Of a stretch of 64,000 nucleotides of DNA, positions 1 to 64,000 are shown one piece after another (position 1 is the first letter of the stretch; each line of letters begins with the position of its first letter). This DNA is from a virus. Its lineage: Duplodnaviria; Heunggongvirae; Uroviricota; Caudoviricetes. The stretch lies in IMG/VR virus record IMGVR_UViG_3300044259_000028, positions 18,283 to 82,282 of that record; one strand, written 5' to 3'. A program made the position numbers and the translations under genes. Under the pieces are notes generated by a model that worked only from the letters and a program-made list of their open reading frames with translations, searched no databases and had not been told where the DNA came from.

Positions 1-73
1 ACTTGTAGCTGAGACAGATTAGCGTGACCCTGAAAAGGTTGAGAGGATGGTGCGTTACCATCTGAGTGCACCA
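1..73 (+). tRNA. tRNA-Phe(GAA)-like; 5' end (2 nt) cut by window edge
   Basis: D-stem gctg/tagc, anticodon arm tgacc-CTGAAAA-ggttg (anticodon GAA, U33, A37), T-arm gatgg-tgcgtta-ccatc, acceptor 3' tgagtgc + A + CCA at 71-73. D-loop lacks GG and T-loop lacks TTC. Confidence 0.4.
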
Positions 74-86
74 AAGATCAATGTAT

Positions 87-176
87 GTGAGCTAAATATT
101 GGCTTAAGTTAGCGCGGACTGTAAATCCGTAGTCGGCTAGACCGGGTGATTGGTTCAACTCCATTACTTCGTACCA
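87..176 (+). ncRNA. tRNA-Tyr(GTA)-like element, possibly a degenerate tRNA
   Basis: Anticodon arm gcgga-CTGTAAA-tccgt (114-130), variable hairpin, T-arm attgg-TTCAACT-ccatt, ACCA 3' end. The 5' acceptor and D-arm pair poorly (one C-C mismatch, no clean D-stem). Confidence 0.25.
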
Positions 177-181
177 AACAT

Positions 182-268
182 GGAAGATTAACTAGCTAGG
201 GCTAGCACATCCTGCTAAGATGTTGGAATTAGAAATAGTTTGTGGATCAGGGCCACAATTTTCCGCCA
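182..268 (+). tRNA. tRNA-Ser(GCT) candidate, type II, 87 nt
   Basis: Acceptor ggaagat/attttcc (1 G-U), D-stem ctag/ctag with GG in loop, anticodon arm acatc-CTGCTAA-gatgt, 17-nt variable region, T-arm tgtgg-atcaggg-ccaca (atypical loop), G + CCA. Confidence 0.45.
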
Positions 269-405
269 AGTAGGCTTGCTATTTGCTCATTGTGAGGAAA
301 TATGCTTATAGGTTCTCTAGTCCTTAAAATCAAACTAGACGGACAGCCGGGGAAGGAGCGGCCAGATGGATTTAGACGGCACTGTAAAAGCCGAATACAG
401 AACAT

Positions 406-498
406 GGAAGGTCAATCCGATGGCTGGCGACGGAACTAGTCTTGAAAACTAGCGAGCAATGAAATGCCTTAAGAGTTCGATCCTCTTCCCTTCCGCCA
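406..498 (+). tRNA. tRNA-Ser(TGA)
   Basis: Resembles E. coli tRNA-Ser(UGA) as recalled from memory: acceptor ggaaggt/cccttcc, D-arm tccg..cgga, anticodon arm ctagt-CTTGAAA-actag, long variable arm, T-arm aagag-TTCGATC-ctctt, G-CCA. Confidence 0.8.
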
Positions 499-655
499 TA
501 TAAGTATGCTCCTGATCCCTGTTTACGGTTCTACTCGACATACAACTATAGGTTCAACGTAGATTAGTTTGGGCAGCGCACCTTAACGCAAAGAACGTTG
601 TGATGATACTAAAGTATATGACTTTTAGCGTATGGGAAAGAAATACGATTACAAC

Positions 656-731
656 GGTTCTGTAGTTAAACTGGTTATAACTATGGCTTGATAAGCCATC
701 ATTCCGTGTTCGATCCACGGTGGAACTACCA
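656..731 (+). tRNA. tRNA-Ile(GAT)
   Basis: 76 nt. Acceptor ggttctg/tggaact (4 WC + 3 G-U), D-stem gtta/taac with GG loop, anticodon arm atggc-TTGATAA-gccat, 4-nt variable, T-arm ccgtg-TTCGATC-cacgg, A-CCA. Confidence 0.6.
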
Positions 732-742
732 AGAATTCAGTC

Positions 743-817
743 ATCGTTTGAGCCAGATGGGACGGCAGGAGGTTTTGACCATTCTATGAACAGGTTCGAT
801 TCCTGTAAGCGGTGCCA
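743..817 (+). tRNA. tRNA-Gln(TTG) candidate
   Basis: 75 nt. Acceptor atcgttt/aagcggt (2 G-U), D-stem gcc/ggc with GG loop, anticodon loop TTTTGAC (anticodon TTG, like E. coli tRNA-Gln loop as recalled from memory; stem has one G-A mismatch), T-arm acagg-TTCGATT-cctgt, G-CCA. Confidence 0.5.
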
Positions 818-1051
818 TAATATCATTATACCCGCATGTTCCAAGGCTGGCGAATTTGGCTCCAAACCAGATTGTGGTGCGTTCAATTCGATACCGGGTA
901 TGCATACTAGGACACGCACAGTGTTCTGCTGCCAGTAAGCCCTTTTGACCTAATTCGTCGTGGGTGATGCTGCTGGCTAGAAGGAGAGGATAGGAGTAAG
1001 TCTTATCGGATATTAAGCACGGTTGGTTGGCTATAATATTGAGATTAATGA

Positions 1052-1090
1052 AGCCCTGCTAACAAAATGTTAGTGGGGCTTTTCTATTTT
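1052..1090 (+). terminator. Rho-independent terminator-like hairpin closing the tRNA cluster
   Basis: agccctg ctaaca aaa tgttag tggggct followed by tttctatttt. Overlaps the spurious 5' extension of the 1067 ORF. Confidence 0.4.
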
Positions 1091-1102
1091 AGGAGAATTA
1101 AA

Positions 1103-2545
1103 ATGAGTAATGACGTAGATGGCAAGGTTTATGGACCATGCTCCGTCAAACAGCAGATGGTATTGCTAGAAAATGAAGTAGATATCTTATTAACAGGTGG
1201 TGGTGCAGGGGGTGGAAAGACACAATGTGCACTTATGAAAGCACTTAGTTATATCGATGATCCACATGCACGTGTGCTAATTATGCGTGCATCTTACCCA
1301 TTGCTAAAATCGATTGGTGGATTATGGTCAACAGCAATGGAGATGTACTCTGACTTCGGTGCAAAACCTCGCTTCCAAGCCTTAGAGTTCATCTTCCCAT
1401 CAAAGGCTATTATTAAGCTTGTGGCGATTCCTGATAACCTACAAGAGGTACAGGGATGGCAACCTACACATGTACTGTTTGACGAGGCTACAGAGGCTTC
1501 ATTAGATGCTATTTTAGCTGTTCAAGCACGTATCCGTAGTGCAAGCTATAAAGGTCCTAAAATGAGTATGATGCTTACTTGTAATCCTGACCGTAAGAGT
1601 TGGCTGTATGATTGGGTTGCATACTCCCTAGACGAATACGGAGTACCGAAGAAAGGTACTGAGCATATTACACGATATTTTGTCAACCAGAATGGTAAAA
1701 TTCTTTGGGGAAATAGTGTAGAGGAGCTTTATGCAGAGCATGGTAAAGGTAAAGTTTTAGGAAAAACTTTTATTCCATTGAGCTTTAAGTTTATCCCGTT
1801 AACGATTGATGATAACCCTGCCCTAGACAAGGCAATGCCTTCATATCGTGCAAACCTTCTAGCACAGTCACGTGTAAACCAGCTACGATTACTTCATGGA
1901 AGCTGGACAGCAGTTATGGAAGGCAGTAGTAATTTCCGTAGAGAATGGATTAACTTTGTTGATAATCCACCTGTAAATCCTACTTCAAAGGTCCGTAGTT
2001 GGGACTTAGCACACTCTATTCCAAGCGAAGTATATCCCAACCCCGACTGGACAGCAGGCGTATTAATGAGTAGAACAAAGGAAGGCCGCTACACAGTTGA
2101 GCACGTAAAACGTTTCCGAAAGCTTACAGATGGTGTTGTGAATGAGATTATCGACACATCGATACATGAGGATGGTATTTCTACTCCTGTGACTATCCCA
2201 AAAGATAATGGTGGTGGTAAGGCTGCTTCTATGTTCTTCCTAAGAACATTTGCAGAAGCTGGAATGAATACCAGAGGGATCGGTATCACTGGGCATAGTA
2301 GTAAAATGCAGCGTTTCCTACCATTTTGTAGACTAGCTGAAGCAGGGCTTGTAGATATTGTTCGTGGGGACTGGAATGAGGATTTTCTAACAGAGTTAGA
2401 GTTATTTGATGGAAGTAGGAACATTAAGGACGATCAGGTTGACTCTTGTTCCGATGCTTTTAACACATTGGCAAAACAGACAACTGTCCCTACTATTTTT
2501 GTTCCAGATATGACTACCCCGTCCATTTTACCACGTTTAAATTAA
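1103..2545 (+). CDS. terL: Terminase large subunit
   Basis: AGGAG RBS before ATG at 1103. Walker A LLTGGGAGGGKT and Walker B VLFDEATEA. C-terminal nuclease-type region. ~480 aa. Confidence 0.9.
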   Translation: MSNDVDGKVYGPCSVKQQMVLLENEVDILLTGGGAGGGKTQCALMKALSYIDDPHARVLIMRASYPLLKSIGGLWSTAMEMYSDFGAKPRFQALEFIFPSKAIIKLVAIPDNLQEVQGWQPTHVLFDEATEASLDAILAVQARIRSASYKGPKMSMMLTCNPDRKSWLYDWVAYSLDEYGVPKKGTEHITRYFVNQNGKILWGNSVEELYAEHGKGKVLGKTFIPLSFKFIPLTIDDNPALDKAMPSYRANLLAQSRVNQLRLLHGSWTAVMEGSSNFRREWINFVDNPPVNPTSKVRSWDLAHSIPSEVYPNPDWTAGVLMSRTKEGRYTVEHVKRFRKLTDGVVNEIIDTSIHEDGISTPVTIPKDNGGGKAASMFFLRTFAEAGMNTRGIGITGHSSKMQRFLPFCRLAEAGLVDIVRGDWNEDFLTELELFDGSRNIKDDQVDSCSDAFNTLAKQTTVPTIFVPDMTTPSILPRLN

Positions 2546-2572
2546 CCATGCAAGCGATTATTTTGCATTTTC

Positions 2573-2601
2573 TTGACAAATTGTAATAAATGAGTTATAA
2601 T
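2573..2601 (+). promoter_or_regulatory. Consensus sigma70 promoter (TTGACA-17-TATAAT) upstream of portal gene
   Basis: ttgaca at 2573-2578, 17-nt spacer, tataat at 2596-2601. Confidence 0.6.
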
Positions 2602-2629
2602 CGCTTCATATTTAACAGAAGGAGTATTT

Positions 2630-4129
2630 ATGGCAGATGCTGAAAAAGCTCAAGCTGGATTGGCGGCCGACTCCGGGATTCCAATTCCTCGTATGAGCGT
2701 TGCAACAGAAGTTGGTTTTACAGGTCTTAGAACTACGAACGGACTGATTATCGAAGAGGCTAACCGTGTGTTTAGATACCCTTCGATGCTAAAAGTAGTT
2801 TCTGAAATGAAGACTGATCCTACAGTTAGTGCCGCATTGAATACGTTAAAAATGCTTATTAGTGGTGCTAAATGGAAAGTAAAACCTCCTGTCAACGCTA
2901 CACAAGCAGATATTAACCGTGCCAACTTCATTGAGAGTTGCATGATGGACATGGAAAACACATGGCCGCAGTTTATTGCAGAAGTAACAACATACTTAGA
3001 GTATGGATTTTCTGTGCAAGAAAAAGTATTCCGTAGACGACTAATCAGAAACGGAAGCCGTTTTAATGATGGCTTAGTAGGTTTAAGAAAGATCGCTCCA
3101 CGTAGTCAAGACACAATTAGACACTGGCATTTTTCAGAAGATGGCAGAACGCTAGAAAGTATTGGTCAGAGTTTAGTCAATATGGAAAACGGTGCAAGAT
3201 ATCAAGTTCTTGCTGATTCCCGAGACGGACTTATCACAATTGACCGTTCAAAGTTCTTATTATTCTCAGCAGACAGTGTAAAGAGTAATCCTGAAGGTAA
3301 ATCGATTCTTAAATCAGTGTATCTTCCTTATAAGCAGCTTACATTACTGAAAGATCAACTATTCTTAGGTATTGCTAAAGACTTATCTGCTATCCCGATT
3401 GTATCTTTACCTCCTAAGCTGATGGACCCTAACGGTAGTCCTGAAGATGTAGCAGCATACCAAGCTTACCAGACCCTTGTAAACAATGTAGCAGCAGGTA
3501 CACAGCGCGGTGTGATTATGCCAGCAATGTACGACCCTGATACACGACAACCTATTTTTGATTTTAAGCTTCTGGAAGCTAAGGGAACTAACAAGTTTAA
3601 CCTACCTGAAGTAATTAAGCAACTACAAAATGATATTTTAATGGCACTCTCATGTGATGTTATCACGATGGGCGCAGACATTAATGGCTCGTTTAGTATC
3701 CGTGACACGAAGACAAACCTTTGTGCAATGGCTGTAGAACATCGCCTTAATGAAATCAGAGATGTACTTAACGGTGATCTGATTCCGCAATTATACGCCC
3801 TTAACGGATGGAGTCAAGAGAATTTACCGACATTTGAATTCGGAGATATCGTTGATGTTGATTCTGAAGCGTTCTCTAAGTTGATTCAGCGTACTGCATC
3901 GGTTGGACTTGTCGAAGTTGATAGAGCCGTTCTGAATAAGATCAGAGAGGTCATCGGTGTACCGACTAAGGCTGATGATGAGCCTGTTGATTCTGCCAGT
4001 TTATCTGGAGCAACCAGTAAATCTGGTGCAGGAATGGAAGTAGGAACAACTGGCAATGGCACAGCTAAGATTGGTGGTAACAGTTCATCGACTGATGCCT
4101 CAGCATCTAATGCTGATAACGCTGCTTAA
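2630..4129 (+). CDS. Portal protein
   Basis: 499 aa directly after terL. Acidic Gly/Ser-rich C-terminus. Size and position typical of a portal. Confidence 0.75.
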   Translation: MADAEKAQAGLAADSGIPIPRMSVATEVGFTGLRTTNGLIIEEANRVFRYPSMLKVVSEMKTDPTVSAALNTLKMLISGAKWKVKPPVNATQADINRANFIESCMMDMENTWPQFIAEVTTYLEYGFSVQEKVFRRRLIRNGSRFNDGLVGLRKIAPRSQDTIRHWHFSEDGRTLESIGQSLVNMENGARYQVLADSRDGLITIDRSKFLLFSADSVKSNPEGKSILKSVYLPYKQLTLLKDQLFLGIAKDLSAIPIVSLPPKLMDPNGSPEDVAAYQAYQTLVNNVAAGTQRGVIMPAMYDPDTRQPIFDFKLLEAKGTNKFNLPEVIKQLQNDILMALSCDVITMGADINGSFSIRDTKTNLCAMAVEHRLNEIRDVLNGDLIPQLYALNGWSQENLPTFEFGDIVDVDSEAFSKLIQRTASVGLVEVDRAVLNKIREVIGVPTKADDEPVDSASLSGATSKSGAGMEVGTTGNGTAKIGGNSSSTDASASNADNAA

Positions 4130-4174
4130 ACTATTTAGAGCAGGTAAGTCCTGCTCATTATTGAAAGGTAATAA

Positions 4175-4939
4175 ATGGCTAATAAATCAGACTGGGCTTA
4201 CACGCCTACTGATAATCCATCAGATTGGAAGCTAAATATTTCGGATAAACGACATGTCGCAGCAGCAGTTGCAGCATTGGGAAAAGGTTTTAGAGGAAAT
4301 AAGGTAAGTATTCCACAAGGTGATTTACAGAAAGTTAAGAATAAAGTAGCAGCAGCTTATAAAAAGTTCTTCCCTGATAATGACACACCTCCTGTTCTAA
4401 AGTCTTTAGACGTTGCTATCAACGGAAATGATGTTGTAGACGAGGCGCTACTTGGGACTATTGTAACAGCAATTGCAAGCTTCTTCCGAACTAAAGAGTA
4501 TCAAGATGCATGGATTGATGAATGCGAAGACTACGCTGAAGAGATGCTTAGCGAAATGGGAGTTATTCCCACAGAGGATATGCAGGTTGTTAAGGCCCTG
4601 AATCCTGAGCTACGACAAGCGACATATGTTGTTCTTGAGCCTAATAAAGTAGACCTACAAGGCGACACATACGATGAAGTTGAAGTCTCAAAAGCTTGTC
4701 ATAACTTCTGGGCGTTCTGTCAAAAAGCATATGTAGATCACACATCTGAAACTGTAGGTGCAAAGATTGTAGAAAACTACATCGCGCCTGTTGATATGGT
4801 GGTAGGTGAAACTAAAGTTGAAAAAGGTACATGGCTACAAGTTTGGCAGTTTGATACGCAACTTTGGGAATCAGTTAAAGACGGAACTTACACAGGTGTA
4901 AGTATTGGCGCTTATGCTAAAACAGAGGAACTTGAATGA
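4175..4939 (+). CDS. Head morphogenesis protein (putative prohead protease or scaffold-associated, lambda gpC-like by position)
   Basis: 254 aa between portal and scaffold. Acidic. No clear catalytic motif read. Confidence 0.35.
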   Translation: MANKSDWAYTPTDNPSDWKLNISDKRHVAAAVAALGKGFRGNKVSIPQGDLQKVKNKVAAAYKKFFPDNDTPPVLKSLDVAINGNDVVDEALLGTIVTAIASFFRTKEYQDAWIDECEDYAEEMLSEMGVIPTEDMQVVKALNPELRQATYVVLEPNKVDLQGDTYDEVEVSKACHNFWAFCQKAYVDHTSETVGAKIVENYIAPVDMVVGETKVEKGTWLQVWQFDTQLWESVKDGTYTGVSIGAYAKTEELE

Positions 4940-5511
4940 CTACTGCAAAACGAAAATTAAGCGAATTTGATTTCAGTAAAAAGGGTTGTCACATCTCCCT
5001 TGTAGGACCATCACTAGGTGGACCAGCAAATGGTGTAACAACTCTTGTAGTGAAATCTCTATCCCCTACAGGGGCAACAAAAGACCCTAACGGGGAAGGA
5101 AATGAAATGTCAAAAGAAATGATTGAGAAAAGTGCTGTAGAAGCTATGGTAACTAAGGCAGTCGAAGAAGCTGTTAAAGCTGTTCAAGGTAAGGCTGATG
5201 CAGCTATTGCTGAACTGACAGCACTAAAAGCTGCTAATGTTAATCAAGTACAAGCTGTCCGCAAATCTAAGCTTGCAGCAGTAGTTGGAGATGCACAGGC
5301 TGAAGCAACCATTGTTGCAATTAAAGACCTCGATGAAGCCGCATTTGAAACTGTGCTAAAAGGTTTTGAAGCAGCAAAGAGTGTTGAAGGTAAAGGCGCA
5401 CTTTTTACTGAAAAAGGTGTAGATGGTAAAGCTGACTTGAAAAAAGTTACTGAAGACGCTGAATCGAACGGTGTAATGGACTACCTGAAGTCTAAATACG
5501 CACCAAAATAA
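4936..5511 (+). CDS. Scaffolding protein
   Basis: 191 aa, Ala/Lys/Glu-rich helical or coiled-coil composition. Translationally coupled (ATGA overlap) and sits just before the decoration and capsid genes. Confidence 0.5.
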   Translation: MTTAKRKLSEFDFSKKGCHISLVGPSLGGPANGVTTLVVKSLSPTGATKDPNGEGNEMSKEMIEKSAVEAMVTKAVEEAVKAVQGKADAAIAELTALKAANVNQVQAVRKSKLAAVVGDAQAEATIVAIKDLDEAAFETVLKGFEAAKSVEGKGALFTEKGVDGKADLKKVTEDAESNGVMDYLKSKYAPK

Positions 5512-5535
5512 TCCACTAATTAAAAAGGAAAAACA

Positions 5536-5964
5536 ATGACTGTTATTGCTACAGAAGGCCAATTCAGCCGTTTTAGCTCACTAGTTAAAATTAATGATAC
5601 GCCAGAAAAATTTGAGTTCCACACTGATTTAGTAACTGCTAATGAAACTGCAATTACCACTTACCAGCTTGGAACTGTTCTAGGTAAAGTTACTGCAACT
5701 GGTAAGTACATCGTATCGAAACAGGCAGCTTCAGATGGTTCGCAGGTTCCTGCTGCTATCTACCTAGGTAACTCGTTCGGTGCTATCGACTCGGTTACTC
5801 TTGCAGCTACTACTGACACGAAAGTGCTTGCACTGACTCGCGGTAAAGTAATCGTTGCTCTAGAAGCTCTGAAACTTGACGCATCATTCTCAAGTGCTGC
5901 TCAGAAACAGTTTGCTTACGATAGCCTGAAGGCCGTAAACATTCTAGTTGAAGCTTCTAACTAA
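5536..5964 (+). CDS. Head decoration protein (lambda gpD-like)
   Basis: 142 aa immediately upstream of the major capsid protein. Thr/Ala/Ser-rich beta-type sequence. Confidence 0.4.
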   Translation: MTVIATEGQFSRFSSLVKINDTPEKFEFHTDLVTANETAITTYQLGTVLGKVTATGKYIVSKQAASDGSQVPAAIYLGNSFGAIDSVTLAATTDTKVLALTRGKVIVALEALKLDASFSSAAQKQFAYDSLKAVNILVEASN

Positions 5965-6030
5965 TAAGCTACAAAGAGGGACAGGATTTCTGTTCCTCGT
6001 CTCTCTTAAATAAAGTAAAGGAAATAATAA

Positions 6031-7071
6031 ATGATTACTCGTGATTTTGGCGCTAATGGTCAATTTACCGTATCGGACTGGACACAAGAGCTTAACGTAA
6101 TCCCTAACCAATGGGGTACTATCGGCCAACTTGGTATCTTCACTGAAGAAGGTGTCGCAGAACATGTTGTGCAATTTGAAGAAATCATCAAAGACGGAGC
6201 ACTGATTGTTGACCGTGTACGTGGTGACCGTTCTAATGTTGGTCGTGATGCTTCTCGTAAGATTCACTCGTTTAGCGTACCACACTTCCCAATGGAAGAT
6301 GCGATTTATCCACAGGATATTCAAGGTAAGCGTGCTTACGGTTCTGCTACCGAGGCTGAGACTTTTGACCTAGTTCGCGCCCGTAAGATGGAGCGTATCC
6401 GTCAGAACCATGCATGGACTCTGGAAGCTGCACGTGCACAGGCTATCGTTCTAGGTACCGTGTATGCCCCTAACGGAACTGTGTCGCAAGACTGGTATCA
6501 GGAAATGACCGGCGCTGCTCGTCCAGCCGCTATTGACTTCCTGCTAGGAACTTCAACTACTGAGATTATCGGTAAGATTGAGCAAGCAATTGCTACGATT
6601 CAAGACAACGCTTCTGGTGAAAACTTCACTGGTATCGTCGCCCTGTGTGGTCCAACGTTCTTCGCTAAACTGATTAGTCACCCAACTGTCAAACAAGCTT
6701 ACCAATACTACACAAGTTCGCAAGAACCTCTGCGTAACCGTCTATCGGCTGGTGGTGGTAACTCGACAACTGTTCGTGGACGTGAGTTCCAATACGGTGG
6801 TGTGACCTTCAAGGAAATGCGCGATACCTACGCAGGACAAGCAATGATCCCTACCGGTGATTGCTACTTCCTACCACTAGGTGCTTCGTGCTTCCGTACC
6901 TACTTCTCGCCAGCTAACCGTTTCGGTTTGGTTAACACCATTGGTGAGCAAGTGTACATGTTTGAACAAGCTGCTCCTAACGGTACTGCTTACAGTATCG
7001 AAACAGAATCGAACTTCGTGAACGCTATCCTGCGCCCACTGCTGATCGTTAAAGCAAACTCAAGCAACTAA
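6031..7071 (+). CDS. Major capsid protein (lambda gpE-like)
   Basis: 346 aa. Position after the scaffold and decoration genes. Resembles the capsid protein E family as recalled from memory. Followed by a strong terminator. Confidence 0.7.
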   Translation: MITRDFGANGQFTVSDWTQELNVIPNQWGTIGQLGIFTEEGVAEHVVQFEEIIKDGALIVDRVRGDRSNVGRDASRKIHSFSVPHFPMEDAIYPQDIQGKRAYGSATEAETFDLVRARKMERIRQNHAWTLEAARAQAIVLGTVYAPNGTVSQDWYQEMTGAARPAAIDFLLGTSTTEIIGKIEQAIATIQDNASGENFTGIVALCGPTFFAKLISHPTVKQAYQYYTSSQEPLRNRLSAGGGNSTTVRGREFQYGGVTFKEMRDTYAGQAMIPTGDCYFLPLGASCFRTYFSPANRFGLVNTIGEQVYMFEQAAPNGTAYSIETESNFVNAILRPLLIVKANSSN

Positions 7072-7080
7072 TAATTGCAA

Positions 7081-7104
7081 GCAGCCTCTTCGGAGGCTGT
7101 TATT
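7081..7104 (+). terminator. Rho-independent terminator after the capsid gene
   Basis: cagcctc-ttcg-gaggctg hairpin followed by ttattt. Confidence 0.65.
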
Positions 7105-7157
7105 TAAAATAATCTGGCAGTCGGAAAGATAAGTTACCCGGTGAGATTATTTTAAAT
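7100..7157. repeat. Perfect 14-bp inverted repeat (tatttaaaataatc ... gattattttaaata) flanking a 30-bp spacer
   Basis: Read directly. Lies between the capsid terminator and the RBS of the 7175 gene. Confidence 0.8.
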
Positions 7158-7174
7158 AACATGAAAGGAATGAA

Positions 7175-7639
7175 ATGATTTTAGACCCTACTACAAATAT
7201 AGGAAAAATGCGCTTACGAGTAGGTGACTATTCTGATCTTCCTATTTTCCCTGATGAAGTGTACCAGTCAGCTTTAGATGACTCTCAAGGTAACCTACCG
7301 AGAGGGTGTGTCTTAGTTGCTCAATACATCTTAGCAACATTAACAGGTCAGACCCATCAGAAGCTTGCACAAATTGAAGTATACGGTGGAGAATGGTTTA
7401 ATAACTACTTGGCTTTCGTCAAGGCAACTATTCTAAATCCTAACTTAATGACTTTCAATCCGCTTCCATATACACCTCAGACAGTTGATGCTTGGGGTAA
7501 CCCGATGGAAGTGCCACTGATTCAGTTCCAAAAAGATTGGAATGCAAATTATGCATACGGTACACAAAGTCAACTTATGAATCTCACAGCACAGTTTTCA
7601 CCTACGTATCCCGGATTTGACGGTACTAATTATTTTTAA
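7175..7639 (+). CDS. Head completion or head-tail connector protein (putative)
   Basis: 154 aa, in the neck-gene position. Confidence 0.3.
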   Translation: MILDPTTNIGKMRLRVGDYSDLPIFPDEVYQSALDDSQGNLPRGCVLVAQYILATLTGQTHQKLAQIEVYGGEWFNNYLAFVKATILNPNLMTFNPLPYTPQTVDAWGNPMEVPLIQFQKDWNANYAYGTQSQLMNLTAQFSPTYPGFDGTNYF

Positions 7640-7647
7640 GGAATATT

Positions 7648-8028
7648 ATGGCGTTATTAAATCCTATCATTAGAACTATTAATAACCTAATGACACAATA
7701 CGGTGGAACATGTGTAGTAAGTATTATAACAGAGGGTCCGTATGATTTAGAAACATCTACGGTCCCAATCATCAGGTCAGACTATACATGTAAAAGCATT
7801 GCTTTTGACTACTTACAGAGAATGCAAGGTATAGGATTTGAAACTAATACACTAGTACGCTCAGGTGACAAACAGATTTTTGTGAAAATGGTAGATGGTA
7901 TGCCATTACCTACTCCGGGAACTGATTCGATTACTTACATGGGAAAAAAGATGAACATTGTAACTGTTAAAGACTACAACCCTTCTGGAAACTATTCCTA
8001 TGTACTGGAAATTTTTGCGAGGGAATAA
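7648..8028 (+). CDS. Head-tail joining protein (putative)
   Basis: 126 aa. ATGG stop/start overlap with the next gene. Confidence 0.3.
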   Translation: MALLNPIIRTINNLMTQYGGTCVVSIITEGPYDLETSTVPIIRSDYTCKSIAFDYLQRMQGIGFETNTLVRSGDKQIFVKMVDGMPLPTPGTDSITYMGKKMNIVTVKDYNPSGNYSYVLEIFARE

Positions 8029-8450
8029 TGGGATTTGGCGATTCAGTTAGGGCTTCTGCTAATAAAATGAAACAACAGTTAAATGATAAGGCTACAGAAA
8101 TTGCTGTTGAGCTATATGAAAAAACTGTTGAGTTGACGCCAGTAGGCAGTCCTACAAATAAGAAGCACGGAGAACTTAAGAATAATTGGTTTGTAGGAAT
8201 TGGAAGTGTTAATAAATCTTACACACCAAACTTTGATGATAATGGGACAGCTAGTTTATTCAGGATATATTCTATCAGAAAATCCAATGCATTCTTAGGT
8301 AAAGACAATGTAGTAACACTGACAAACACAGTGGACTATGGCTTTCGCGCTGAGTATGCAGGTTGGCCTTCTCCTAAATGGAATAACACACTTCCTTATG
8401 CAATGATGCGAAACGCATTAACAATCGTATCAACAAAGTATAAGAGGTAA
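8028..8450 (+). CDS. Tail completion protein (putative)
   Basis: 140 aa, position. Confidence 0.3.
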   Translation: MGFGDSVRASANKMKQQLNDKATEIAVELYEKTVELTPVGSPTNKKHGELKNNWFVGIGSVNKSYTPNFDDNGTASLFRIYSIRKSNAFLGKDNVVTLTNTVDYGFRAEYAGWPSPKWNNTLPYAMMRNALTIVSTKYKR

Positions 8451-8453
8451 TAA

Positions 8454-8840
8454 ATGTCAATCAGAAGCGAATTAGAAGCACCTCTGGTCCAGTATGGTAT
8501 TCAGAAAAACATACCAGTTGCACTAGAGAATAAAAAATTTACAAAACCTTCAACTGGTAGCTACTTAGAAATTCTTTTACTATCAACACACTCAATTAAT
8601 AGAGATGTTGCAGCAAAAGGTGTCCGCACTTATGGAAAAGCTCAGATTAATGTCTACAGTGAGCTAGGAACTGGTATGGGACTGCTTGAGTCATTGGCAG
8701 ATGAAGTAAAGAATCTTTATCCGGTGATCCCAAAATTAGGGATCGTTAGTATCGAAAAACCTTGTGATGAAGGTGACACATACGTATCGGGTAATTTTAT
8801 GTGCCTACCTATCACGGTAAGCTACAGGGTAGAAACGTAA
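8454..8840 (+). CDS. Tail terminator-like protein (putative)
   Basis: 128 aa, position relative to the major tail protein. Confidence 0.3.
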   Translation: MSIRSELEAPLVQYGIQKNIPVALENKKFTKPSTGSYLEILLLSTHSINRDVAAKGVRTYGKAQINVYSELGTGMGLLESLADEVKNLYPVIPKLGIVSIEKPCDEGDTYVSGNFMCLPITVSYRVET

Positions 8841-8886
8841 TCTATCCTAATAACGCCGAGAGGCAACTTTTTAAAAAGGAAATTAA

Positions 8887-9243
8887 ATGGCAGTTATCGC
8901 TATCACTACACGTACTCAGGCACCTGTAGCTGTGACAGTTAACACTCTAACAGCATCAGATACTCTTGCATACGTGGCAAATGCAAATCAAGTAATTGAA
9001 TTCCGTAACACTACAGCGTCTCCTGTTACCGTCGCTATTAAAGGGGCTGGAGCTAGTGCAACATTCCCAATTCCGGGTACAGCAGGAACTACTGTTGACC
9101 TGACAGGTGGCAAGTCTATCACTGTTCCGGGCGTTATTGGGGCTACTGTTGCTCTGAGTCTAGATGCTCTACCATCGTACCTGATTGGTGCGGTTACGGT
9201 TACAAACGGAACGGGCTTAACTGCTACTGTTCTATCGAACTAA
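8887..9243 (+). CDS. Structural protein, Thr/Val/Ala-rich (Ig-like?)
   Basis: 118 aa, good RBS. Confidence 0.3.
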   Translation: MAVIAITTRTQAPVAVTVNTLTASDTLAYVANANQVIEFRNTTASPVTVAIKGAGASATFPIPGTAGTTVDLTGGKSITVPGVIGATVALSLDALPSYLIGAVTVTNGTGLTATVLSN

Positions 9244-9261
9244 TCTTAGAAGGAGATTTAA

Positions 9262-9720
9262 ATGGCTGTTTCAAAAGTACGCACAAGTGCAGGTACTACC
9301 TTATCTGTGTCACCAAATGCACCTGCTACATACGATCTGACAGGTTTTACTGCTCTTACTTTCACCACTGTAGGTGAATTGTCTGATCTTGGATCGTTTG
9401 GTAAGAAATACAATCTAGTGACTTTCAACCCACTAGGTGACCGTAAAACTGTAAAACGTAAAGGTTCATACAATAACGGTACTCTGGCCCTGAAGCTTGG
9501 ATCATCTCCAACTGATGCTGGACAGGTTATCATGGAAGCTGGTTCGAATAGTGATAACTCATATTCGTTCCTAGTGACTACTCAAAGTGGTTCTACCTAC
9601 TACTTCTCTGGCCAGATTATGGGCTGGATGCTGGAAGTTGGTAGTGTTGACCAGATCATGGGCGCAAGCGCTGATCTTGAGATTGACAACGATATCGTTA
9701 AGGGAACCCTGTTCGCTTAA
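9262..9720 (+). CDS. Major tail (tube) protein
   Basis: 152 aa. Followed by a strong terminator and then a promoter, as expected for a highly expressed tail tube gene directly upstream of the chaperone and tape measure genes. Confidence 0.5.
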   Translation: MAVSKVRTSAGTTLSVSPNAPATYDLTGFTALTFTTVGELSDLGSFGKKYNLVTFNPLGDRKTVKRKGSYNNGTLALKLGSSPTDAGQVIMEAGSNSDNSYSFLVTTQSGSTYYFSGQIMGWMLEVGSVDQIMGASADLEIDNDIVKGTLFA

Positions 9721-9723
9721 TAG

Positions 9724-9755
9724 TAATAGCCCTGCCTTCGGGTGGGGCTTTTTCG
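9724..9755 (+). terminator. Rho-independent terminator
   Basis: agccctgcc-ttcg-ggtggggct hairpin plus ttttt. Confidence 0.65.
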
Positions 9756-9771
9756 TTTGTAGCACACTTTC

Positions 9772-9800
9772 TTGACATAAGCAAGTAGTTGTGGTATTAT
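9772..9800 (+). promoter_or_regulatory. Sigma70-like promoter (TTGACA-17-TATTAT)
   Basis: ttgaca at 9772-9777, 17-nt spacer, tattat. Confidence 0.55.
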
Positions 9801-9890
9801 TGCCATACAATAGAGAAATGCAGTTAAACTTGCAGAATATCATAAACCGACAATAACTGTCAATACTATAATTTATAAAGGAACTACCAA

Positions 9891-10307
9891 ATGTCTGACA
9901 TTTCTGATCTGAGCATCCAAGAATCGACTGTACTGCACCTGACGCACCCTGCTAATGGTGAAAAACTGTACATTGACCGTAATGATAAATTCACTCTGGA
10001 AAAGACTGATAAGCCAGTGACTATCACCGTCCTATCGACTTCCTCACGTGAATACCGCATTGCTGTAAACGCTATGCACAATCGCCGTCTGAAACGCGGT
10101 AAAAAGCAAGAAACTGCTGAACAACAAAAAGAAGAAGGCGTCGAACTGCTGGTAGCCGTATGTGCTGGTAGTGAAAACCTGAAATACAAAGGTAATGCTG
10201 TTCGCGATGATGCTGATTTCCGAGCACTTCTGTCGGATGATAAAATGTCGTGGATTAAATCCCAAGTTGATGAAACGCTGGGAAGTGTAGAACTTTTCAT
10301 CGCGTAG
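9891..10307 (+). CDS. Tail assembly chaperone (lambda gpG-like)
   Basis: 138 aa, acidic, immediately upstream of the tape measure gene. Confidence 0.5.
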   Translation: MSDISDLSIQESTVLHLTHPANGEKLYIDRNDKFTLEKTDKPVTITVLSTSSREYRIAVNAMHNRRLKRGKKQETAEQQKEEGVELLVAVCAGSENLKYKGNAVRDDADFRALLSDDKMSWIKSQVDETLGSVELFIA

Positions 10308-10846
10308 TTGTTGACGAGTTAATCTTATATGTCCGTCAGGAAGCTTATTATAATGCTGTTCCTGACGGTGCTAAGATTTCTCGTGCAGAGCAAATAGAGC
10401 GCTACAACGAAGGTATTAAAGAAAAAAGGGTTAGCGACGACGACTCTGAGGAAGATGTAATCAACCTCGATGACACAACAGCTAGCGCCCAAGAGCTACA
10501 AGAGATTCCAATGCCTGACATTTCACCGGGTTCGGAATATCTTGTAGCTTTTTTGCATTCAGCAGGTACAGCTTCTGCTACAGGTATGGGGCTTGTCGGG
10601 TTATCGTGGGCAGAATTAGAAGCATGGGTTAGGTGTGCAGATATGCAAGGTATCGTCACTAGCCGAGATTTAAAAACAATTCATACGTTAAGTAGAGCGT
10701 ATGCTGGGGAGTACGCAAAGGCTTCTCAGAAAGGTGCTAAACCTCCTTATGCACCAGTAGTAGAGATTGAAGAAGTCAGAGAAGTTGTCAATGAACGTGC
10801 TGAAAACATTTTCGAAGCTATGCTACTTGAACAAGGATGGGATTAA
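10274..10846 (+). CDS. Frame -1 extension ORF with no start codon until 10511. Putative GT-like frameshift product fused to 9891..10307
   Basis: Frame 2 is open from 10274 with protein-like translation (VVVDELILYVRQEAYYNAVPDGAK...) and no ATG, GTG or TTG for 79 codons. It overlaps the end of the frame-0 chaperone by ~30 nt. G GGA AGT (10280-10286) and CTTTTC (10293-10298) are candidate slip sites. Confidence 0.4.
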   Translation, partial: NAGKCRTFHRVVVDELILYVRQEAYYNAVPDGAKISRAEQIERYNEGIKEKRVSDDDSEEDVINLDDTTASAQELQEIPMPDISPGSEYLVAFLHSAGTASATGMGLVGLSWAELEAWVRCADMQGIVTSRDLKTIHTLSRAYAGEYAKASQKGAKPPYAPVVEIEEVREVVNERAENIFEAMLLEQGWD

Positions 10847-10863
10847 TTTAATAAAGGAAAATC

Positions 10864-13800
10864 ATGGCAGAAGATATTTCCACTTTAGTACTTGAGGTGA
10901 AATCTCAAGGTATTACAAAGGGAACCAATGACCTTGATAAACTAACTGTTGCAGCAGATAAGGCTGAATCAGCAGTAAAGCGTCTAGGTACATCTTGGGC
11001 ACAGGCCCAAGTAGGAATTTCGACAGGTACAGGGAATGCCTCCGCAATGGCAGGCGCAATTACGGCCCTAACTTCCGCTATTGAAAAGTTAGGTCTGCAA
11101 CAAACTCGTGCCGCCACTACAACAAGAGTCCACAATGTTGCTATGCAGGAAGCACATGCCACTGCGCGTGGCCTAGCAGGCTCTTTAGGAATGCTTTGGA
11201 CGACCTATGGAAATCTGGCTGGTATGGCAACCGGTTTAGCAATCGGTGCTGCCTTGAAGGGCGTTGTAAGCGTTGGTGCGGAAGTTGAGAACACCTTAGC
11301 GAAAATTCAAGTGTTAGGTGGCGCAACAACTGAAGAAGTTGCTAAAATGAAAGATACACTTCTAGCAGTTGGGCAAGGTGCACAAGGACCTAAAGATGTT
11401 GCAGAAGCTTTCTCAGTTCTAACATTAGCAGGTTTAGATGCAAAACAAGCCCTACAAGGGGTAGGAGCATCGCTTAACTTAGCAGTTGCAGGTGATATCA
11501 GTATCGAAAAATCTGCGGAAACACTTGTGCAAGTTGGTACAGCGCTAGGATACACCGCTGATGGATTTAGCCGAGTCTCTGACGTTGTAGCAAAAACTGC
11601 TGCTGTCAGTATGTCATCTGTCGAGTCTATTTCTGGTGCATTCAAGTCAGCCTCATCAGTCGGTGAGTTGTACGGTGCGAGCCTAAGAGACATTGGTGTA
11701 GGTTTAGCAGCAGTCGCTAACCTTGGTATTCAAGGTACTGCTGCTGGTACTGCACTTAAAAATATGTACAAAGACTTGGCTAGTGGTAGTGAAAAAGTTA
11801 CTCAAACACTGAAAGCGATGGGATTGAGTATTAACGACCTTAAAGGTAAGGATGGATATTTCCTACCTATCTACGAGGTTATTGAAAAGCTATCACAAGG
11901 TCTAGATAAAGTTAATGACCGCCAAACTGCGCTAGGTAATCTGTTCGGTGAACGTGGTGTTAAAAGTGCATCAGCACTTATCAAAGAATATAACACAGCT
12001 TCGTCGGCATTGCAAGAAGGTGGAGAAGTATTTAAAAACAAATTAGCAGAACAGATTGACGCTATTAACAAATCCTATGGATTTGCAGCAGAAGCTGCTA
12101 TTGTTATGAGTCAAACTTCTCAGAATCAGTTTAAGTCTGTAACAAACACACTCCAGACTAGTCTGATTAAAGCTTTTGATGACCTATCACCATTAATTGG
12201 TGATATCACCCGTGGCCTAAAGGCTGCATTCACTTCACCTGAGTTTATTGGTGGATTACAGACTATCATCACAACACTAGGAAATCTGATGTTGTGGCTG
12301 ACTAAGAATGGGGATGCAGTTAAAGTAATGATTGGTGCTTTCGCAGCGTTTAAAGCACTTGATATCGCCACCTCATTAATAGCTGTAGGGGCAAGCTTAA
12401 CATCTACTGCCGTGGCTGCTGAAGCTGCTGCAACAGGTATGAGTTCTGCTGGTATCGCTGCTAGAGGATTACAAGCTGCCCTAGGTCCATTTGGTCTAGC
12501 AATCGCAGCAGTAACCACTTTATGGGTTCTGTACAAATCTAAGCAAGACGCCGCACTAAACACAAGTGCTGTTAATGACTTAGGAGATGTTCTTGACAAG
12601 CTAAAAGAAAACCAGAAACAACTTGAGACTAATCACTCAATGCGTATGAGTGGCATGAATGAGGAAGCTATCGCTGCACAAGCTGCTACTAATGCTCAAA
12701 ATAGCGCGATAGACTCCCAGATTGCTAAATCCGCAGAATCAGTTAAAAAGTTAAAAGAAGACTTAAAAGCACGTGAAGCTGCTATGAGTCAAGTAGAACG
12801 TGCGCAAGTAGAACGTGCAAAACGTGCACAAGCTGCTGGTGACAAGGCTTATGGAAGTTCTGAAGCCCGCGATTACCTGACAGCCGTTAAAGCCGTAGCT
12901 GATGCTGAAGCTAAACATCTTAACACAGTTAAGGCCCTAGGTGAACAACGTAAGATTAACTCGGAGCTTGAAAGACGTGACGCCGAAGAGGCTGATGCTG
13001 CTGCAAGAAAATCTCGTGAGCGTGTAGCAGGAACTACGTCATTGACTGGAGATGAACCAGCAAAAGGTCTAGGCACTGCATTAGCTGCTAAGATTTCTGA
13101 AATCCATACAGCTTTAGCTAATATCCAAACTGAATATAAGCAGTACATTGATGACTCTAAAACAATGGTAGCCCTTGGTGAAGCCAATATGTTTGACGAG
13201 TTGAATAATCGTAAAAAAGCAAGTAAAGAGTATTTAGCTGCAATCGAGTCTGCATATCAAATGGAGATTGCGTTAGCTGATAAGTATCGTGACAAGGATG
13301 CTAGTAAACAAAAAGCACATCAAGATGCAATGATTGCCAATGCAGGCAAATATCGTCAAAAGATGATTAGTGCAGTAACAATTGCTGACAACAAAGATGA
13401 AAATGCTGTTTATAAAAAAGAAAAAGAAGCTTACGAAAAACAAATCAATGATATTGATCGTGTAGGAGCGGCTGAAGACAAGCGTCTGTCTAACGAGTTA
13501 AAAGGACTTAAGTCCATTGAAGATGGTGCAGGTCAACTTAAGAGTGTAAAGAGTGATGCTTCTGCAATTGCAACTGAAGAACTGATTCAGCAACAACAAC
13601 TTCGTAACCTTGAGTTAGAAGAAATTATCAGTACAGGTGACGAACAACGTGCAGCAGCACAAGAAGAGTTAAGCTGGGGAGAGAAACGTGTTGCGCGTCT
13701 ACGTGCTATTGCTAATGCACATCGTGAAATTGCCTCAGCACAACGAGTAGAAGAAGCTGATACTCGTATGACTAAAAATCTTGATGATGCTGTTTCCGCT

Positions 13801-16800
13801 GCTAAACGTTTTGAAAAAGCTATGGTGGATGCGTTCGGTGCATCTGGTAAGGCTATTGGTGAAGTCGCTATTGCATTTACACAAATGAACAAGGATCAGG
13901 ATACAGCCCTTGAACGTAAACGTAAGGCTTCAAAAGAAGACCAAGAGTCCGGTAAAGCCCAAGCTGTCTACGAGCAAGAAGCATTAGATGCTCGTATTAA
14001 CGGGTATGCTAACATGGCTTCTGCTGCAAAAGGATTTTTCTCCGTTGGTAGTGCTGGATACAAAACCATGGATGGTATTGCTAAAGTTGCACATGCTGCC
14101 CAAGTAGCACGTAATCTTATCGAGATGACTCAATTAGCAACCAAGGCAGTTCTTAACCAAGCTGCTGGTGATCCGTACACAGCATTTGCACGTATGGCTG
14201 CTATGGCTGCTGCTGTAGCTGCTTTAGGCTTCGCAGTCGGCGGTGGATTCAGTGGTGGAGGTGGTGGAAAAACTGCTGAAGAGGTTCAGAAAACTCAAGG
14301 TACAGGAAGTGTGCTAGGTGCTGCATCGGCAGTATCTGAAAGCATTTCTAAGTCGCTAGAAATCGTAAAAGATAACTCAGGACTAATGCTGCCATTGAAC
14401 CAACAAATGGCTAGTTCTCTGAAAAATATTGAAACAGCTATCGCTGGTGTTGCATCACTGGTAGCACGCTCAACTGGTGTTACATCAGGAAGTAATTTCA
14501 ATGTTCAAACCGGGACAATCGGCAATGCTGGTGGTGTAGCTGGAACTATCCAAAATCTGGTTTCATCTATCCCAGTTATTGGTGGAGTCCTTGGAAATCT
14601 TGCAGGACTTTGGGGTAAGACTACGCAGAAAATTGTGGACTCCGGTATTCAATTTGCAGGTACAGTTAAATCGCTACAATCAGGTTTAGGTTATCAACAG
14701 TACGCGAGTATTGACACTACTAAATCTTCGTACTTTGGATTTAAAAAGAGTACAAGTAACCGCGTGGAAACACAAGGGTTAAGTGATGAACTATCTCAAC
14801 AATTTGGTTTAATCTTTACAGGGTTAGAAGATACATTGACAGCGGCTGCTCCATTACTTGGAAAAAGTGCTAAAGATGTTTCTACCGCAATTGATAACTT
14901 CGTATTACCATTAACTCAAATCTCGTTAAAAGGATTAGAGGGTGATGCATTAACAAATGCAATCAATGGTGTTATTTCTAAATCTCTGGATGATATTGCA
15001 AAAGCAGCGTTTCCGGGCTACGAGAAGTTTACTAAAGTTGGTGAAGGTTATTCTGAGACGTTAATTCGTCTGGCTAACGATGTAGCTACTACGCAACAAG
15101 TGTTTGAACTACTAGGTAAGACACTTGACACTACAAAAGATACAACAGTAGAAGTTGTGGAGTCCTTAGTTACAGCCGCAGGTGGTATAGATAAACTACA
15201 GAGTCTGACAAAGACATTTGTAGATGATTTCTATACTGACGCCGAGAAATTAGCACCTGTTCAGTCGGCATTGACAGCAAGAATGTCTGAGTTAGGTTTT
15301 AGTTCTGTTAAAACAAACGATCAGTTCAAGGCATTGGTATTGTCACAAGACTTGACAACAGAAGCCGGACAGAAAATGTATGTGCAATTACTAAACCTTG
15401 CACCAGCATTTAAATCTGTTACTGATGCTTTAGAGAAGGCTTATACCTCTGCAATGACATTGCTAACAGGTGCACAAAATGCCCTTAAAGACAGTGTTAG
15501 TGCTGAAATTACTAAGCTTGATACCAAACTTACAATCGATAAAGCTAATCTGACAAAAGCTCAAAAGGCTGAAGATGAAGCTGCTAAAGATAGACACCAA
15601 ACTAACTTAGATAATATCGAAACTGAAGGAAAAGCACAATTAGAGGCTGCTAAAGCTGCTAGTGAGGTTGCCAAGAAAGCTAATGATGCTGCATTGTCAG
15701 CAGCAAAAGAACGTGAAACTTCTATCCAGAAAATTCTTGATAGTATCGACACTTCATTAACTGCTACAGAACAGTATGACCTAGCAGCAGCACATGCTAA
15801 AGCATTGGAGACAGTACGTAATGCTACTGCATCAGGTGATATCGCCAACTTCGCAGGATTAGATGATGCTATTAAAGAACTTGCAAAACCTACAGAAAGT
15901 CTGTTTAGCTCGTTCGCTGATTATCAGATTAGCCAAGCTCAAGCTAATGCAGCACTACTAGGATTGAAAGGTGCTGGTACAAATCAATTGACTGATGCAC
16001 AGAAACAAGTGCAAGCATTGACAAGTATTAAAGATGCATTAGAAGTCACTGGTCAAGCTACTATCGATGCGATTAACAAATCTATTGACGATCAAAAGTC
16101 GGCTGAAAATGACCGTTATGACAAGGAACAAAAAGCCTTAGATAATCGTCATCAAGAAGAGTTAGATAAGCTTCAAGCAACTCACGATGGCCAAGTTGCA
16201 GTATTAAATAGCATTCTAACAGAAGCTCAAAGCCAAATCGATGCAATAACCGGTGTTGATACGAGCATTAAAGCTCTGTCTGAAGCCATCCTCAACTTTG
16301 CGAAGTCTGTTGACAAAGCTAATGCTGCTGCTACTAATGCTGGAAAAGATACGACAACCACAAACGCAACAAAAGGTAATACTGCGTTTATCGAGTCGTT
16401 ATTCAATAGTTTGCTTGGCCGCTCAAGTGACAAAGAAGGTATGGCATTCTGGCTTAAAGCTCTTGAAAACGGAGCTACAAGGGAAAGTATTACGCAAGAC
16501 TTCCTGAATAGTGACGAGTACAAGAAACTACATCCAGAAGCATCATTTGCAGTTGGTACAGACTTTGTGCCTAATGATATGGTCGCTAATATCCATAAAG
16601 GCGAGCGTATTATTCCAGCCGCAGATAACGCAGAACTGATGAGACGCTTGAACACTGATGAAGCTACTCCTGAGTCTTCCAAACAAGCATTGCTTGATAG
16701 CAAGATGGATGAGTTAATCGACGCAGTTAAACGTGGAGATGTTGCTAACGTTCAAAAGACGAATGATATGTATCGTATCCTTCGCGATTGGGATGGTAAC

Positions 16801-16824
16801 GGTCTACCTCCAACACGTACATAA
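10864..16824 (+). CDS. Tail tape measure protein
   Basis: 1986 aa, long Ala/Gln/Lys-rich helical sequence with a hydrophobic central region. C-terminal ~60 aa resemble a DUF4214-type fold. Confidence 0.9.
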   Translation: MAEDISTLVLEVKSQGITKGTNDLDKLTVAADKAESAVKRLGTSWAQAQVGISTGTGNASAMAGAITALTSAIEKLGLQQTRAATTTRVHNVAMQEAHATARGLAGSLGMLWTTYGNLAGMATGLAIGAALKGVVSVGAEVENTLAKIQVLGGATTEEVAKMKDTLLAVGQGAQGPKDVAEAFSVLTLAGLDAKQALQGVGASLNLAVAGDISIEKSAETLVQVGTALGYTADGFSRVSDVVAKTAAVSMSSVESISGAFKSASSVGELYGASLRDIGVGLAAVANLGIQGTAAGTALKNMYKDLASGSEKVTQTLKAMGLSINDLKGKDGYFLPIYEVIEKLSQGLDKVNDRQTALGNLFGERGVKSASALIKEYNTASSALQEGGEVFKNKLAEQIDAINKSYGFAAEAAIVMSQTSQNQFKSVTNTLQTSLIKAFDDLSPLIGDITRGLKAAFTSPEFIGGLQTIITTLGNLMLWLTKNGDAVKVMIGAFAAFKALDIATSLIAVGASLTSTAVAAEAAATGMSSAGIAARGLQAALGPFGLAIAAVTTLWVLYKSKQDAALNTSAVNDLGDVLDKLKENQKQLETNHSMRMSGMNEEAIAAQAATNAQNSAIDSQIAKSAESVKKLKEDLKAREAAMSQVERAQVERAKRAQAAGDKAYGSSEARDYLTAVKAVADAEAKHLNTVKALGEQRKINSELERRDAEEADAAARKSRERVAGTTSLTGDEPAKGLGTALAAKISEIHTALANIQTEYKQYIDDSKTMVALGEANMFDELNNRKKASKEYLAAIESAYQMEIALADKYRDKDASKQKAHQDAMIANAGKYRQKMISAVTIADNKDENAVYKKEKEAYEKQINDIDRVGAAEDKRLSNELKGLKSIEDGAGQLKSVKSDASAIATEELIQQQQLRNLELEEIISTGDEQRAAAQEELSWGEKRVARLRAIANAHREIASAQRVEEADTRMTKNLDDAVSAAKRFEKAMVDAFGASGKAIGEVAIAFTQMNKDQDTALERKRKASKEDQESGKAQAVYEQEALDARINGYANMASAAKGFFSVGSAGYKTMDGIAKVAHAAQVARNLIEMTQLATKAVLNQAAGDPYTAFARMAAMAAAVAALGFAVGGGFSGGGGGKTAEEVQKTQGTGSVLGAASAVSESISKSLEIVKDNSGLMLPLNQQMASSLKNIETAIAGVASLVARSTGVTSGSNFNVQTGTIGNAGGVAGTIQNLVSSIPVIGGVLGNLAGLWGKTTQKIVDSGIQFAGTVKSLQSGLGYQQYASIDTTKSSYFGFKKSTSNRVETQGLSDELSQQFGLIFTGLEDTLTAAAPLLGKSAKDVSTAIDNFVLPLTQISLKGLEGDALTNAINGVISKSLDDIAKAAFPGYEKFTKVGEGYSETLIRLANDVATTQQVFELLGKTLDTTKDTTVEVVESLVTAAGGIDKLQSLTKTFVDDFYTDAEKLAPVQSALTARMSELGFSSVKTNDQFKALVLSQDLTTEAGQKMYVQLLNLAPAFKSVTDALEKAYTSAMTLLTGAQNALKDSVSAEITKLDTKLTIDKANLTKAQKAEDEAAKDRHQTNLDNIETEGKAQLEAAKAASEVAKKANDAALSAAKERETSIQKILDSIDTSLTATEQYDLAAAHAKALETVRNATASGDIANFAGLDDAIKELAKPTESLFSSFADYQISQAQANAALLGLKGAGTNQLTDAQKQVQALTSIKDALEVTGQATIDAINKSIDDQKSAENDRYDKEQKALDNRHQEELDKLQATHDGQVAVLNSILTEAQSQIDAITGVDTSIKALSEAILNFAKSVDKANAAATNAGKDTTTTNATKGNTAFIESLFNSLLGRSSDKEGMAFWLKALENGATRESITQDFLNSDEYKKLHPEASFAVGTDFVPNDMVANIHKGERIIPAADNAELMRRLNTDEATPESSKQALLDSKMDELIDAVKRGDVANVQKTNDMYRILRDWDGNGLPPTRT

Positions 16825-16838
16825 TAGAAAGGTCAGTA

Positions 16839-16874
16839 GGACGTAATCGAAAGGTTGCGTCCTATTTGTGTTTA
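16839..16874 (+). terminator. Rho-independent terminator after the tape measure gene
   Basis: aggacg...cgtcct hairpin followed by atttgtgtttatt. Confidence 0.55.
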
Positions 16875-16903
16875 TTGACACAATTCCTAATATATGTTAT
16901 ACT
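16875..16903 (+). promoter_or_regulatory. Sigma70-like promoter (TTGACA-17-TATACT)
   Basis: Read directly. Sits upstream of the RBS and ATG at 16947. Confidence 0.55.
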
Positions 16904-16946
16904 GTCATTTCAGATGCATAGCATCGTAATACTAATAAAGGAAGCT

Positions 16947-18551
16947 ATGAAAATTATCAAACCAACAACTATTAGTACATCCGGCACATTCACAAGATCA
17001 ACTGTCGGATATTATACTAATGTGAACGGTGTAATTACACAAGCTGCAATTAATACACCAAGATTTAACTATAAAGCTGCAAACTTAACCGCAGGAGCAA
17101 CACTTCTACTAGAAGCAGCCGCAACAAACTATATAGAATACTCGTCACAATTTGACAACGCATTCTGGTTTAAACAAGCAGTAACTATCACGCCCGATTT
17201 AGTAGTTAGCCCCGACGGAACAACAACAGGTGACAGGCTAAATGCTTCGGCTGGCAGTGGATTTCATGCATTATCTGCACTTACTAATGACTATAGTGGT
17301 CCATTATCTCTTTCTGTGTACGCTAAAAAAGGTACAGCAAATTGGGTTAAAATTGGATTCACCGATATTTCAACTGCAATTAATTACACAGCGTACTTTG
17401 ATCTGAATACTGGAACAATAGGTACAATTTCAGGAGGTGCAACCTGCACAATTGAAGACTGTTTAAATGGATGGTATCGTTGTTCAGTAAGTGCTACAGT
17501 TATAACAGCCCACTTCCCTTACATTGAGCCACATACAGCAGACGCTCAAGCTGCAAATTGGACAGCAGCAGGCACAGAGAATGTATACATTTGGCAAGCT
17601 CAGTACGAGAGAACAATAAACTTTACAAGTCCTATTTATACATCAGGTGGGCCGGGAACAAGGGCAGCAGACAGCAACACTTCTATGATGCTTTCAAACA
17701 TTCCTGAGAATGATTATCCTGTTTGGAGTGCTGCTACAACGTATGGTGTTGGGGATTTAGTGCTAGATTTAACGACGCATAAGATTTTCTCATCATCAGT
17801 GGCAGGTAACCTAAACCATCCGCCTCCAAATATTTCATATTGGGTAGACACTGGGTACGATAACAGATGGAGAATGTTCGACCAAAGTGTAAATTCACAA
17901 ACATCTAGTGCAACTGGTATTACAGTAGGTGTATTACCAGCAGCAAGATTTGACTCTATTATTGGACTAAATATCTCTGCTGCAACAGTTAACGTAAATG
18001 TTAACGACCCTGTATCAGGTATTGTGTATGAGAAAACACTCCCAATGACTTCATACTCAGATATTCAGGATTGGTATGCGTATTTTTATACTCCTATCCA
18101 GCGTCTGACAGATTTTGTAATTGGAGATATTCCTCCTGTTTACTCAAATGCAACGATCAATGTTACATTATCATCAACAGGCACTTCTTCTATCGGAGCA
18201 CTATTAGTAGGACTATCTAAAACACTTGGTATCTCTGAATGGGGAACTAAAGTTGGCATTATTGATTACAGTGTTAAAACGGTAGACGCCTTTGGTAACT
18301 ACACAATTGTTCAGAGAAACTTCAGTAAACGAGTTGATTTTTCTGTTCAGGTTCCGACAAACAGCGTCGATGATGTTCACTCCACACTAGCTTCATACAG
18401 AAGCACACCGGTAATTTATATCGGATCGAATGATAATGCTACACAACAATTTACGTCAACAATCGTTTACGGATTCTACAAAGACTTCTCGATTGACATT
18501 GCATACCCTGCTTACTCGGTATGTACTGCACAGATCGAAGGCTTAACTTAA
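16947..18551 (+). CDS. Tail tip or distal tail protein (putative; likely start at 16947)
   Basis: 534 aa from MKIIKPTT with AAGGAAG RBS. Ser/Thr/Asn-rich beta-type sequence, position after the tape measure gene. Confidence 0.35.
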   Translation: MKIIKPTTISTSGTFTRSTVGYYTNVNGVITQAAINTPRFNYKAANLTAGATLLLEAAATNYIEYSSQFDNAFWFKQAVTITPDLVVSPDGTTTGDRLNASAGSGFHALSALTNDYSGPLSLSVYAKKGTANWVKIGFTDISTAINYTAYFDLNTGTIGTISGGATCTIEDCLNGWYRCSVSATVITAHFPYIEPHTADAQAANWTAAGTENVYIWQAQYERTINFTSPIYTSGGPGTRAADSNTSMMLSNIPENDYPVWSAATTYGVGDLVLDLTTHKIFSSSVAGNLNHPPPNISYWVDTGYDNRWRMFDQSVNSQTSSATGITVGVLPAARFDSIIGLNISAATVNVNVNDPVSGIVYEKTLPMTSYSDIQDWYAYFYTPIQRLTDFVIGDIPPVYSNATINVTLSSTGTSSIGALLVGLSKTLGISEWGTKVGIIDYSVKTVDAFGNYTIVQRNFSKRVDFSVQVPTNSVDDVHSTLASYRSTPVIYIGSNDNATQQFTSTIVYGFYKDFSIDIAYPAYSVCTAQIEGLT

Positions 18552-18565
18552 TTTAAGGAAACAAA

Positions 18566-19714
18566 ATGGCAATGACCCCATTACCTCCAGCACCTCAGCG
18601 TACAGACTCACCAGAAGTGTTTGTACCAAAAGCTGACGCACTGGTAGCCGCACTTCCCGGTTTTGTTACGGAAGCAAACGCACTGCAAGTAGATGTTACC
18701 ACAAAACAGACTAATGCTGCAACCTCTGAAACCAATGCTGCAACGTATGCTGCAAATGCTTTAGCCTCTCAGAATTCGGCTATGTCCTCTGCAAATACAT
18801 CAGTATGGGTAAGTGGATTTAGTTATGCATCAGATGCCTCGGTAATTAGTCCACTTAATCATTTAACATACCGTAGGACTTCAGCCGGGTCGAGTACAAC
18901 TGATCCCTCGCTTGATCCTACAAATTTCACACCTTTAACATCTTTCGGTGGCTCACAAGTATTCACTACAAACGGGACATTTAATTTAGTCCCTTATGCA
19001 AGTTATTACATGATTGATGCCGTAGGTGGAGGAGGAAGTGGTACATCTTCTGCTGCTGCTGGTGGTGCTGGTGGAGGCGGAGGGGGAGAAAGGGTTATCC
19101 TAATTATCCCAGCTTCATCATTATCTGGCTCACAAGCGGTAGTTGTGGGGACAGGTGGTGCTACACGAACAAATGCTAACGGTCAAGCAGGTGGTAACAG
19201 TACATTTGGAGGAACCTTAGTAGTTGCTCACGGTGGTGCTGGTGGCTCTGCTAACGTTGGTGGTGTAGGTGGGGGCATTGCTGTGTCTTCCGTTACCACA
19301 GGGGCATCTGGACAAATGGCAGGTAATGCTGGTTCTTCAAATTCTATCCGTTGTGCTGAGTGGGGCGGTGGAGCAGGTGCTACTGCTGCTAATGGTACAG
19401 GAGGTGGTAGCAGTCTACATGGCGGCGGAGGTGGTGCCGCAGGAACATCTGGAGCTAGTGCACAATCTGGCGGGGCTTCTGGTAGCTATACAGGTGGTGG
19501 AGGCGGTGCTAGCGGTACAGTAGGCTCACCTAATGGTGTAGCAGGTGCAAATGCTGCTAATTCGACTGTCAGTGGTGCTGGTGGTGGAGCAGGTTATGAT
19601 GTTACAGGCAACGGTGGTGCTGGTGGATTCCCCGGTGGTGGAGGTGGTGGATGCGATGTATCCAAGGCATCTGGTGCTGGTGGAAACGGTGTTGTCCGTG
19701 TGTACTGGTGGTAA
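18566..19714 (+). CDS. Glycine-rich tail fiber-like protein
   Basis: 382 aa. C-terminal half is made of GGxGG repeats and ends VRVYWW. The DNA contains repeated GGTGGTGCTGGTGG. Confidence 0.4.
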   Translation: MAMTPLPPAPQRTDSPEVFVPKADALVAALPGFVTEANALQVDVTTKQTNAATSETNAATYAANALASQNSAMSSANTSVWVSGFSYASDASVISPLNHLTYRRTSAGSSTTDPSLDPTNFTPLTSFGGSQVFTTNGTFNLVPYASYYMIDAVGGGGSGTSSAAAGGAGGGGGGERVILIIPASSLSGSQAVVVGTGGATRTNANGQAGGNSTFGGTLVVAHGGAGGSANVGGVGGGIAVSSVTTGASGQMAGNAGSSNSIRCAEWGGGAGATAANGTGGGSSLHGGGGGAAGTSGASAQSGGASGSYTGGGGGASGTVGSPNGVAGANAANSTVSGAGGGAGYDVTGNGGAGGFPGGGGGGCDVSKASGAGGNGVVRVYWW

Positions 19715-19726
19715 ATGGGAGGTCTA

Positions 19727-20128
19727 ATGAGAGCAGCACAAATCAAAGACGGAGTAGTTATAAATTTCTGCTTTGTTGAAGAATTCACAGAAGAGTTCAT
19801 AGAAACTTTTGATTACGTAGACATTGGTGATATTTGGGATGGCAAGAAGTTTTCAAAACCAATTGTTGTGAAGACCCGTGATGAAAAGAAAGTAGAGCGT
19901 CAGGCGCAGGTAGATCGACTAACTGTAACAGTTGACGGAATGGTATTTGATGGTGATGAAGAAAGCCAGAACAGAATGGTAAGAGCAATTGCAGCTTTAA
20001 CCTTTGCTAGTAAGGAGTCTACAACATGGGTATTAAATAACAATACTGCTGTAGAGGTTACACTAGATCAACTTTCTAGGGCACTTGTTGAAGCAGGTAA
20101 AGCGCAAACTGCTGTTTGGGTAATATAA
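19727..20128 (+). CDS. Tail fiber assembly chaperone-like protein (putative)
   Basis: ~133 aa from ATG at 19727 with GGGAGG RBS, position after the fiber-like gene. Confidence 0.3.
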   Translation: MRAAQIKDGVVINFCFVEEFTEEFIETFDYVDIGDIWDGKKFSKPIVVKTRDEKKVERQAQVDRLTVTVDGMVFDGDEESQNRMVRAIAALTFASKESTTWVLNNNTAVEVTLDQLSRALVEAGKAQTAVWVI

Positions 20129-20415
20129 TGAAACGAGTATGGTTAGTATTTATTTTGGTTATAGCCCAAATATCTACCATACTCGCACCTTTTAGAACTT
20201 TATGGGCAATCACAATAGGTGACTACTCAAGAGCCTTGGAAGTTCTAAAAGGTTACGATAGATTAGGTAATGCTGTTACTAATGGAAATAGTAATGAGAC
20301 AATTAGTAGTAGGGCTAATCGTGCGAGGAATGAGAATGCGAAGTGGGGATGTTTCCTGTGCTCCATTTTAGATAAGATTGAGAATGACCACTGCAAAAAT
20401 TCAGCAGGAGTCTAG
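20128..20415 (+). CDS. Small membrane protein (N-terminal TM, Cys-rich C-terminus)
   Basis: TAATG coupling with the upstream ORF. The ORF track start at 20116 is TTG. 95 aa. Confidence 0.4.
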   Translation: MKRVWLVFILVIAQISTILAPFRTLWAITIGDYSRALEVLKGYDRLGNAVTNGNSNETISSRANRARNENAKWGCFLCSILDKIENDHCKNSAGV

Positions 20416-20433
20416 AAGTATTAAGGAGGTATT

Positions 20434-20778
20434 ATGCCGTCGATAGAGGTATTAGTTGCAATTCTTGGAGGGGCATTAACTGTCATTTCAGTGTTAGGTG
20501 GAGTAGTTTGGAACATGCTACGAGAAGAATCCAAGGAACATAGCGAGCTAATCAGTAAAAAAGCAGACGCTGATAGAGTGCATGAGATTGAAGCACGTTG
20601 GCAAGCAGAGTTAACATCTGTTAAAGAAGGTAATGAGAGATTAATTGACAAACTTTCACAACGTCATGACCGTGAATTAGATCAGCTATCAACACGACTA
20701 AGTGAACAGATTAGAAACACAGAAGCAAATATTCTTACACAAATTCGTTTAATGGTTCAAGTGCTGGAGAAAAAATAA
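20434..20778 (+). CDS. Membrane-anchored coiled-coil protein (i-spanin-like or holin-associated)
   Basis: 114 aa. One N-terminal TM (VLVAILGGALTVISVLGGVVW) then a charged coiled coil. Directly precedes the endolysin gene. Confidence 0.35.
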   Translation: MPSIEVLVAILGGALTVISVLGGVVWNMLREESKEHSELISKKADADRVHEIEARWQAELTSVKEGNERLIDKLSQRHDRELDQLSTRLSEQIRNTEANILTQIRLMVQVLEKK

Positions 20779-21320
20779 TGAGTCTAGACACAATTATCGA
20801 CAATATCATTAGCAATGAAGGTGGGTATGTCAACGATAGTTCCGACTTAGGCGGTGAAACTAAGTATGGCATTACAGTATTGACTGCTAAAGCTAATGGA
20901 TACTATGGAAATATGAAGGACTTGCCACTGTCTCTAGCTAGACAAATTTACGCAAACAAGTACTACTATGAACCTAAGTTCGACAAGGTAGCTGTTTTGT
21001 CAGAGAGTATTGCAGCAGAATTAACAGATACAGCCGTCAATATGGGTGTAGAAATCTCTAAAGGGTTTCTCCAGTCTTCATTAAACTTATTTAATAGACA
21101 AGAGAAGGACTATAAAGACATTCCTGAAGATCGCAGCATTGGTCCAATAACTTTAGCAGCTTTAGGTAGCTTCCTATCTAAACGAGGTAAGGAAGGTGAG
21201 CAGGTGATGGTGAGGACACTGAATATTATGCAAGGTGCTCGCTATATTGAGATAACAAAAGCTCGTGTTGCTAATGAAGAATTTTTATGGGGATGGCTAA
21301 AAAACCGCGTAGCGGTATAA
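20778..21320 (+). CDS. Endolysin, GH108-like lysozyme with C-terminal peptidoglycan-binding domain
   Basis: N-terminal NEGGYVNDSSDLGGETKYGIT resembles the GH108 signature. C-terminal PG_binding_3-like region. Confidence 0.7.
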   Translation: MSLDTIIDNIISNEGGYVNDSSDLGGETKYGITVLTAKANGYYGNMKDLPLSLARQIYANKYYYEPKFDKVAVLSESIAAELTDTAVNMGVEISKGFLQSSLNLFNRQEKDYKDIPEDRSIGPITLAALGSFLSKRGKEGEQVMVRTLNIMQGARYIEITKARVANEEFLWGWLKNRVAV

Positions 21321-21330
21321 AGGAAATGCT

Positions 21331-21885
21331 ATGGAATGGAAAGATGTTCTTGGTGTAGTAACAAAACTGGCACCAACAATTGCAGCAGGTATAGGTGGAC
21401 CACTAGCAGGAGGGGCTATAGAGGCCCTAGAAGGTGTTTTTGGCCTTACTACTAGTGGAACCACAGATGACAAGCAAAATGCGCTTGTAGCTGCTATAAG
21501 TGGTGCTAGTGCAGACCAACTATTAGCTCTTAAGAAAGCTGACCAAGACTACCAGTCTAAAATGACTGAGTTAGGCTTTAAAAATGCAGAAGCGCTAGCA
21601 GCTTTGCAAGTAAGTGATTTAGATAGTGCAAGAAAACGTGAAGTGTCGGTAAAGGACAACACACCTAAAGTTCTAGCTTACGCAATCACACTACTTTTTG
21701 CGTCTGTACTAGGTTTCATGCTATTCGCTAATGTGCCTGCTGGAAGTAGGGATTTGCTAAATATTATGCTGGGTATGTTAGGAACAAGTTATGTTTCCGT
21801 GATTTCATACTACTTTGGTTCGACGGCAGGAAGTTTAGCTAAATCAGAGTTACTTGCTGGAAATAAACCTTCAGCACAAAAATAA
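21331..21885 (+). CDS. Holin-like protein (3TM, GTA-holin type)
   Basis: Gly/Ala-rich N-terminus (LAPTIAAGIGGPLAGGAIEAL) and C-terminal TM helices. Adjacent to the endolysin gene. Confidence 0.5.
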   Translation: MEWKDVLGVVTKLAPTIAAGIGGPLAGGAIEALEGVFGLTTSGTTDDKQNALVAAISGASADQLLALKKADQDYQSKMTELGFKNAEALAALQVSDLDSARKREVSVKDNTPKVLAYAITLLFASVLGFMLFANVPAGSRDLLNIMLGMLGTSYVSVISYYFGSTAGSLAKSELLAGNKPSAQK

Positions 21886-21911
21886 ATTAATTAATAAGAA
21901 AAGGAAAATAA

Positions 21912-23279
21912 ATGTCCGATAGTATTAAAGTATCTTCAGCATGGCCTGTAAATGAACTTGGAGAAGTTTTATTTGATGTAGGTACAGGCTCAGATAATGT
22001 GGGTGGTTTCTTATCACAAGATTTGCTCCCAGTAAATGCAATTACTGGTAAAGCATCTATCAAAGTTCCTCGTGGAAGTCGTTATAAACGTGGAGGACGA
22101 AAAGCTACTCGTCAAGTGTCTAGCCGAATGGCTACCGCTGCTAACGGAGCAGTTGGATACACGTACCACAACAACATTACAGTAGAAGCGGATGTTATTG
22201 CAATTCGCCCAACATTCAATAATGTTCATACAGCAGCACTAACAGGGGTAACATTTGCAGTTGCACCTACCACTGATTTCAGTAATCCTATTGTTCCAAC
22301 AGGTGCATGGGTTAATGGAACATCTGGTGTAGGAAGTTCTTCATCTCTAACAGTAGCTGCACGTTTAGCAGCAGAACAACCTTCGTTAACTCGCCCTGAT
22401 TGGGTGTTTATCAATTCTGTAGCACCTTCTGACGGTGTATCACTACGTCGATTCTGTGTACGGCACTTTGTCCCGGCAGCAAATGCTACCACTAGCGAAG
22501 GATTCTATGCACTAGACACAGTGTTCCATACGCCTAATAGCATTAACGCCGGTCGTGTATTCCAGACCTATCGTCAAGATGTGGATGGTGTAACGTCTAA
22601 GGCAGCTTTCACTAATACTACTCCACAATCTAAACCGGGTTTAATCATGGGTTGGGATTACATGCTAGCTAGTGGTGAGATTATTACCATTGCAGCGTCT
22701 GGAGATTCTATTACAGAAGGTGCAGTGAATGGTGCAATTGGTAATTTTGGTAATGGATGGGCTTATCAGGCAATTAGATTATTCCGTGAGCGTCACCCTC
22801 AAATACTGATTGAGTATGCTAACTACGGGTTATCTGGACAGAACACAGCGACATTTAATCCTGTCATTATCGAGCGTCTTCCTCGTATTGAACCTGATTT
22901 ACTGTTGTATTCCCCATTCTCAGTGAATGATGGCACACCAACAACATCAACAATTAACAATGGTGCAGTGTTGTCATCTAACTTGCAGACAGCAGCGAGA
23001 ACTTCTAATGTTCCGACTATTTATGTAGGTGGATGCCCTAACACACTCCAAAACTGGACAATTGCACAAGATGGTGTACGTCGTCTAGGTAACATGTTCT
23101 ACCGTGGTGAATTCAGAATGAGTTGCAACTACATTGACACAGACATTGATTTGTGGGATGGAGTTAAGGCACTAAAGCCCGAAGTAACTGATGACTTAAC
23201 ACACCCTAACGAGTATGGCGCAGGACTAGTTGCTAAAAATCAAGTTCTCCCAGCACTTGAACGTGCAATCCTAGGATAA
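21912..23279 (+). CDS. SGNH/GDSL hydrolase domain protein (putative receptor-modifying esterase or tail fiber)
   Basis: 455 aa. GDSITEG motif in the C-terminal half, with a beta-rich N-terminal half. Confidence 0.55.
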   Translation: MSDSIKVSSAWPVNELGEVLFDVGTGSDNVGGFLSQDLLPVNAITGKASIKVPRGSRYKRGGRKATRQVSSRMATAANGAVGYTYHNNITVEADVIAIRPTFNNVHTAALTGVTFAVAPTTDFSNPIVPTGAWVNGTSGVGSSSSLTVAARLAAEQPSLTRPDWVFINSVAPSDGVSLRRFCVRHFVPAANATTSEGFYALDTVFHTPNSINAGRVFQTYRQDVDGVTSKAAFTNTTPQSKPGLIMGWDYMLASGEIITIAASGDSITEGAVNGAIGNFGNGWAYQAIRLFRERHPQILIEYANYGLSGQNTATFNPVIIERLPRIEPDLLLYSPFSVNDGTPTTSTINNGAVLSSNLQTAARTSNVPTIYVGGCPNTLQNWTIAQDGVRRLGNMFYRGEFRMSCNYIDTDIDLWDGVKALKPEVTDDLTHPNEYGAGLVAKNQVLPALERAILG

Positions 23280-23303
23280 CATAATTAGCTCTTGGTAGAG
23301 CCT

Positions 23304-23338
23304 TGGAACACCTCTAAAAAGGGTGTTCCTTTTTTTTT
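23304..23338 (+). terminator. Strong rho-independent terminator ending the late operon
   Basis: ggaacacc-tctaaaaag-ggtgttcc hairpin followed by T10. Confidence 0.8.
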
Positions 23339-23342
23339 TCCA

Positions 23343-23385
23343 TAAAAGAAAAGCCCCAACACATTTCAGTGTCAGGGCTAATGTT
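23343..23385 (-). terminator. Terminator for the leftward transcription unit
   Basis: On the minus strand: agccctgacactgaaatgtgttggggct hairpin followed by tttcttttat. Confidence 0.5.
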
Positions 23386-23559
23386 ACTCTTTATCTACAG
23401 GAGTTTTATTTGCACGTTTAGGTTTATCAGCCACTACAGGCTCATCGAAAGACTTTTCGACAATACCAAAAATCAGTAGCATAACTTCAGTTGGAATCGG
23501 CAGGTTGTAGTTATAGCGATCAACTGCATCTTCAAACTCTTCTTTAGTCAACGTAGACA

Positions 23560-24033
23560 TTACTCACCTCCAAGCAGTTTCTTCAAATCAGTAAAAATTG
23601 TGCCTTTTTCAATAGCTTTTACAACAGCATCATCCTTAGCACGAGCTACGAAGAAAGCTTTCAAGTCTTTTGGCTTGTAGTTAGAAGCTTTACCAGCCGC
23701 CTGCACAGCCTCTTTGATTTCTCGCTCGATTGACTTGATATCGCCGATAATTTCCATACCATCTTCACTTTCCTCAATGTACTTCTTGAGTTCAGCTTGA
23801 GCTTCTTTCACCAATTCAGCCAGTTCTAACGCACGTTCATCACTATCCTTAAAGTCTTTCAAGATAAGTTTCTTTTTAATAAGATTGCGAATCATTGGTG
23901 CAATTTCTTGCGAATAACCCATCAATACAGCAGGATTAGGCTTAGGCTTATCCACCGAGTCAATTACAATAGTATTCAAATTATTCTTCTCCAAAGTATC
24001 CAATAAGTGCACCAACCGGGAAGATAGCAACAC
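23560..24033 (-). CDS. Hypothetical protein
   Basis: 157 aa ORF. The true start may be an internal Met, because the upstream part overlaps a small membrane ORF. Confidence 0.4.
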   Translation of the reverse strand: MLLSSRLVHLLDTLEKNNLNTIVIDSVDKPKPNPAVLMGYSQEIAPMIRNLIKKKLILKDFKDSDERALELAELVKEAQAELKKYIEESEDGMEIIGDIKSIEREIKEAVQAAGKASNYKPKDLKAFFVARAKDDAVVKAIEKGTIFTDLKKLLGGE

Positions 24034-24154
24034 CGATTACACGAATTAGTTTTTCAAATTGAGATTGAGGACGATTTTCCTTAATCAGTTTATAAATGTT
24101 TAGGCCGTAACCTAACCATGTAATGACACAAATAATTAGCAAAAATGCTATCAC
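23981..24154 (-). CDS. Small membrane protein (57 aa, GTG start)
   Basis: GGAGGAATAA then GTG. Translation VIAFLLIICVITWLGYGLNIY...VAIFPVGALIGYFGEE. Below the ORF-track size cutoff. Confidence 0.3.
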   Translation of the reverse strand: MIAFLLIICVITWLGYGLNIYKLIKENRPQSQFEKLIRVIGVAIFPVGALIGYFGEE

Positions 24155-24610
24155 TTATTCCTCCTTCAACCATAAAGTTGCATCAACTTCCCTAAAAACT
24201 TCTTGGAAGATTGCAGTTAGACGTTTAACGTCGAGATTACCAAGTCCACCACCGATCATAGGGAGATGAATAGGTTTATCTTTGAAATGCTTTACGACAG
24301 CTTGGCAGACAATGATAATCGCGTCATAGTCTGCATATTTGACGTTAGCATCTCGCCCGTAGAATTCCTGAGTAATCGCGTTGATGATTGTAGGACCTTC
24401 TACAGTTTGTACGGCAATAACTTGGCCGAGATGTAAGCCTTGTTCTTTCTGAACTTGTTTGTAGCCCTTATAAGCTTCTGGATAGTTCACTTTAACCAGT
24501 TTGGCAATACCACTGCCCATAACCCCTTGAGCATTACAGCCGTGGATGAATACGCAGTCTTGATCTTTGATCGCGTTAAAGATATCACCAACTTCAATTT
24601 TCAGAGTCAT
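24155..24610 (-). CDS. Macro domain protein (ADP-ribose binding or processing)
   Basis: GDIFNA...CVFIHGCNAQGVMGSGIAKLV and ...HLPMIGGGLGNLDV match macro-domain motifs. Confidence 0.75.
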   Translation of the reverse strand: MTLKIEVGDIFNAIKDQDCVFIHGCNAQGVMGSGIAKLVKVNYPEAYKGYKQVQKEQGLHLGQVIAVQTVEGPTIINAITQEFYGRDANVKYADYDAIIIVCQAVVKHFKDKPIHLPMIGGGLGNLDVKRLTAIFQEVFREVDATLWLKEE

Positions 24611-24846
24611 CGTATGCCTTTCATAAGTTTTGAGGAAGCTATATGTGCACGCATCAGTGCTTTATATTGTTTTCGGTTTCGGTAGTATCCGGGCGTATGC
24701 CACGATTCCGGCCAACCTTCACCACGAGCATGTCTGCCGTCCCATTTACCTAGGTAAAAACCTTCACGATCATTCCGACTAGCGTACATCTTTTCTCCTT
24801 TTAAATAACCAGCACCCATTGTATTCGAACAAGTGCTGGTTGTCAA
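24607..24846 (-). CDS. Hypothetical protein
   Basis: 79 aa, Trp/Arg-rich. ATGA overlap with the macro gene. Confidence 0.4.
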   Translation of the reverse strand: MTTSTCSNTMGAGYLKGEKMYASRNDREGFYLGKWDGRHARGEGWPESWHTPGYYRNRKQYKALMRAHIASSKLMKGIR

Positions 24847-24851
24847 TTACA

Positions 24852-26054
24852 TTACTTGTTCAGAACGTACCAGCGCTTGCCAGTCTGAGCAGTGATGCCT
24901 GCATCGTACACACGCTTACCACTTGCACGAGCAGCAGAACGTGATGCGAAGTAGATACGAGTTGGCACAGGAGTCAGTGGCGAAGGAGTAGGCTTGTTGG
25001 TAGGGGCAACTTTAGGCAGTTGCACCACAACAGGTTTAGCAGCTTTACCAGCCACAGGGCCATTCAGGTACGCCGTATCAGCAGCAGTGAATGGTACACC
25101 AATTTTCTCCCAGTACACAATACCAGTACCACCAACCAGTTTACGATTAATCGAAGTCGACTGGATGAAGATATCGTAGTTACCGTGATCGCCGGGATGC
25201 AGACGTGCATTACCAACAGTTGGCAGACCGATCATACTACGAGCATCCGCGCCTGCATACACTTTACCGTTCTTACGGTCACGAACCAGAATCAGTTTGG
25301 TGTCTTGAACACGTGCTTCGGTTTTGGTCAGTTGATAGAACGCACTACCTTTCAGAAGGGTTTTGCCGGTGCTCATCTCAACAAACGGTTTGATTTCAAC
25401 GCCACCCATCGTAGCAGGCACGACAAACAGTTTGATTTCTTTCGATACGTCAATCAGTGATTTGGTATCAACTGCGGTTGCATCAGCGTAGAATACCGAC
25501 GACGAACGTACACCAGTTGCACGGGTAGCGTAGAATTTATCCAGCGCTGCGGTAGTTGCTTGCGTCGAAGCTTCCACACCTTTTTCAGTTTGATCCCATT
25601 CTTGAACGTTGCCACGAGGGACGCCAAGGTCACGGGACAGACGCTCAGCATGACCACGAGGAACACGGAATACGAAAGTCCAACGGTCAGTTGCAATCAG
25701 TTCACGAATCTTACGAGCCAGCGTAGCTTGGTTGTATTTCTTCGAATTGTTTTCTTCACCGTCAGTCGTGATGGTCAGAAGGAAGTTAACTTTTGGATCG
25801 TTATAGTCTGGAACAGCTTCGAACATCTCGATCAGGTCACCGACAGCATCGTACATCGCCGTATAACCGACAGCGGACCACTGTTTCTTCGGATGCAGGA
25901 CATGAGGATTCGAATTGACGATTTCACGTTTGACAGTGTAGTCAAAGCCTACAACCGACACGATAGTATCTTGCATGTATTTGGTAGCTGCATCTTTGAC
26001 AGCACCGATATTTGCGTTATAGTCACGCAGGGCAGCAGAACGCAGACTCGCCAT
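24852..26054 (-). CDS. Hypothetical protein with vWA-like FLLTITTDGEENN segment
   Basis: 400 aa with a Pro-rich linker near the C-terminus. No SD before the ATG. Confidence 0.45.
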   Translation of the reverse strand: MASLRSAALRDYNANIGAVKDAATKYMQDTIVSVVGFDYTVKREIVNSNPHVLHPKKQWSAVGYTAMYDAVGDLIEMFEAVPDYNDPKVNFLLTITTDGEENNSKKYNQATLARKIRELIATDRWTFVFRVPRGHAERLSRDLGVPRGNVQEWDQTEKGVEASTQATTAALDKFYATRATGVRSSSVFYADATAVDTKSLIDVSKEIKLFVVPATMGGVEIKPFVEMSTGKTLLKGSAFYQLTKTEARVQDTKLILVRDRKNGKVYAGADARSMIGLPTVGNARLHPGDHGNYDIFIQSTSINRKLVGGTGIVYWEKIGVPFTAADTAYLNGPVAGKAAKPVVVQLPKVAPTNKPTPSPLTPVPTRIYFASRSAARASGKRVYDAGITAQTGKRWYVLNK

Positions 26055-26200
26055 AGACGACGAGTGATCGTTTGCGAAACCAACATAGTTCTTTGCTTCG
26101 ATATTTGCTTGAGTTATATTTTATTTCTCCTAATAGGTTATCTCTTTCGAGAGTTAATTGAAGCGTCATTATATAACAACGCTTCAGATTTTGCAAAAAT

Positions 26201-26410
26201 TTATTTCACAAAACTTTTCAAGGCCATCCAAATAGTTTTTCTTTGGATAAAGTTTCTGCCATCTGGTCCACAATGTCCTAGTTGCTGACGCTCTAAAGAA
26301 GCGAACCCGTATGCACTTCCATCGACAGGATCAAGTGTATGAGAACATTTAGAGTAAGTAGCGCCTACAAAGGAACCTTCGTACTTTTCACAATTTACAC
26401 AGAGTTTCAT
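26201..26410 (-). CDS. Small Cys-containing protein (zinc-ribbon-like)
   Basis: 69 aa, CVNCEK...CSH. Confidence 0.35.
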   Translation of the reverse strand: MKLCVNCEKYEGSFVGATYSKCSHTLDPVDGSAYGFASLERQQLGHCGPDGRNFIQRKTIWMALKSFVK

Positions 26411-28122
26411 TGCTTCAACCGTGCAACTACTTCTGCATAAGTAGTAGGATTGTACAGCTTACCATCTCGGAACACAACCTGCAATTCACCTTGTTCTTCT
26501 TGTACAGAATCCTGTTGATCGTACAGGACGTAATCATCACCCTCTTTCTCAACACGCAGCAAACCTTTCGCAGACTTCTTCACGCCGTTGTCAGTTGCAG
26601 GGTCTTTGAACAGTTCGCGTTGCTCACCATTTACGATACCGTAGGTAGCCTTAACAGCCATGCCGAAAGTATCACGAGTGATGTACTGATAGGTGTACGA
26701 ACCAATGCCGAACACAATATTACCAGCACTGAAACCTTTATCCATCAAGCGTTTCAGGATAGCTTCAGCACGTTCCAGTGTAATGCTGTCACCGTAGATC
26801 AGGCCCACACGCTGGTTCAGGGTCTTGAAACCTTTATCAGTAACAGTGCCACCGAAAATGTCCCACAGGCATTCTACAGCACCTTTCTGAGCAGGGGTTA
26901 GTTCCGCAGGTTCACAGGAGGAAATACTAGAACCGTCAATATAGTAATATTGTTTATCATAACGATTCCACTCAATGTAAGCCTCTACACGATAGATAAC
27001 ACCTTTTTGACGGAAGTAGCCAAAAGGACTCATATCTCCCATCTCACCGTGATCTGTACTAGAGCGGACTTCTTCTTCAAGTACTTCTTTTGCCCAGTCT
27101 TTCAAGTTATACTGTTCAGGAACGTCAACAATTTGCACAGTACCACAAATAATGTCAACAGGATCACCGCTATCAGGACGGAATACTACCTTAGCCTGAC
27201 CTAGTGCATTAACTTCACGAGCTAAGATTTCTTCTTTCAGAATGTTAGCAGTGTTAGTAATAACGTTCCAGAAGTCCCAAGTGTCAGAGACAATCGAAAC
27301 AATACCAGAAGGGTACAGTTCGGTAATCAGGCGACGGAAAGTTTGCACCTCGTCATCCTTACCACCCATACACATCACACTGTGTTCAGTCGCAGGAACA
27401 CTGCCACCTACCAGTTCCTTTTCAACATTAGCACCATAGTAAGTTTCCAGATAGTCAATCGCTGGTAACGTGTCAGTACCGTGACCGGCAGCGAACAGGT
27501 GACCAATAGTTTTGTACGCACCGCCGATACCTACCAGACCACGCATCGAGAAGTCGTGCAGCTGCCAGTCAGCGAATTGGATATCACTACCAGTAGCTTC
27601 TACATACTTATTCAGCAGGCGACGGTACTCATAGGCAATCGTTGCAATCGTAACTACCGGCCAGATTTCAGCCGACATAATAGTTTCGATGTAGTTCGTC
27701 AGCCAGAAGAATGCAGGGTGCGTGTTGTGGAAGGTTACGAACGGCACCTTGATATTTACACGAGTGCCTTCTGGCAACGCTTTAATACGCAGTGGCAGGT
27801 AACCCATATCATGTAGAGCAGCAATATGGTCAACACCGACAGCATCAGGGCCGAGGTAACAGTCCATGCGACGCTTGTATTCTGCAACAACAACATCCTT
27901 CGGGCGATTGAAGAAACCTTCGTTCCACGATTCGATCAGAAATTCCAGAACGAAACCTTGGATGCCAGCCACAACAACCTTATTGTCGTACAAGGAAGTC
28001 ATCTTTGCATGACCAGCCGAACGTGCAGTCAAATTGCTGTACACCAGTGTAGTACCTTCAGGATACTGAGGACCGTGACCGGTTTTGTAACCGTCAAGGG
28101 CCAGATGCGGTTTGATTTTCAT
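26407..28122 (-). CDS. Nicotinamide phosphoribosyltransferase-like (NadV/NAMPT family; NARP1 Namat candidate)
   Basis: Likely start MKIKPHLALDGYKTGHG (RBS GAAAGG). NAMPT family motifs throughout. 571 aa. Confidence 0.8.
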   Translation of the reverse strand: MKIKPHLALDGYKTGHGPQYPEGTTLVYSNLTARSAGHAKMTSLYDNKVVVAGIQGFVLEFLIESWNEGFFNRPKDVVVAEYKRRMDCYLGPDAVGVDHIAALHDMGYLPLRIKALPEGTRVNIKVPFVTFHNTHPAFFWLTNYIETIMSAEIWPVVTIATIAYEYRRLLNKYVEATGSDIQFADWQLHDFSMRGLVGIGGAYKTIGHLFAAGHGTDTLPAIDYLETYYGANVEKELVGGSVPATEHSVMCMGGKDDEVQTFRRLITELYPSGIVSIVSDTWDFWNVITNTANILKEEILAREVNALGQAKVVFRPDSGDPVDIICGTVQIVDVPEQYNLKDWAKEVLEEEVRSSTDHGEMGDMSPFGYFRQKGVIYRVEAYIEWNRYDKQYYYIDGSSISSCEPAELTPAQKGAVECLWDIFGGTVTDKGFKTLNQRVGLIYGDSITLERAEAILKRLMDKGFSAGNIVFGIGSYTYQYITRDTFGMAVKATYGIVNGEQRELFKDPATDNGVKKSAKGLLRVEKEGDDYVLYDQQDSVQEEQGELQVVFRDGKLYNPTTYAEVVARLKQ

Positions 28123-28123
28123 A

Positions 28124-28357
28124 TTAGAATACACCTTTCTCTTGTTTGATTTTACCCTCACTTTTAGAAAGTTTAAATGGGAAATTAAGATTAACACCGT
28201 CGAATCGTTGATATTTTCCTTCCCCAGTGACTGAAAGCAAATACCCTGCCTCCATTTCTACACCATCGATATGGGTAGCTTTCAAAGCAACACTACCGCC
28301 TAGAACTTCTAGATCGAAGGTGATTTTCTTTCCGTTAATCGTTGTAGTAACACTCAT
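28124..28357 (-). CDS. Hypothetical small protein
   Basis: 77 aa beta-rich ORF between the NAMPT-like and Prs-like genes. Confidence 0.4.
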   Translation of the reverse strand: MSVTTTINGKKITFDLEVLGGSVALKATHIDGVEMEAGYLLSVTGEGKYQRFDGVNLNFPFKLSKSEGKIKQEKGVF

Positions 28358-28369
28358 TTTCTTTTCTCC

Positions 28370-29242
28370 TTAAATAAGTTGGATCAATTTGTTATCCAGC
28401 AGTTCTGGTTTGCCCATAAAGTTGGATACGTAGATTTTATCTATGAAACCATCGAACACTTCTAGACCAGCCGAGAAGATGCCGTGGGTAACATACAGAC
28501 TAATCTTACGATCCTCGTTTGTAGGATAGTTTACATCAGCTTTAATGGCTTTTGCAAGCTCAATAAAGGTGCGCCCACCGTCGCAAATATCATCTACAAT
28601 CAAGAATTCCTTATGCGGAGTTACACCGAAAGGTGGGCGGATAGGATCAAGCAACGATGTGCGCTCAATCTTACCGGTTGCTACATTCCGAACCTTCGTT
28701 GCTCGGATTACGGAATCATACCCGAGTTGTTTAGCGAAGTCAAACACTTTCTTTTCTGCACCTGCATCCGGGGAAATAACCGCAGTGTTTTCAGGCTTGC
28801 AGTAGTTTCCGATATGCCGCGCACAGAATGTCAGTGGATGCTGGAATAAATTATTAATCAATGCAGCACCTACCGGCGAGTGGATATCATGACAGATAAC
28901 ACGTTCGAAGTCAAGGGCGTTAATAAAATCTGCAACAACTTTCACAGACAAACTTTCACCAACATTACATACACGATCTTGACGAGCATAAGGTAGATAT
29001 GGCATCTCTAAGACAAACTTGAATCGTGCATAGAACAGACGACGGGCAGCATCTACCACCAATGCCAGATCAAATAGATCACTGTTGTTCTTAAAGTTGA
29101 ATACGATGCGTGCACGTGGATTAATTTCGAAAGACTGTAGACCATCTGGTGCATCAATACGAATACACGATTCACCAGCAGGAAATACAGTCTTAGTAAT
29201 TTGGTATTCCTTACCACTAATGTAAAGTTTAATATTCTCCAT
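28370..29242 (-). CDS. Ribose-phosphate pyrophosphokinase-like (Prs family; NARP1 Adps candidate)
   Basis: PRPP-binding loop IVDDICDGGRTF and ...VTHGIFSAG match Prs family. Confidence 0.75.
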   Translation of the reverse strand: MENIKLYISGKEYQITKTVFPAGESCIRIDAPDGLQSFEINPRARIVFNFKNNSDLFDLALVVDAARRLFYARFKFVLEMPYLPYARQDRVCNVGESLSVKVVADFINALDFERVICHDIHSPVGAALINNLFQHPLTFCARHIGNYCKPENTAVISPDAGAEKKVFDFAKQLGYDSVIRATKVRNVATGKIERTSLLDPIRPPFGVTPHKEFLIVDDICDGGRTFIELAKAIKADVNYPTNEDRKISLYVTHGIFSAGLEVFDGFIDKIYVSNFMGKPELLDNKLIQLI

Positions 29243-29790
29243 TACGTTTCCTCTCGTTGAATTTCAAGCATACGACGAATACGCCACAATGCTAAATCTT
29301 TGTCAGTTGTGGAAGACTCAATACCAGTAGTTTCATATCCATCTTCATCATAAATTACAGTAGAGTCATGATGTTCTGCGTCGAAAGCACCCCTACCTCG
29401 CTCTTGAAACAAACATTCAAAACTATTCTCACCAAACAGTGCATCAAGGTCGGCATGATTGAAGTTATGAATGTCCCACAGACTTACACCATTCATAGCA
29501 ATAGTGTTACTATCGTTACCGAAATGTAGCCCTTGTGCATTGAAGAATGGATGCGAAGCTGCTAATCCTACCGAACAGTATAGTGTACCACATTCTCTTT
29601 CTGAACGAAATCGTGCAAGGTCGAGTAGATGCTCAGGATAGCTTGTAATAAGTTTTCGTAAGAATACAAGATTCTCAATAATTTTATCTTTGTTCATAGT
29701 TTCACCTTTTAAATATTTTTCACGCCATAGGCGATAAGTGTTCCATTGGTCAGTCATTGTAGCGTTTTGCAATTTCAATAGCTCGATCAA
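29242..29790 (-). CDS. Hypothetical protein
   Basis: 182 aa, ATGA coupling to the upstream gene. Confidence 0.4.
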   Translation of the reverse strand: MIELLKLQNATMTDQWNTYRLWREKYLKGETMNKDKIIENLVFLRKLITSYPEHLLDLARFRSERECGTLYCSVGLAASHPFFNAQGLHFGNDSNTIAMNGVSLWDIHNFNHADLDALFGENSFECLFQERGRGAFDAEHHDSTVIYDEDGYETTGIESSTTDKDLALWRIRRMLEIQREET

Positions 29791-30067
29791 AACCCTCCAT
29801 CACCTCTGCATGCGTATGAGAGTCATTATATGGGCCGATTGCCCCGAAAGTGTCAAAACCACATCTCAGGATTCTAGCAGATTTCTCAATAACAAAACGA
29901 TCACTGTTTACAGCTAGCAGTGCGCCATACGAACAGAAGCAACGTGCTAGGTCACTACTATACACCACTTCATTGCCTTGACCGTCTCGCGCACATGTGC
30001 CTTGGGTCCACTTGTCATGCGTGCTAATAAGCTGTTTAGCTTTGATAAGATGCTCAGAGGTTTTCAT
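29750..30067 (-). CDS. Hypothetical protein
   Basis: 105 aa. Confidence 0.35.
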   Translation of the reverse strand: MKTSEHLIKAKQLISTHDKWTQGTCARDGQGNEVVYSSDLARCFCSYGALLAVNSDRFVIEKSARILRCGFDTFGAIGPYNDSHTHAEVMEGFDRAIEIAKRYND

Positions 30068-30141
30068 TTAGTTTTCTCCTTTTCTTGATATTCTACACCA
30101 TCAACAGTAATCATTGCAACAATTTTCTTCATTCAATCCTC

Positions 30142-30615
30142 CTATTCATCCGGTAAAATAATTTCAACACCCTTTGCAATCAAGCTGTCGTAAAGATCAA
30201 CACTGATATTCAATGGGAACAGTATAACACGTTTTTCAAGCTTTAGCATCTGTTCCACCATATTTAATGAACCAGTGGATTTGCCATCCCAAATCACTAA
30301 CGCACAGTCACCTTCTTCCGCCATTTCAGCATTTCTCCAGTGGCCTGCTAGTGCATTGTACTTTTCGCCATTGTAGCGTGTTTTGACAACAGCGCCTTTA
30401 GCCTTAATATTACTCCATTTTGCAGGACGTTTCAATACCTTTAGACCATTACGTTCTGCGAATTCTTCACCTAGCTTGTCAGCACCTTCTGCCTCACCTG
30501 AAATTACTATAATGTCTTTACCATAATCCTTCCACAGGCCACTAAGGACAATGGCCTCACGTATAAGTGCATACGTTTTGATACTACGACTTCCTGCAAT
30601 GATTACTTTATACAT
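30142..30615 (-). CDS. SLOG-superfamily Rossmann-fold protein (DUF2493/YpsA/DprA-like)
   Basis: MYKVIIAGSRS...ISGEAEGADKLGEEFA pattern. Confidence 0.45.
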   Translation of the reverse strand: MYKVIIAGSRSIKTYALIREAIVLSGLWKDYGKDIIVISGEAEGADKLGEEFAERNGLKVLKRPAKWSNIKAKGAVVKTRYNGEKYNALAGHWRNAEMAEEGDCALVIWDGKSTGSLNMVEQMLKLEKRVILFPLNISVDLYDSLIAKGVEIILPDE

Positions 30616-30730
30616 AAAACAACTCCCGCTATAATGAGGCTAATAACAAATAAGACATTCCAGAAATATCTTTCTTTATCTGAAATAGTACCATAAATTT
30701 CATCCAGTGTGACAGGATCGTCTAAATTTT

Positions 30731-31015
30731 TCATATCTGCCCCATATCCTGAATTATAGCACGAGGGTTGTCATCAATCCATACGTCAATACGGATACCT
30801 TGCGCATACATAAATTTTTCCTTAGCTTGGCGATTAGTTGGATATACACCATCTACTTTATCGCCAAGCTTATCATAAATTTCTACAGATTCACTTTCAG
30901 AGCGCCAAGTTACAATGTAAACTTTATTTCCAAACATACGCATCATCCAGATAACCCTATTCCACATGACAGGGTTGCGTGTGTATGTATCGTCATAGTC
31001 TAATCCGATATTCAT
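30731..31015 (-). CDS. Hypothetical protein
   Basis: 94 aa. Confidence 0.35.
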   Translation of the reverse strand: MNIGLDYDDTYTRNPVMWNRVIWMMRMFGNKVYIVTWRSESESVEIYDKLGDKVDGVYPTNRQAKEKFMYAQGIRIDVWIDDNPRAIIQDMGQI

Positions 31016-31464
31016 TTCACAAAAGCCTCCATAAATTTATAACGTTCCATTTGATTCCCCATGTGTTTGTATTCTTTCTGGATACGAGTAACATCTTCTA
31101 AGAAGAGTTTGAAAGCTTCACCAAGTGCACTAGCCTCATCAGGAGTTACCCAACTATCGTTACAAAGATAAATGTAATCTAATTTTCCAGAAAAACTATC
31201 TACAGTGTTATATCCTGTGAACCCTAAAGTGAGTTTAGAAGGGATATGTTCTATGCGCGCTACACTGTAGTTACTGCGAGCATTTTGCCACTTACTACTA
31301 TCCGCTAACTCTTTGATAATAGCCAAGACAGGCTCACTGATATCCTTCTGAATAGCTTCTTTTACAACAATCTCCACCGTAGGTTTTACAGGTGGTGCAA
31401 ATCGTGCTAAGTACTCTTCATCGCGTTTTTGCATCTCATTCCAGAGTTTCTTAATGCCGAACAT
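31012..31464 (-). CDS. Hypothetical protein
   Basis: 150 aa. Confidence 0.4.
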   Translation of the reverse strand: MFGIKKLWNEMQKRDEEYLARFAPPVKPTVEIVVKEAIQKDISEPVLAIIKELADSSKWQNARSNYSVARIEHIPSKLTLGFTGYNTVDSFSGKLDYIYLCNDSWVTPDEASALGEAFKLFLEDVTRIQKEYKHMGNQMERYKFMEAFVK

Positions 31465-31473
31465 ATTAGCTCC

Positions 31474-31719
31474 TTAAATCTTCTTGATTACAATAAAGTT
31501 AGTGTAGTCTCCACTGTCATGCAAATCATAGTAGATACAATGTGTATGAATATACTCTGCGGAAATCTCAAGGTCATCCAAACGTACACCGGGCCATTTC
31601 TCAGTAGCTTTTGAGATAATTTCAATAAGACTAATACCGTAACTATCTTGGATGTATAACATATCGTCTGTATCGTCAGGCCAGAAATTAGTAATACTAC
31701 CATTCTTAGTGTAACCCAT
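31474..31719 (-). CDS. Hypothetical protein
   Basis: 81 aa. Confidence 0.35.
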   Translation of the reverse strand: MGYTKNGSITNFWPDDTDDMLYIQDSYGISLIEIISKATEKWPGVRLDDLEISAEYIHTHCIYYDLHDSGDYTNFIVIKKI

Positions 31720-31783
31720 TAATTCCTCCTAGATAAAATAATAGCCACATCATACCTAAGTACAATGTGGCTGTCAACTACTT

Positions 31784-32332
31784 TTATGTTCCGTGGCGTT
31801 TTGTGTAGCCACCTATTTCTTCTAGCTTACTAAATCGAAAATCGCAAGCCATCTTGAACGCTTCTTCCCCAAATTTCTTTAAAGAAAAAGCCCTCTTTCT
31901 CACTCTACCATTTTCACACCAGCAAGCACACCAATAACCTTGCCCACTCTTTAGATCGTAAGATACACCGCCCACTCCACTAGTGTTTGTAGAGAATAGT
32001 TTTTGATTTCTCATATTTCCTAATTGAGTTGTAAGATTTAGATTTGATAAAGCATTGTTTGTAGGTACACCGTCGATGTGGTCTACAACCTCATTATCAC
32101 TTAATTGCCCGTTGTGCATCTCAAAAATTACTCTATGAATCAAATATTGCTTTCCACCTTTTCCAACCACATAATAGCCTATGGTTTTAGAAAAAGAACC
32201 TGCCACACTTCCAGCCTTTATCTTTAAGATTGAGAGATTTCTCCCTGTATATACATCAACTTTCCATCTTAAGTAGGTAGGGCTAGACTCATCATAATAG
32301 AAGTAATCTGTCCAATCCATTAGTAGACCCAA
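31784..32332 (-). CDS. HNH homing endonuclease with AP2 DNA-binding domain
   Basis: VVDHIDGVPTNNALSNL (HNH_3) plus GVGGVSYDLKSGQGYWCACW...RVRKRAFS (AP2-like). Sits immediately downstream of nrdB. Confidence 0.65.
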   Translation of the reverse strand: MGLLMDWTDYFYYDESSPTYLRWKVDVYTGRNLSILKIKAGSVAGSFSKTIGYYVVGKGGKQYLIHRVIFEMHNGQLSDNEVVDHIDGVPTNNALSNLNLTTQLGNMRNQKLFSTNTSGVGGVSYDLKSGQGYWCACWCENGRVRKRAFSLKKFGEEAFKMACDFRFSKLEEIGGYTKRHGT

Positions 32333-33276
32333 TCACCTGATAAAGAGTCTTTACTGTAGGCTGTAATAGTTGTTTCGAAGAAATTACCTAGAACTCCGTC
32401 ACCTGTAATCTGCTCTACAAACGGTAAAGGATTTTCAGTAATACCGAATTGAGGTTTAAAGCCTAACTGTTGCATGCGATAGTCACAGACATACCTAATA
32501 TAGTTTTTCAAGGCTTGTTTGTCAAGCTTCTTAGGAACGTCCACGCCATAGCACAGATCAATAAAATTATCCTCTAGGTTTACAACCTGTCGTGCAGTTT
32601 CATAGATAGAGCGTTTCAAGTCTTCTGTGACTACTGAAGGGTTTTCTTCAACAAAAATTCTGAACAACTCAGTAAGTCCTTCTACGTGCATACTTTCATC
32701 AATCACACTCCACTGATTTACACTGACCATTCCCGGTAGTAGGCCCAGTTGTGAGAAATTTAAAAGCATAGCAAATGATGCAAAAAGGTTTACACCTTCC
32801 ATCAACACTTGTTTTGCTAGGTACTCTGCACGTCCTTTATTAGAGCGTAAATCTGTTGACTCAATCATGAAATCATGTTTAGCTTTCATCTCGTCATACG
32901 AAAGAAACTCTGACATAAATTCTAGGCTATCGTAGCCTAGAGTGTCATTAAGTCTTTTGTATCCTAGCATGTGTGTAGTCTCACGGCTTGCGAAAGATAA
33001 CAGCATCATACGGGCGTCTGCATTTTTAAAGATTGGTAAGAGCTTATCTACGTACCCTGCACAAACATCTGTGTCAGCTTGTGTAAATAAACGTAGAACC
33101 ATTTTAATATATTGTTTTTGTTTCTCTGAAACACTACCATCTTTCCATTGACCAACATCTTGATTCATATCTGCTTCTGCTGGCAACCAATGTGCACGTT
33201 CATGTTTCTCAAGAATCTCTTGAAGCTTCACATAACGTGGAACAAAGATTTCTGTTGCTTCTGTAATTTTACTCAT
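32320..33276 (-). CDS. nrdB: Ribonucleotide reductase class Ia small (beta) subunit
   Basis: Ferritin-like di-iron carboxylate motifs. 318 aa. Adjacent to nrdA. Confidence 0.85.
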   Translation of the reverse strand: MSKITEATEIFVPRYVKLQEILEKHERAHWLPAEADMNQDVGQWKDGSVSEKQKQYIKMVLRLFTQADTDVCAGYVDKLLPIFKNADARMMLLSFASRETTHMLGYKRLNDTLGYDSLEFMSEFLSYDEMKAKHDFMIESTDLRSNKGRAEYLAKQVLMEGVNLFASFAMLLNFSQLGLLPGMVSVNQWSVIDESMHVEGLTELFRIFVEENPSVVTEDLKRSIYETARQVVNLEDNFIDLCYGVDVPKKLDKQALKNYIRYVCDYRMQQLGFKPQFGITENPLPFVEQITGDGVLGNFFETTITAYSKDSLSGDWVY

Positions 33277-33279
33277 TCA

Positions 33280-35100
33280 TCATCCTCCGCAAGCTACACA
33301 TTCTTCACCTGACCAATCGACAAGTGCTTTTCTTTCAATTACCTTTGCATTGTCCGCATTACCTTCACGTTCAGTGCGTAGATAGTACATTGTCAATACC
33401 TCTTCACTCTTAAGAAACTTCAAATGAACAGAGTTTACATATTGACGACTACTCCCATAAGGGAAATATACGTTAAGTGATTGTGCCTGATGTTGCTTAC
33501 CTAGCACCTTATAACGCTGGTCAGCTTGCTCAATAGCCCAGTGCATATCAGTCTCCATAGCAACTTTATAAACATCTTTTTCAGAAGGAGAAAGGAAATC
33601 TAAGTGATCTACTTTACCGTCATTCTTGTTAATACTTTCCCATGTTTCATCTGTATTTTTATTATAACTTTCTAGTAATTTCTCTAGATGAGCATTTTTG
33701 ACAGTAAAGTTTCCAGCCCTTGTGGACTTAATAAAAATATTTCGGAAATAAGGCTCAATGGAAGGAGACGCGTTTAAGATATCTGCGCTATTAGCATTAG
33801 GTGCAATAGCGGTAGTACGACTATTACGCAATCCAGTACCTTTCATGTCTTCAGGCTCTCCACGTTCAATAGCTAGTTTCCTACTTTGAGCTTCAGAACG
33901 TTGAGCAATCAACCCATAAACCTTGTTCGTATGTTGAATAGCACTGTTAAATCCTCCACCTTCAAATGGAATATTTTTACTTTGCAAGTATCCATGCCAA
34001 CCTAGTGAACCAATACCAATAGCACGTTCACGTTCTGCACTATATTTAGCTTTGTGCAAAGTCTCAGGAGCATTATCAATAAAGTATTGTAGTACATTGT
34101 CTAGGAATGTTGTTAAGTCCTCTACAATCTTAGTATCCTTCCACTCTTCGAACTTCTCAATATTTAAACTAGAAAGGCAGCATACAAATGTACGTTCCTC
34201 ATCAGTCGGAAGAAGAATTTCACTACATAGGTTACTTCCTTTAATTTTCAATCCTAATTCTTTTTGGGTTTCTGGTAATTTCTCATTTGCGTGGTCGATC
34301 TTAACCAAAAACGGCTCACCAGTAAGCGCGCGGGTTTCTAAAATCTCTTCCCACACTTTACGAGCATCTAGCACTTCTCGTACCTCTTTACTATGAGGAC
34401 ATACTAATTCATAGGTCGTGCCTTCAAGTACGGCGTTAATGAATTTACGAGTAATATTAACACCTGTATGAAACTGTGTACGGTTATCACTACGGCGCTT
34501 AGTATCTCCACCGGGCTTACGAAAACGAATATGCTCAATAATATCAGGGTGATCTACATTTAGGTATGCAGCTAAAGCACCACGACGATTTTGCTGTCGG
34601 AAATAGCCAATAGCACTATCCATAACCTTTTCAAATGGAATTGGTCCGACAGCCTTACCGCCTACTGCACGAATACTCATGTGCGCGCCCGTGCCTCCGC
34701 CAGACATAGATAAGTCTGCTAACTCTTCAATAGCCTTCACCTGACCTTTTGCAGTATCAGGAACGTCGAATGCGAAACAACTAATAGGTTGTCCATAGCT
34801 CTTACCTACTTGAATCCACTTATTATCCTCCCAATATCCTTTGGGTGCGTTAGAAAGTACAGGACTAGCATACATGAAATATCCTTTATAGACATAATCA
34901 TAAATACGTTGTGCTAATTCTAAGTCACCTGCACAAAATGCGATAGCAGGGCGAGCCAATGCTTGGGAAATTGTTTCATCCTCTTTCAGATAGAAATCTT
35001 CTAGAAGTGTTTTAGAGAAATCCGTTACGTATGTAGGATTTTCTGTATTTATTTTAATTTGAGAAATGATAAACTCCTTAAAATGAAAAGAGGAACCCAA
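33280..35100 (-). CDS. nrdA: Ribonucleotide reductase large (alpha) subunit
   Basis: GSNLCSEILLP active-site region, C-terminal Cys pair, 606 aa (no ATP cone). Confidence 0.85.
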   Translation of the reverse strand: MGSSFHFKEFIISQIKINTENPTYVTDFSKTLLEDFYLKEDETISQALARPAIAFCAGDLELAQRIYDYVYKGYFMYASPVLSNAPKGYWEDNKWIQVGKSYGQPISCFAFDVPDTAKGQVKAIEELADLSMSGGGTGAHMSIRAVGGKAVGPIPFEKVMDSAIGYFRQQNRRGALAAYLNVDHPDIIEHIRFRKPGGDTKRRSDNRTQFHTGVNITRKFINAVLEGTTYELVCPHSKEVREVLDARKVWEEILETRALTGEPFLVKIDHANEKLPETQKELGLKIKGSNLCSEILLPTDEERTFVCCLSSLNIEKFEEWKDTKIVEDLTTFLDNVLQYFIDNAPETLHKAKYSAERERAIGIGSLGWHGYLQSKNIPFEGGGFNSAIQHTNKVYGLIAQRSEAQSRKLAIERGEPEDMKGTGLRNSRTTAIAPNANSADILNASPSIEPYFRNIFIKSTRAGNFTVKNAHLEKLLESYNKNTDETWESINKNDGKVDHLDFLSPSEKDVYKVAMETDMHWAIEQADQRYKVLGKQHQAQSLNVYFPYGSSRQYVNSVHLKFLKSEEVLTMYYLRTEREGNADNAKVIERKALVDWSGEECVACGG

Positions 35101-35163
35101 TAACAGGCTCCTCTATAAATGGATTAGTATTATATCACTAATCCCTTACTTGTGCAAGTTGTA

Positions 35164-35730
35164 TTACTCTGACAACAAATCTTTCTTACGGATAACCTTC
35201 TTACGTCTTTTTTCAGGAGGTTCTGTCTGTCCGTATTCAGCAAGAGTAGCACGACTGCCATTTTGTTTAAAAGGAGTTCCACGAATTGCTAGCAGCAAAT
35301 CTTCTAGCACTTTCACTTGCATCTTAATTTCTTCTTCATCAGGATTACACTGATCTGGTGGGAAACCTTCACCTGTACCACTAGTTTCGTATTCACGTGC
35401 TGATACTAACGACTTAGCAATTTCTTTAGCAAAACCTAGGTCACGATAACCGACAGCAATAAGACGATCTTCGGGAGTACACCATACACTATCTTGGAAG
35501 GAGCTATTAATTTCCACCTCACCAAGAATACGGTAGGCAATCACAACCTTACCTTGCATATTACGATGCTGTGAAGCTTCGAACATGATAGGGTAGTCTA
35601 GATCAAAACCAATAGTCTTTAGAAATGGTGCAATTAGTGCATCGTTGTCAGGGTTAATAAAATCGATCATACGGAGATGTGACAGTTCCGGGATCAATTG
35701 CAAATCAGTTACACTAATATTTTTATCCAT
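35164..35730 (-). CDS. Hypothetical protein
   Basis: 188 aa with a basic C-terminal tail. Confidence 0.4.
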   Translation of the reverse strand: MDKNISVTDLQLIPELSHLRMIDFINPDNDALIAPFLKTIGFDLDYPIMFEASQHRNMQGKVVIAYRILGEVEINSSFQDSVWCTPEDRLIAVGYRDLGFAKEIAKSLVSAREYETSGTGEGFPPDQCNPDEEEIKMQVKVLEDLLLAIRGTPFKQNGSRATLAEYGQTEPPEKRRKKVIRKKDLLSE

Positions 35731-36099
35731 TTAATATGCCTTTCCACCTTCTGCTTCACGTGCCTCTTTTTGATGATCTGGCCTAATTTTGTTGAAAGCC
35801 ATCTTCTCTACAACAGCACCACCTAGGTCCATATTATAAGCACCTGCTAGATCGGCAATACGAATCAGCGCATCTGCAAGTTCAACTTCAGCCATGCTAC
35901 GATGTGGCAACTTATCATCCATCAGACCTTTACGATCACCCTCCATTGCTTCTGAAATCTCACTGTGAATTAGGCACAGCTTATTAGAGAAGCACATAGG
36001 GTTAAGTGTAATGCTGTTGCCTTCTTTGTCTGTCCACCATCCAGCGTCCATCGATGCCTTATGACAAGCATCTACTAAAGCGTTAATACTATGTTTCAA
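35731..36099 (-). CDS. MazG-like nucleotide pyrophosphohydrolase
   Basis: EISEAMEG ... ELADALIRIADLA helical EExxE/D motifs. Confidence 0.55.
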   Translation of the reverse strand: MKHSINALVDACHKASMDAGWWTDKEGNSITLNPMCFSNKLCLIHSEISEAMEGDRKGLMDDKLPHRSMAEVELADALIRIADLAGAYNMDLGGAVVEKMAFNKIRPDHQKEAREAEGGKAY

Positions 36100-36115
36100 A
36101 TTAATTCCTTTTTAT

Positions 36116-44441: not shown

Positions 44442-45488
44442 TTACCAGTCACTCCCACTACTGGACGAATAATCCGAAGAGGACGAGGAGGAATAGTCAG
44501 AGCTACTGCTAGAGCTAGTCCAAGAATCATCACGGCTACTAGACGAGCTACTACGGCTGCTGGTCCACGAGTCATCATCACGAGACGAACTAGACGAGAA
44601 CGAAGCGTCTTTTACACGGTAATCGATCGCTGGCTCAGGTTCTACGTAACGCTCGGTAGGAGTGCTACGAGAGGTGCTGTAATCATCATAAGTACGATGG
44701 CTTCCATGCGAATGATTATGACGCAGAGCATCCGACAACATATTGCCAGCCACAACACCGCCAGCAACACTAGCAGCAGTACCAAGAGCACCCATACCTT
44801 GTTGCTGTTGTGGGGCTTGATGAACAACAGGGGTATGTTGATAAACTGGTTGAGGTGCTACATACTCTACATGTTCACGTTGTACAGGTTGTACATATGC
44901 ACGGCTTTCCGGTTCATCTTTAACAATGCGACGGTTAGAGGTATAAGCAATAGGGCGATAAACTTCAACAGCTTCAGGACGAGTAGAACGATAGATAAAG
45001 ATAAAGTACGCTACGCTACCGATACCACCGATAATCAGAATCCACCCAATAAATCCGATACCCGAGCTACTTTGTTGTGGATAGCTATTCTGTGCATAGC
45101 TTGTCTTAACAGGTTGCTCATAAGCTACAGGTTTAGTATCAACATAACGTTTAACAGGAGCGGAAGGACTACGCTCGATTTGAGCTACAACCTTACCGAA
45201 CAATGCAGAGCTAGAAACATCACCAGTTTTATCCAGCCGCACAACTTGTTTCAGTTCTTCATTTGCTGCTGCCTTATTCTTGTCTGCATTCAGCAGAATA
45301 TAGGCGTTCAGTAAGTGTGCACGAGCGCTGTTAGGATGGTCTTCCAGCACTTGACTAACCATGCTACGAGCACTTTGCATATCACCAGCAGCCAGTACTT
45401 TCTCAATCTGTTTAGGGGAAGGTGAGGCCATAGCTGCTACTGCCGCTACACTAAATACAATTGCTGCAATAATCTTCTTAAAGTTCAT
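44442..45488 (-). CDS. Secreted or membrane protein: signal peptide, TPR-like helical domain, TM, Pro/Gln-rich region, Ser-rich C-terminal tail
   Basis: 348 aa. ARAHLLNAYILL motif shared with the downstream paralog. SSSSSDYSSSSS tail. Confidence 0.5.
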   Translation of the reverse strand: MNFKKIIAAIVFSVAAVAAMASPSPKQIEKVLAAGDMQSARSMVSQVLEDHPNSARAHLLNAYILLNADKNKAAANEELKQVVRLDKTGDVSSSALFGKVVAQIERSPSAPVKRYVDTKPVAYEQPVKTSYAQNSYPQQSSSGIGFIGWILIIGGIGSVAYFIFIYRSTRPEAVEVYRPIAYTSNRRIVKDEPESRAYVQPVQREHVEYVAPQPVYQHTPVVHQAPQQQQGMGALGTAASVAGGVVAGNMLSDALRHNHSHGSHRTYDDYSTSRSTPTERYVEPEPAIDYRVKDASFSSSSSRDDDSWTSSRSSSSSSRDDSWTSSSSSSDYSSSSSSDYSSSSGSDW

Positions 45489-45895
45489 ATTTTCTCCTTT
45501 TGGTTTGATTTACGTTTTTGCAAACGAGTTAATTGCCATACTAATACAGCAGTAATTATACCACATACACTTAGTAGTGTAAGAACTATTTTACGAACAC
45601 CGTCTTGTTTTACCTCTTTGGTAGGAGTGTATTCTACACCATTTCCAAGATTGTGTGCAAGTTCCAACTCTTTCTTAATTTCTTCTAAAGAAGCATTTTC
45701 TTCGCCCAACAAACGTGCGTTGATTAGGTGCGCTCTTACACTTTCAGGACGCTTCTTCAAAACTACGTCCATCATAACACGTGCTTCTTGAATTTGTCCA
45801 GTATTGATTGCTTCGTTAATCTGTGCAAATGTCGGTGTCGCTGCTTTAGCCACCAACGCTATAGACAATGCAATGGCGGCGAATATCTTTTTCAT
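45485..45895 (-). CDS. Paralogous signal-peptide, helical-domain, TM protein
   Basis: 136 aa. VRAHLINARLL motif. ATGA overlap with the 44442 gene. Confidence 0.5.
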   Translation of the reverse strand: MKKIFAAIALSIALVAKAATPTFAQINEAINTGQIQEARVMMDVVLKKRPESVRAHLINARLLGEENASLEEIKKELELAHNLGNGVEYTPTKEVKQDGVRKIVLTLLSVCGIITAVLVWQLTRLQKRKSNQKEKI

Positions 45896-45949
45896 AAGTA
45901 TCCTCCTAGTGTTGAATTACCAACATCATAAGCCGCCATTAAATAATTG

Positions 45950-46198
45950 TCAAGCTAATTTTGCAAGTTCTTCGCTATAATCATTTACAGGGGTATTCCT
46001 AAGCACTAAATCAAAATCAGCATACAGCAGAGGATGAGAATGTTTCTCCCAACGTTTTAGTACACTTTTAGCAACTTGCTTGACAGCATTTTCATACACC
46101 ACAGTATGGGCATCTTGTTTAGCATTTAATGCTGCTTCACGTTGAATAGCAGCAGCCACGCGAGCTTCTTTAGTGCCACGATTTACTGCTTGACCCAT
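45950..46198 (-). CDS. Hypothetical protein
   Basis: 82 aa. Confidence 0.35.
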   Translation of the reverse strand: MGQAVNRGTKEARVAAAIQREAALNAKQDAHTVVYENAVKQVAKSVLKRWEKHSHPLLYADFDLVLRNTPVNDYSEELAKLA

Positions 46199-46581
46199 TA
46201 TACTACCTCCTTAATATATGCACCTTCTGGCAGTGGCTCAACATAAAGTTTAAGCATTGTTCGGCGACCATCCGCTGTATAGAAGGCTTTAGAGTCTTTA
46301 TCGAAGACTGGCTTTTCTGCCCAACCAAATACTGGCTTACCCTTACCGTCGCAAGTGACATGCTTCACCCAGCTTGGCAGAGCATACACCTTACCTTCGT
46401 GTACATGAGTATTTGCTGGAATACGCTCGCAGTCCTTCTTTTCAATCCAGTAGACTCCACCGATAACCTTATAGTCATCGCAGTCTTCACCTTCGATTTC
46501 AAACACTTCACCTACCTTATGTTTGTACCAATAACCTTCGCCACTACACTTAGTGATACGAACTTTAAAAGTTTCACTCAT
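46198..46581 (-). CDS. Hypothetical protein (KOW-like motif HKVGEVFEIEG)
   Basis: 127 aa. Confidence 0.4.
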   Translation of the reverse strand: MSETFKVRITKCSGEGYWYKHKVGEVFEIEGEDCDDYKVIGGVYWIEKKDCERIPANTHVHEGKVYALPSWVKHVTCDGKGKPVFGWAEKPVFDKDSKAFYTADGRRTMLKLYVEPLPEGAYIKEVV

Positions 46582-47362
46582 TTTCTTCTCCTACGTTAAG
46601 TTTATATTCCCGAATTTCTTTCTTAGTGGCCGGGGCATAGTGTGTCACATCACGAATAACAGTAGTGTACACTGGTTCGTAGCTTCTGACAAGTGCTTTT
46701 CGTCCTGAAACACTATCAATTCCTTCTTTCATCGTCCACTTCCATTCACGTTCACGAACAGGAGTTTTAATAATGGTACGTTTCTCCCAGCGATGGGCTT
46801 CAAACAGCCATTCACCTTTGATGCATACATACTGGTTGATCCGAACGAAGGAGAGGTCTTCCTTAATGCGGACTACTTTCTGCATCTTACCAAATCGGTC
46901 AGGAATGTCAAGGGACTTTTCCCGTTTTTTCTTGGAACGTTTTACTTTTTCCAAAATGTTTGTTTCAGGATTTACAAATAAGCTTCCATCAAATGCCGGA
47001 TAAAAGATAGTTTTCCAGTGATAACCCGGAACACCATCAACCATCACATAAGTCTTCAGTAACCCCCTAACCACGCGCCTGATTTGTGCATAAGTATCAG
47101 GGGACTCATGTTTCAGGCGACGTGCAATGTCAGCATTCACGTCATCCCAATTACGCCCTACGTTACTTTCAAGGAAGCGTCGAGCTACCCCACCATATTT
47201 TCGCCATGCAGCTTCACGGAACTTCCAGCTTTTACTGTATCCGTCATAAGGTGCAACGGTCTTTTGTTTACCGGAGAATTCGTCATGAACATAATACTCT
47301 TGAAGCTCATCATCGAATTCCAACTTAAATTTCTTTGCAGCACGAACTTTATGGTGTAGCAT
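46574..47362 (-). CDS. Hypothetical protein (Trp/Lys-rich)
   Basis: 262 aa. Confidence 0.45.
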   Translation of the reverse strand: MLHHKVRAAKKFKLEFDDELQEYYVHDEFSGKQKTVAPYDGYSKSWKFREAAWRKYGGVARRFLESNVGRNWDDVNADIARRLKHESPDTYAQIRRVVRGLLKTYVMVDGVPGYHWKTIFYPAFDGSLFVNPETNILEKVKRSKKKREKSLDIPDRFGKMQKVVRIKEDLSFVRINQYVCIKGEWLFEAHRWEKRTIIKTPVREREWKWTMKEGIDSVSGRKALVRSYEPVYTTVIRDVTHYAPATKKEIREYKLNVGEENE

Positions 47363-47380
47363 ACAGCCTCCTTTACTTGT

Positions 47381-47551
47381 TTACAGCACTTTACTCCAAC
47401 GCCCCAGCAACAGAAGTTTAACACTTATGTACCCGCCTAGCAAGTCCATCAGGTAAGTGATAGTTGCCAGCGTCATGAACGTACCAGTGTACAACAGAAA
47501 CACAGGCAGCACAAACAGAATGATAATGTAATACAGAATCTTTTTCAACAT
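47381..47551 (-). CDS. Small membrane protein (56 aa), not in ORF track
   Basis: GGAGAAATAAAAATG. Translation MLKKILYYIIILFVLPVFLLYTGTFMTLATITYLMDLLGGY... Confidence 0.35.
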   Translation of the reverse strand: MLKKILYYIIILFVLPVFLLYTGTFMTLATITYLMDLLGGYISVKLLLLGRWSKVL

Positions 47552-47553
47552 TT

Positions 47554-47760
47554 TTATTTCTCCTTTTTAACGCGGGGATCATTATAGAAATATCCTAGTG
47601 GCACATCATAACACCACAGTTCGAAAATTTCAAACTGAGTTTCCACCCAATCATAGAACTGAGTAAATTCCTCTGCCAACACAGCAAGCAGCATCAACAC
47701 AAGAACTGGCGGGATTGCCAGAACTTGTGCGACACGATATAAAATTTTCTTCCAATTCAT
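47554..47760 (-). CDS. Small membrane protein
   Basis: 68 aa. TM helix LAIPPVLVLMLLAVLA. Confidence 0.4.
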   Translation of the reverse strand: MNWKKILYRVAQVLAIPPVLVLMLLAVLAEEFTQFYDWVETQFEIFELWCYDVPLGYFYNDPRVKKEK

Positions 47761-47775
47761 GAATTTCCTTTCATT

Positions 47776-49929
47776 TTAGTGAACGTCACGCCAGCTACCT
47801 TCAAAAGATAGTTTACCTTCTGCCCCTAATGGTAAGGAAAGTTTCAACGCTTGTCCAGCACAAATAATGGCTTTTTCTGACAATTGTTTTATTTTTTCTT
47901 GAATACCATCCTCAATTTCCCATGAGTATTCGTCGTGTACCATCGAGATACGCTTTACAACATACCCACGATACAGGTAGTAAGGGCGTCCCATATCGTC
48001 TAGGTGCATATCACCAAGCCAACTATCCATGAAACAGGCAGCATAAGACATGGCAATAGCACCAGTGCCTTGACCAAGACATGATAACAGAACATTCTTC
48101 CCACGTACAGAGACAATACGACCGTCAATAGCCGGAATGTGCTTATTCTTACCAGTGGATGAGAAATAAGCCTCTACAGCCGCTTTAAGCTTGCCTAAGC
48201 CCTCATTCATCAGCCAATAGTTGTCATACGCCTCTTGACCTTCAGCTTTAGATAATCCCAAGCTAGAAGCCAGTTTAGCAGCACCTCCACCGAATGCTAG
48301 CAGATATGCACCAGTTTTAGCTTTATTACGCCAAGGTTTGAACAAAGGATTTTCTTTATTCTCTTGATTAGTAATATCAAACTGCTCATGCAGTGCTGGA
48401 AAGAATGCAAATGCATTGAAACTGTGGGGATCACCCTCAGTCTGCATTCGTGCGAACTTACCATCATCATACTTGTAGGTGTGGTGACTTAGAGTACGGT
48501 TTTCAAGTGCTGCGGCATCTGTACCACCATACCAATACCCTTCATCAACTGTGAATAAATCTCGCATCTCACTTCCAAGTAGCACCTTAATGTCTGCTTT
48601 AGGGACATTACACACTGTTTTATGCTTAACACGAGAAGTAGGGGCATAGCCTGAAATCTCAGCACTAATACGCCCATCAAATTCAATCCTCCAATTACTA
48701 AGCCAGCCTTTGACAATGCCAAGTCGGTTACGATATGACAGGAACTTAACCACCTTTTTAGGGATATCACCCTCAAGTTTCAGCAGGTTAGGGCAAATAT
48801 TCCCTTGGTGCTGGATTTTTGGTGTGGTTTTGATAAACTTACCTTTATCATCCCGTATGTTCTTTCCATCAGGCCCCTTCTTAAAATTCCAGAAGTCCTC
48901 TGCGGCTTCCCATCCTTGCTCAATAAACCAATCCTTGAGTTCTGTATTATCGTCAATTTCCATTGGCAACTCGATAGGGAAAATCTCATTTGGGGCGAGC
49001 TTGATAGTTTTACCATAAGCTGTAATCTCCTTAGAAATATCGTCAAAAACAGCACTGTGCTTTTCAAGCCAATTACTAAATAATGTAGACACATCCCCAT
49101 TTTTCTTAAACGGTTTTGCTGGCATTTTGTAGTACGCTTGTTCAGCAGTTTTCAAAGGACGTGGAGGAAGTTTTGGTTCAACTTCTTTACGGATAATCTC
49201 CATTTGTTCTTCAATATGCTTCACAAGTGCTTCAGCTTTTTTCTTATTGAATTTTACACCAGTGTAAGCTTGTGCAGAATACAACCAATAATCTTTCTGC
49301 ATTTGTCGGAAAGACGGATGTAGCCAGCTTTTCTTATACATCTGTTGAGCTTGTGCCCATAATCTTTTGACAACTTTAATTGTAGCAGCAACGTCACGAT
49401 CACAGTAAGGAACTAACAAATCATGATAAAACTTAAATTCAGCACCTTTTGGAGCATCTTTAGGTAGTGCACCACAGTCAATTAAGCTCTTACGATAATC
49501 TATCTTACCTTCTTCCTCTTGGAAAGAAGATTTGTCACTATTAGAAAGGAAGTCAAGAGAGTGAAATTGTGAGTCAGGATTTAAGTACATACTCAGTATA
49601 TACCCATCAACAAACTGCACAGGATAGTCATCGAGATAATCTTGCCCATTCTTACCAACACGTGGGACAATACCGAGCATTCTCCAGAATATCCAGAGGT
49701 CAAATCCTAACTGGTTGAAGCCGACAACATGTGCTCCTTCAGGATAGCTCCGAATCCACTCTTTCAGTTGTTCTGCACACTTCTTATAACCATCCCTAAA
49801 TGGGTATAGTCGAAGAAACTTACTCTCGTCGTCTAAATCACTAAGACGGATGTACCAGATGTTCTGTGCCTTCAGGTAGAAATCATCCGTCTCAGCATCA
49901 ATACACCAGCCAAACAACTCTTGAGACAT
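47776..49929 (-). CDS. DNA polymerase, family A, with 3'-5' exonuclease domain
   Basis: Exo I region WCIDAETDDF, motif B-like RNKAKTGAYLLAFGGG, motif C MVHDEYSWE. 717 aa. Confidence 0.8.
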   Translation of the reverse strand: MSQELFGWCIDAETDDFYLKAQNIWYIRLSDLDDESKFLRLYPFRDGYKKCAEQLKEWIRSYPEGAHVVGFNQLGFDLWIFWRMLGIVPRVGKNGQDYLDDYPVQFVDGYILSMYLNPDSQFHSLDFLSNSDKSSFQEEEGKIDYRKSLIDCGALPKDAPKGAEFKFYHDLLVPYCDRDVAATIKVVKRLWAQAQQMYKKSWLHPSFRQMQKDYWLYSAQAYTGVKFNKKKAEALVKHIEEQMEIIRKEVEPKLPPRPLKTAEQAYYKMPAKPFKKNGDVSTLFSNWLEKHSAVFDDISKEITAYGKTIKLAPNEIFPIELPMEIDDNTELKDWFIEQGWEAAEDFWNFKKGPDGKNIRDDKGKFIKTTPKIQHQGNICPNLLKLEGDIPKKVVKFLSYRNRLGIVKGWLSNWRIEFDGRISAEISGYAPTSRVKHKTVCNVPKADIKVLLGSEMRDLFTVDEGYWYGGTDAAALENRTLSHHTYKYDDGKFARMQTEGDPHSFNAFAFFPALHEQFDITNQENKENPLFKPWRNKAKTGAYLLAFGGGAAKLASSLGLSKAEGQEAYDNYWLMNEGLGKLKAAVEAYFSSTGKNKHIPAIDGRIVSVRGKNVLLSCLGQGTGAIAMSYAACFMDSWLGDMHLDDMGRPYYLYRGYVVKRISMVHDEYSWEIEDGIQEKIKQLSEKAIICAGQALKLSLPLGAEGKLSFEGSWRDVH

Positions 49930-50120
49930 TACTCCTCCATAATAACAATTGCGTATTTTTCATTAGAAAATAGTTCTTGTAGACTACGTTTCTCACGTTC
50001 AGCAATAGCATAATTGGTAGTCCGTGCACCAGCAATACGCCTACCGTTGTCGTAAATAGTACACGTCTTCCAATTTACAGAACCTTTTTCTTTCCTTACT
50101 ACAGCATACTGTACTTTCAT
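49929..50120 (-). CDS. Hypothetical protein
   Basis: 63 aa, ATGA-coupled to the polymerase gene. Confidence 0.35.
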   Translation of the reverse strand: MKVQYAVVRKEKGSVNWKTCTIYDNGRRIAGARTTNYAIAEREKRSLQELFSNEKYAIVIMEE

Positions 50121-50132
50121 TAGATTTTCCTT

Positions 50133-50669
50133 TCAATGAACTTTTCGTTTTGACAGAAGTTCGTAATAGCGGTTCAAAAACATCTGTTTTGCCACTTTAG
50201 CACTCCAAGGCTCAATTGTAAAGGCGTACTTCTCAACACCTTGTAGGCAATCCCAGTTCTGGCATTCCCTAGGCATAAGATGGAATACCTCAGTTGCTAG
50301 CATACGTGTGTCAACAATCTTTACTTCTGGCGACATTGGGAATTCAGTGCCAAAGCGATTTGCAATAGCTCGTTCAACACACTTTTCAACAGTTTTGTAG
50401 TCTGGTAGGAGCATCTTCAAAGGAGTCGACACATCGCCTAGCACACTTTCGGAAGCGTCATGCATCAGAAAATCTAGTGCCAGATGTTCAGAAATTTCAT
50501 ATGATCCTCGTACACAATGCTCTGCAACACTATAAGGCTTCTCCGAATGCCCAGTAAAGCGATTAATATGACTCAATCCATGTGCAATGTCGTCAATGGT
50601 CAGATTGGATTGTTCGGGGTTTAGGAAGTTGAAATAGCTCCCTGAGTACAACATAATTTCTGGCGTCAT
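50133..50669 (-). CDS. HD-domain phosphohydrolase (YfbR-like 5'-deoxynucleotidase type)
   Basis: IAHGLSHINRFTGHS...HD motif. AAGGAGAG RBS before ATG at 50669. The track's longer ORF reads through the A14 tract. Confidence 0.55.
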   Translation of the reverse strand: MTPEIMLYSGSYFNFLNPEQSNLTIDDIAHGLSHINRFTGHSEKPYSVAEHCVRGSYEISEHLALDFLMHDASESVLGDVSTPLKMLLPDYKTVEKCVERAIANRFGTEFPMSPEVKIVDTRMLATEVFHLMPRECQNWDCLQGVEKYAFTIEPWSAKVAKQMFLNRYYELLSKRKVH

Positions 50670-50682
50670 TTTCTCTCCTTGT

Positions 50683-50696
50683 AAAAAAAAAAAAAA
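50683..50696. repeat. A14 homopolymer tract (T14 on minus strand)
   Basis: Read directly. Lies upstream of the HD gene RBS. Confidence 0.9.
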
Positions 50697-50728
50697 TAGG
50701 AGGACGGACGAGCCATCCTCCAAGGTTG

Positions 50729-51940
50729 TTACTGAGCTACAGTTGCTTCGAAGAACTGCTTAGGACGGTTATCACCTTCCTTGTAGTTGTCCTCGTAGTA
50801 GCGCAGCATACGGATGTTGCACAGCACGTGGTCCAGATGCGACTCACCGGTTTCAGGGTCTTTGTCTTGACCAGCTTGCCATGCTGAGAGGTGACGCAGT
50901 GCACATGCCAGAGGGACATTCCAATCCATACCTTTCATCCAGTTCCATGCTTTGTACTTCTTCGCACCGTAGCCCCATACACGCGCTTCACCTAGCATAG
51001 TTTGTAGAGGTATCAGTGACAGATCAGGCTTGCCTGCATTGTAACGTGCACCGCTACCACGGGCATCGCTGTTAACGTCACCTACAGCAGCTTCCTGAGT
51101 AGCGAATACAGGTTTGACAACAATTTCCTGAGTGACTGTGCCACCAGCATCAGCTACAACATCATCCAGCATTTTTTCCAGACTGACAGTGGCAGGAGCC
51201 TCTTTCAGCTTGTTAATCTTGTAGGCAACAATCTCACAGTATGAGTAGTCGATGTTGTCGAAGTTTTTCAGACTACCGAATTTCAGGTCTTTGATACCAT
51301 CATCAACCCAAGTATCTTGGCTACCGTCACGCAACTTAACGGTGATGCTTACAACATCACTTAGATCAGGTGCATCATGATTAACTTCACGGTCAATCCA
51401 TTTTCCAACAGTCTTATCTTTTGATTGATCGGTAAGACGGTAGTGGGTGATGATATAGTCGCCGTCACCTCTGCCCCAAGCCCAAGTGCTCAATTTGGTA
51501 CGATTGCGAGCGACACCATTGCGGAAACGTACTTCACCAATAGGATCACCAATGTAGCCAGTAGGTTCCTTACCAGTGGTATTAGCAATCCAGCCAGATT
51601 TCTTCAGGCGACTTGCCTTACGTTTAGGGCCTTTCTGCTTATGGAAGTGTTCCGAGATTTCATATAAAGCATGCTGGAAGGCTGGCTTACACACCTCACC
51701 ATTGATAGGTAAAGCATAAGGCTCAGCACCAGAAGTTTGGTACATACGACAATCTTTGTCAACGTAGATGTACCCTTTCACTGGAGTATTCAATAGTTTA
51801 CGTGGTTGACCACTATTAGAAGCGATCCAACGGAAGCCCATCTTGAACATGGCTTTTTGCAGCTTATGGCTTTCTTCCAAACTGTCAACGTAATAATAAG
51901 TGTTTTTCAGGTCTTGAGGGATGCCGATAGTTTTAGTCAT
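50729..51940 (-). CDS. Hypothetical protein with conserved C-terminal module (KPDLSLIP...GYGAKKY...W)
   Basis: 403 aa. The C-terminal ~90 aa resemble a phage nucleotide diphosphohydrolase N-domain (unverified). Confidence 0.4.
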   Translation of the reverse strand: MTKTIGIPQDLKNTYYYVDSLEESHKLQKAMFKMGFRWIASNSGQPRKLLNTPVKGYIYVDKDCRMYQTSGAEPYALPINGEVCKPAFQHALYEISEHFHKQKGPKRKASRLKKSGWIANTTGKEPTGYIGDPIGEVRFRNGVARNRTKLSTWAWGRGDGDYIITHYRLTDQSKDKTVGKWIDREVNHDAPDLSDVVSITVKLRDGSQDTWVDDGIKDLKFGSLKNFDNIDYSYCEIVAYKINKLKEAPATVSLEKMLDDVVADAGGTVTQEIVVKPVFATQEAAVGDVNSDARGSGARYNAGKPDLSLIPLQTMLGEARVWGYGAKKYKAWNWMKGMDWNVPLACALRHLSAWQAGQDKDPETGESHLDHVLCNIRMLRYYEDNYKEGDNRPKQFFEATVAQ

Positions 51941-51963
51941 ATATTCTCCTAGTTAGTAGTAAG

Positions 51964-52251
51964 TTATTGGCAGGTTTTAGGGTCAATCTTTTTCTTAGCG
52001 TCGTCACATTTCTGTTTCGAAGTAGAATGAGGGATAACCATAGGTGCAGGAATTACAGGGCGTACTAGAGGTGCAACAGTAGCAGGACGCGCTGGGGTAA
52101 CAACAGAGGCAGTACGTACCACGACAGGTGCGCGAGCGACTACTACTGGATGAGCCGATACAGCGACAGGGTGTGCTGAAACCACAGTAATTGCAAACGC
52201 ACCACCAGTTGCCAGTGCCAAGACGGTTGCTGCTACGATATTTTTAAACAT
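51964..52251 (-). CDS. Secreted Pro/Val/Ala-rich small protein
   Basis: Signal peptide MFKNIVAATVLALATGGAFA, PV-rich repeats, Lys-rich C-terminus. Confidence 0.45.
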   Translation of the reverse strand: MFKNIVAATVLALATGGAFAITVVSAHPVAVSAHPVVVARAPVVVRTASVVTPARPATVAPLVRPVIPAPMVIPHSTSKQKCDDAKKKIDPKTCQ

Positions 52252-52526
52252 TATTTACTCTCCTTTAAGTATTGTTCAGAAGTCTCATCATTTTCTACGC
52301 GCATGGGGTCATAATCAAGACTAATGTCTTTTGGCACCTTTTTGTCCAGTGCATGATAAATGCGATCAGCCACACCACGAATAGATTTACTGGAATCCCC
52401 GATAATACTACCTGTGATGTGCTTCAGAACTTCTGCTTCATATTCATCAAGTTCAATAGTGACAACTTTCTTTTTGGTAATAGTTGTAACAGGTACGTCT
52501 ACAACACTAATTTCTACTTTTGCCAT
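52251..52526 (-). CDS. Hypothetical protein (start at MAKVEISVV)
   Basis: AAAGGAGAATAAAATG RBS. 91 aa. Confidence 0.4.
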   Translation of the reverse strand: MAKVEISVVDVPVTTITKKKVVTIELDEYEAEVLKHITGSIIGDSSKSIRGVADRIYHALDKKVPKDISLDYDPMRVENDETSEQYLKESK

Positions 52527-52593
52527 TTTATTCTCCTTTAGGAATGTGAGAGTAGAGAATACCACCCTCACACAGTTTTGTCAATACTACTTT

Positions 52594-54345
52594 TTAAAAA
52601 TCTTTTGGACCATTCTCAGATAGCCAATCATCTTTGTCATGCAGAGTGTGGCTGCTATTCACATATAGGTAAGCACCGGACATACCTGTGTTACCTGTCC
52701 ATCGGCATTTAGTCATTTTCATGTAAGTAGTGTTACGCTCGATAGGGTCTTCATTCTCTTTATCACGAGTAAACAACAGGTTACATGCTGCACTCTTAAA
52801 GATCGTGGAGCTACCTTGAAAGTCTTCCTCATGCAACTCAGCGCCTGTACTGCCTTGTTTACCTCCACTAGCAGTTTTACGTGTGTGGTTGATATTTACA
52901 AAAGTAACACCATGACTCTTAACAGTGCCTTTGAGCCATCGCTGGAACACAGCTTGTTCCTCATTGGTCAATCCGTCCATCAAATCTTGCAGTGGGTCAA
53001 TAATAATAACCTTGCATTCACAAGTTACAATAAGCTCCATAATCAAAGACTTTACAGAGTCAACTCCACCATCACGATCATCAATGATATGCCAGCGATC
53101 AGAGCCGTCAGGAAGCCTCCACAAGTCTTCCTCTTTACGTAAGGTGTCAGGATGATCTAAGAAGGCCATCTTTTCATCGATACTCTCAATGAGGTCAATC
53201 TTACGCCCAACATGTCGGCTGAGAACTTTCGTCCCATACTGGCCAACATCTGACTCAAGTGACAATACACCAACTCGGTGTGGACTATTAAAAATCCAAT
53301 AGTACACCATCTCATCAATAAACGTACTCTTACCAGTTCCAGACGCACTACCGAGATTCACGATGACGCCCAGCGGAATACCGCCTGCCATCTGCTTCTG
53401 TACTTTGTGCATAAATGGCGGCAAAGGAATCTTAGGAGTTTGTGCAGCTTCACGTACAGCCGATCCTAGACTACCACTACCTACAATACCATCTGGACTA
53501 TAAGCAGGTGCATTAAAGAATGCCTGAATAAATTGTTTTTCTTTACCCTTAGCAAGGTACTCATTAGCATCTTTCAATGCTAATTTCATTACAAACATTT
53601 TCCCTTTCGGGATAACATCTACAAGTTTCTTAATAGCTTCACGTCCGGCTTCGTCATTATCATAACACACAATAATACGTTCTGCTTGATCTAACCATGC
53701 GTATTGCTCTTTAACCTGCTTCCACGAACCTGATTCACCAATGGCACTACTTACTACAGGGGTAGGTTCAAAATCGCTCCCACGGCCCTTACGGTAGTTT
53801 TCAAGCATCTGGTAGCTACTCATCGCATCCAGTTCACCAGCACAAAGCAGGACATACTTAGAGGTATGCTCACGCCATTTCCACTGACCAAATAGTTCGC
53901 TGTTCTTACCGATCTTACCAACGCTGTAGAATTCCTTCACAGGCGTTTTCCTTACCTTGTACCCGGCTGCTTTATAATCCTGTGTGTAAGGGTAAAACAC
54001 TTCACATACATCACCAGTGTCTTCATCGTACTTAAAACGACAGGCATAAGCTTTGTACGTTTCATCTGTGATGCCACGAGACATTTGCCCCTTAACTCCA
54101 GTGTACCCTTTTAGTGTTTCGATTTCCTCTTCTGTGATAATTTCTTTGGTCATAATTTCTGCTTCATCCCATTCGTATTCTTTCATTAATTTTAATTCTG
54201 CCTTGCGAGCATCCGATAGAATTGAACGCTCGCAACTGTAGCAGAATCCACCTTGACCTTCACCATACCAATGGAAGCCATCACTACTGCCACATTTAGA
54301 GAATGGACAAGGATTTTTACCAACTACAAAATCTGTCATTAACAC
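52594..54345 (-). CDS. DNA primase-helicase (T7 gp4-like)
   Basis: N-terminal Cys4 zinc ribbon CPFSKCGSSDGFHWY...CYSC, TOPRIM region, Walker A GSASGTGKST in a DnaB-like domain. Confidence 0.8.
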   Translation of the reverse strand: MLMTDFVVGKNPCPFSKCGSSDGFHWYGEGQGGFCYSCERSILSDARKAELKLMKEYEWDEAEIMTKEIITEEEIETLKGYTGVKGQMSRGITDETYKAYACRFKYDEDTGDVCEVFYPYTQDYKAAGYKVRKTPVKEFYSVGKIGKNSELFGQWKWREHTSKYVLLCAGELDAMSSYQMLENYRKGRGSDFEPTPVVSSAIGESGSWKQVKEQYAWLDQAERIIVCYDNDEAGREAIKKLVDVIPKGKMFVMKLALKDANEYLAKGKEKQFIQAFFNAPAYSPDGIVGSGSLGSAVREAAQTPKIPLPPFMHKVQKQMAGGIPLGVIVNLGSASGTGKSTFIDEMVYYWIFNSPHRVGVLSLESDVGQYGTKVLSRHVGRKIDLIESIDEKMAFLDHPDTLRKEEDLWRLPDGSDRWHIIDDRDGGVDSVKSLIMELIVTCECKVIIIDPLQDLMDGLTNEEQAVFQRWLKGTVKSHGVTFVNINHTRKTASGGKQGSTGAELHEEDFQGSSTIFKSAACNLLFTRDKENEDPIERNTTYMKMTKCRWTGNTGMSGAYLYVNSSHTLHDKDDWLSENGPKDF

Positions 54346-54348
54346 CTC

Positions 54349-54738
54349 TTAAAATGTTTCCCATCTTTCTACAGCACCATTAGTATGGTAGATACCTTTA
54401 GGTTCTTTAAATACCTGAGAACTTCTGATCTTCATCCGCAAAACATCTCTCAGAGTAGGAGTAACAGCATCCATTACAAAGACATGTGACCATTGGAAAC
54501 CTCCCCAATTGTGTAATTCGTTGTCTGGAACAACTGCGAGGAACTTTATTCTAGCTTCATTACTGAAAACAAACTCTCTTGCTTGAACCCTTTTCTCGCA
54601 ATTACTTTCTTGATTCTCTAGCATTTTAAAAAGGTAATCACGTCTGCCAGCACTACCACAAATAAGAAAGATACTCGCTCCATCCTCTTGTGCAGTGGCT
54701 AGAGCTTTTTCAATCATCTGTTCATCGGTTTTATACAT
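54349..54738 (-). CDS. Hypothetical protein
   Basis: 129 aa. Confidence 0.4.
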   Translation of the reverse strand: MYKTDEQMIEKALATAQEDGASIFLICGSAGRRDYLFKMLENQESNCEKRVQAREFVFSNEARIKFLAVVPDNELHNWGGFQWSHVFVMDAVTPTLRDVLRMKIRSSQVFKEPKGIYHTNGAVERWETF

Positions 54739-54741
54739 ATC

Positions 54742-55131
54742 CTAATTTTCCTCGCCATACAGATGTTTTCTAAACAGTGCTACACGGTCTTCTTTATTCA
54801 TCAGATTCAAGCTTTTAGCCTCACTTGTTGCTACGACAAAAGAATCGTACATTTTGGCACTAGTGGTAATAATGTAGTTAATCTCTCCTTTCTTGAAGGA
54901 CATAAAACCTTCTCCATTATCAAAGTCGCCCATGTCTGCATACTCATCACGACCACTAGTAGTGCTGTATCCGCGAAGTTCAAGATGATCCATAATGTCA
55001 AATGCACACCAAGTGTCACGAGCTAGCACAACATAGTCAGCATCAGTGTTCATTGGTGGAGGATTACAAATTACACGACTTCCCGATGCGAACACACTTA
55101 CGGCAAAAGGTAAAACATCATTGTGTTCCAT
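54742..55131 (-). CDS. Hypothetical protein
   Basis: 129 aa. Confidence 0.4.
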   Translation of the reverse strand: MEHNDVLPFAVSVFASGSRVICNPPPMNTDADYVVLARDTWCAFDIMDHLELRGYSTTSGRDEYADMGDFDNGEGFMSFKKGEINYIITTSAKMYDSFVVATSEAKSLNLMNKEDRVALFRKHLYGEEN

Positions 55132-55142
55132 TAAATTCCTCC

Positions 55143-56219
55143 TTATACAAACTCTACCACAGCTTTCGCTGCATCTTGTTTTTGTGGAGCTACTGGAAAA
55201 TCTTCAGCATCTTCCTCGTAGTTTTCACCATCGATTGTCTTACGATATTGAATCCAACCTTTCAGGTTACCACTCCACATATTACCTTTACGATCCATGT
55301 GGCTAATACCCTTCTCCCAAGTTTCAGGTAGAAACGGAATGTTGCGCATATCATCGCTCCAAACGAATTTGGTAGTAGCGATAGGGGTAGCACAATGTTC
55401 CAGCGCACTTGCATGCTTCTTGTCAGCACCCACTAGACGGTCATAAAGCTCTAGGCATTTCTTAAGGCCATAGTCTTCATTACGGTAGGATACAGCAGCG
55501 CAACGAGCGCAACTAACCTTTATAGCATCTTCAAGTGAAATATCAGTAATTCTAAAATTATCGTCGATATCCCCTGTGATTCTACGCTCTTTGATGTGGA
55601 AATACTGGTTGTCATTGACATAAGTAACATCCATGTATGGCAAATGCCAATGCCCTGCCTTCAACACTTGAGGAACACTTGCATCCTTACTCTCACGCAT
55701 CACACGAGCAAGCTCACGCAGCGTAGGATCGGCAGCGTCATCGTCGCGCAGCCAGAAGAAGTTGTCAGTGCAAGTACCTGAGATGACAGTTTTCATCATC
55801 TGGAAGGGTTCAGTCAGACGGTTATACACTTGCTTGTGATAACCTGCTTCGAAGAATTTCTTAGAAGCTTCTACGGCTTGGTCACGGTAATCTTCCCATG
55901 CAATTTCAGGAGCAACACCAGCCTCTCCCCATGAACCCATAACAGGCATACCAAAATCCTCACCTTTATCCTGCATACCCGGATTAGCTTGACCAAAACG
56001 TACAGGCCGACCATTAAGTTGCTGGATCATCTTTGCGAATGGGATTGCACGACTACTGCTACTATTCTTCGACAGTGCACGATGCGTGTTTAGCTCAGCG
56101 AGGATGATACGAGGATATTCAATCACCCAAGTAATCATCCTTACACCAGCTTGTGAAATACTATCAGCTAGCACCCTAGCTTTGATGCCAGCTTTACCTT
56201 CATATGGTTTTAACTTCAA
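55143..56219 (-). CDS. thyX: Flavin-dependent thymidylate synthase ThyX-like
   Basis: ELNTHRALSKNSSSSRA matches the ThyX (R/T)HRxxSxNxxSxR signature as recalled from memory. 358 aa. Confidence 0.6.
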   Translation of the reverse strand: MKLKPYEGKAGIKARVLADSISQAGVRMITWVIEYPRIILAELNTHRALSKNSSSSRAIPFAKMIQQLNGRPVRFGQANPGMQDKGEDFGMPVMGSWGEAGVAPEIAWEDYRDQAVEASKKFFEAGYHKQVYNRLTEPFQMMKTVISGTCTDNFFWLRDDDAADPTLRELARVMRESKDASVPQVLKAGHWHLPYMDVTYVNDNQYFHIKERRITGDIDDNFRITDISLEDAIKVSCARCAAVSYRNEDYGLKKCLELYDRLVGADKKHASALEHCATPIATTKFVWSDDMRNIPFLPETWEKGISHMDRKGNMWSGNLKGWIQYRKTIDGENYEEDAEDFPVAPQKQDAAKAVVEFV

Positions 56220-56425
56220 AGTACATCTCCAAACATAACAGAATTGTGCATACCTTCAAAGCCTTTAAACTTTACTTCAGTACGCCATTTATCGACAACC
56301 GTGTATTCTACTTCAAGTGTCATACCTTTGACAACACCAAGCTTTTCAATATTCTCACGGTCACTCGTATACCCATTCTCACCGAGATACTCCACTTTAT
56401 CACCGGATTGTGCATAGCGATCCAT
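56216..56425 (-). CDS. Hypothetical small protein (KOW-like SGDKVEYLG)
   Basis: 69 aa. Confidence 0.35.
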   Translation of the reverse strand: MDRYAQSGDKVEYLGENGYTSDRENIEKLGVVKGMTLEVEYTVVDKWRTEVKFKGFEGMHNSVMFGDVL

Positions 56426-56428
56426 TTA

Positions 56429-56716
56429 TTAACCTTTCACATACTGTTTGGTGCAGCGCTCACGTGGCTCACCTGTATCAGCTTCTACAGCCGCGATAAA
56501 AGTCCTACGAGCGACACCAGCACCTCTGTTATTACGATCTTCTTTATACTGCTCGCTACGCATCATTGCTTTGATGTGACGTGTTTCACGTTGTCCTGCT
56601 GTCAGCCCAAGGGCCACCATTGCAGTTTCATGGATAGCTTGCGTGCGGCGAGTATATTCAGATGATTCATTGCAGATTTTCAGAATCTTCTCCAGCGCTT
56701 GACGGTGTTCGCTCAT
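56429..56716 (-). CDS. Hypothetical protein
   Basis: 95 aa, Arg-rich. Confidence 0.35.
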   Translation of the reverse strand: MSEHRQALEKILKICNESSEYTRRTQAIHETAMVALGLTAGQRETRHIKAMMRSEQYKEDRNNRGAGVARRTFIAAVEADTGEPRERCTKQYVKG

Positions 56717-56736
56717 AGTTCTCTCCTTTTTAGTTA

Positions 56737-57681
56737 TTACTCTACCAGTGCTTTAATAGCTGCAATTTGTGCTTCAGTGAGGCGCTTGTTAAAGGTGATA
56801 GTAGTGTTAGGTGCTTCACTAACAGGTTTTACATCACTAATAAGTGGCGCGTGACGCAGATTACGCTCAGTGTCACCGAACCAAGGGCGATCAGTTCCAT
56901 CATCTTCAGTAAAGTAGACAATAGTACCAGCACTACCACTGTCCGAATCCACCGAAACGTAGTACTGTTGGCCGATAATCAAACCCGCCTTTTGAGCAGG
57001 GGTACGAGTATCAACATACTTCTTCAGTTGATCGAAATTCATCCATTGAGTTTCACCATCAGAAATACGTTTAAATTCTGGACGTTCGCTATTATCATCG
57101 TGAGTGAATTCTACTACATCACCCTTGATATATCGATGCCAACGACCAACACCTTGCTCTTCGCCATTATCCAGCACTTCGTATTTCTCACCAATTACAA
57201 AGCCAGCTTTCTGTGCTGGGGTGCGAGTATCCTCAATATAGGGTTCTACTTTGTCAATATTCATGTACCACGAGCCACTACCTTTATGTTGATTAGGTTC
57301 ACGAGTAGTCCATTTGAAGGACGGAGCAGTCGTGTTATCGTCATTTTCAAAAATCACCACCTCACCTACACGGAAATAGCAGCCGTTACCACCAACTTCT
57401 TTTACTACTACGTACTTATTACCGATAACCAAACCGGCTTCCTCCGCAGGTGTGATGCGTCGCAGTGCATGCTCATCGCACAAGGTTTTACCTTTAGTAT
57501 GGTAGAAGCCGTAGCCACCACTAAAATTCTCGGTGGAGATTTCTGCACGACCACCAAAATCCTCAGATACACCGGTTACTGTTGCAATTTTATTCAAATC
57601 CACATGTGCGACACCGTAACCTGCTTTAATTACTTTTACTTTATCGCCAATCGACAGGGTTTTCAGTTTATATTTTTCCAT
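56737..57681 (-). CDS. Protein with 3-4 tandem ~75-aa beta-domain repeats (TRTPAQKAG(L/F)(V/I)IG..Y)
   Basis: Internal repeats read in the translation. N-terminal SIGDKVKVIKAG KOW-like motif. Confidence 0.45.
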   Translation of the reverse strand: MEKYKLKTLSIGDKVKVIKAGYGVAHVDLNKIATVTGVSEDFGGRAEISTENFSGGYGFYHTKGKTLCDEHALRRITPAEEAGLVIGNKYVVVKEVGGNGCYFRVGEVVIFENDDNTTAPSFKWTTREPNQHKGSGSWYMNIDKVEPYIEDTRTPAQKAGFVIGEKYEVLDNGEEQGVGRWHRYIKGDVVEFTHDDNSERPEFKRISDGETQWMNFDQLKKYVDTRTPAQKAGLIIGQQYYVSVDSDSGSAGTIVYFTEDDGTDRPWFGDTERNLRHAPLISDVKPVSEAPNTTITFNKRLTEAQIAAIKALVE

Positions 57682-57684
57682 AAT

Positions 57685-58137
57685 TTATTTCTCCTTTTCT
57701 TTGTAGAAAATGTGTTTACCAATTTGTTTAATACGTTCAAACTTACTACGCCATGTAGGCTTTACATATTGTGCATGAAAATACTCACTGCTCTTAACAA
57801 CAGGAGGCATTTTATACAGTTCGTACAAAATTGCAAGCTCCTTTTCTGAGACATTTTCATGCAGTTTTATCTCCATACCACGTTTGTAACCTGAGAACTG
57901 AAACTTTTCTTTAACAACCTCACAAGCTGTCAAGTGACGCTTCTCCATGCGTTTCAGAACAATGTCAATGATTGCACGTTGTCCTGCTACTGATTCACCT
58001 CGGGCCTCATCATGCACCACCCACGCCATACAAACATCGTCAGCAGGCGTAGGAGGTATATCAGGAGGAATAGCTAGAGGCGTATAGTAGGCTACTCCCG
58101 TAGCAAATGCAATAGCCCCTAGTATTCTTTTCATCAT
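57685..58137 (-). CDS. Cell wall hydrolase, SleB/Hydrolase_2-like, with signal peptide
   Basis: VVHDEARGESVAGQRAIIDIVLKRM...QFSGY pattern. N-terminal signal sequence. Confidence 0.5.
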   Translation of the reverse strand: MMKRILGAIAFATGVAYYTPLAIPPDIPPTPADDVCMAWVVHDEARGESVAGQRAIIDIVLKRMEKRHLTACEVVKEKFQFSGYKRGMEIKLHENVSEKELAILYELYKMPPVVKSSEYFHAQYVKPTWRSKFERIKQIGKHIFYKEKEK

Positions 58138-59295
58138 TTAACCTTTTTTCAGAAGATATTCATTGCTGATAGCTTTGAACGAGAAGTCACAGCCACAGTT
58201 TTTGAACACCACGCCTTCACGCATCACACCAGCATTATCACCCGGACCCGAGGCGTATGTCAAGCATTTACTCACAACGTCATCTACACTCACTTCACCT
58301 TCTGGCAGGCCCAGTACATCACGCAGAGTGCCAGTAGCCAGAACGGTGACATGGTTAAGGCCAAGGATACCTACAGCCTCTTGACGGCTTGCAGGGCTAC
58401 TATACATCTGTTTATCGATGTTGAAAATATCAAAGATATGGAATTCCACATCTTTAACCTTCTCGTAGTTACCCTGAATGTCGGGAGCAACTACTTCTCC
58501 TTGCAAAGCATAGCTATCCTGTTCGAACTTCGCATACGCCTCCTTCATTGCAGCCAGTACAGGTGCAGCAGCTTTATGGAAATTGCTATCGCCAGTCAGA
58601 GGCAGCATGATGTTACGGCTGCAAATGCCATATACAGGCTCATCAGGCTTACGCACGAAGAAAGCCTTGACCTTCTCCCACAAGGACAGTCGCTGTTTGC
58701 TCAAAGCTTTCGCAGCTTTATAGTGTTCACTTTCAGGAGTCACAATAAACACAGTCATCGAGCTACCATCTTTCTTCATGGTCACTTCGAATTCTTCATC
58801 CAGTGCATTCACAACCATATGGCCGTAGTTCTGGATACGTTCCTGATCTGTCTTAGGAATAAACACAGGGAAGCGCTTGATACCTTGTGCCTGTACTTGA
58901 CGACCCGGAACAGGATTGTCAGGCATTTCCCACTTCTTCACACCCAGCACTTCGGTAACATCGTCACCTTCATTCAGCGAATCACCGTTAGGGACGATGG
59001 ATAATGGCAGTACCAGACCTTGCGAGATTTGTTTACGCAGTTTAATCGTTTTAAGGCGTTCGCCTTTGACACCTTCGAACTCTTTAGGTTCGTGACCTTC
59101 TTTAGTCAGGAACGGGGCTACCTCAGTAGGAACCCATGAGTCGATTTCGAAGTAACAAACCATGTCACCAATAGAGAATTCACTTTTCTTGACGACGACT
59201 GGCCAACCTTTAATCATTGCAACTTCGATCTTGTCAGCGCCAGCGATAGGCAGCAGATCACGAACTTTTTCAATAGTTACCAATTTACGAGTCAT
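58138..59295 (-). CDS. ATP-dependent RNA ligase-like protein (N-terminal tRNA-binding-type OB domain plus nucleotidyltransferase, DraRnl-like)
   Basis: N-terminal LVTIEKV..LPIAGADKIEVAMIKGWPVVVKK OB pattern. Motif I TMKKDGSS (KxDG). Confidence 0.45.
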   Translation of the reverse strand: MTRKLVTIEKVRDLLPIAGADKIEVAMIKGWPVVVKKSEFSIGDMVCYFEIDSWVPTEVAPFLTKEGHEPKEFEGVKGERLKTIKLRKQISQGLVLPLSIVPNGDSLNEGDDVTEVLGVKKWEMPDNPVPGRQVQAQGIKRFPVFIPKTDQERIQNYGHMVVNALDEEFEVTMKKDGSSMTVFIVTPESEHYKAAKALSKQRLSLWEKVKAFFVRKPDEPVYGICSRNIMLPLTGDSNFHKAAAPVLAAMKEAYAKFEQDSYALQGEVVAPDIQGNYEKVKDVEFHIFDIFNIDKQMYSSPASRQEAVGILGLNHVTVLATGTLRDVLGLPEGEVSVDDVVSKCLTYASGPGDNAGVMREGVVFKNCGCDFSFKAISNEYLLKKG

Positions 59296-59296
59296 A

Positions 59297-59797
59297 TCAC
59301 ACCGCCTTTCGCAGAATTTTTTGAATAACCAACAGGTCTTCTTCAGTGAGGTTACCTTGTGCAGTGGAGGTTACACCACCTACCGTAATAGTAGCCGACA
59401 CATACACAACATCCTTCAACAGGCCATGTGCAGCTTCTACAGGTTGTTCAGGTTCTATCTTGACGAAGTTATTAGGGTTCTTACCATCTTCAGATTCAAC
59501 TTTGTCGCCATTGATGTAAATCCACTCACTGGAAACATCAGAGATGGTGTATGCTTTACCCTTAGTATAACCTTCCCCACTGCTTACAGCTTTAACACTA
59601 TCACCGATAGTGAAGCCTTTACACGCTGCCAGTTTGTAGTTAGCAGCATCACGAGTACGAGGATAACCTACATCATCCTTAAACTTAACCGACGTACCGT
59701 CACATCCTGTGACGGTATAAAGGTTACCCATAGTAACATCCGCAGTGTGCTCGTAACTGGTTGGGGTGATAACATCACCTACTTTAAATTTTGCCAT
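59297..59797 (-). CDS. Hypothetical KOW/SH3-like protein
   Basis: MAKFKVGDVITP... Confidence 0.4.
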   Translation of the reverse strand: MAKFKVGDVITPTSYEHTADVTMGNLYTVTGCDGTSVKFKDDVGYPRTRDAANYKLAACKGFTIGDSVKAVSSGEGYTKGKAYTISDVSSEWIYINGDKVESEDGKNPNNFVKIEPEQPVEAAHGLLKDVVYVSATITVGGVTSTAQGNLTEEDLLVIQKILRKAV

Positions 59798-59808
59798 AGT
59801 ATTTCTCC

Positions 59809-60414
59809 TTATTCGTCAAATTGTCCAACAACAAACTCAACACGTGCACATGCTATACGTTTGAGAAGAGGATTTTGTTTGGTGAACTCATCAGCTACCT
59901 TTTGTGCTTCTTCCGCAGATTCGAAGTCACGGTAACCGATAGTACCACCATCCCACAGGTTTTTGTAAACTACAACCTTTTCAGGTACGTTAATCAGGTC
60001 ACGGCTATCTTCCACACCGACGATATACTCACCAGCAAGCGAGTAACCCAGCAGGTTATCCGCAGCAGGATCATAGACACGGATAGGGTAGTCCTTACCC
60101 TTGTCCAGCAGATGAACAAGTTGAACAGCTTTACCGTTTTTCATTTGCAGTGGCTTGGTCAGGTCCAGTGCTGGCTTTGCGACGTACAGTTCGAAGTCCT
60201 TCTCTACAAGAAACTGTTCACGCACACCATCATCGTGAGCGTAGTCATCTCCTGCAAGGTAGTCACGACGGTAGGTTTTACCTTTAACTTGGATTGTATT
60301 ACCACATAACTTAGTTACTTCCACAATACTATCAGGTTTCATATAGTGTCCTGAACTTTTTCCACCAGTGATGACACGTACTTTATCACCTACCTTCACA
60401 TTCTCAATAGTCAT
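59809..60414 (-). CDS. Hypothetical KOW-like protein
   Basis: VKVGDKVRVITGGKSSGHY resembles the KOW motif. Confidence 0.4.
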   Translation of the reverse strand: MTIENVKVGDKVRVITGGKSSGHYMKPDSIVEVTKLCGNTIQVKGKTYRRDYLAGDDYAHDDGVREQFLVEKDFELYVAKPALDLTKPLQMKNGKAVQLVHLLDKGKDYPIRVYDPAADNLLGYSLAGEYIVGVEDSRDLINVPEKVVVYKNLWDGGTIGYRDFESAEEAQKVADEFTKQNPLLKRIACARVEFVVGQFDE

Positions 60415-60423
60415 ACTTTCTCC

Positions 60424-60717
60424 TTAGTTAATTTCCAGAATTTCCAGAATTGCAGCCAGCTTCGTAGTAGGCAGCTTACCGTTTACAACAATATTTGTAC
60501 CAGTACTAGATACTGACACATCGTATGTGTACTTCTGTTCAGGCACAAGGTGTACAGGTTTGAAATGCGTAGCCTTATAAGTATTCAGATCACCATCATT
60601 GTCGACAATATAGATGTAGCTACCTGCTTGGTCGCTCTGTACCGTATACACTTTATCTTTTGTCACGAAGCTGAATTTATCACTGATGCAAATCACTTTA
60701 TCATTTTTCTTAAACAT
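60424..60717 (-). CDS. Hypothetical small protein
   Basis: 97 aa. Confidence 0.35.
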   Translation of the reverse strand: MFKKNDKVICISDKFSFVTKDKVYTVQSDQAGSYIYIVDNDGDLNTYKATHFKPVHLVPEQKYTYDVSVSSTGTNIVVNGKLPTTKLAAILEILEIN

Positions 60718-60800
60718 AGTTTCTCCTCGGTTTTCTCTTGCGAGAGTTGTTTACAGAAGACGCCATATTACTACAACGTCTTCTACTTGTCAACTAAAAT

Positions 60801-61085
60801 TTATTCAGGCTTAGAGTGTTCCTCACAGCGAGGTCCAATCCATCCACGTACAGTGGTCATTCTACCGGGTTTCGTGCAACGCATGCAAGTGTTATCACAA
60901 ATGTTAGATATACGTGAGTAGTCTAAGGCAAACTCACCATTTGTGTAGATGCGTAAACCACCAAACTTCTCCTTAACCTGCACAACCTCACCACCCATGA
61001 TGCAGTATTGCTTCAGTAACTCATTGAGTTCATCGCCAATAGTCTTACGCCAGCCTTCTGGCAAATAATCAGACCAACGCATCAT
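60801..61085 (-). CDS. Hypothetical Cys-rich protein
   Basis: 94 aa, CDNTCMRC...C...H. Confidence 0.35.
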   Translation of the reverse strand: MMRWSDYLPEGWRKTIGDELNELLKQYCIMGGEVVQVKEKFGGLRIYTNGEFALDYSRISNICDNTCMRCTKPGRMTTVRGWIGPRCEEHSKPE

Positions 61086-62455
61086 ACACCTACCTTTCCA
61101 AGCTTTGCAGCTTCAAATTGTTCGTAAACACGCTCCAAACTGTCAGCAACTTTCTTATCGAAACGTTCTTCAATGAAGACCGGAAGAGACAGACTTACAG
61201 TGTCTTTACCACGTGCATCCATAATGTCATTTGCTTCTACAGCAAAGATAGAGCCAATCAGTGTACCATCAATTGCACGTTGCATCAATACTTTTCGTTG
61301 ATCGTCACTAAAGCCACTACCAACATTGTTTATCAACTTCTTACAGGAAGTACCAATAGTGACACCACCAAGCATACCAGCAGCTTTACCCTCACCTTCG
61401 TACCAATCCAGCACCTCGTATTCGCACTCAAAAACAACCTTGTTCTTGACAGCATCCTTAGTACCAGAGCTTGTATCACGCCATACGCCTTCCATAGTCT
61501 TCCATACGGTGCCTTCACGTCCTGCTTTGGTTTCCTTGATGTGAATTGCGTTAGCTTCAGCTACACTCTTTACAATCTTGCTAAAGGCTAAGTAAATATT
61601 AGGATAGCCGTTGCATTCAAGTGCACTCTCAAGGATGAACTTACGGTCTTTGAGAGGTCTGTCTGACTTGCCAGCTTCAAATTCACTCTCATCAATCATA
61701 TCCCATACGGTGTACTGGAATTCATATTGACTAAACTCACCTTCCTCACCACCTTGCAGAATGCTATTAAGCACACCGTTACCCTCTTTACGAGTCATAG
61801 GAGTAAAGCTATCACCGTTCCATTGTGACACAGTGATTTCGCCCATCATAACATGACTATCAATGTCATGTGCAATTTTCGCTACAAACCATTTCGGGTA
61901 GTAGCTACCCTGTCGAGTAATAGCAGCTTTAGGTTTCAGATACGCAAAGCTACCGTCATATTTTACCTCAACATAGAATTCAGATTTAGATTTATAAAAA
62001 TCTAAGATTTTAGGATTCATACTAGCACAGCGCATATACGGAGGGATGAAGTATAGGTCAGGCCAAGTCTTAAGCACCATAGTATCACCTACACCAGCAC
62101 CAATAGAACGCTTAATAAGTAGTTGTGCAAGCTCAAAACCTTCAGGGGTAAGAGTAGAACACATCTGCATTAGTCCCTGCACAGCGGCTTTACCTGTGTA
62201 GAGCCGTTCTGCGAGAGTTTCTTTCATCCAATCTAGAAACTTTTGATCCATTTCAAAACCAAACTTGTCAGCAGGTTTAGCATTCTTATGAATCTTACTT
62301 TGATAATAATTCAGAGACACGTCATAAGTAGCCTTCATGAATTGTTTAAAAAGCTCATTATCCTTATTAGCAATCAGGATAGCTTGCTTTTCAAGGTTTC
62401 CTTTAGCTGCTTGTAAGCTTTTGACAATTTCATATAAAGATTTTTGAGATTCCAT
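61082..62455 (-). CDS. ATP-dependent DNA ligase (T4-like)
   Basis: N-terminal KQAILIANKDNELFKQ like T4 ligase. Motif I EVKYDGS (KxDG). AAGGAGG RBS. Confidence 0.75.
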   Translation of the reverse strand: MESQKSLYEIVKSLQAAKGNLEKQAILIANKDNELFKQFMKATYDVSLNYYQSKIHKNAKPADKFGFEMDQKFLDWMKETLAERLYTGKAAVQGLMQMCSTLTPEGFELAQLLIKRSIGAGVGDTMVLKTWPDLYFIPPYMRCASMNPKILDFYKSKSEFYVEVKYDGSFAYLKPKAAITRQGSYYPKWFVAKIAHDIDSHVMMGEITVSQWNGDSFTPMTRKEGNGVLNSILQGGEEGEFSQYEFQYTVWDMIDESEFEAGKSDRPLKDRKFILESALECNGYPNIYLAFSKIVKSVAEANAIHIKETKAGREGTVWKTMEGVWRDTSSGTKDAVKNKVVFECEYEVLDWYEGEGKAAGMLGGVTIGTSCKKLINNVGSGFSDDQRKVLMQRAIDGTLIGSIFAVEANDIMDARGKDTVSLSLPVFIEERFDKKVADSLERVYEQFEAAKLGKVGV

Positions 62456-62778
62456 TTTTCTTCCTCCTTGTAACGGTTGATAAGTTTGTTTGCCAGTTGA
62501 ATGCGGAAATTATACGCCTCTTTTTCTACCATTTCATACGTCTTACCACCTTGCCTATACAGATAACTTTCCACGGTGTTACAGCCATTAATCTCTTTAG
62601 TGATATCTTTATGAATCTCAGCCTCATAAGAGGATTGGATACGGAAAAAGTTTTGATTTTCTGTCACTGCTTTCATAACAGCTACGCAAAGGTACACGGA
62701 ACGACGGTCACCAAATTTGGTAGGCTCCTTGGACAAATGGTTTTGTACAGCAATGGTCAATAGTTCAGATTTCTTCAT
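62374..62778 (-). CDS. Hypothetical protein, first gene of the leftward unit
   Basis: 134 aa, AGGAGGAAT RBS. 3' end overlaps the ligase start by 82 nt. Confidence 0.4.
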   Translation of the reverse strand: MKKSELLTIAVQNHLSKEPTKFGDRRSVYLCVAVMKAVTENQNFFRIQSSYEAEIHKDITKEINGCNTVESYLYRQGGKTYEMVEKEAYNFRIQLANKLINRYKEEEKWNLKNLYMKLSKAYKQLKETLKSKLS

Positions 62779-62891
62779 GATTCCTCCTATAAGTAATTTA
62801 TAAGCTCCTTAGAAGCTATAAGTAGTTGTTTATTTCTTTAAATAAACCTTTAAAAAGTTGTTAAAGGTTCTTAATAACTGCTAAGAACTGC

Positions 62892-62920
62892 ATTGTACTG
62901 TGCAAGGTTTGCCGTGTCAA
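62892..62920 (-). promoter_or_regulatory. Sigma70-like promoter for the leftward early operon (TTGACA-17-TACAAT on minus strand) with upstream A8 tract
   Basis: Plus-strand attgta at 62892-97 and tgtcaa at 62915-20 with a 17-nt spacer. T8 at 62922-29. Confidence 0.5.
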
Positions 62921-63024
62921 GTTTTTTTTGCAATTTTCACAGAGGTAGAAGTGAGCATGTTGAGTGTGCCAAAACTATGGAGAATTTGGCCAACGTTTCA
63001 AGAATTAGAATCCTGAAAAAGTTC

Positions 63025-63160
63025 ACCGAATTTTTCACTCCTTCTTATGTAGGAAGTGCCTGAATTACTCGAATTTCACTCATGAAATGCTCATTAATGA
63101 GACTTTCAGGTATAAAATATTCAGCTATGAACATTTCACTTATGTACTATTCATTAAGGC
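63025..63160. repeat. Direct repeats of AATTTCACT(C/T)ATG-type motif (at least 3-4 copies)
   Basis: Copies at 62933, 63033, 63072 and 63132: ttttcactcc, atttcactcatgaaatgctcattaatga, atttcacttatgtactattcattaagg. Confidence 0.5.
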
Positions 63161-63491
63161 ATTGTTTACTAATGCGCTATTGTCAAACATACAACTAAAA
63201 ACCTTTAGGGTGTAAGAGGTCCCCACCTTGTTTAAGGATTATTGAATTATACAGGGTTTTCGGAAAATGTAAACGAGTATTTTACTTACATGTTTATAAA
63301 GTAAACGCGCAGCATCGGATTAACTAACCACTGAAACAGTGCTAGTACGTACATATTACCATGTTTTTGCAAGCTGTGAGAAAATTTTTCAGGGTATTGA
63401 CGATTACTACAATACTGTGGTACTCGCGCACCCGCATCTAGAAAACAGGAATCACGTCCAAAACTTTTTCAAAAAATTTGCACAAACCCTA

Positions 63492-63520
63492 TTGACGGTG
63501 GAAAAACGGCTTGCTATAGT
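63492..63520 (+). promoter_or_regulatory. Sigma70-like promoter (TTGACG-17-TATAGT) for the rightward gene
   Basis: Read directly. Confidence 0.5.
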
Positions 63521-63573
63521 TCTGTACATGCACTAACGAAGTGCGCAACCTAACCAACCTAAAGGAAGTCATC

Positions 63574-64000
63574 ATGTCGCAAAAGTTCCCAGCAGCTACC
63601 CTCGTAAATCTCGGCAAATTCGCCCTGAAAGCATTGGCCGAAAAACTGGACGATGCATACTTCGCAGACACGAAAGAACAATACGCTGAATTCATCGCAG
63701 AATTTACCGATACAGAAATTGAAGCGGCTTATAAGGCTTGCGGCTTTCCTATATTCACCACTAGCGCAACTAATGACCACATCACCCCGAAGGCGCATAT
63801 TGCACCTGTTAGCGTAGAACCGGCAGCAATGGATGCGACGGCGCAGATTGCTGGTGCTTTGTCTGCTTTGATGGCACAGAGCAAGGGCGCGTTAGACGTT
63901 GAGGGCGTCAAGGGTTTGATTAACGACTCATTGAAAGACGTTTACAGCATGCTGGAAACTGTCATGGATGCCAAAGCGCAACAGCTTGAAGTTATCAGTA
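63574..64000 (+). CDS. Hypothetical protein, 3' end beyond window
   Basis: AAGGAAG RBS then ATG at 63574. Frame stays open to the window end (MSQKFPAATLVNLGKFALKALAEKLDD...). Absent from the ORF track because it is truncated. Confidence 0.5.
   Translation, partial: MSQKFPAATLVNLGKFALKALAEKLDDAYFADTKEQYAEFIAEFTDTEIEAAYKACGFPIFTTSATNDHITPKAHIAPVSVEPAAMDATAQIAGALSALMAQSKGALDVEGVKGLINDSLKDVYSMLETVMDAKAQQLEVIS

What the first reader, a model, noticed from the sequence alone, without database searches (positions are those of the whole stretch)
26407..29242. NAMPT-like plus Prs-like gene pair: candidate NAD+ reconstitution (NARP1-type) anti-defence pathway
A 571-aa NadV/NAMPT-family protein is separated by one small ORF from a 290-aa ribose-phosphate pyrophosphokinase-family protein with the PRPP-binding loop DDICDGGRTF. 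From the literature as recalled, this pairing matches the NARP1 architecture: Adps (Prs homolog, ADPR to ADPR-PP) plus Namat (NAMPT homolog, ADPR-PP plus Nam to NAD+). Phages are reported to use it to rebuild NAD+ after NADase-based immunity such as Thoeris. The alternative is classical salvage (Prs makes PRPP, NadV makes NMN), but no NMNAT is seen nearby.
Basis: partly seen in the sequence, partly recalled or inferred. Interest (0 to 1): 0.75.

Follow-up and report, generated by a model that had tools for sequence, protein, structure and literature searches.

The report
Phage NAD+ rebuilding operon (NARP1)
This uncultured phage carries the already described two-enzyme NARP1 pathway, which rebuilds NAD+ from the ADP-ribose and nicotinamide left behind when bacterial immune systems destroy NAD+; it is a clear but ordinary new example of a common phage counter-defence.

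Summary
On the minus strand, three translationally coupled genes occupy 26407..29242: a 290-aa Prs-like gene, a 77-aa ORFan and a 571-aa NadV/Nampt-like gene.

The NARP1 reading is supported by tests against experimentally validated references.
- **Large protein (Namat).** It matches the SPbetaL1 Namat crystal structure far better than Nampt (504 vs about 198 bits; Foldseek TM 0.93). It keeps every catalytic-core residue. It carries the published Namat-specific adenine-clamp motif, GSYTYQYITRD; Nampt enzymes have GG[AG]LLQ..xRD.
- **Small protein (Adps).** It has the features of Adps. The catalytic Lys and acceptor residues are conserved. The PP loop DDICDGGRTF is identical to the Felixounavirus (Bas63 genus) type. 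The N-terminal helix and C-terminal alpha11-12 module of true Prs are missing. Its score on the curated Prs model is 101 bits, against 98-119 for validated Adps and 423 for E. coli Prs.
- **Context.** All 19 informative viral relatives have the same gene pair. No NMNAT or Nudix gene was found on 81 kb of the contig.

A Macro-domain gene four genes downstream may be the published Adpp phosphatase extension (NARP1-AP), but this is unproven. Enzyme activity is inferred, not shown.

The system is a new member of a known, abundant kind, so interest is low to moderate.

The parts
28370..29242 (-). adps: ADP-ribose pyrophosphokinase (Prs-like, 290 aa). PP loop DDICDGGRTF at 28565..28594; predicted catalytic Lys183.
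   Evidence: Identity is 34-37% to validated or validated-genus Adps (ICP1, Gary-like Achelous, Felixounavirus Alf5), against 28% to E. coli Prs. ICP1 residues F18, R87, H121, D161, K185, D212, D213 and D216 are all conserved. The tail after THG is 39 residues, against 67 in E. coli Prs. TIGR01251 gives 101.5 bits (cut-off 113), compared with 98-119 for validated Adps and 423 for E. coli Prs.
28124..28357 (-). orf77: small all-beta ORFan inserted between adps and namat; function unknown; probably variable cargo, not a core part.
   Evidence: It has a strong AAGGAG Shine-Dalgarno sequence and coupling to namat. One homologue (45% identity, E 2e-20) sits in the same slot in L012. The 5.8-billion-protein search returned only itself. 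It has no Pfam or PHROG hit. The single-sequence AF2 model has pLDDT 59.
26407..28122 (-). namat: nicotinamide ADP-ribose transferase (Nampt-like, 571 aa). SCH motif GSYTYQYITRD at 26671..26703; SCL RSAGH at 28009..28023; catalytic His247 at 27382..27384; about 83-aa inserted domain at 26890..27138.
   Evidence: It scores 504.6 bits to SPbetaL1 Namat (PDB 9w5x/9w5w), against 198 for human and 181 for Xcc Nampt. All NAM/NMN/AMP-contact residues map, except R40 to G37. It falls within the Namat clade in the NJ tree. The AF2 model has pLDDT 91.6, and the top Foldseek hits are Namat with TM 0.93.
24155..24610 (-). Macro-domain protein (151 aa): candidate Adpp-like ADPR-1''-phosphate phosphatase (NARP1-AP extension), or a DarG-like ADP-ribosyl hydrolase. 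It lies four genes downstream of namat on the same strand.
   Evidence: It passes Pfam Macro (24.1 bits, cut-off 22). It falls in PHROG 335 'phosphatase' (E 1.3e-37), as does Gary-type Adpp. It is 25% identical (E 1e-7) to Achelous gp176, which is 98.7% identical to Gary Adpp. PDB matches are 5m3i at 4e-10 and Poa1p (6LFQ series) at about 5e-6. It matches the NCBIfam DarG model at E 4.7e-13, below cut-off. A Macro gene lies within 6 kb of NARP1 in 6 of 20 viral relatives.
23352..23379 (-). Terminator-like hairpin (11-bp stem plus T run): the only one on the minus strand downstream of the cluster, and a possible end of the transcription unit.
   Evidence: The pattern scan found no other minus-strand terminator-like site between 31600 and 23400. 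This is a consensus match only.

Best explanation
The genes adps-orf77-namat form a NARP1 NAD+ reconstitution operon of a roughly 82-90 kb uncultured tailed phage. The phage is distantly related, by terminase, to Pseudomonas phages with genomes of about 95-99 kb.

The proposed mechanism has three steps.
1. A host NADase-type defence (Thoeris, DSR1/2, SIR2-HerA, SEFIR, short pAgo-Sir2 and similar) cleaves NAD+ into ADP-ribose and nicotinamide.
2. Adps uses ATP to pyrophosphorylate the distal ribose of ADPR, giving ADPR-PP plus AMP.
3. Namat then displaces the pyrophosphate with nicotinamide and regenerates NAD+ directly, with no NMN intermediate and no NMNAT.

What is shown here: gene structure, homology, residue-level and motif-level signatures, fold, synteny, and the absence of NMNAT. 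What is inferred: the two enzymatic activities and the anti-defence phenotype, by transfer from SPbetaL1, Bas63, FADO, ICP1 and Gary.

The Macro gene downstream may add ADPR-1''-P to ADPR conversion (NARP1-AP). I put that extension at about 0.35-0.4.
For: **Namat**
- It scores 504.6 bits (E 3e-150) to the crystal-structure Namat 9w5x/9w5w. H. ducreyi NadV scores 414, human Nampt 198 and Xcc Nampt 181.
- The SCH motif GSYTYQYITRD fits the published Namat consensus GS-X-phi-X-phi-X-phi-TRD, with aromatics at positions 3 and 7 (PMC12774641). Xcc has GGALLQKVDRD, phage Nampts have GG[AG]LLQ..xRD, and HdNadV has GAQTYQRNTRD.
- The catalytic core residues (SPbetaL1 D13, Y15, F189, R192, D215, A242, R306, D308) and the catalytic His are all conserved.
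- The NJ tree places it inside the clade bracketed by SPbetaL1, Felixounavirus, ICP1 and Gary-like Namats. A long branch separates that clade from the Nampts linked to NMNAT.
- The AF2 model (pLDDT 91.6) is closest to Namat, TMt 0.93-0.94.

**Adps**
- All acceptor and catalytic residues of ICP1 Adps are conserved, including K185, which aligns with K183. The PP loop is identical to the Felixounavirus type. The Prs N-terminal helix and C-terminal alpha11-12 module are absent (PMC13586617).
- The TIGR01251 score is in the validated-Adps range and about four-fold below real Prs.
- BLASTP gives 131 bits to ICP1 and Gary-like Adps, against 71 to E. coli Prs.

**Context**
- The three genes are translationally coupled.
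- An Adps homologue lies upstream of Namat in 19 of 19 IMG/VR relatives with upstream DNA, and in 5 of 5 bacterial loci.
- No NMNAT or Nudix gene was found on 81.4 kb.
- PHROG 12872 is matched by both proteins in different halves, so fusions of the two exist.
Against: - No biochemistry or phenotype exists for this locus.
- The variable clamp loop (SCL) has Gly37 where the published rule expects Arg, Lys or Tyr at its third position. His38 follows, as in Gary-like and phiA8-29 Namats, and 36 of 36 clade members without Arg/Lys at position 3 have His at position 4. This suggests His38 is the stacking residue, but it is not proven.
- ICP1 adenine contacts F92 and F223 are Cys92 and Glu228 here. 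The validated-genus Felixounavirus protein also differs at both, and SPbetaL1 at F223, with an alignment gap at F92.
- Similarity to SPbetaL1 Adps (67 bits) is no higher than to E. coli Prs (71 bits). My Adps tree has only one Prs outgroup, so clade membership rests on features rather than on a rooted phylogeny.
- Namat enzymes retain PRPP-to-NMN activity in vitro.
- HdNadV, solved in complex with NMN, is a fairly close relative, so the broad clade is not functionally uniform.
- A few kb of the genome may be unseen. The contig is 82.3 kb, whereas relatives are 88-92 kb.
Confidence: 0.85

Rival explanations
1. Classical PRPP-dependent nicotinamide salvage. The small protein would be a true ribose-phosphate pyrophosphokinase making PRPP. 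The large one would be a NadV/Nampt making NMN. A host enzyme (NadD/NadR) or an unseen phage NMNAT would complete NAD+ synthesis, as a NARP2-like or housekeeping boost.
For: - Both proteins hit the Prs and NadV families. The large one passes NCBIfam NF006629 (538.6 bits, cut-off 405).
- Namat enzymes can still use PRPP in vitro.
- H. ducreyi NadV (9ke8, crystallised with NMN) is a fairly close relative at 414 bits.
- The closest public homologue (62-63% identity) is the Acinetobacter chromosomal 'NadV'.
Against: - The small protein fails every curated Prs cut-off. It scores like validated Adps (101 vs 98-119 bits) and unlike Prs (423).
- It lacks the Prs N-terminal helix and C-terminal alpha11-12 module, and it has the Adps PP loop.
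- The large protein carries the aromatic adenine-clamp motif that Nampt, phage NARP2-type enzymes and HdNadV all lack.
- No NMNAT was found on 81 kb. In the literature, 94% of phages with a Nampt-type enzyme carry an Nmnat.
- The Acinetobacter 'NadM' neighbour is really an NrtR regulator (NUDIX + NrtR_WHD), not an NMNAT. The Acinetobacter pair itself has Adps/Namat features.
Confidence: 0.07
2. Extended pathway NARP1-AP. The downstream Macro-domain protein (24155..24610) would be an Adpp-type ADPR-1''-phosphate phosphatase. It would feed ADPR into Adps/Namat, so the phage would also overcome aRES (RES-domain) defence. This extends the best explanation rather than excluding it.
For: - The Macro protein passes the Pfam threshold.
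- It shares PHROG 335 with the validated Gary-type Adpp.
- A full-length alignment to Gary-type Adpp gives 25% identity, E 1e-7.
- It matches yeast Poa1p, an ADPR-1''-P phosphatase, at E about 5e-6. The authors name Poa1p as the closest characterised homologue of Adpp.
- The gene is on the same strand, with no terminator-like site in between.
- A Macro gene lies within 6 kb of NARP1 in 6 of 20 viral relatives, including distant ones.
Against: - The gene lies four genes downstream of namat, outside the paper's criterion of within two genes.
- The best solved-structure match is 5m3i, and the NCBIfam DarG model matches at E 4.7e-13. From memory, 5m3i is the DarG macrodomain. Gary-type Adpp instead matches TARG1/OARD1 best, so the two are different subfamilies.
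- PHROG 335-type macro proteins occur in about 1500-2200 phage records. I did not test how many of those carry NARP1, so the link may not be specific.
Confidence: 0.35

Closest known systems
NARP1 of Bacillus phage SPbetaL1 and E. coli phage Bas63 (Adps + Namat; Osterman et al., bioRxiv 10.1101/2024.02.11.579819; Namat structures 9w5w/9w5x, PMC12774641)
   Same: - Gene order is adps then namat.
- The Namat catalytic core is fully conserved, and so is the SCH adenine-clamp motif.
- Identity to SPbetaL1 Namat is 52%, with predicted-fold TM 0.93.
- The Adps PP loop is identical to the Felixounavirus (Bas63 genus) type.
- The window Namat has a large insertion after RPDSGDPV-IICG, as does the 593-aa Felixounavirus Namat.
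   Different: - A 77-aa ORFan sits between the two genes.
- The SCL has Gly-His instead of Arg (SPbetaL1) or Lys-Trp (Felixounavirus).
- Identity to SPbetaL1 Adps is only 28-30%.
- The phage is uncultured, and its terminase is only about 40% identical to any phage in the collection searched.
Vibrio phage ICP1 Adps (structures and kinetics, PMC13586617)
   Same: - Identity is 34-36%.
- F18, R87, H121, D161, K185, D212, D213 and D216 are all conserved.
- The alpha11-12 module is missing.
- The length is similar (290 vs 280 aa).
   Different: - F92 is Cys and F223 is Glu.
- The PP loop reads CDGGRT rather than CDGAAS.
NARP1-AP of Vibrio phage Gary (Adps-Adpp-Namat; bioRxiv 10.64898/2026.01.28.702374)
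   Same: - A NARP1 pair occurs with a small Macro-domain protein of the same PHROG (335).
- The Namat SCL has His at its fourth position, as in the Gary-like Achelous Namat.
   Different: - In Gary the Macro gene lies between adps and namat. Here that slot holds orf77, and the Macro gene is four genes downstream.
- The Macro proteins are only 25% identical and have different best PDB relatives.
NARP2 (Nampt + Nmnat, KVP40 type) and cellular Nampt/NadV (human, Xanthomonas, H. ducreyi)
   Same: They share the NAPRTase/Nampt fold and the same nicotinamide- and ribose-phosphate-binding core.
   Different: - The SCH-equivalent motif is of the Nampt type (GG[AG]LLQ..xRD).
- Identity is only about 27-31%.
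- An 8-aa segment (the window's NEGFFNRP) is absent.
- Phage examples carry an NMNAT-Nudix or Nudix gene next door (ACP17, PG07). None is present here.
Bacterial Adps/Namat-like pairs beside NrtR (Acinetobacter, Burkholderiaceae, Novimethylophilus)
   Same: The Acinetobacter protein is the closest sequence relative of the window Namat (62-63% identity). These loci have the same Adps/Namat signatures and the same gene order.
   Different: They are chromosomal and lie next to an NrtR-family regulator (NUDIX + NrtR_WHD; by the literature as I recall it, NrtR responds to ADP-ribose). They lack the Namat insertion and presumably do housekeeping ADPR recycling rather than counter-defence.

Membership tests
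Namat (NARP1 second enzyme) | Nampt-like catalytic core: nicotinamide and ribose-phosphate contacts (SPbetaL1 D13, Y15, F189, R192, D215, A242, R306, D308) and the catalytic His | tested here: met
   All are identical in the window protein: D10, Y12, F191, R194, D217, A244, R315, D317 and His247 in ATEHS.
Namat (NARP1 second enzyme) | [quoted passage not shown] | tested here: met
   The window has GSYTYQYITRD (residues 474-484). Y476 aligns with F392 and Y480 with Y396. Nampt-type proteins have G/A and Q/M/H/K at these positions, and HdNadV has Q and R.
Namat (NARP1 second enzyme) | Selectivity-clamp loop (SCL) whose third residue is Arg, Lys or Tyr, with stacking by that residue or by the fourth | tested here: inconclusive
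   The window SCL is S-A-G37-H38, so the third residue is Gly. In 63 close relatives the position 3/4 pairs are either R/K-L (22) or x-H (36 of 36 without R/K). Gary-like and phiA8-29 Namats have K-H. His38 is a plausible stacker, but this was not modelled with ligand or as a dimer.
Namat (NARP1 second enzyme) | Closer to validated Namats than to Nampts in sequence, tree and fold | tested here: met
   Scores are 504 bits against 198 and 181. It lies inside the Namat clade of the NJ tree. Foldseek ranks 1-7 are Namat, with TMt 0.92-0.94. KVP40 Nampt itself was not included.
Namat (NARP1 second enzyme) | Prefers ADPR-PP over PRPP and makes NAD+ directly | not testable with these tools
   This needs purified enzyme and LC-MS.
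Adps (NARP1 first enzyme) | PRPS-like fold with conserved acceptor and catalytic residues (ICP1 F18, R87, H121, D161, K185, D212, D213, D216) | tested here: met
   The window has F20, R87, H121, D159, K183, D217, D218 and D221.
Adps (NARP1 first enzyme) | Remodelled PP loop conserved among Adps (DDICDG-type rather than the Prs DDM(I/V)DTGGT) | tested here: met
   The window has DDICDGGRTF, identical to Felixounavirus Adps. ICP1 has DDICDGAASF and E. coli Prs has DDMIDTGGTL.
Adps (NARP1 first enzyme) | Loss of the C-terminal alpha11-alpha12 filament/regulatory module of Prs | tested here: met
   There are 39 residues after the THG motif. Other Adps have 27-54 and E. coli Prs has 67. The 16-aa N-terminal helix of Prs is also absent.
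Adps (NARP1 first enzyme) | Aromatic adenine contacts F92 and lid F221/F223 of ICP1 Adps | tested here: not met
   The window has C92, F226 and E228. These positions also vary elsewhere: Alf5 has M and E, and SPbetaL1 has an alignment gap and K. They are therefore not family-defining.
Adps (NARP1 first enzyme) | Separate from canonical Prs (Adps clade); Namat within ten genes | tested here: met
   TIGR01251 gives 101.5 bits, against 98-119 for validated Adps and 423 for E. coli Prs. All Prs equivalog cut-offs are failed. Namat is two genes away. A rooted tree with many Prs outgroups was not made.
Adps (NARP1 first enzyme) | Converts ADPR + ATP to ADPR-PP and does not make PRPP | not testable with these tools
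   This needs an enzyme assay.
NARP2 (Nampt + Nmnat) | Nampt-clade enzyme plus an Nmnat gene in the same genome | tested here: not met
   The enzyme has the Namat-type motif and clade. No CTP_transf_like or NUDIX hit was found in the Pfam scans of more than 40 window ORFs, in the precomputed Pfam hits on record for the flanks, or by tblastn over 81.4 kb.
NARP3 (PnuC-like transporter + NadR-like enzyme) | PnuC and NadR homologues present | tested here: not met
   No such Pfam hits appeared among the scanned ORFs or the flank genes. Not every small ORF was scanned.
NARP1-AP (NARP1 + Adpp phosphatase) | Macro-domain gene (PF01661, PF14519 or PF20016) within two genes of the NARP1 pair | tested here: not met
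   A PF01661 Macro gene is present, but four genes downstream of namat. The intervening genes are orf69, a 400-aa protein and orf79.
NARP1-AP (NARP1 + Adpp phosphatase) | Macro protein homologous to validated Adps-associated Adpp / Poa1p | tested here: inconclusive
   It shares PHROG 335 with Gary-type Adpp, with 25% identity (E 1e-7), and matches Poa1p at E about 5e-6. The best PDB and NCBIfam matches, however, are 5m3i and DarG-like.

The most novel reading that the evidence does not exclude
The NARP1 pair may be the core of a larger island directed at ADP-ribose, with several layers. A standalone SLOG/YspA protein upstream would bind or process cADPR-type Thoeris signals. The ORFan orf77 would be an accessory factor placed in the same slot where other phages keep Adpp. 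A divergent Macro protein downstream would recover ADPR from non-canonical products (ADPR-1''-P) or reverse DarT-type ADP-ribosylation. In this reading the Gly-His clamp loop and the folded 83-aa insertion in Namat would tune substrate choice or partner binding.
Probability: 0.12. Interest if true: 0.5.

Novelty: new member of a known kind. Interest (0 to 1): 0.25.

Why it matters
The locus adds a well-supported NARP1 example from an uncultured phage lineage of about 90 kb. It shows that the sequence rules published in 2026 (the Namat SCH motif, the Adps truncations and the PP loop) can separate NARP1 from ordinary 'Prs + NadV' annotations using sequence alone. Automatic annotation still calls these genes ribose-phosphate pyrophosphokinase and nicotinamide phosphoribosyltransferase.

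Two small by-products may help refine those rules. One is the mutually exclusive R/K-L versus x-H forms of the clamp loop. The other is the highly variable slot between adps and namat. Nothing here changes the understanding of the pathway.

Tried and rejected
- **Near-identical DNA in the phage collection:** none found.
- **orf77:** there was no tblastn hit in the phage collection, no IMG/VR pattern hit, and only itself in the protein database. The single-sequence AF2 model had pLDDT 59, so no fold search was made.
- **IMG/VR pattern search with Adps:** nothing found.
- **'NadM' next to the closest homologue.** I first took this as support for classical salvage. I rejected that because the protein is NrtR (NUDIX + NrtR_WHD). 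As a consequence, two of my three 'NMNAT' tblastn queries contain only Nudix domains. Only the ACP17 query has a real NMNAT domain.
- **First bootstrap tree run:** it timed out. The rerun gave topologies, but support values were not printed, so I cite topology only.
- **PDB sequence searches** for the 400-aa neighbour and for the SLOG protein gave nothing.
- **KVP40 Nampt** could not be retrieved cheaply. I used ACP17, Aes508, PG07, Xcc, human and H. ducreyi enzymes as the Nampt references instead.
- **ICP1 Adps structures** were not found by the sequence search of the PDB copy.
- **Promoter-like sites** in the cluster were not enriched over shuffles (25 vs 17.5 +/- 4.2), so I make no promoter claim.

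Full report
**Observation**

The minus strand between 26407 and 29242 carries three tightly packed ORFs.
- A 290-aa Prs-like ORF at 28370..29242.
- A 77-aa ORF at 28124..28357.
- A NadV/Nampt-like ORF that runs to a GTG at 28197, but whose homologues all begin at the ATG at 28122, giving 571 aa.

The DNA shows an AAGGAG Shine-Dalgarno sequence before orf77. The stop of the upstream gene overlaps the adps ATG (TAATG). The orf77 stop lies one base before the namat ATG. The three genes are therefore translationally coupled.

Pfam gives NAPRTase (E 1.7e-33) and Pribosyltran_N/Pribosyltran for the two enzymes. The loop DDICDGGRTF is at 28565..28594.

**What discriminates NARP1 from classical salvage**

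The held literature defines NARP1 and gives residue-level criteria.
- Osterman et al. showed that Adps makes ADPR-PP from ADPR + ATP and gives no product in the ribose-5-phosphate (Prs-type) reaction. Namat prefers ADPR-PP over PRPP and makes NAD+ directly. In their data, 97% of Adps-clade genes have a Namat neighbour, and 859 phage genomes (4.3%) carry the pair. Nampt-type phage enzymes (NARP2) instead co-occur with Nmnat.
- Lan et al. (PMC12774641) solved SPbetaL1 Namat and defined a selectivity clamp. [quoted passage not shown] It also has a variable loop (SCL) that supplies one more stacking residue.
- Liu et al. (PMC13586617) solved ICP1 Adps. They listed its acceptor and catalytic residues, a remodelled PP loop, and loss of the C-terminal alpha11-12 module as family signatures.

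**The large protein is a Namat**

*Solved structures.* The best matches are 9w5x/9w5w (504.6 bits), which the fold search labels 'Crystal structure of Namat'. Next come H. ducreyi NadV (414), human Nampt (198) and Xanthomonas Nampt (181).

*Alignment.* I aligned it with reference genes fetched from annotated phage records: SPbetaL1, Felixounavirus Alf5, ICP1 and the Gary-like Achelous. Alf5 is in the same genus as Bas63. I also included three Nampt-type phage enzymes, one of which (ACP17) sits beside an NMNAT-Nudix gene.
- Identity is 40-52% to the validated Namats and 27-31% to the Nampt type.
- Every nicotinamide, NMN and AMP contact residue of SPbetaL1 Namat is conserved, except R40.
- The helix motif reads GSYTYQYITRD. 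The Nampt type has GG[AG]LLQ..xRD, Xcc has GGALLQKVDRD, and HdNadV has GAQTYQRNTRD.

*Tree and fold.* An NJ tree puts the window protein inside the clade spanned by all validated Namats. An AlphaFold2 model built on 63 homologues has pLDDT 91.6. Its top seven Foldseek hits are the Namat chains (TMt 0.92-0.94), ahead of HdNadV and human NAMPT.

*The one deviation* is the SCL. The window has S-A-G37-H38, where the paper expects Arg, Lys or Tyr at the third position. In 63 close relatives, position pairs 3/4 are either R/K-L (22 sequences) or x-H (36 of 36 sequences lacking R/K). Gary-like and phiA8-29 Namats have K-H. This fits the paper's position-dependent stacking rule, with His38 as the stacker, but I could not model the dimer with ligand.

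**The small protein is an Adps**

- It aligns at 34-37% identity with ICP1, Gary-like and Felixounavirus Adps, against 28% with E. coli Prs. The corresponding BLASTP scores are 131, 131 and 116 bits against 71.
- ICP1 residues F18, R87, H121, D161, K185, D212, D213 and D216 are all conserved. K185 aligns with K183.
- The PP loop DDICDGGRTF is identical to the Felixounavirus loop and unlike E. coli DDMIDTGGTL.
- The 16-residue N-terminal helix and the C-terminal alpha11-12 module of Prs are missing. There are 39 residues after THG, against 67 in E. coli.
- On the curated TIGR01251 Prs model it scores 101.5 bits, below the 113 cut-off. Validated or validated-genus Adps score 98.0, 98.5, 106.0 and 119.1, and E. 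coli Prs scores 422.7.
- F92 and F223 of ICP1 are not conserved here. The Felixounavirus protein also differs at both positions, and SPbetaL1 at F223, with an alignment gap at F92.
- Similarity to the Gram-positive SPbetaL1 Adps (67 bits) is no better than to Prs. My tree had a single Prs outgroup. Adps membership therefore rests on features, not on a rooted phylogeny.

**Context**

- In 20 IMG/VR loci found with the Namat, all 19 that include upstream DNA have an Adps homologue just upstream.
- The three closest loci (64-65% Namat identity, from contigs of about 36, 89 and 91 kb) share a common gene order. L011 and L012 carry SLOG-Adps-Namat-400-aa protein-Macro. L013, which is truncated at its 5' end, starts within Adps and continues the same way.
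- The slot between adps and namat is variable. The window has orf77, L011 has an unrelated orf70, and L012 has an orf77 homologue plus a lipoprotein-like ORF and an HNH/AP2 homing endonuclease. Thalassaviruses carry Adpp in this slot.
- orf77 is an ORFan. It has one 45%-identical homologue, and its single-sequence model was too poor to use.

**NMNAT search**

- tblastn with an NMNAT-Nudix query and two Nudix queries found nothing in the window.
- Pfam scans of more than 40 ORFs found no cytidylyltransferase or NUDIX domain.
- Two look-ups extended the sequence by 8.9 kb and 8.5 kb, to 81.4 kb of a contig recorded as 82.3 kb. These also gave no such hit.

**The classical-salvage rival**

The closest public homologue (62% identity) lies in a record named 'Acinetobacter phage MD-2021a'. 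This looks like a chromosomal contig, and the pair there is followed by a gene annotated NadM. That gene is in fact an NrtR regulator (NUDIX + NrtR_WHD). The Acinetobacter pair itself has the Adps and Namat signatures. Four of five bacterial loci repeat the NrtR association. This removes the main support for the rival.

What remains is that Namats keep some PRPP activity, and that HdNadV, solved with NMN bound, is a moderately close relative lacking the aromatic clamp. I give the rival about 0.07.

**Possible extension: NARP1-AP**

A 151-aa Macro-domain gene lies at 24155..24610, four genes downstream on the same strand. No terminator-like site occurs before 23379..23352.

A 2026 preprint shows that 15% of NARP1 operons carry a Macro-domain ADPR-1''-P phosphatase (Adpp), which lets NARP1 overcome aRES.

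In favour of the window Macro being an Adpp:
- It is in the same PHROG as Gary-type Adpp.
- It aligns to Gary-type Adpp over its full length (25% identity, E 1e-7).
- It matches Poa1p.

Against:
- Its best structural-sequence match is 5m3i, which from memory is the M. tuberculosis DarG macrodomain.
- It matches the NCBIfam DarG model, whereas Adpp matches TARG1 best.
- It is outside the paper's two-gene window.

I rate the Adpp role at about 0.35-0.4.

**Comparison and novelty**

This is NARP1 as described in 2024, in an uncultured phage. Its terminase is only about 40% identical to Pseudomonas phages with genomes of about 95-99 kb. The family is very abundant: at least 8000 homologues at E <= 1e-20, and about 1560-2050 phage records carrying each gene.

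It is a new member of a known kind. The minor peculiarities are the ORFan between the genes, the Gly-His clamp loop, a well-folded 83-aa insertion in Namat, and the distal Macro gene. The insertion's length varies from 10 to 90 residues among close relatives. These are worth a note but would not surprise a specialist.

Noticed in passing
window 24155..24610 (-): A Macro-domain protein lies four genes downstream of namat. It is in the same PHROG (335, 'phosphatase') as the validated Adpp of Vibrio phage Gary. Its best PDB and NCBIfam matches, however, are 5m3i (from memory, the DarG macrodomain) and DarG-like models. It could be an ADPR-1''-P phosphatase or an anti-DarT ADP-ribosyl hydrolase.
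   Followed up: partly
window 30142..30615 (-); also L011 3646..4101, L012 2292..2753, L014 and L015: A standalone SLOG-family protein (Pfam YAcAr/YspA, E 7e-9) lies just upstream of the NARP1 cluster and recurs near NARP1 in four relatives. From general knowledge, the Thoeris effector ThsA senses cADPR signals through a SLOG domain, so a signal-binding (sponge) role is conceivable. This was not tested. It has no PDB sequence match.
   Followed up: partly
window 26890..27138 (-) (Namat residues 329-411): An 83-aa insertion follows the RPDSGDPV-IICG strand. It is predicted to be a confidently folded unit of one helix and a beta sheet (pLDDT mostly 90 or higher). The segment varies from 10 to 90 residues among 63 close relatives. 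Felixounavirus Namat (593 aa) has an insertion at the same site, whereas SPbetaL1 and Acinetobacter proteins lack it. Its function is unknown.
   Followed up: partly
window 28009..28023 (-) and alignment A3: The Namat clamp loop comes in two mutually exclusive forms in this clade. Either Arg/Lys is followed by Leu (22 sequences), or any other residue is followed by His (36 of 36). This may refine the published SCL rule.
   Followed up: yes
window 28124..28357 (-); L011 5766..5978; L012 4861..5988: The slot between adps and namat is a hotspot for variable cargo. It holds the ORFan orf77 in the window and an unrelated orf70 in L011. In L012 it holds an orf77 homologue plus a lipoprotein-like ORF and an HNH/AP2 homing endonuclease. 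In Thalassaviruses it holds Adpp.
   Followed up: partly
window 24852..26054 (-): A 400-aa protein of unknown function (PHROG 26613, no Pfam or PDB hit) contains a vWA-like TDGEENNS stretch. It is conserved between Namat and Macro in the three closest relatives (49-54% identity).
   Followed up: partly
L002 (CAKLQF020000015.1), L032-L034, L036: Bacterial 'prs2-nadV' pairs carry Adps/Namat signatures. In L002, L032-L034 and L036 they sit next to an NrtR-family regulator (NUDIX + NrtR_WHD domains confirmed for L002). In L002 this regulator is mis-annotated as NadM. The L002 record, named as an Acinetobacter phage, looks like a chromosomal contig (ABC transporter, AraC regulator, efflux genes).
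   Followed up: partly
PHROG 12872: One 547-position phage family profile is matched by Adps over its first half and by Namat over its second half. This indicates that natural Adps-Namat fusion proteins exist.
   Followed up: no
window 58138..59295 (-), tRNAs at 656..817 (+) and 42696..42766 (-); L039 2375..3595: The phage carries an RNA ligase (PHA02142 OB + RNA_ligase), an RtcB ligase in the upstream flank, and three tRNA genes (Ile, Gln, Lys). This set is typical of phages that repair or replace tRNAs cut by host anticodon nucleases.
   Followed up: no
window 31784..32332 (-): An HNH_3 + AP2 homing endonuclease lies next to the ribonucleotide reductase genes (32320..35100). A related endonuclease sits inside the NARP1 operon of L012.
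   Followed up: no
window 29750..30067 (-) and 29242..29790 (-): A DUF6197 protein and a 182-aa protein with no family hit lie directly upstream of adps, and the latter is coupled to it. Both have homologues in the same place in L012, where the 182-aa gene appears duplicated.
   Followed up: no
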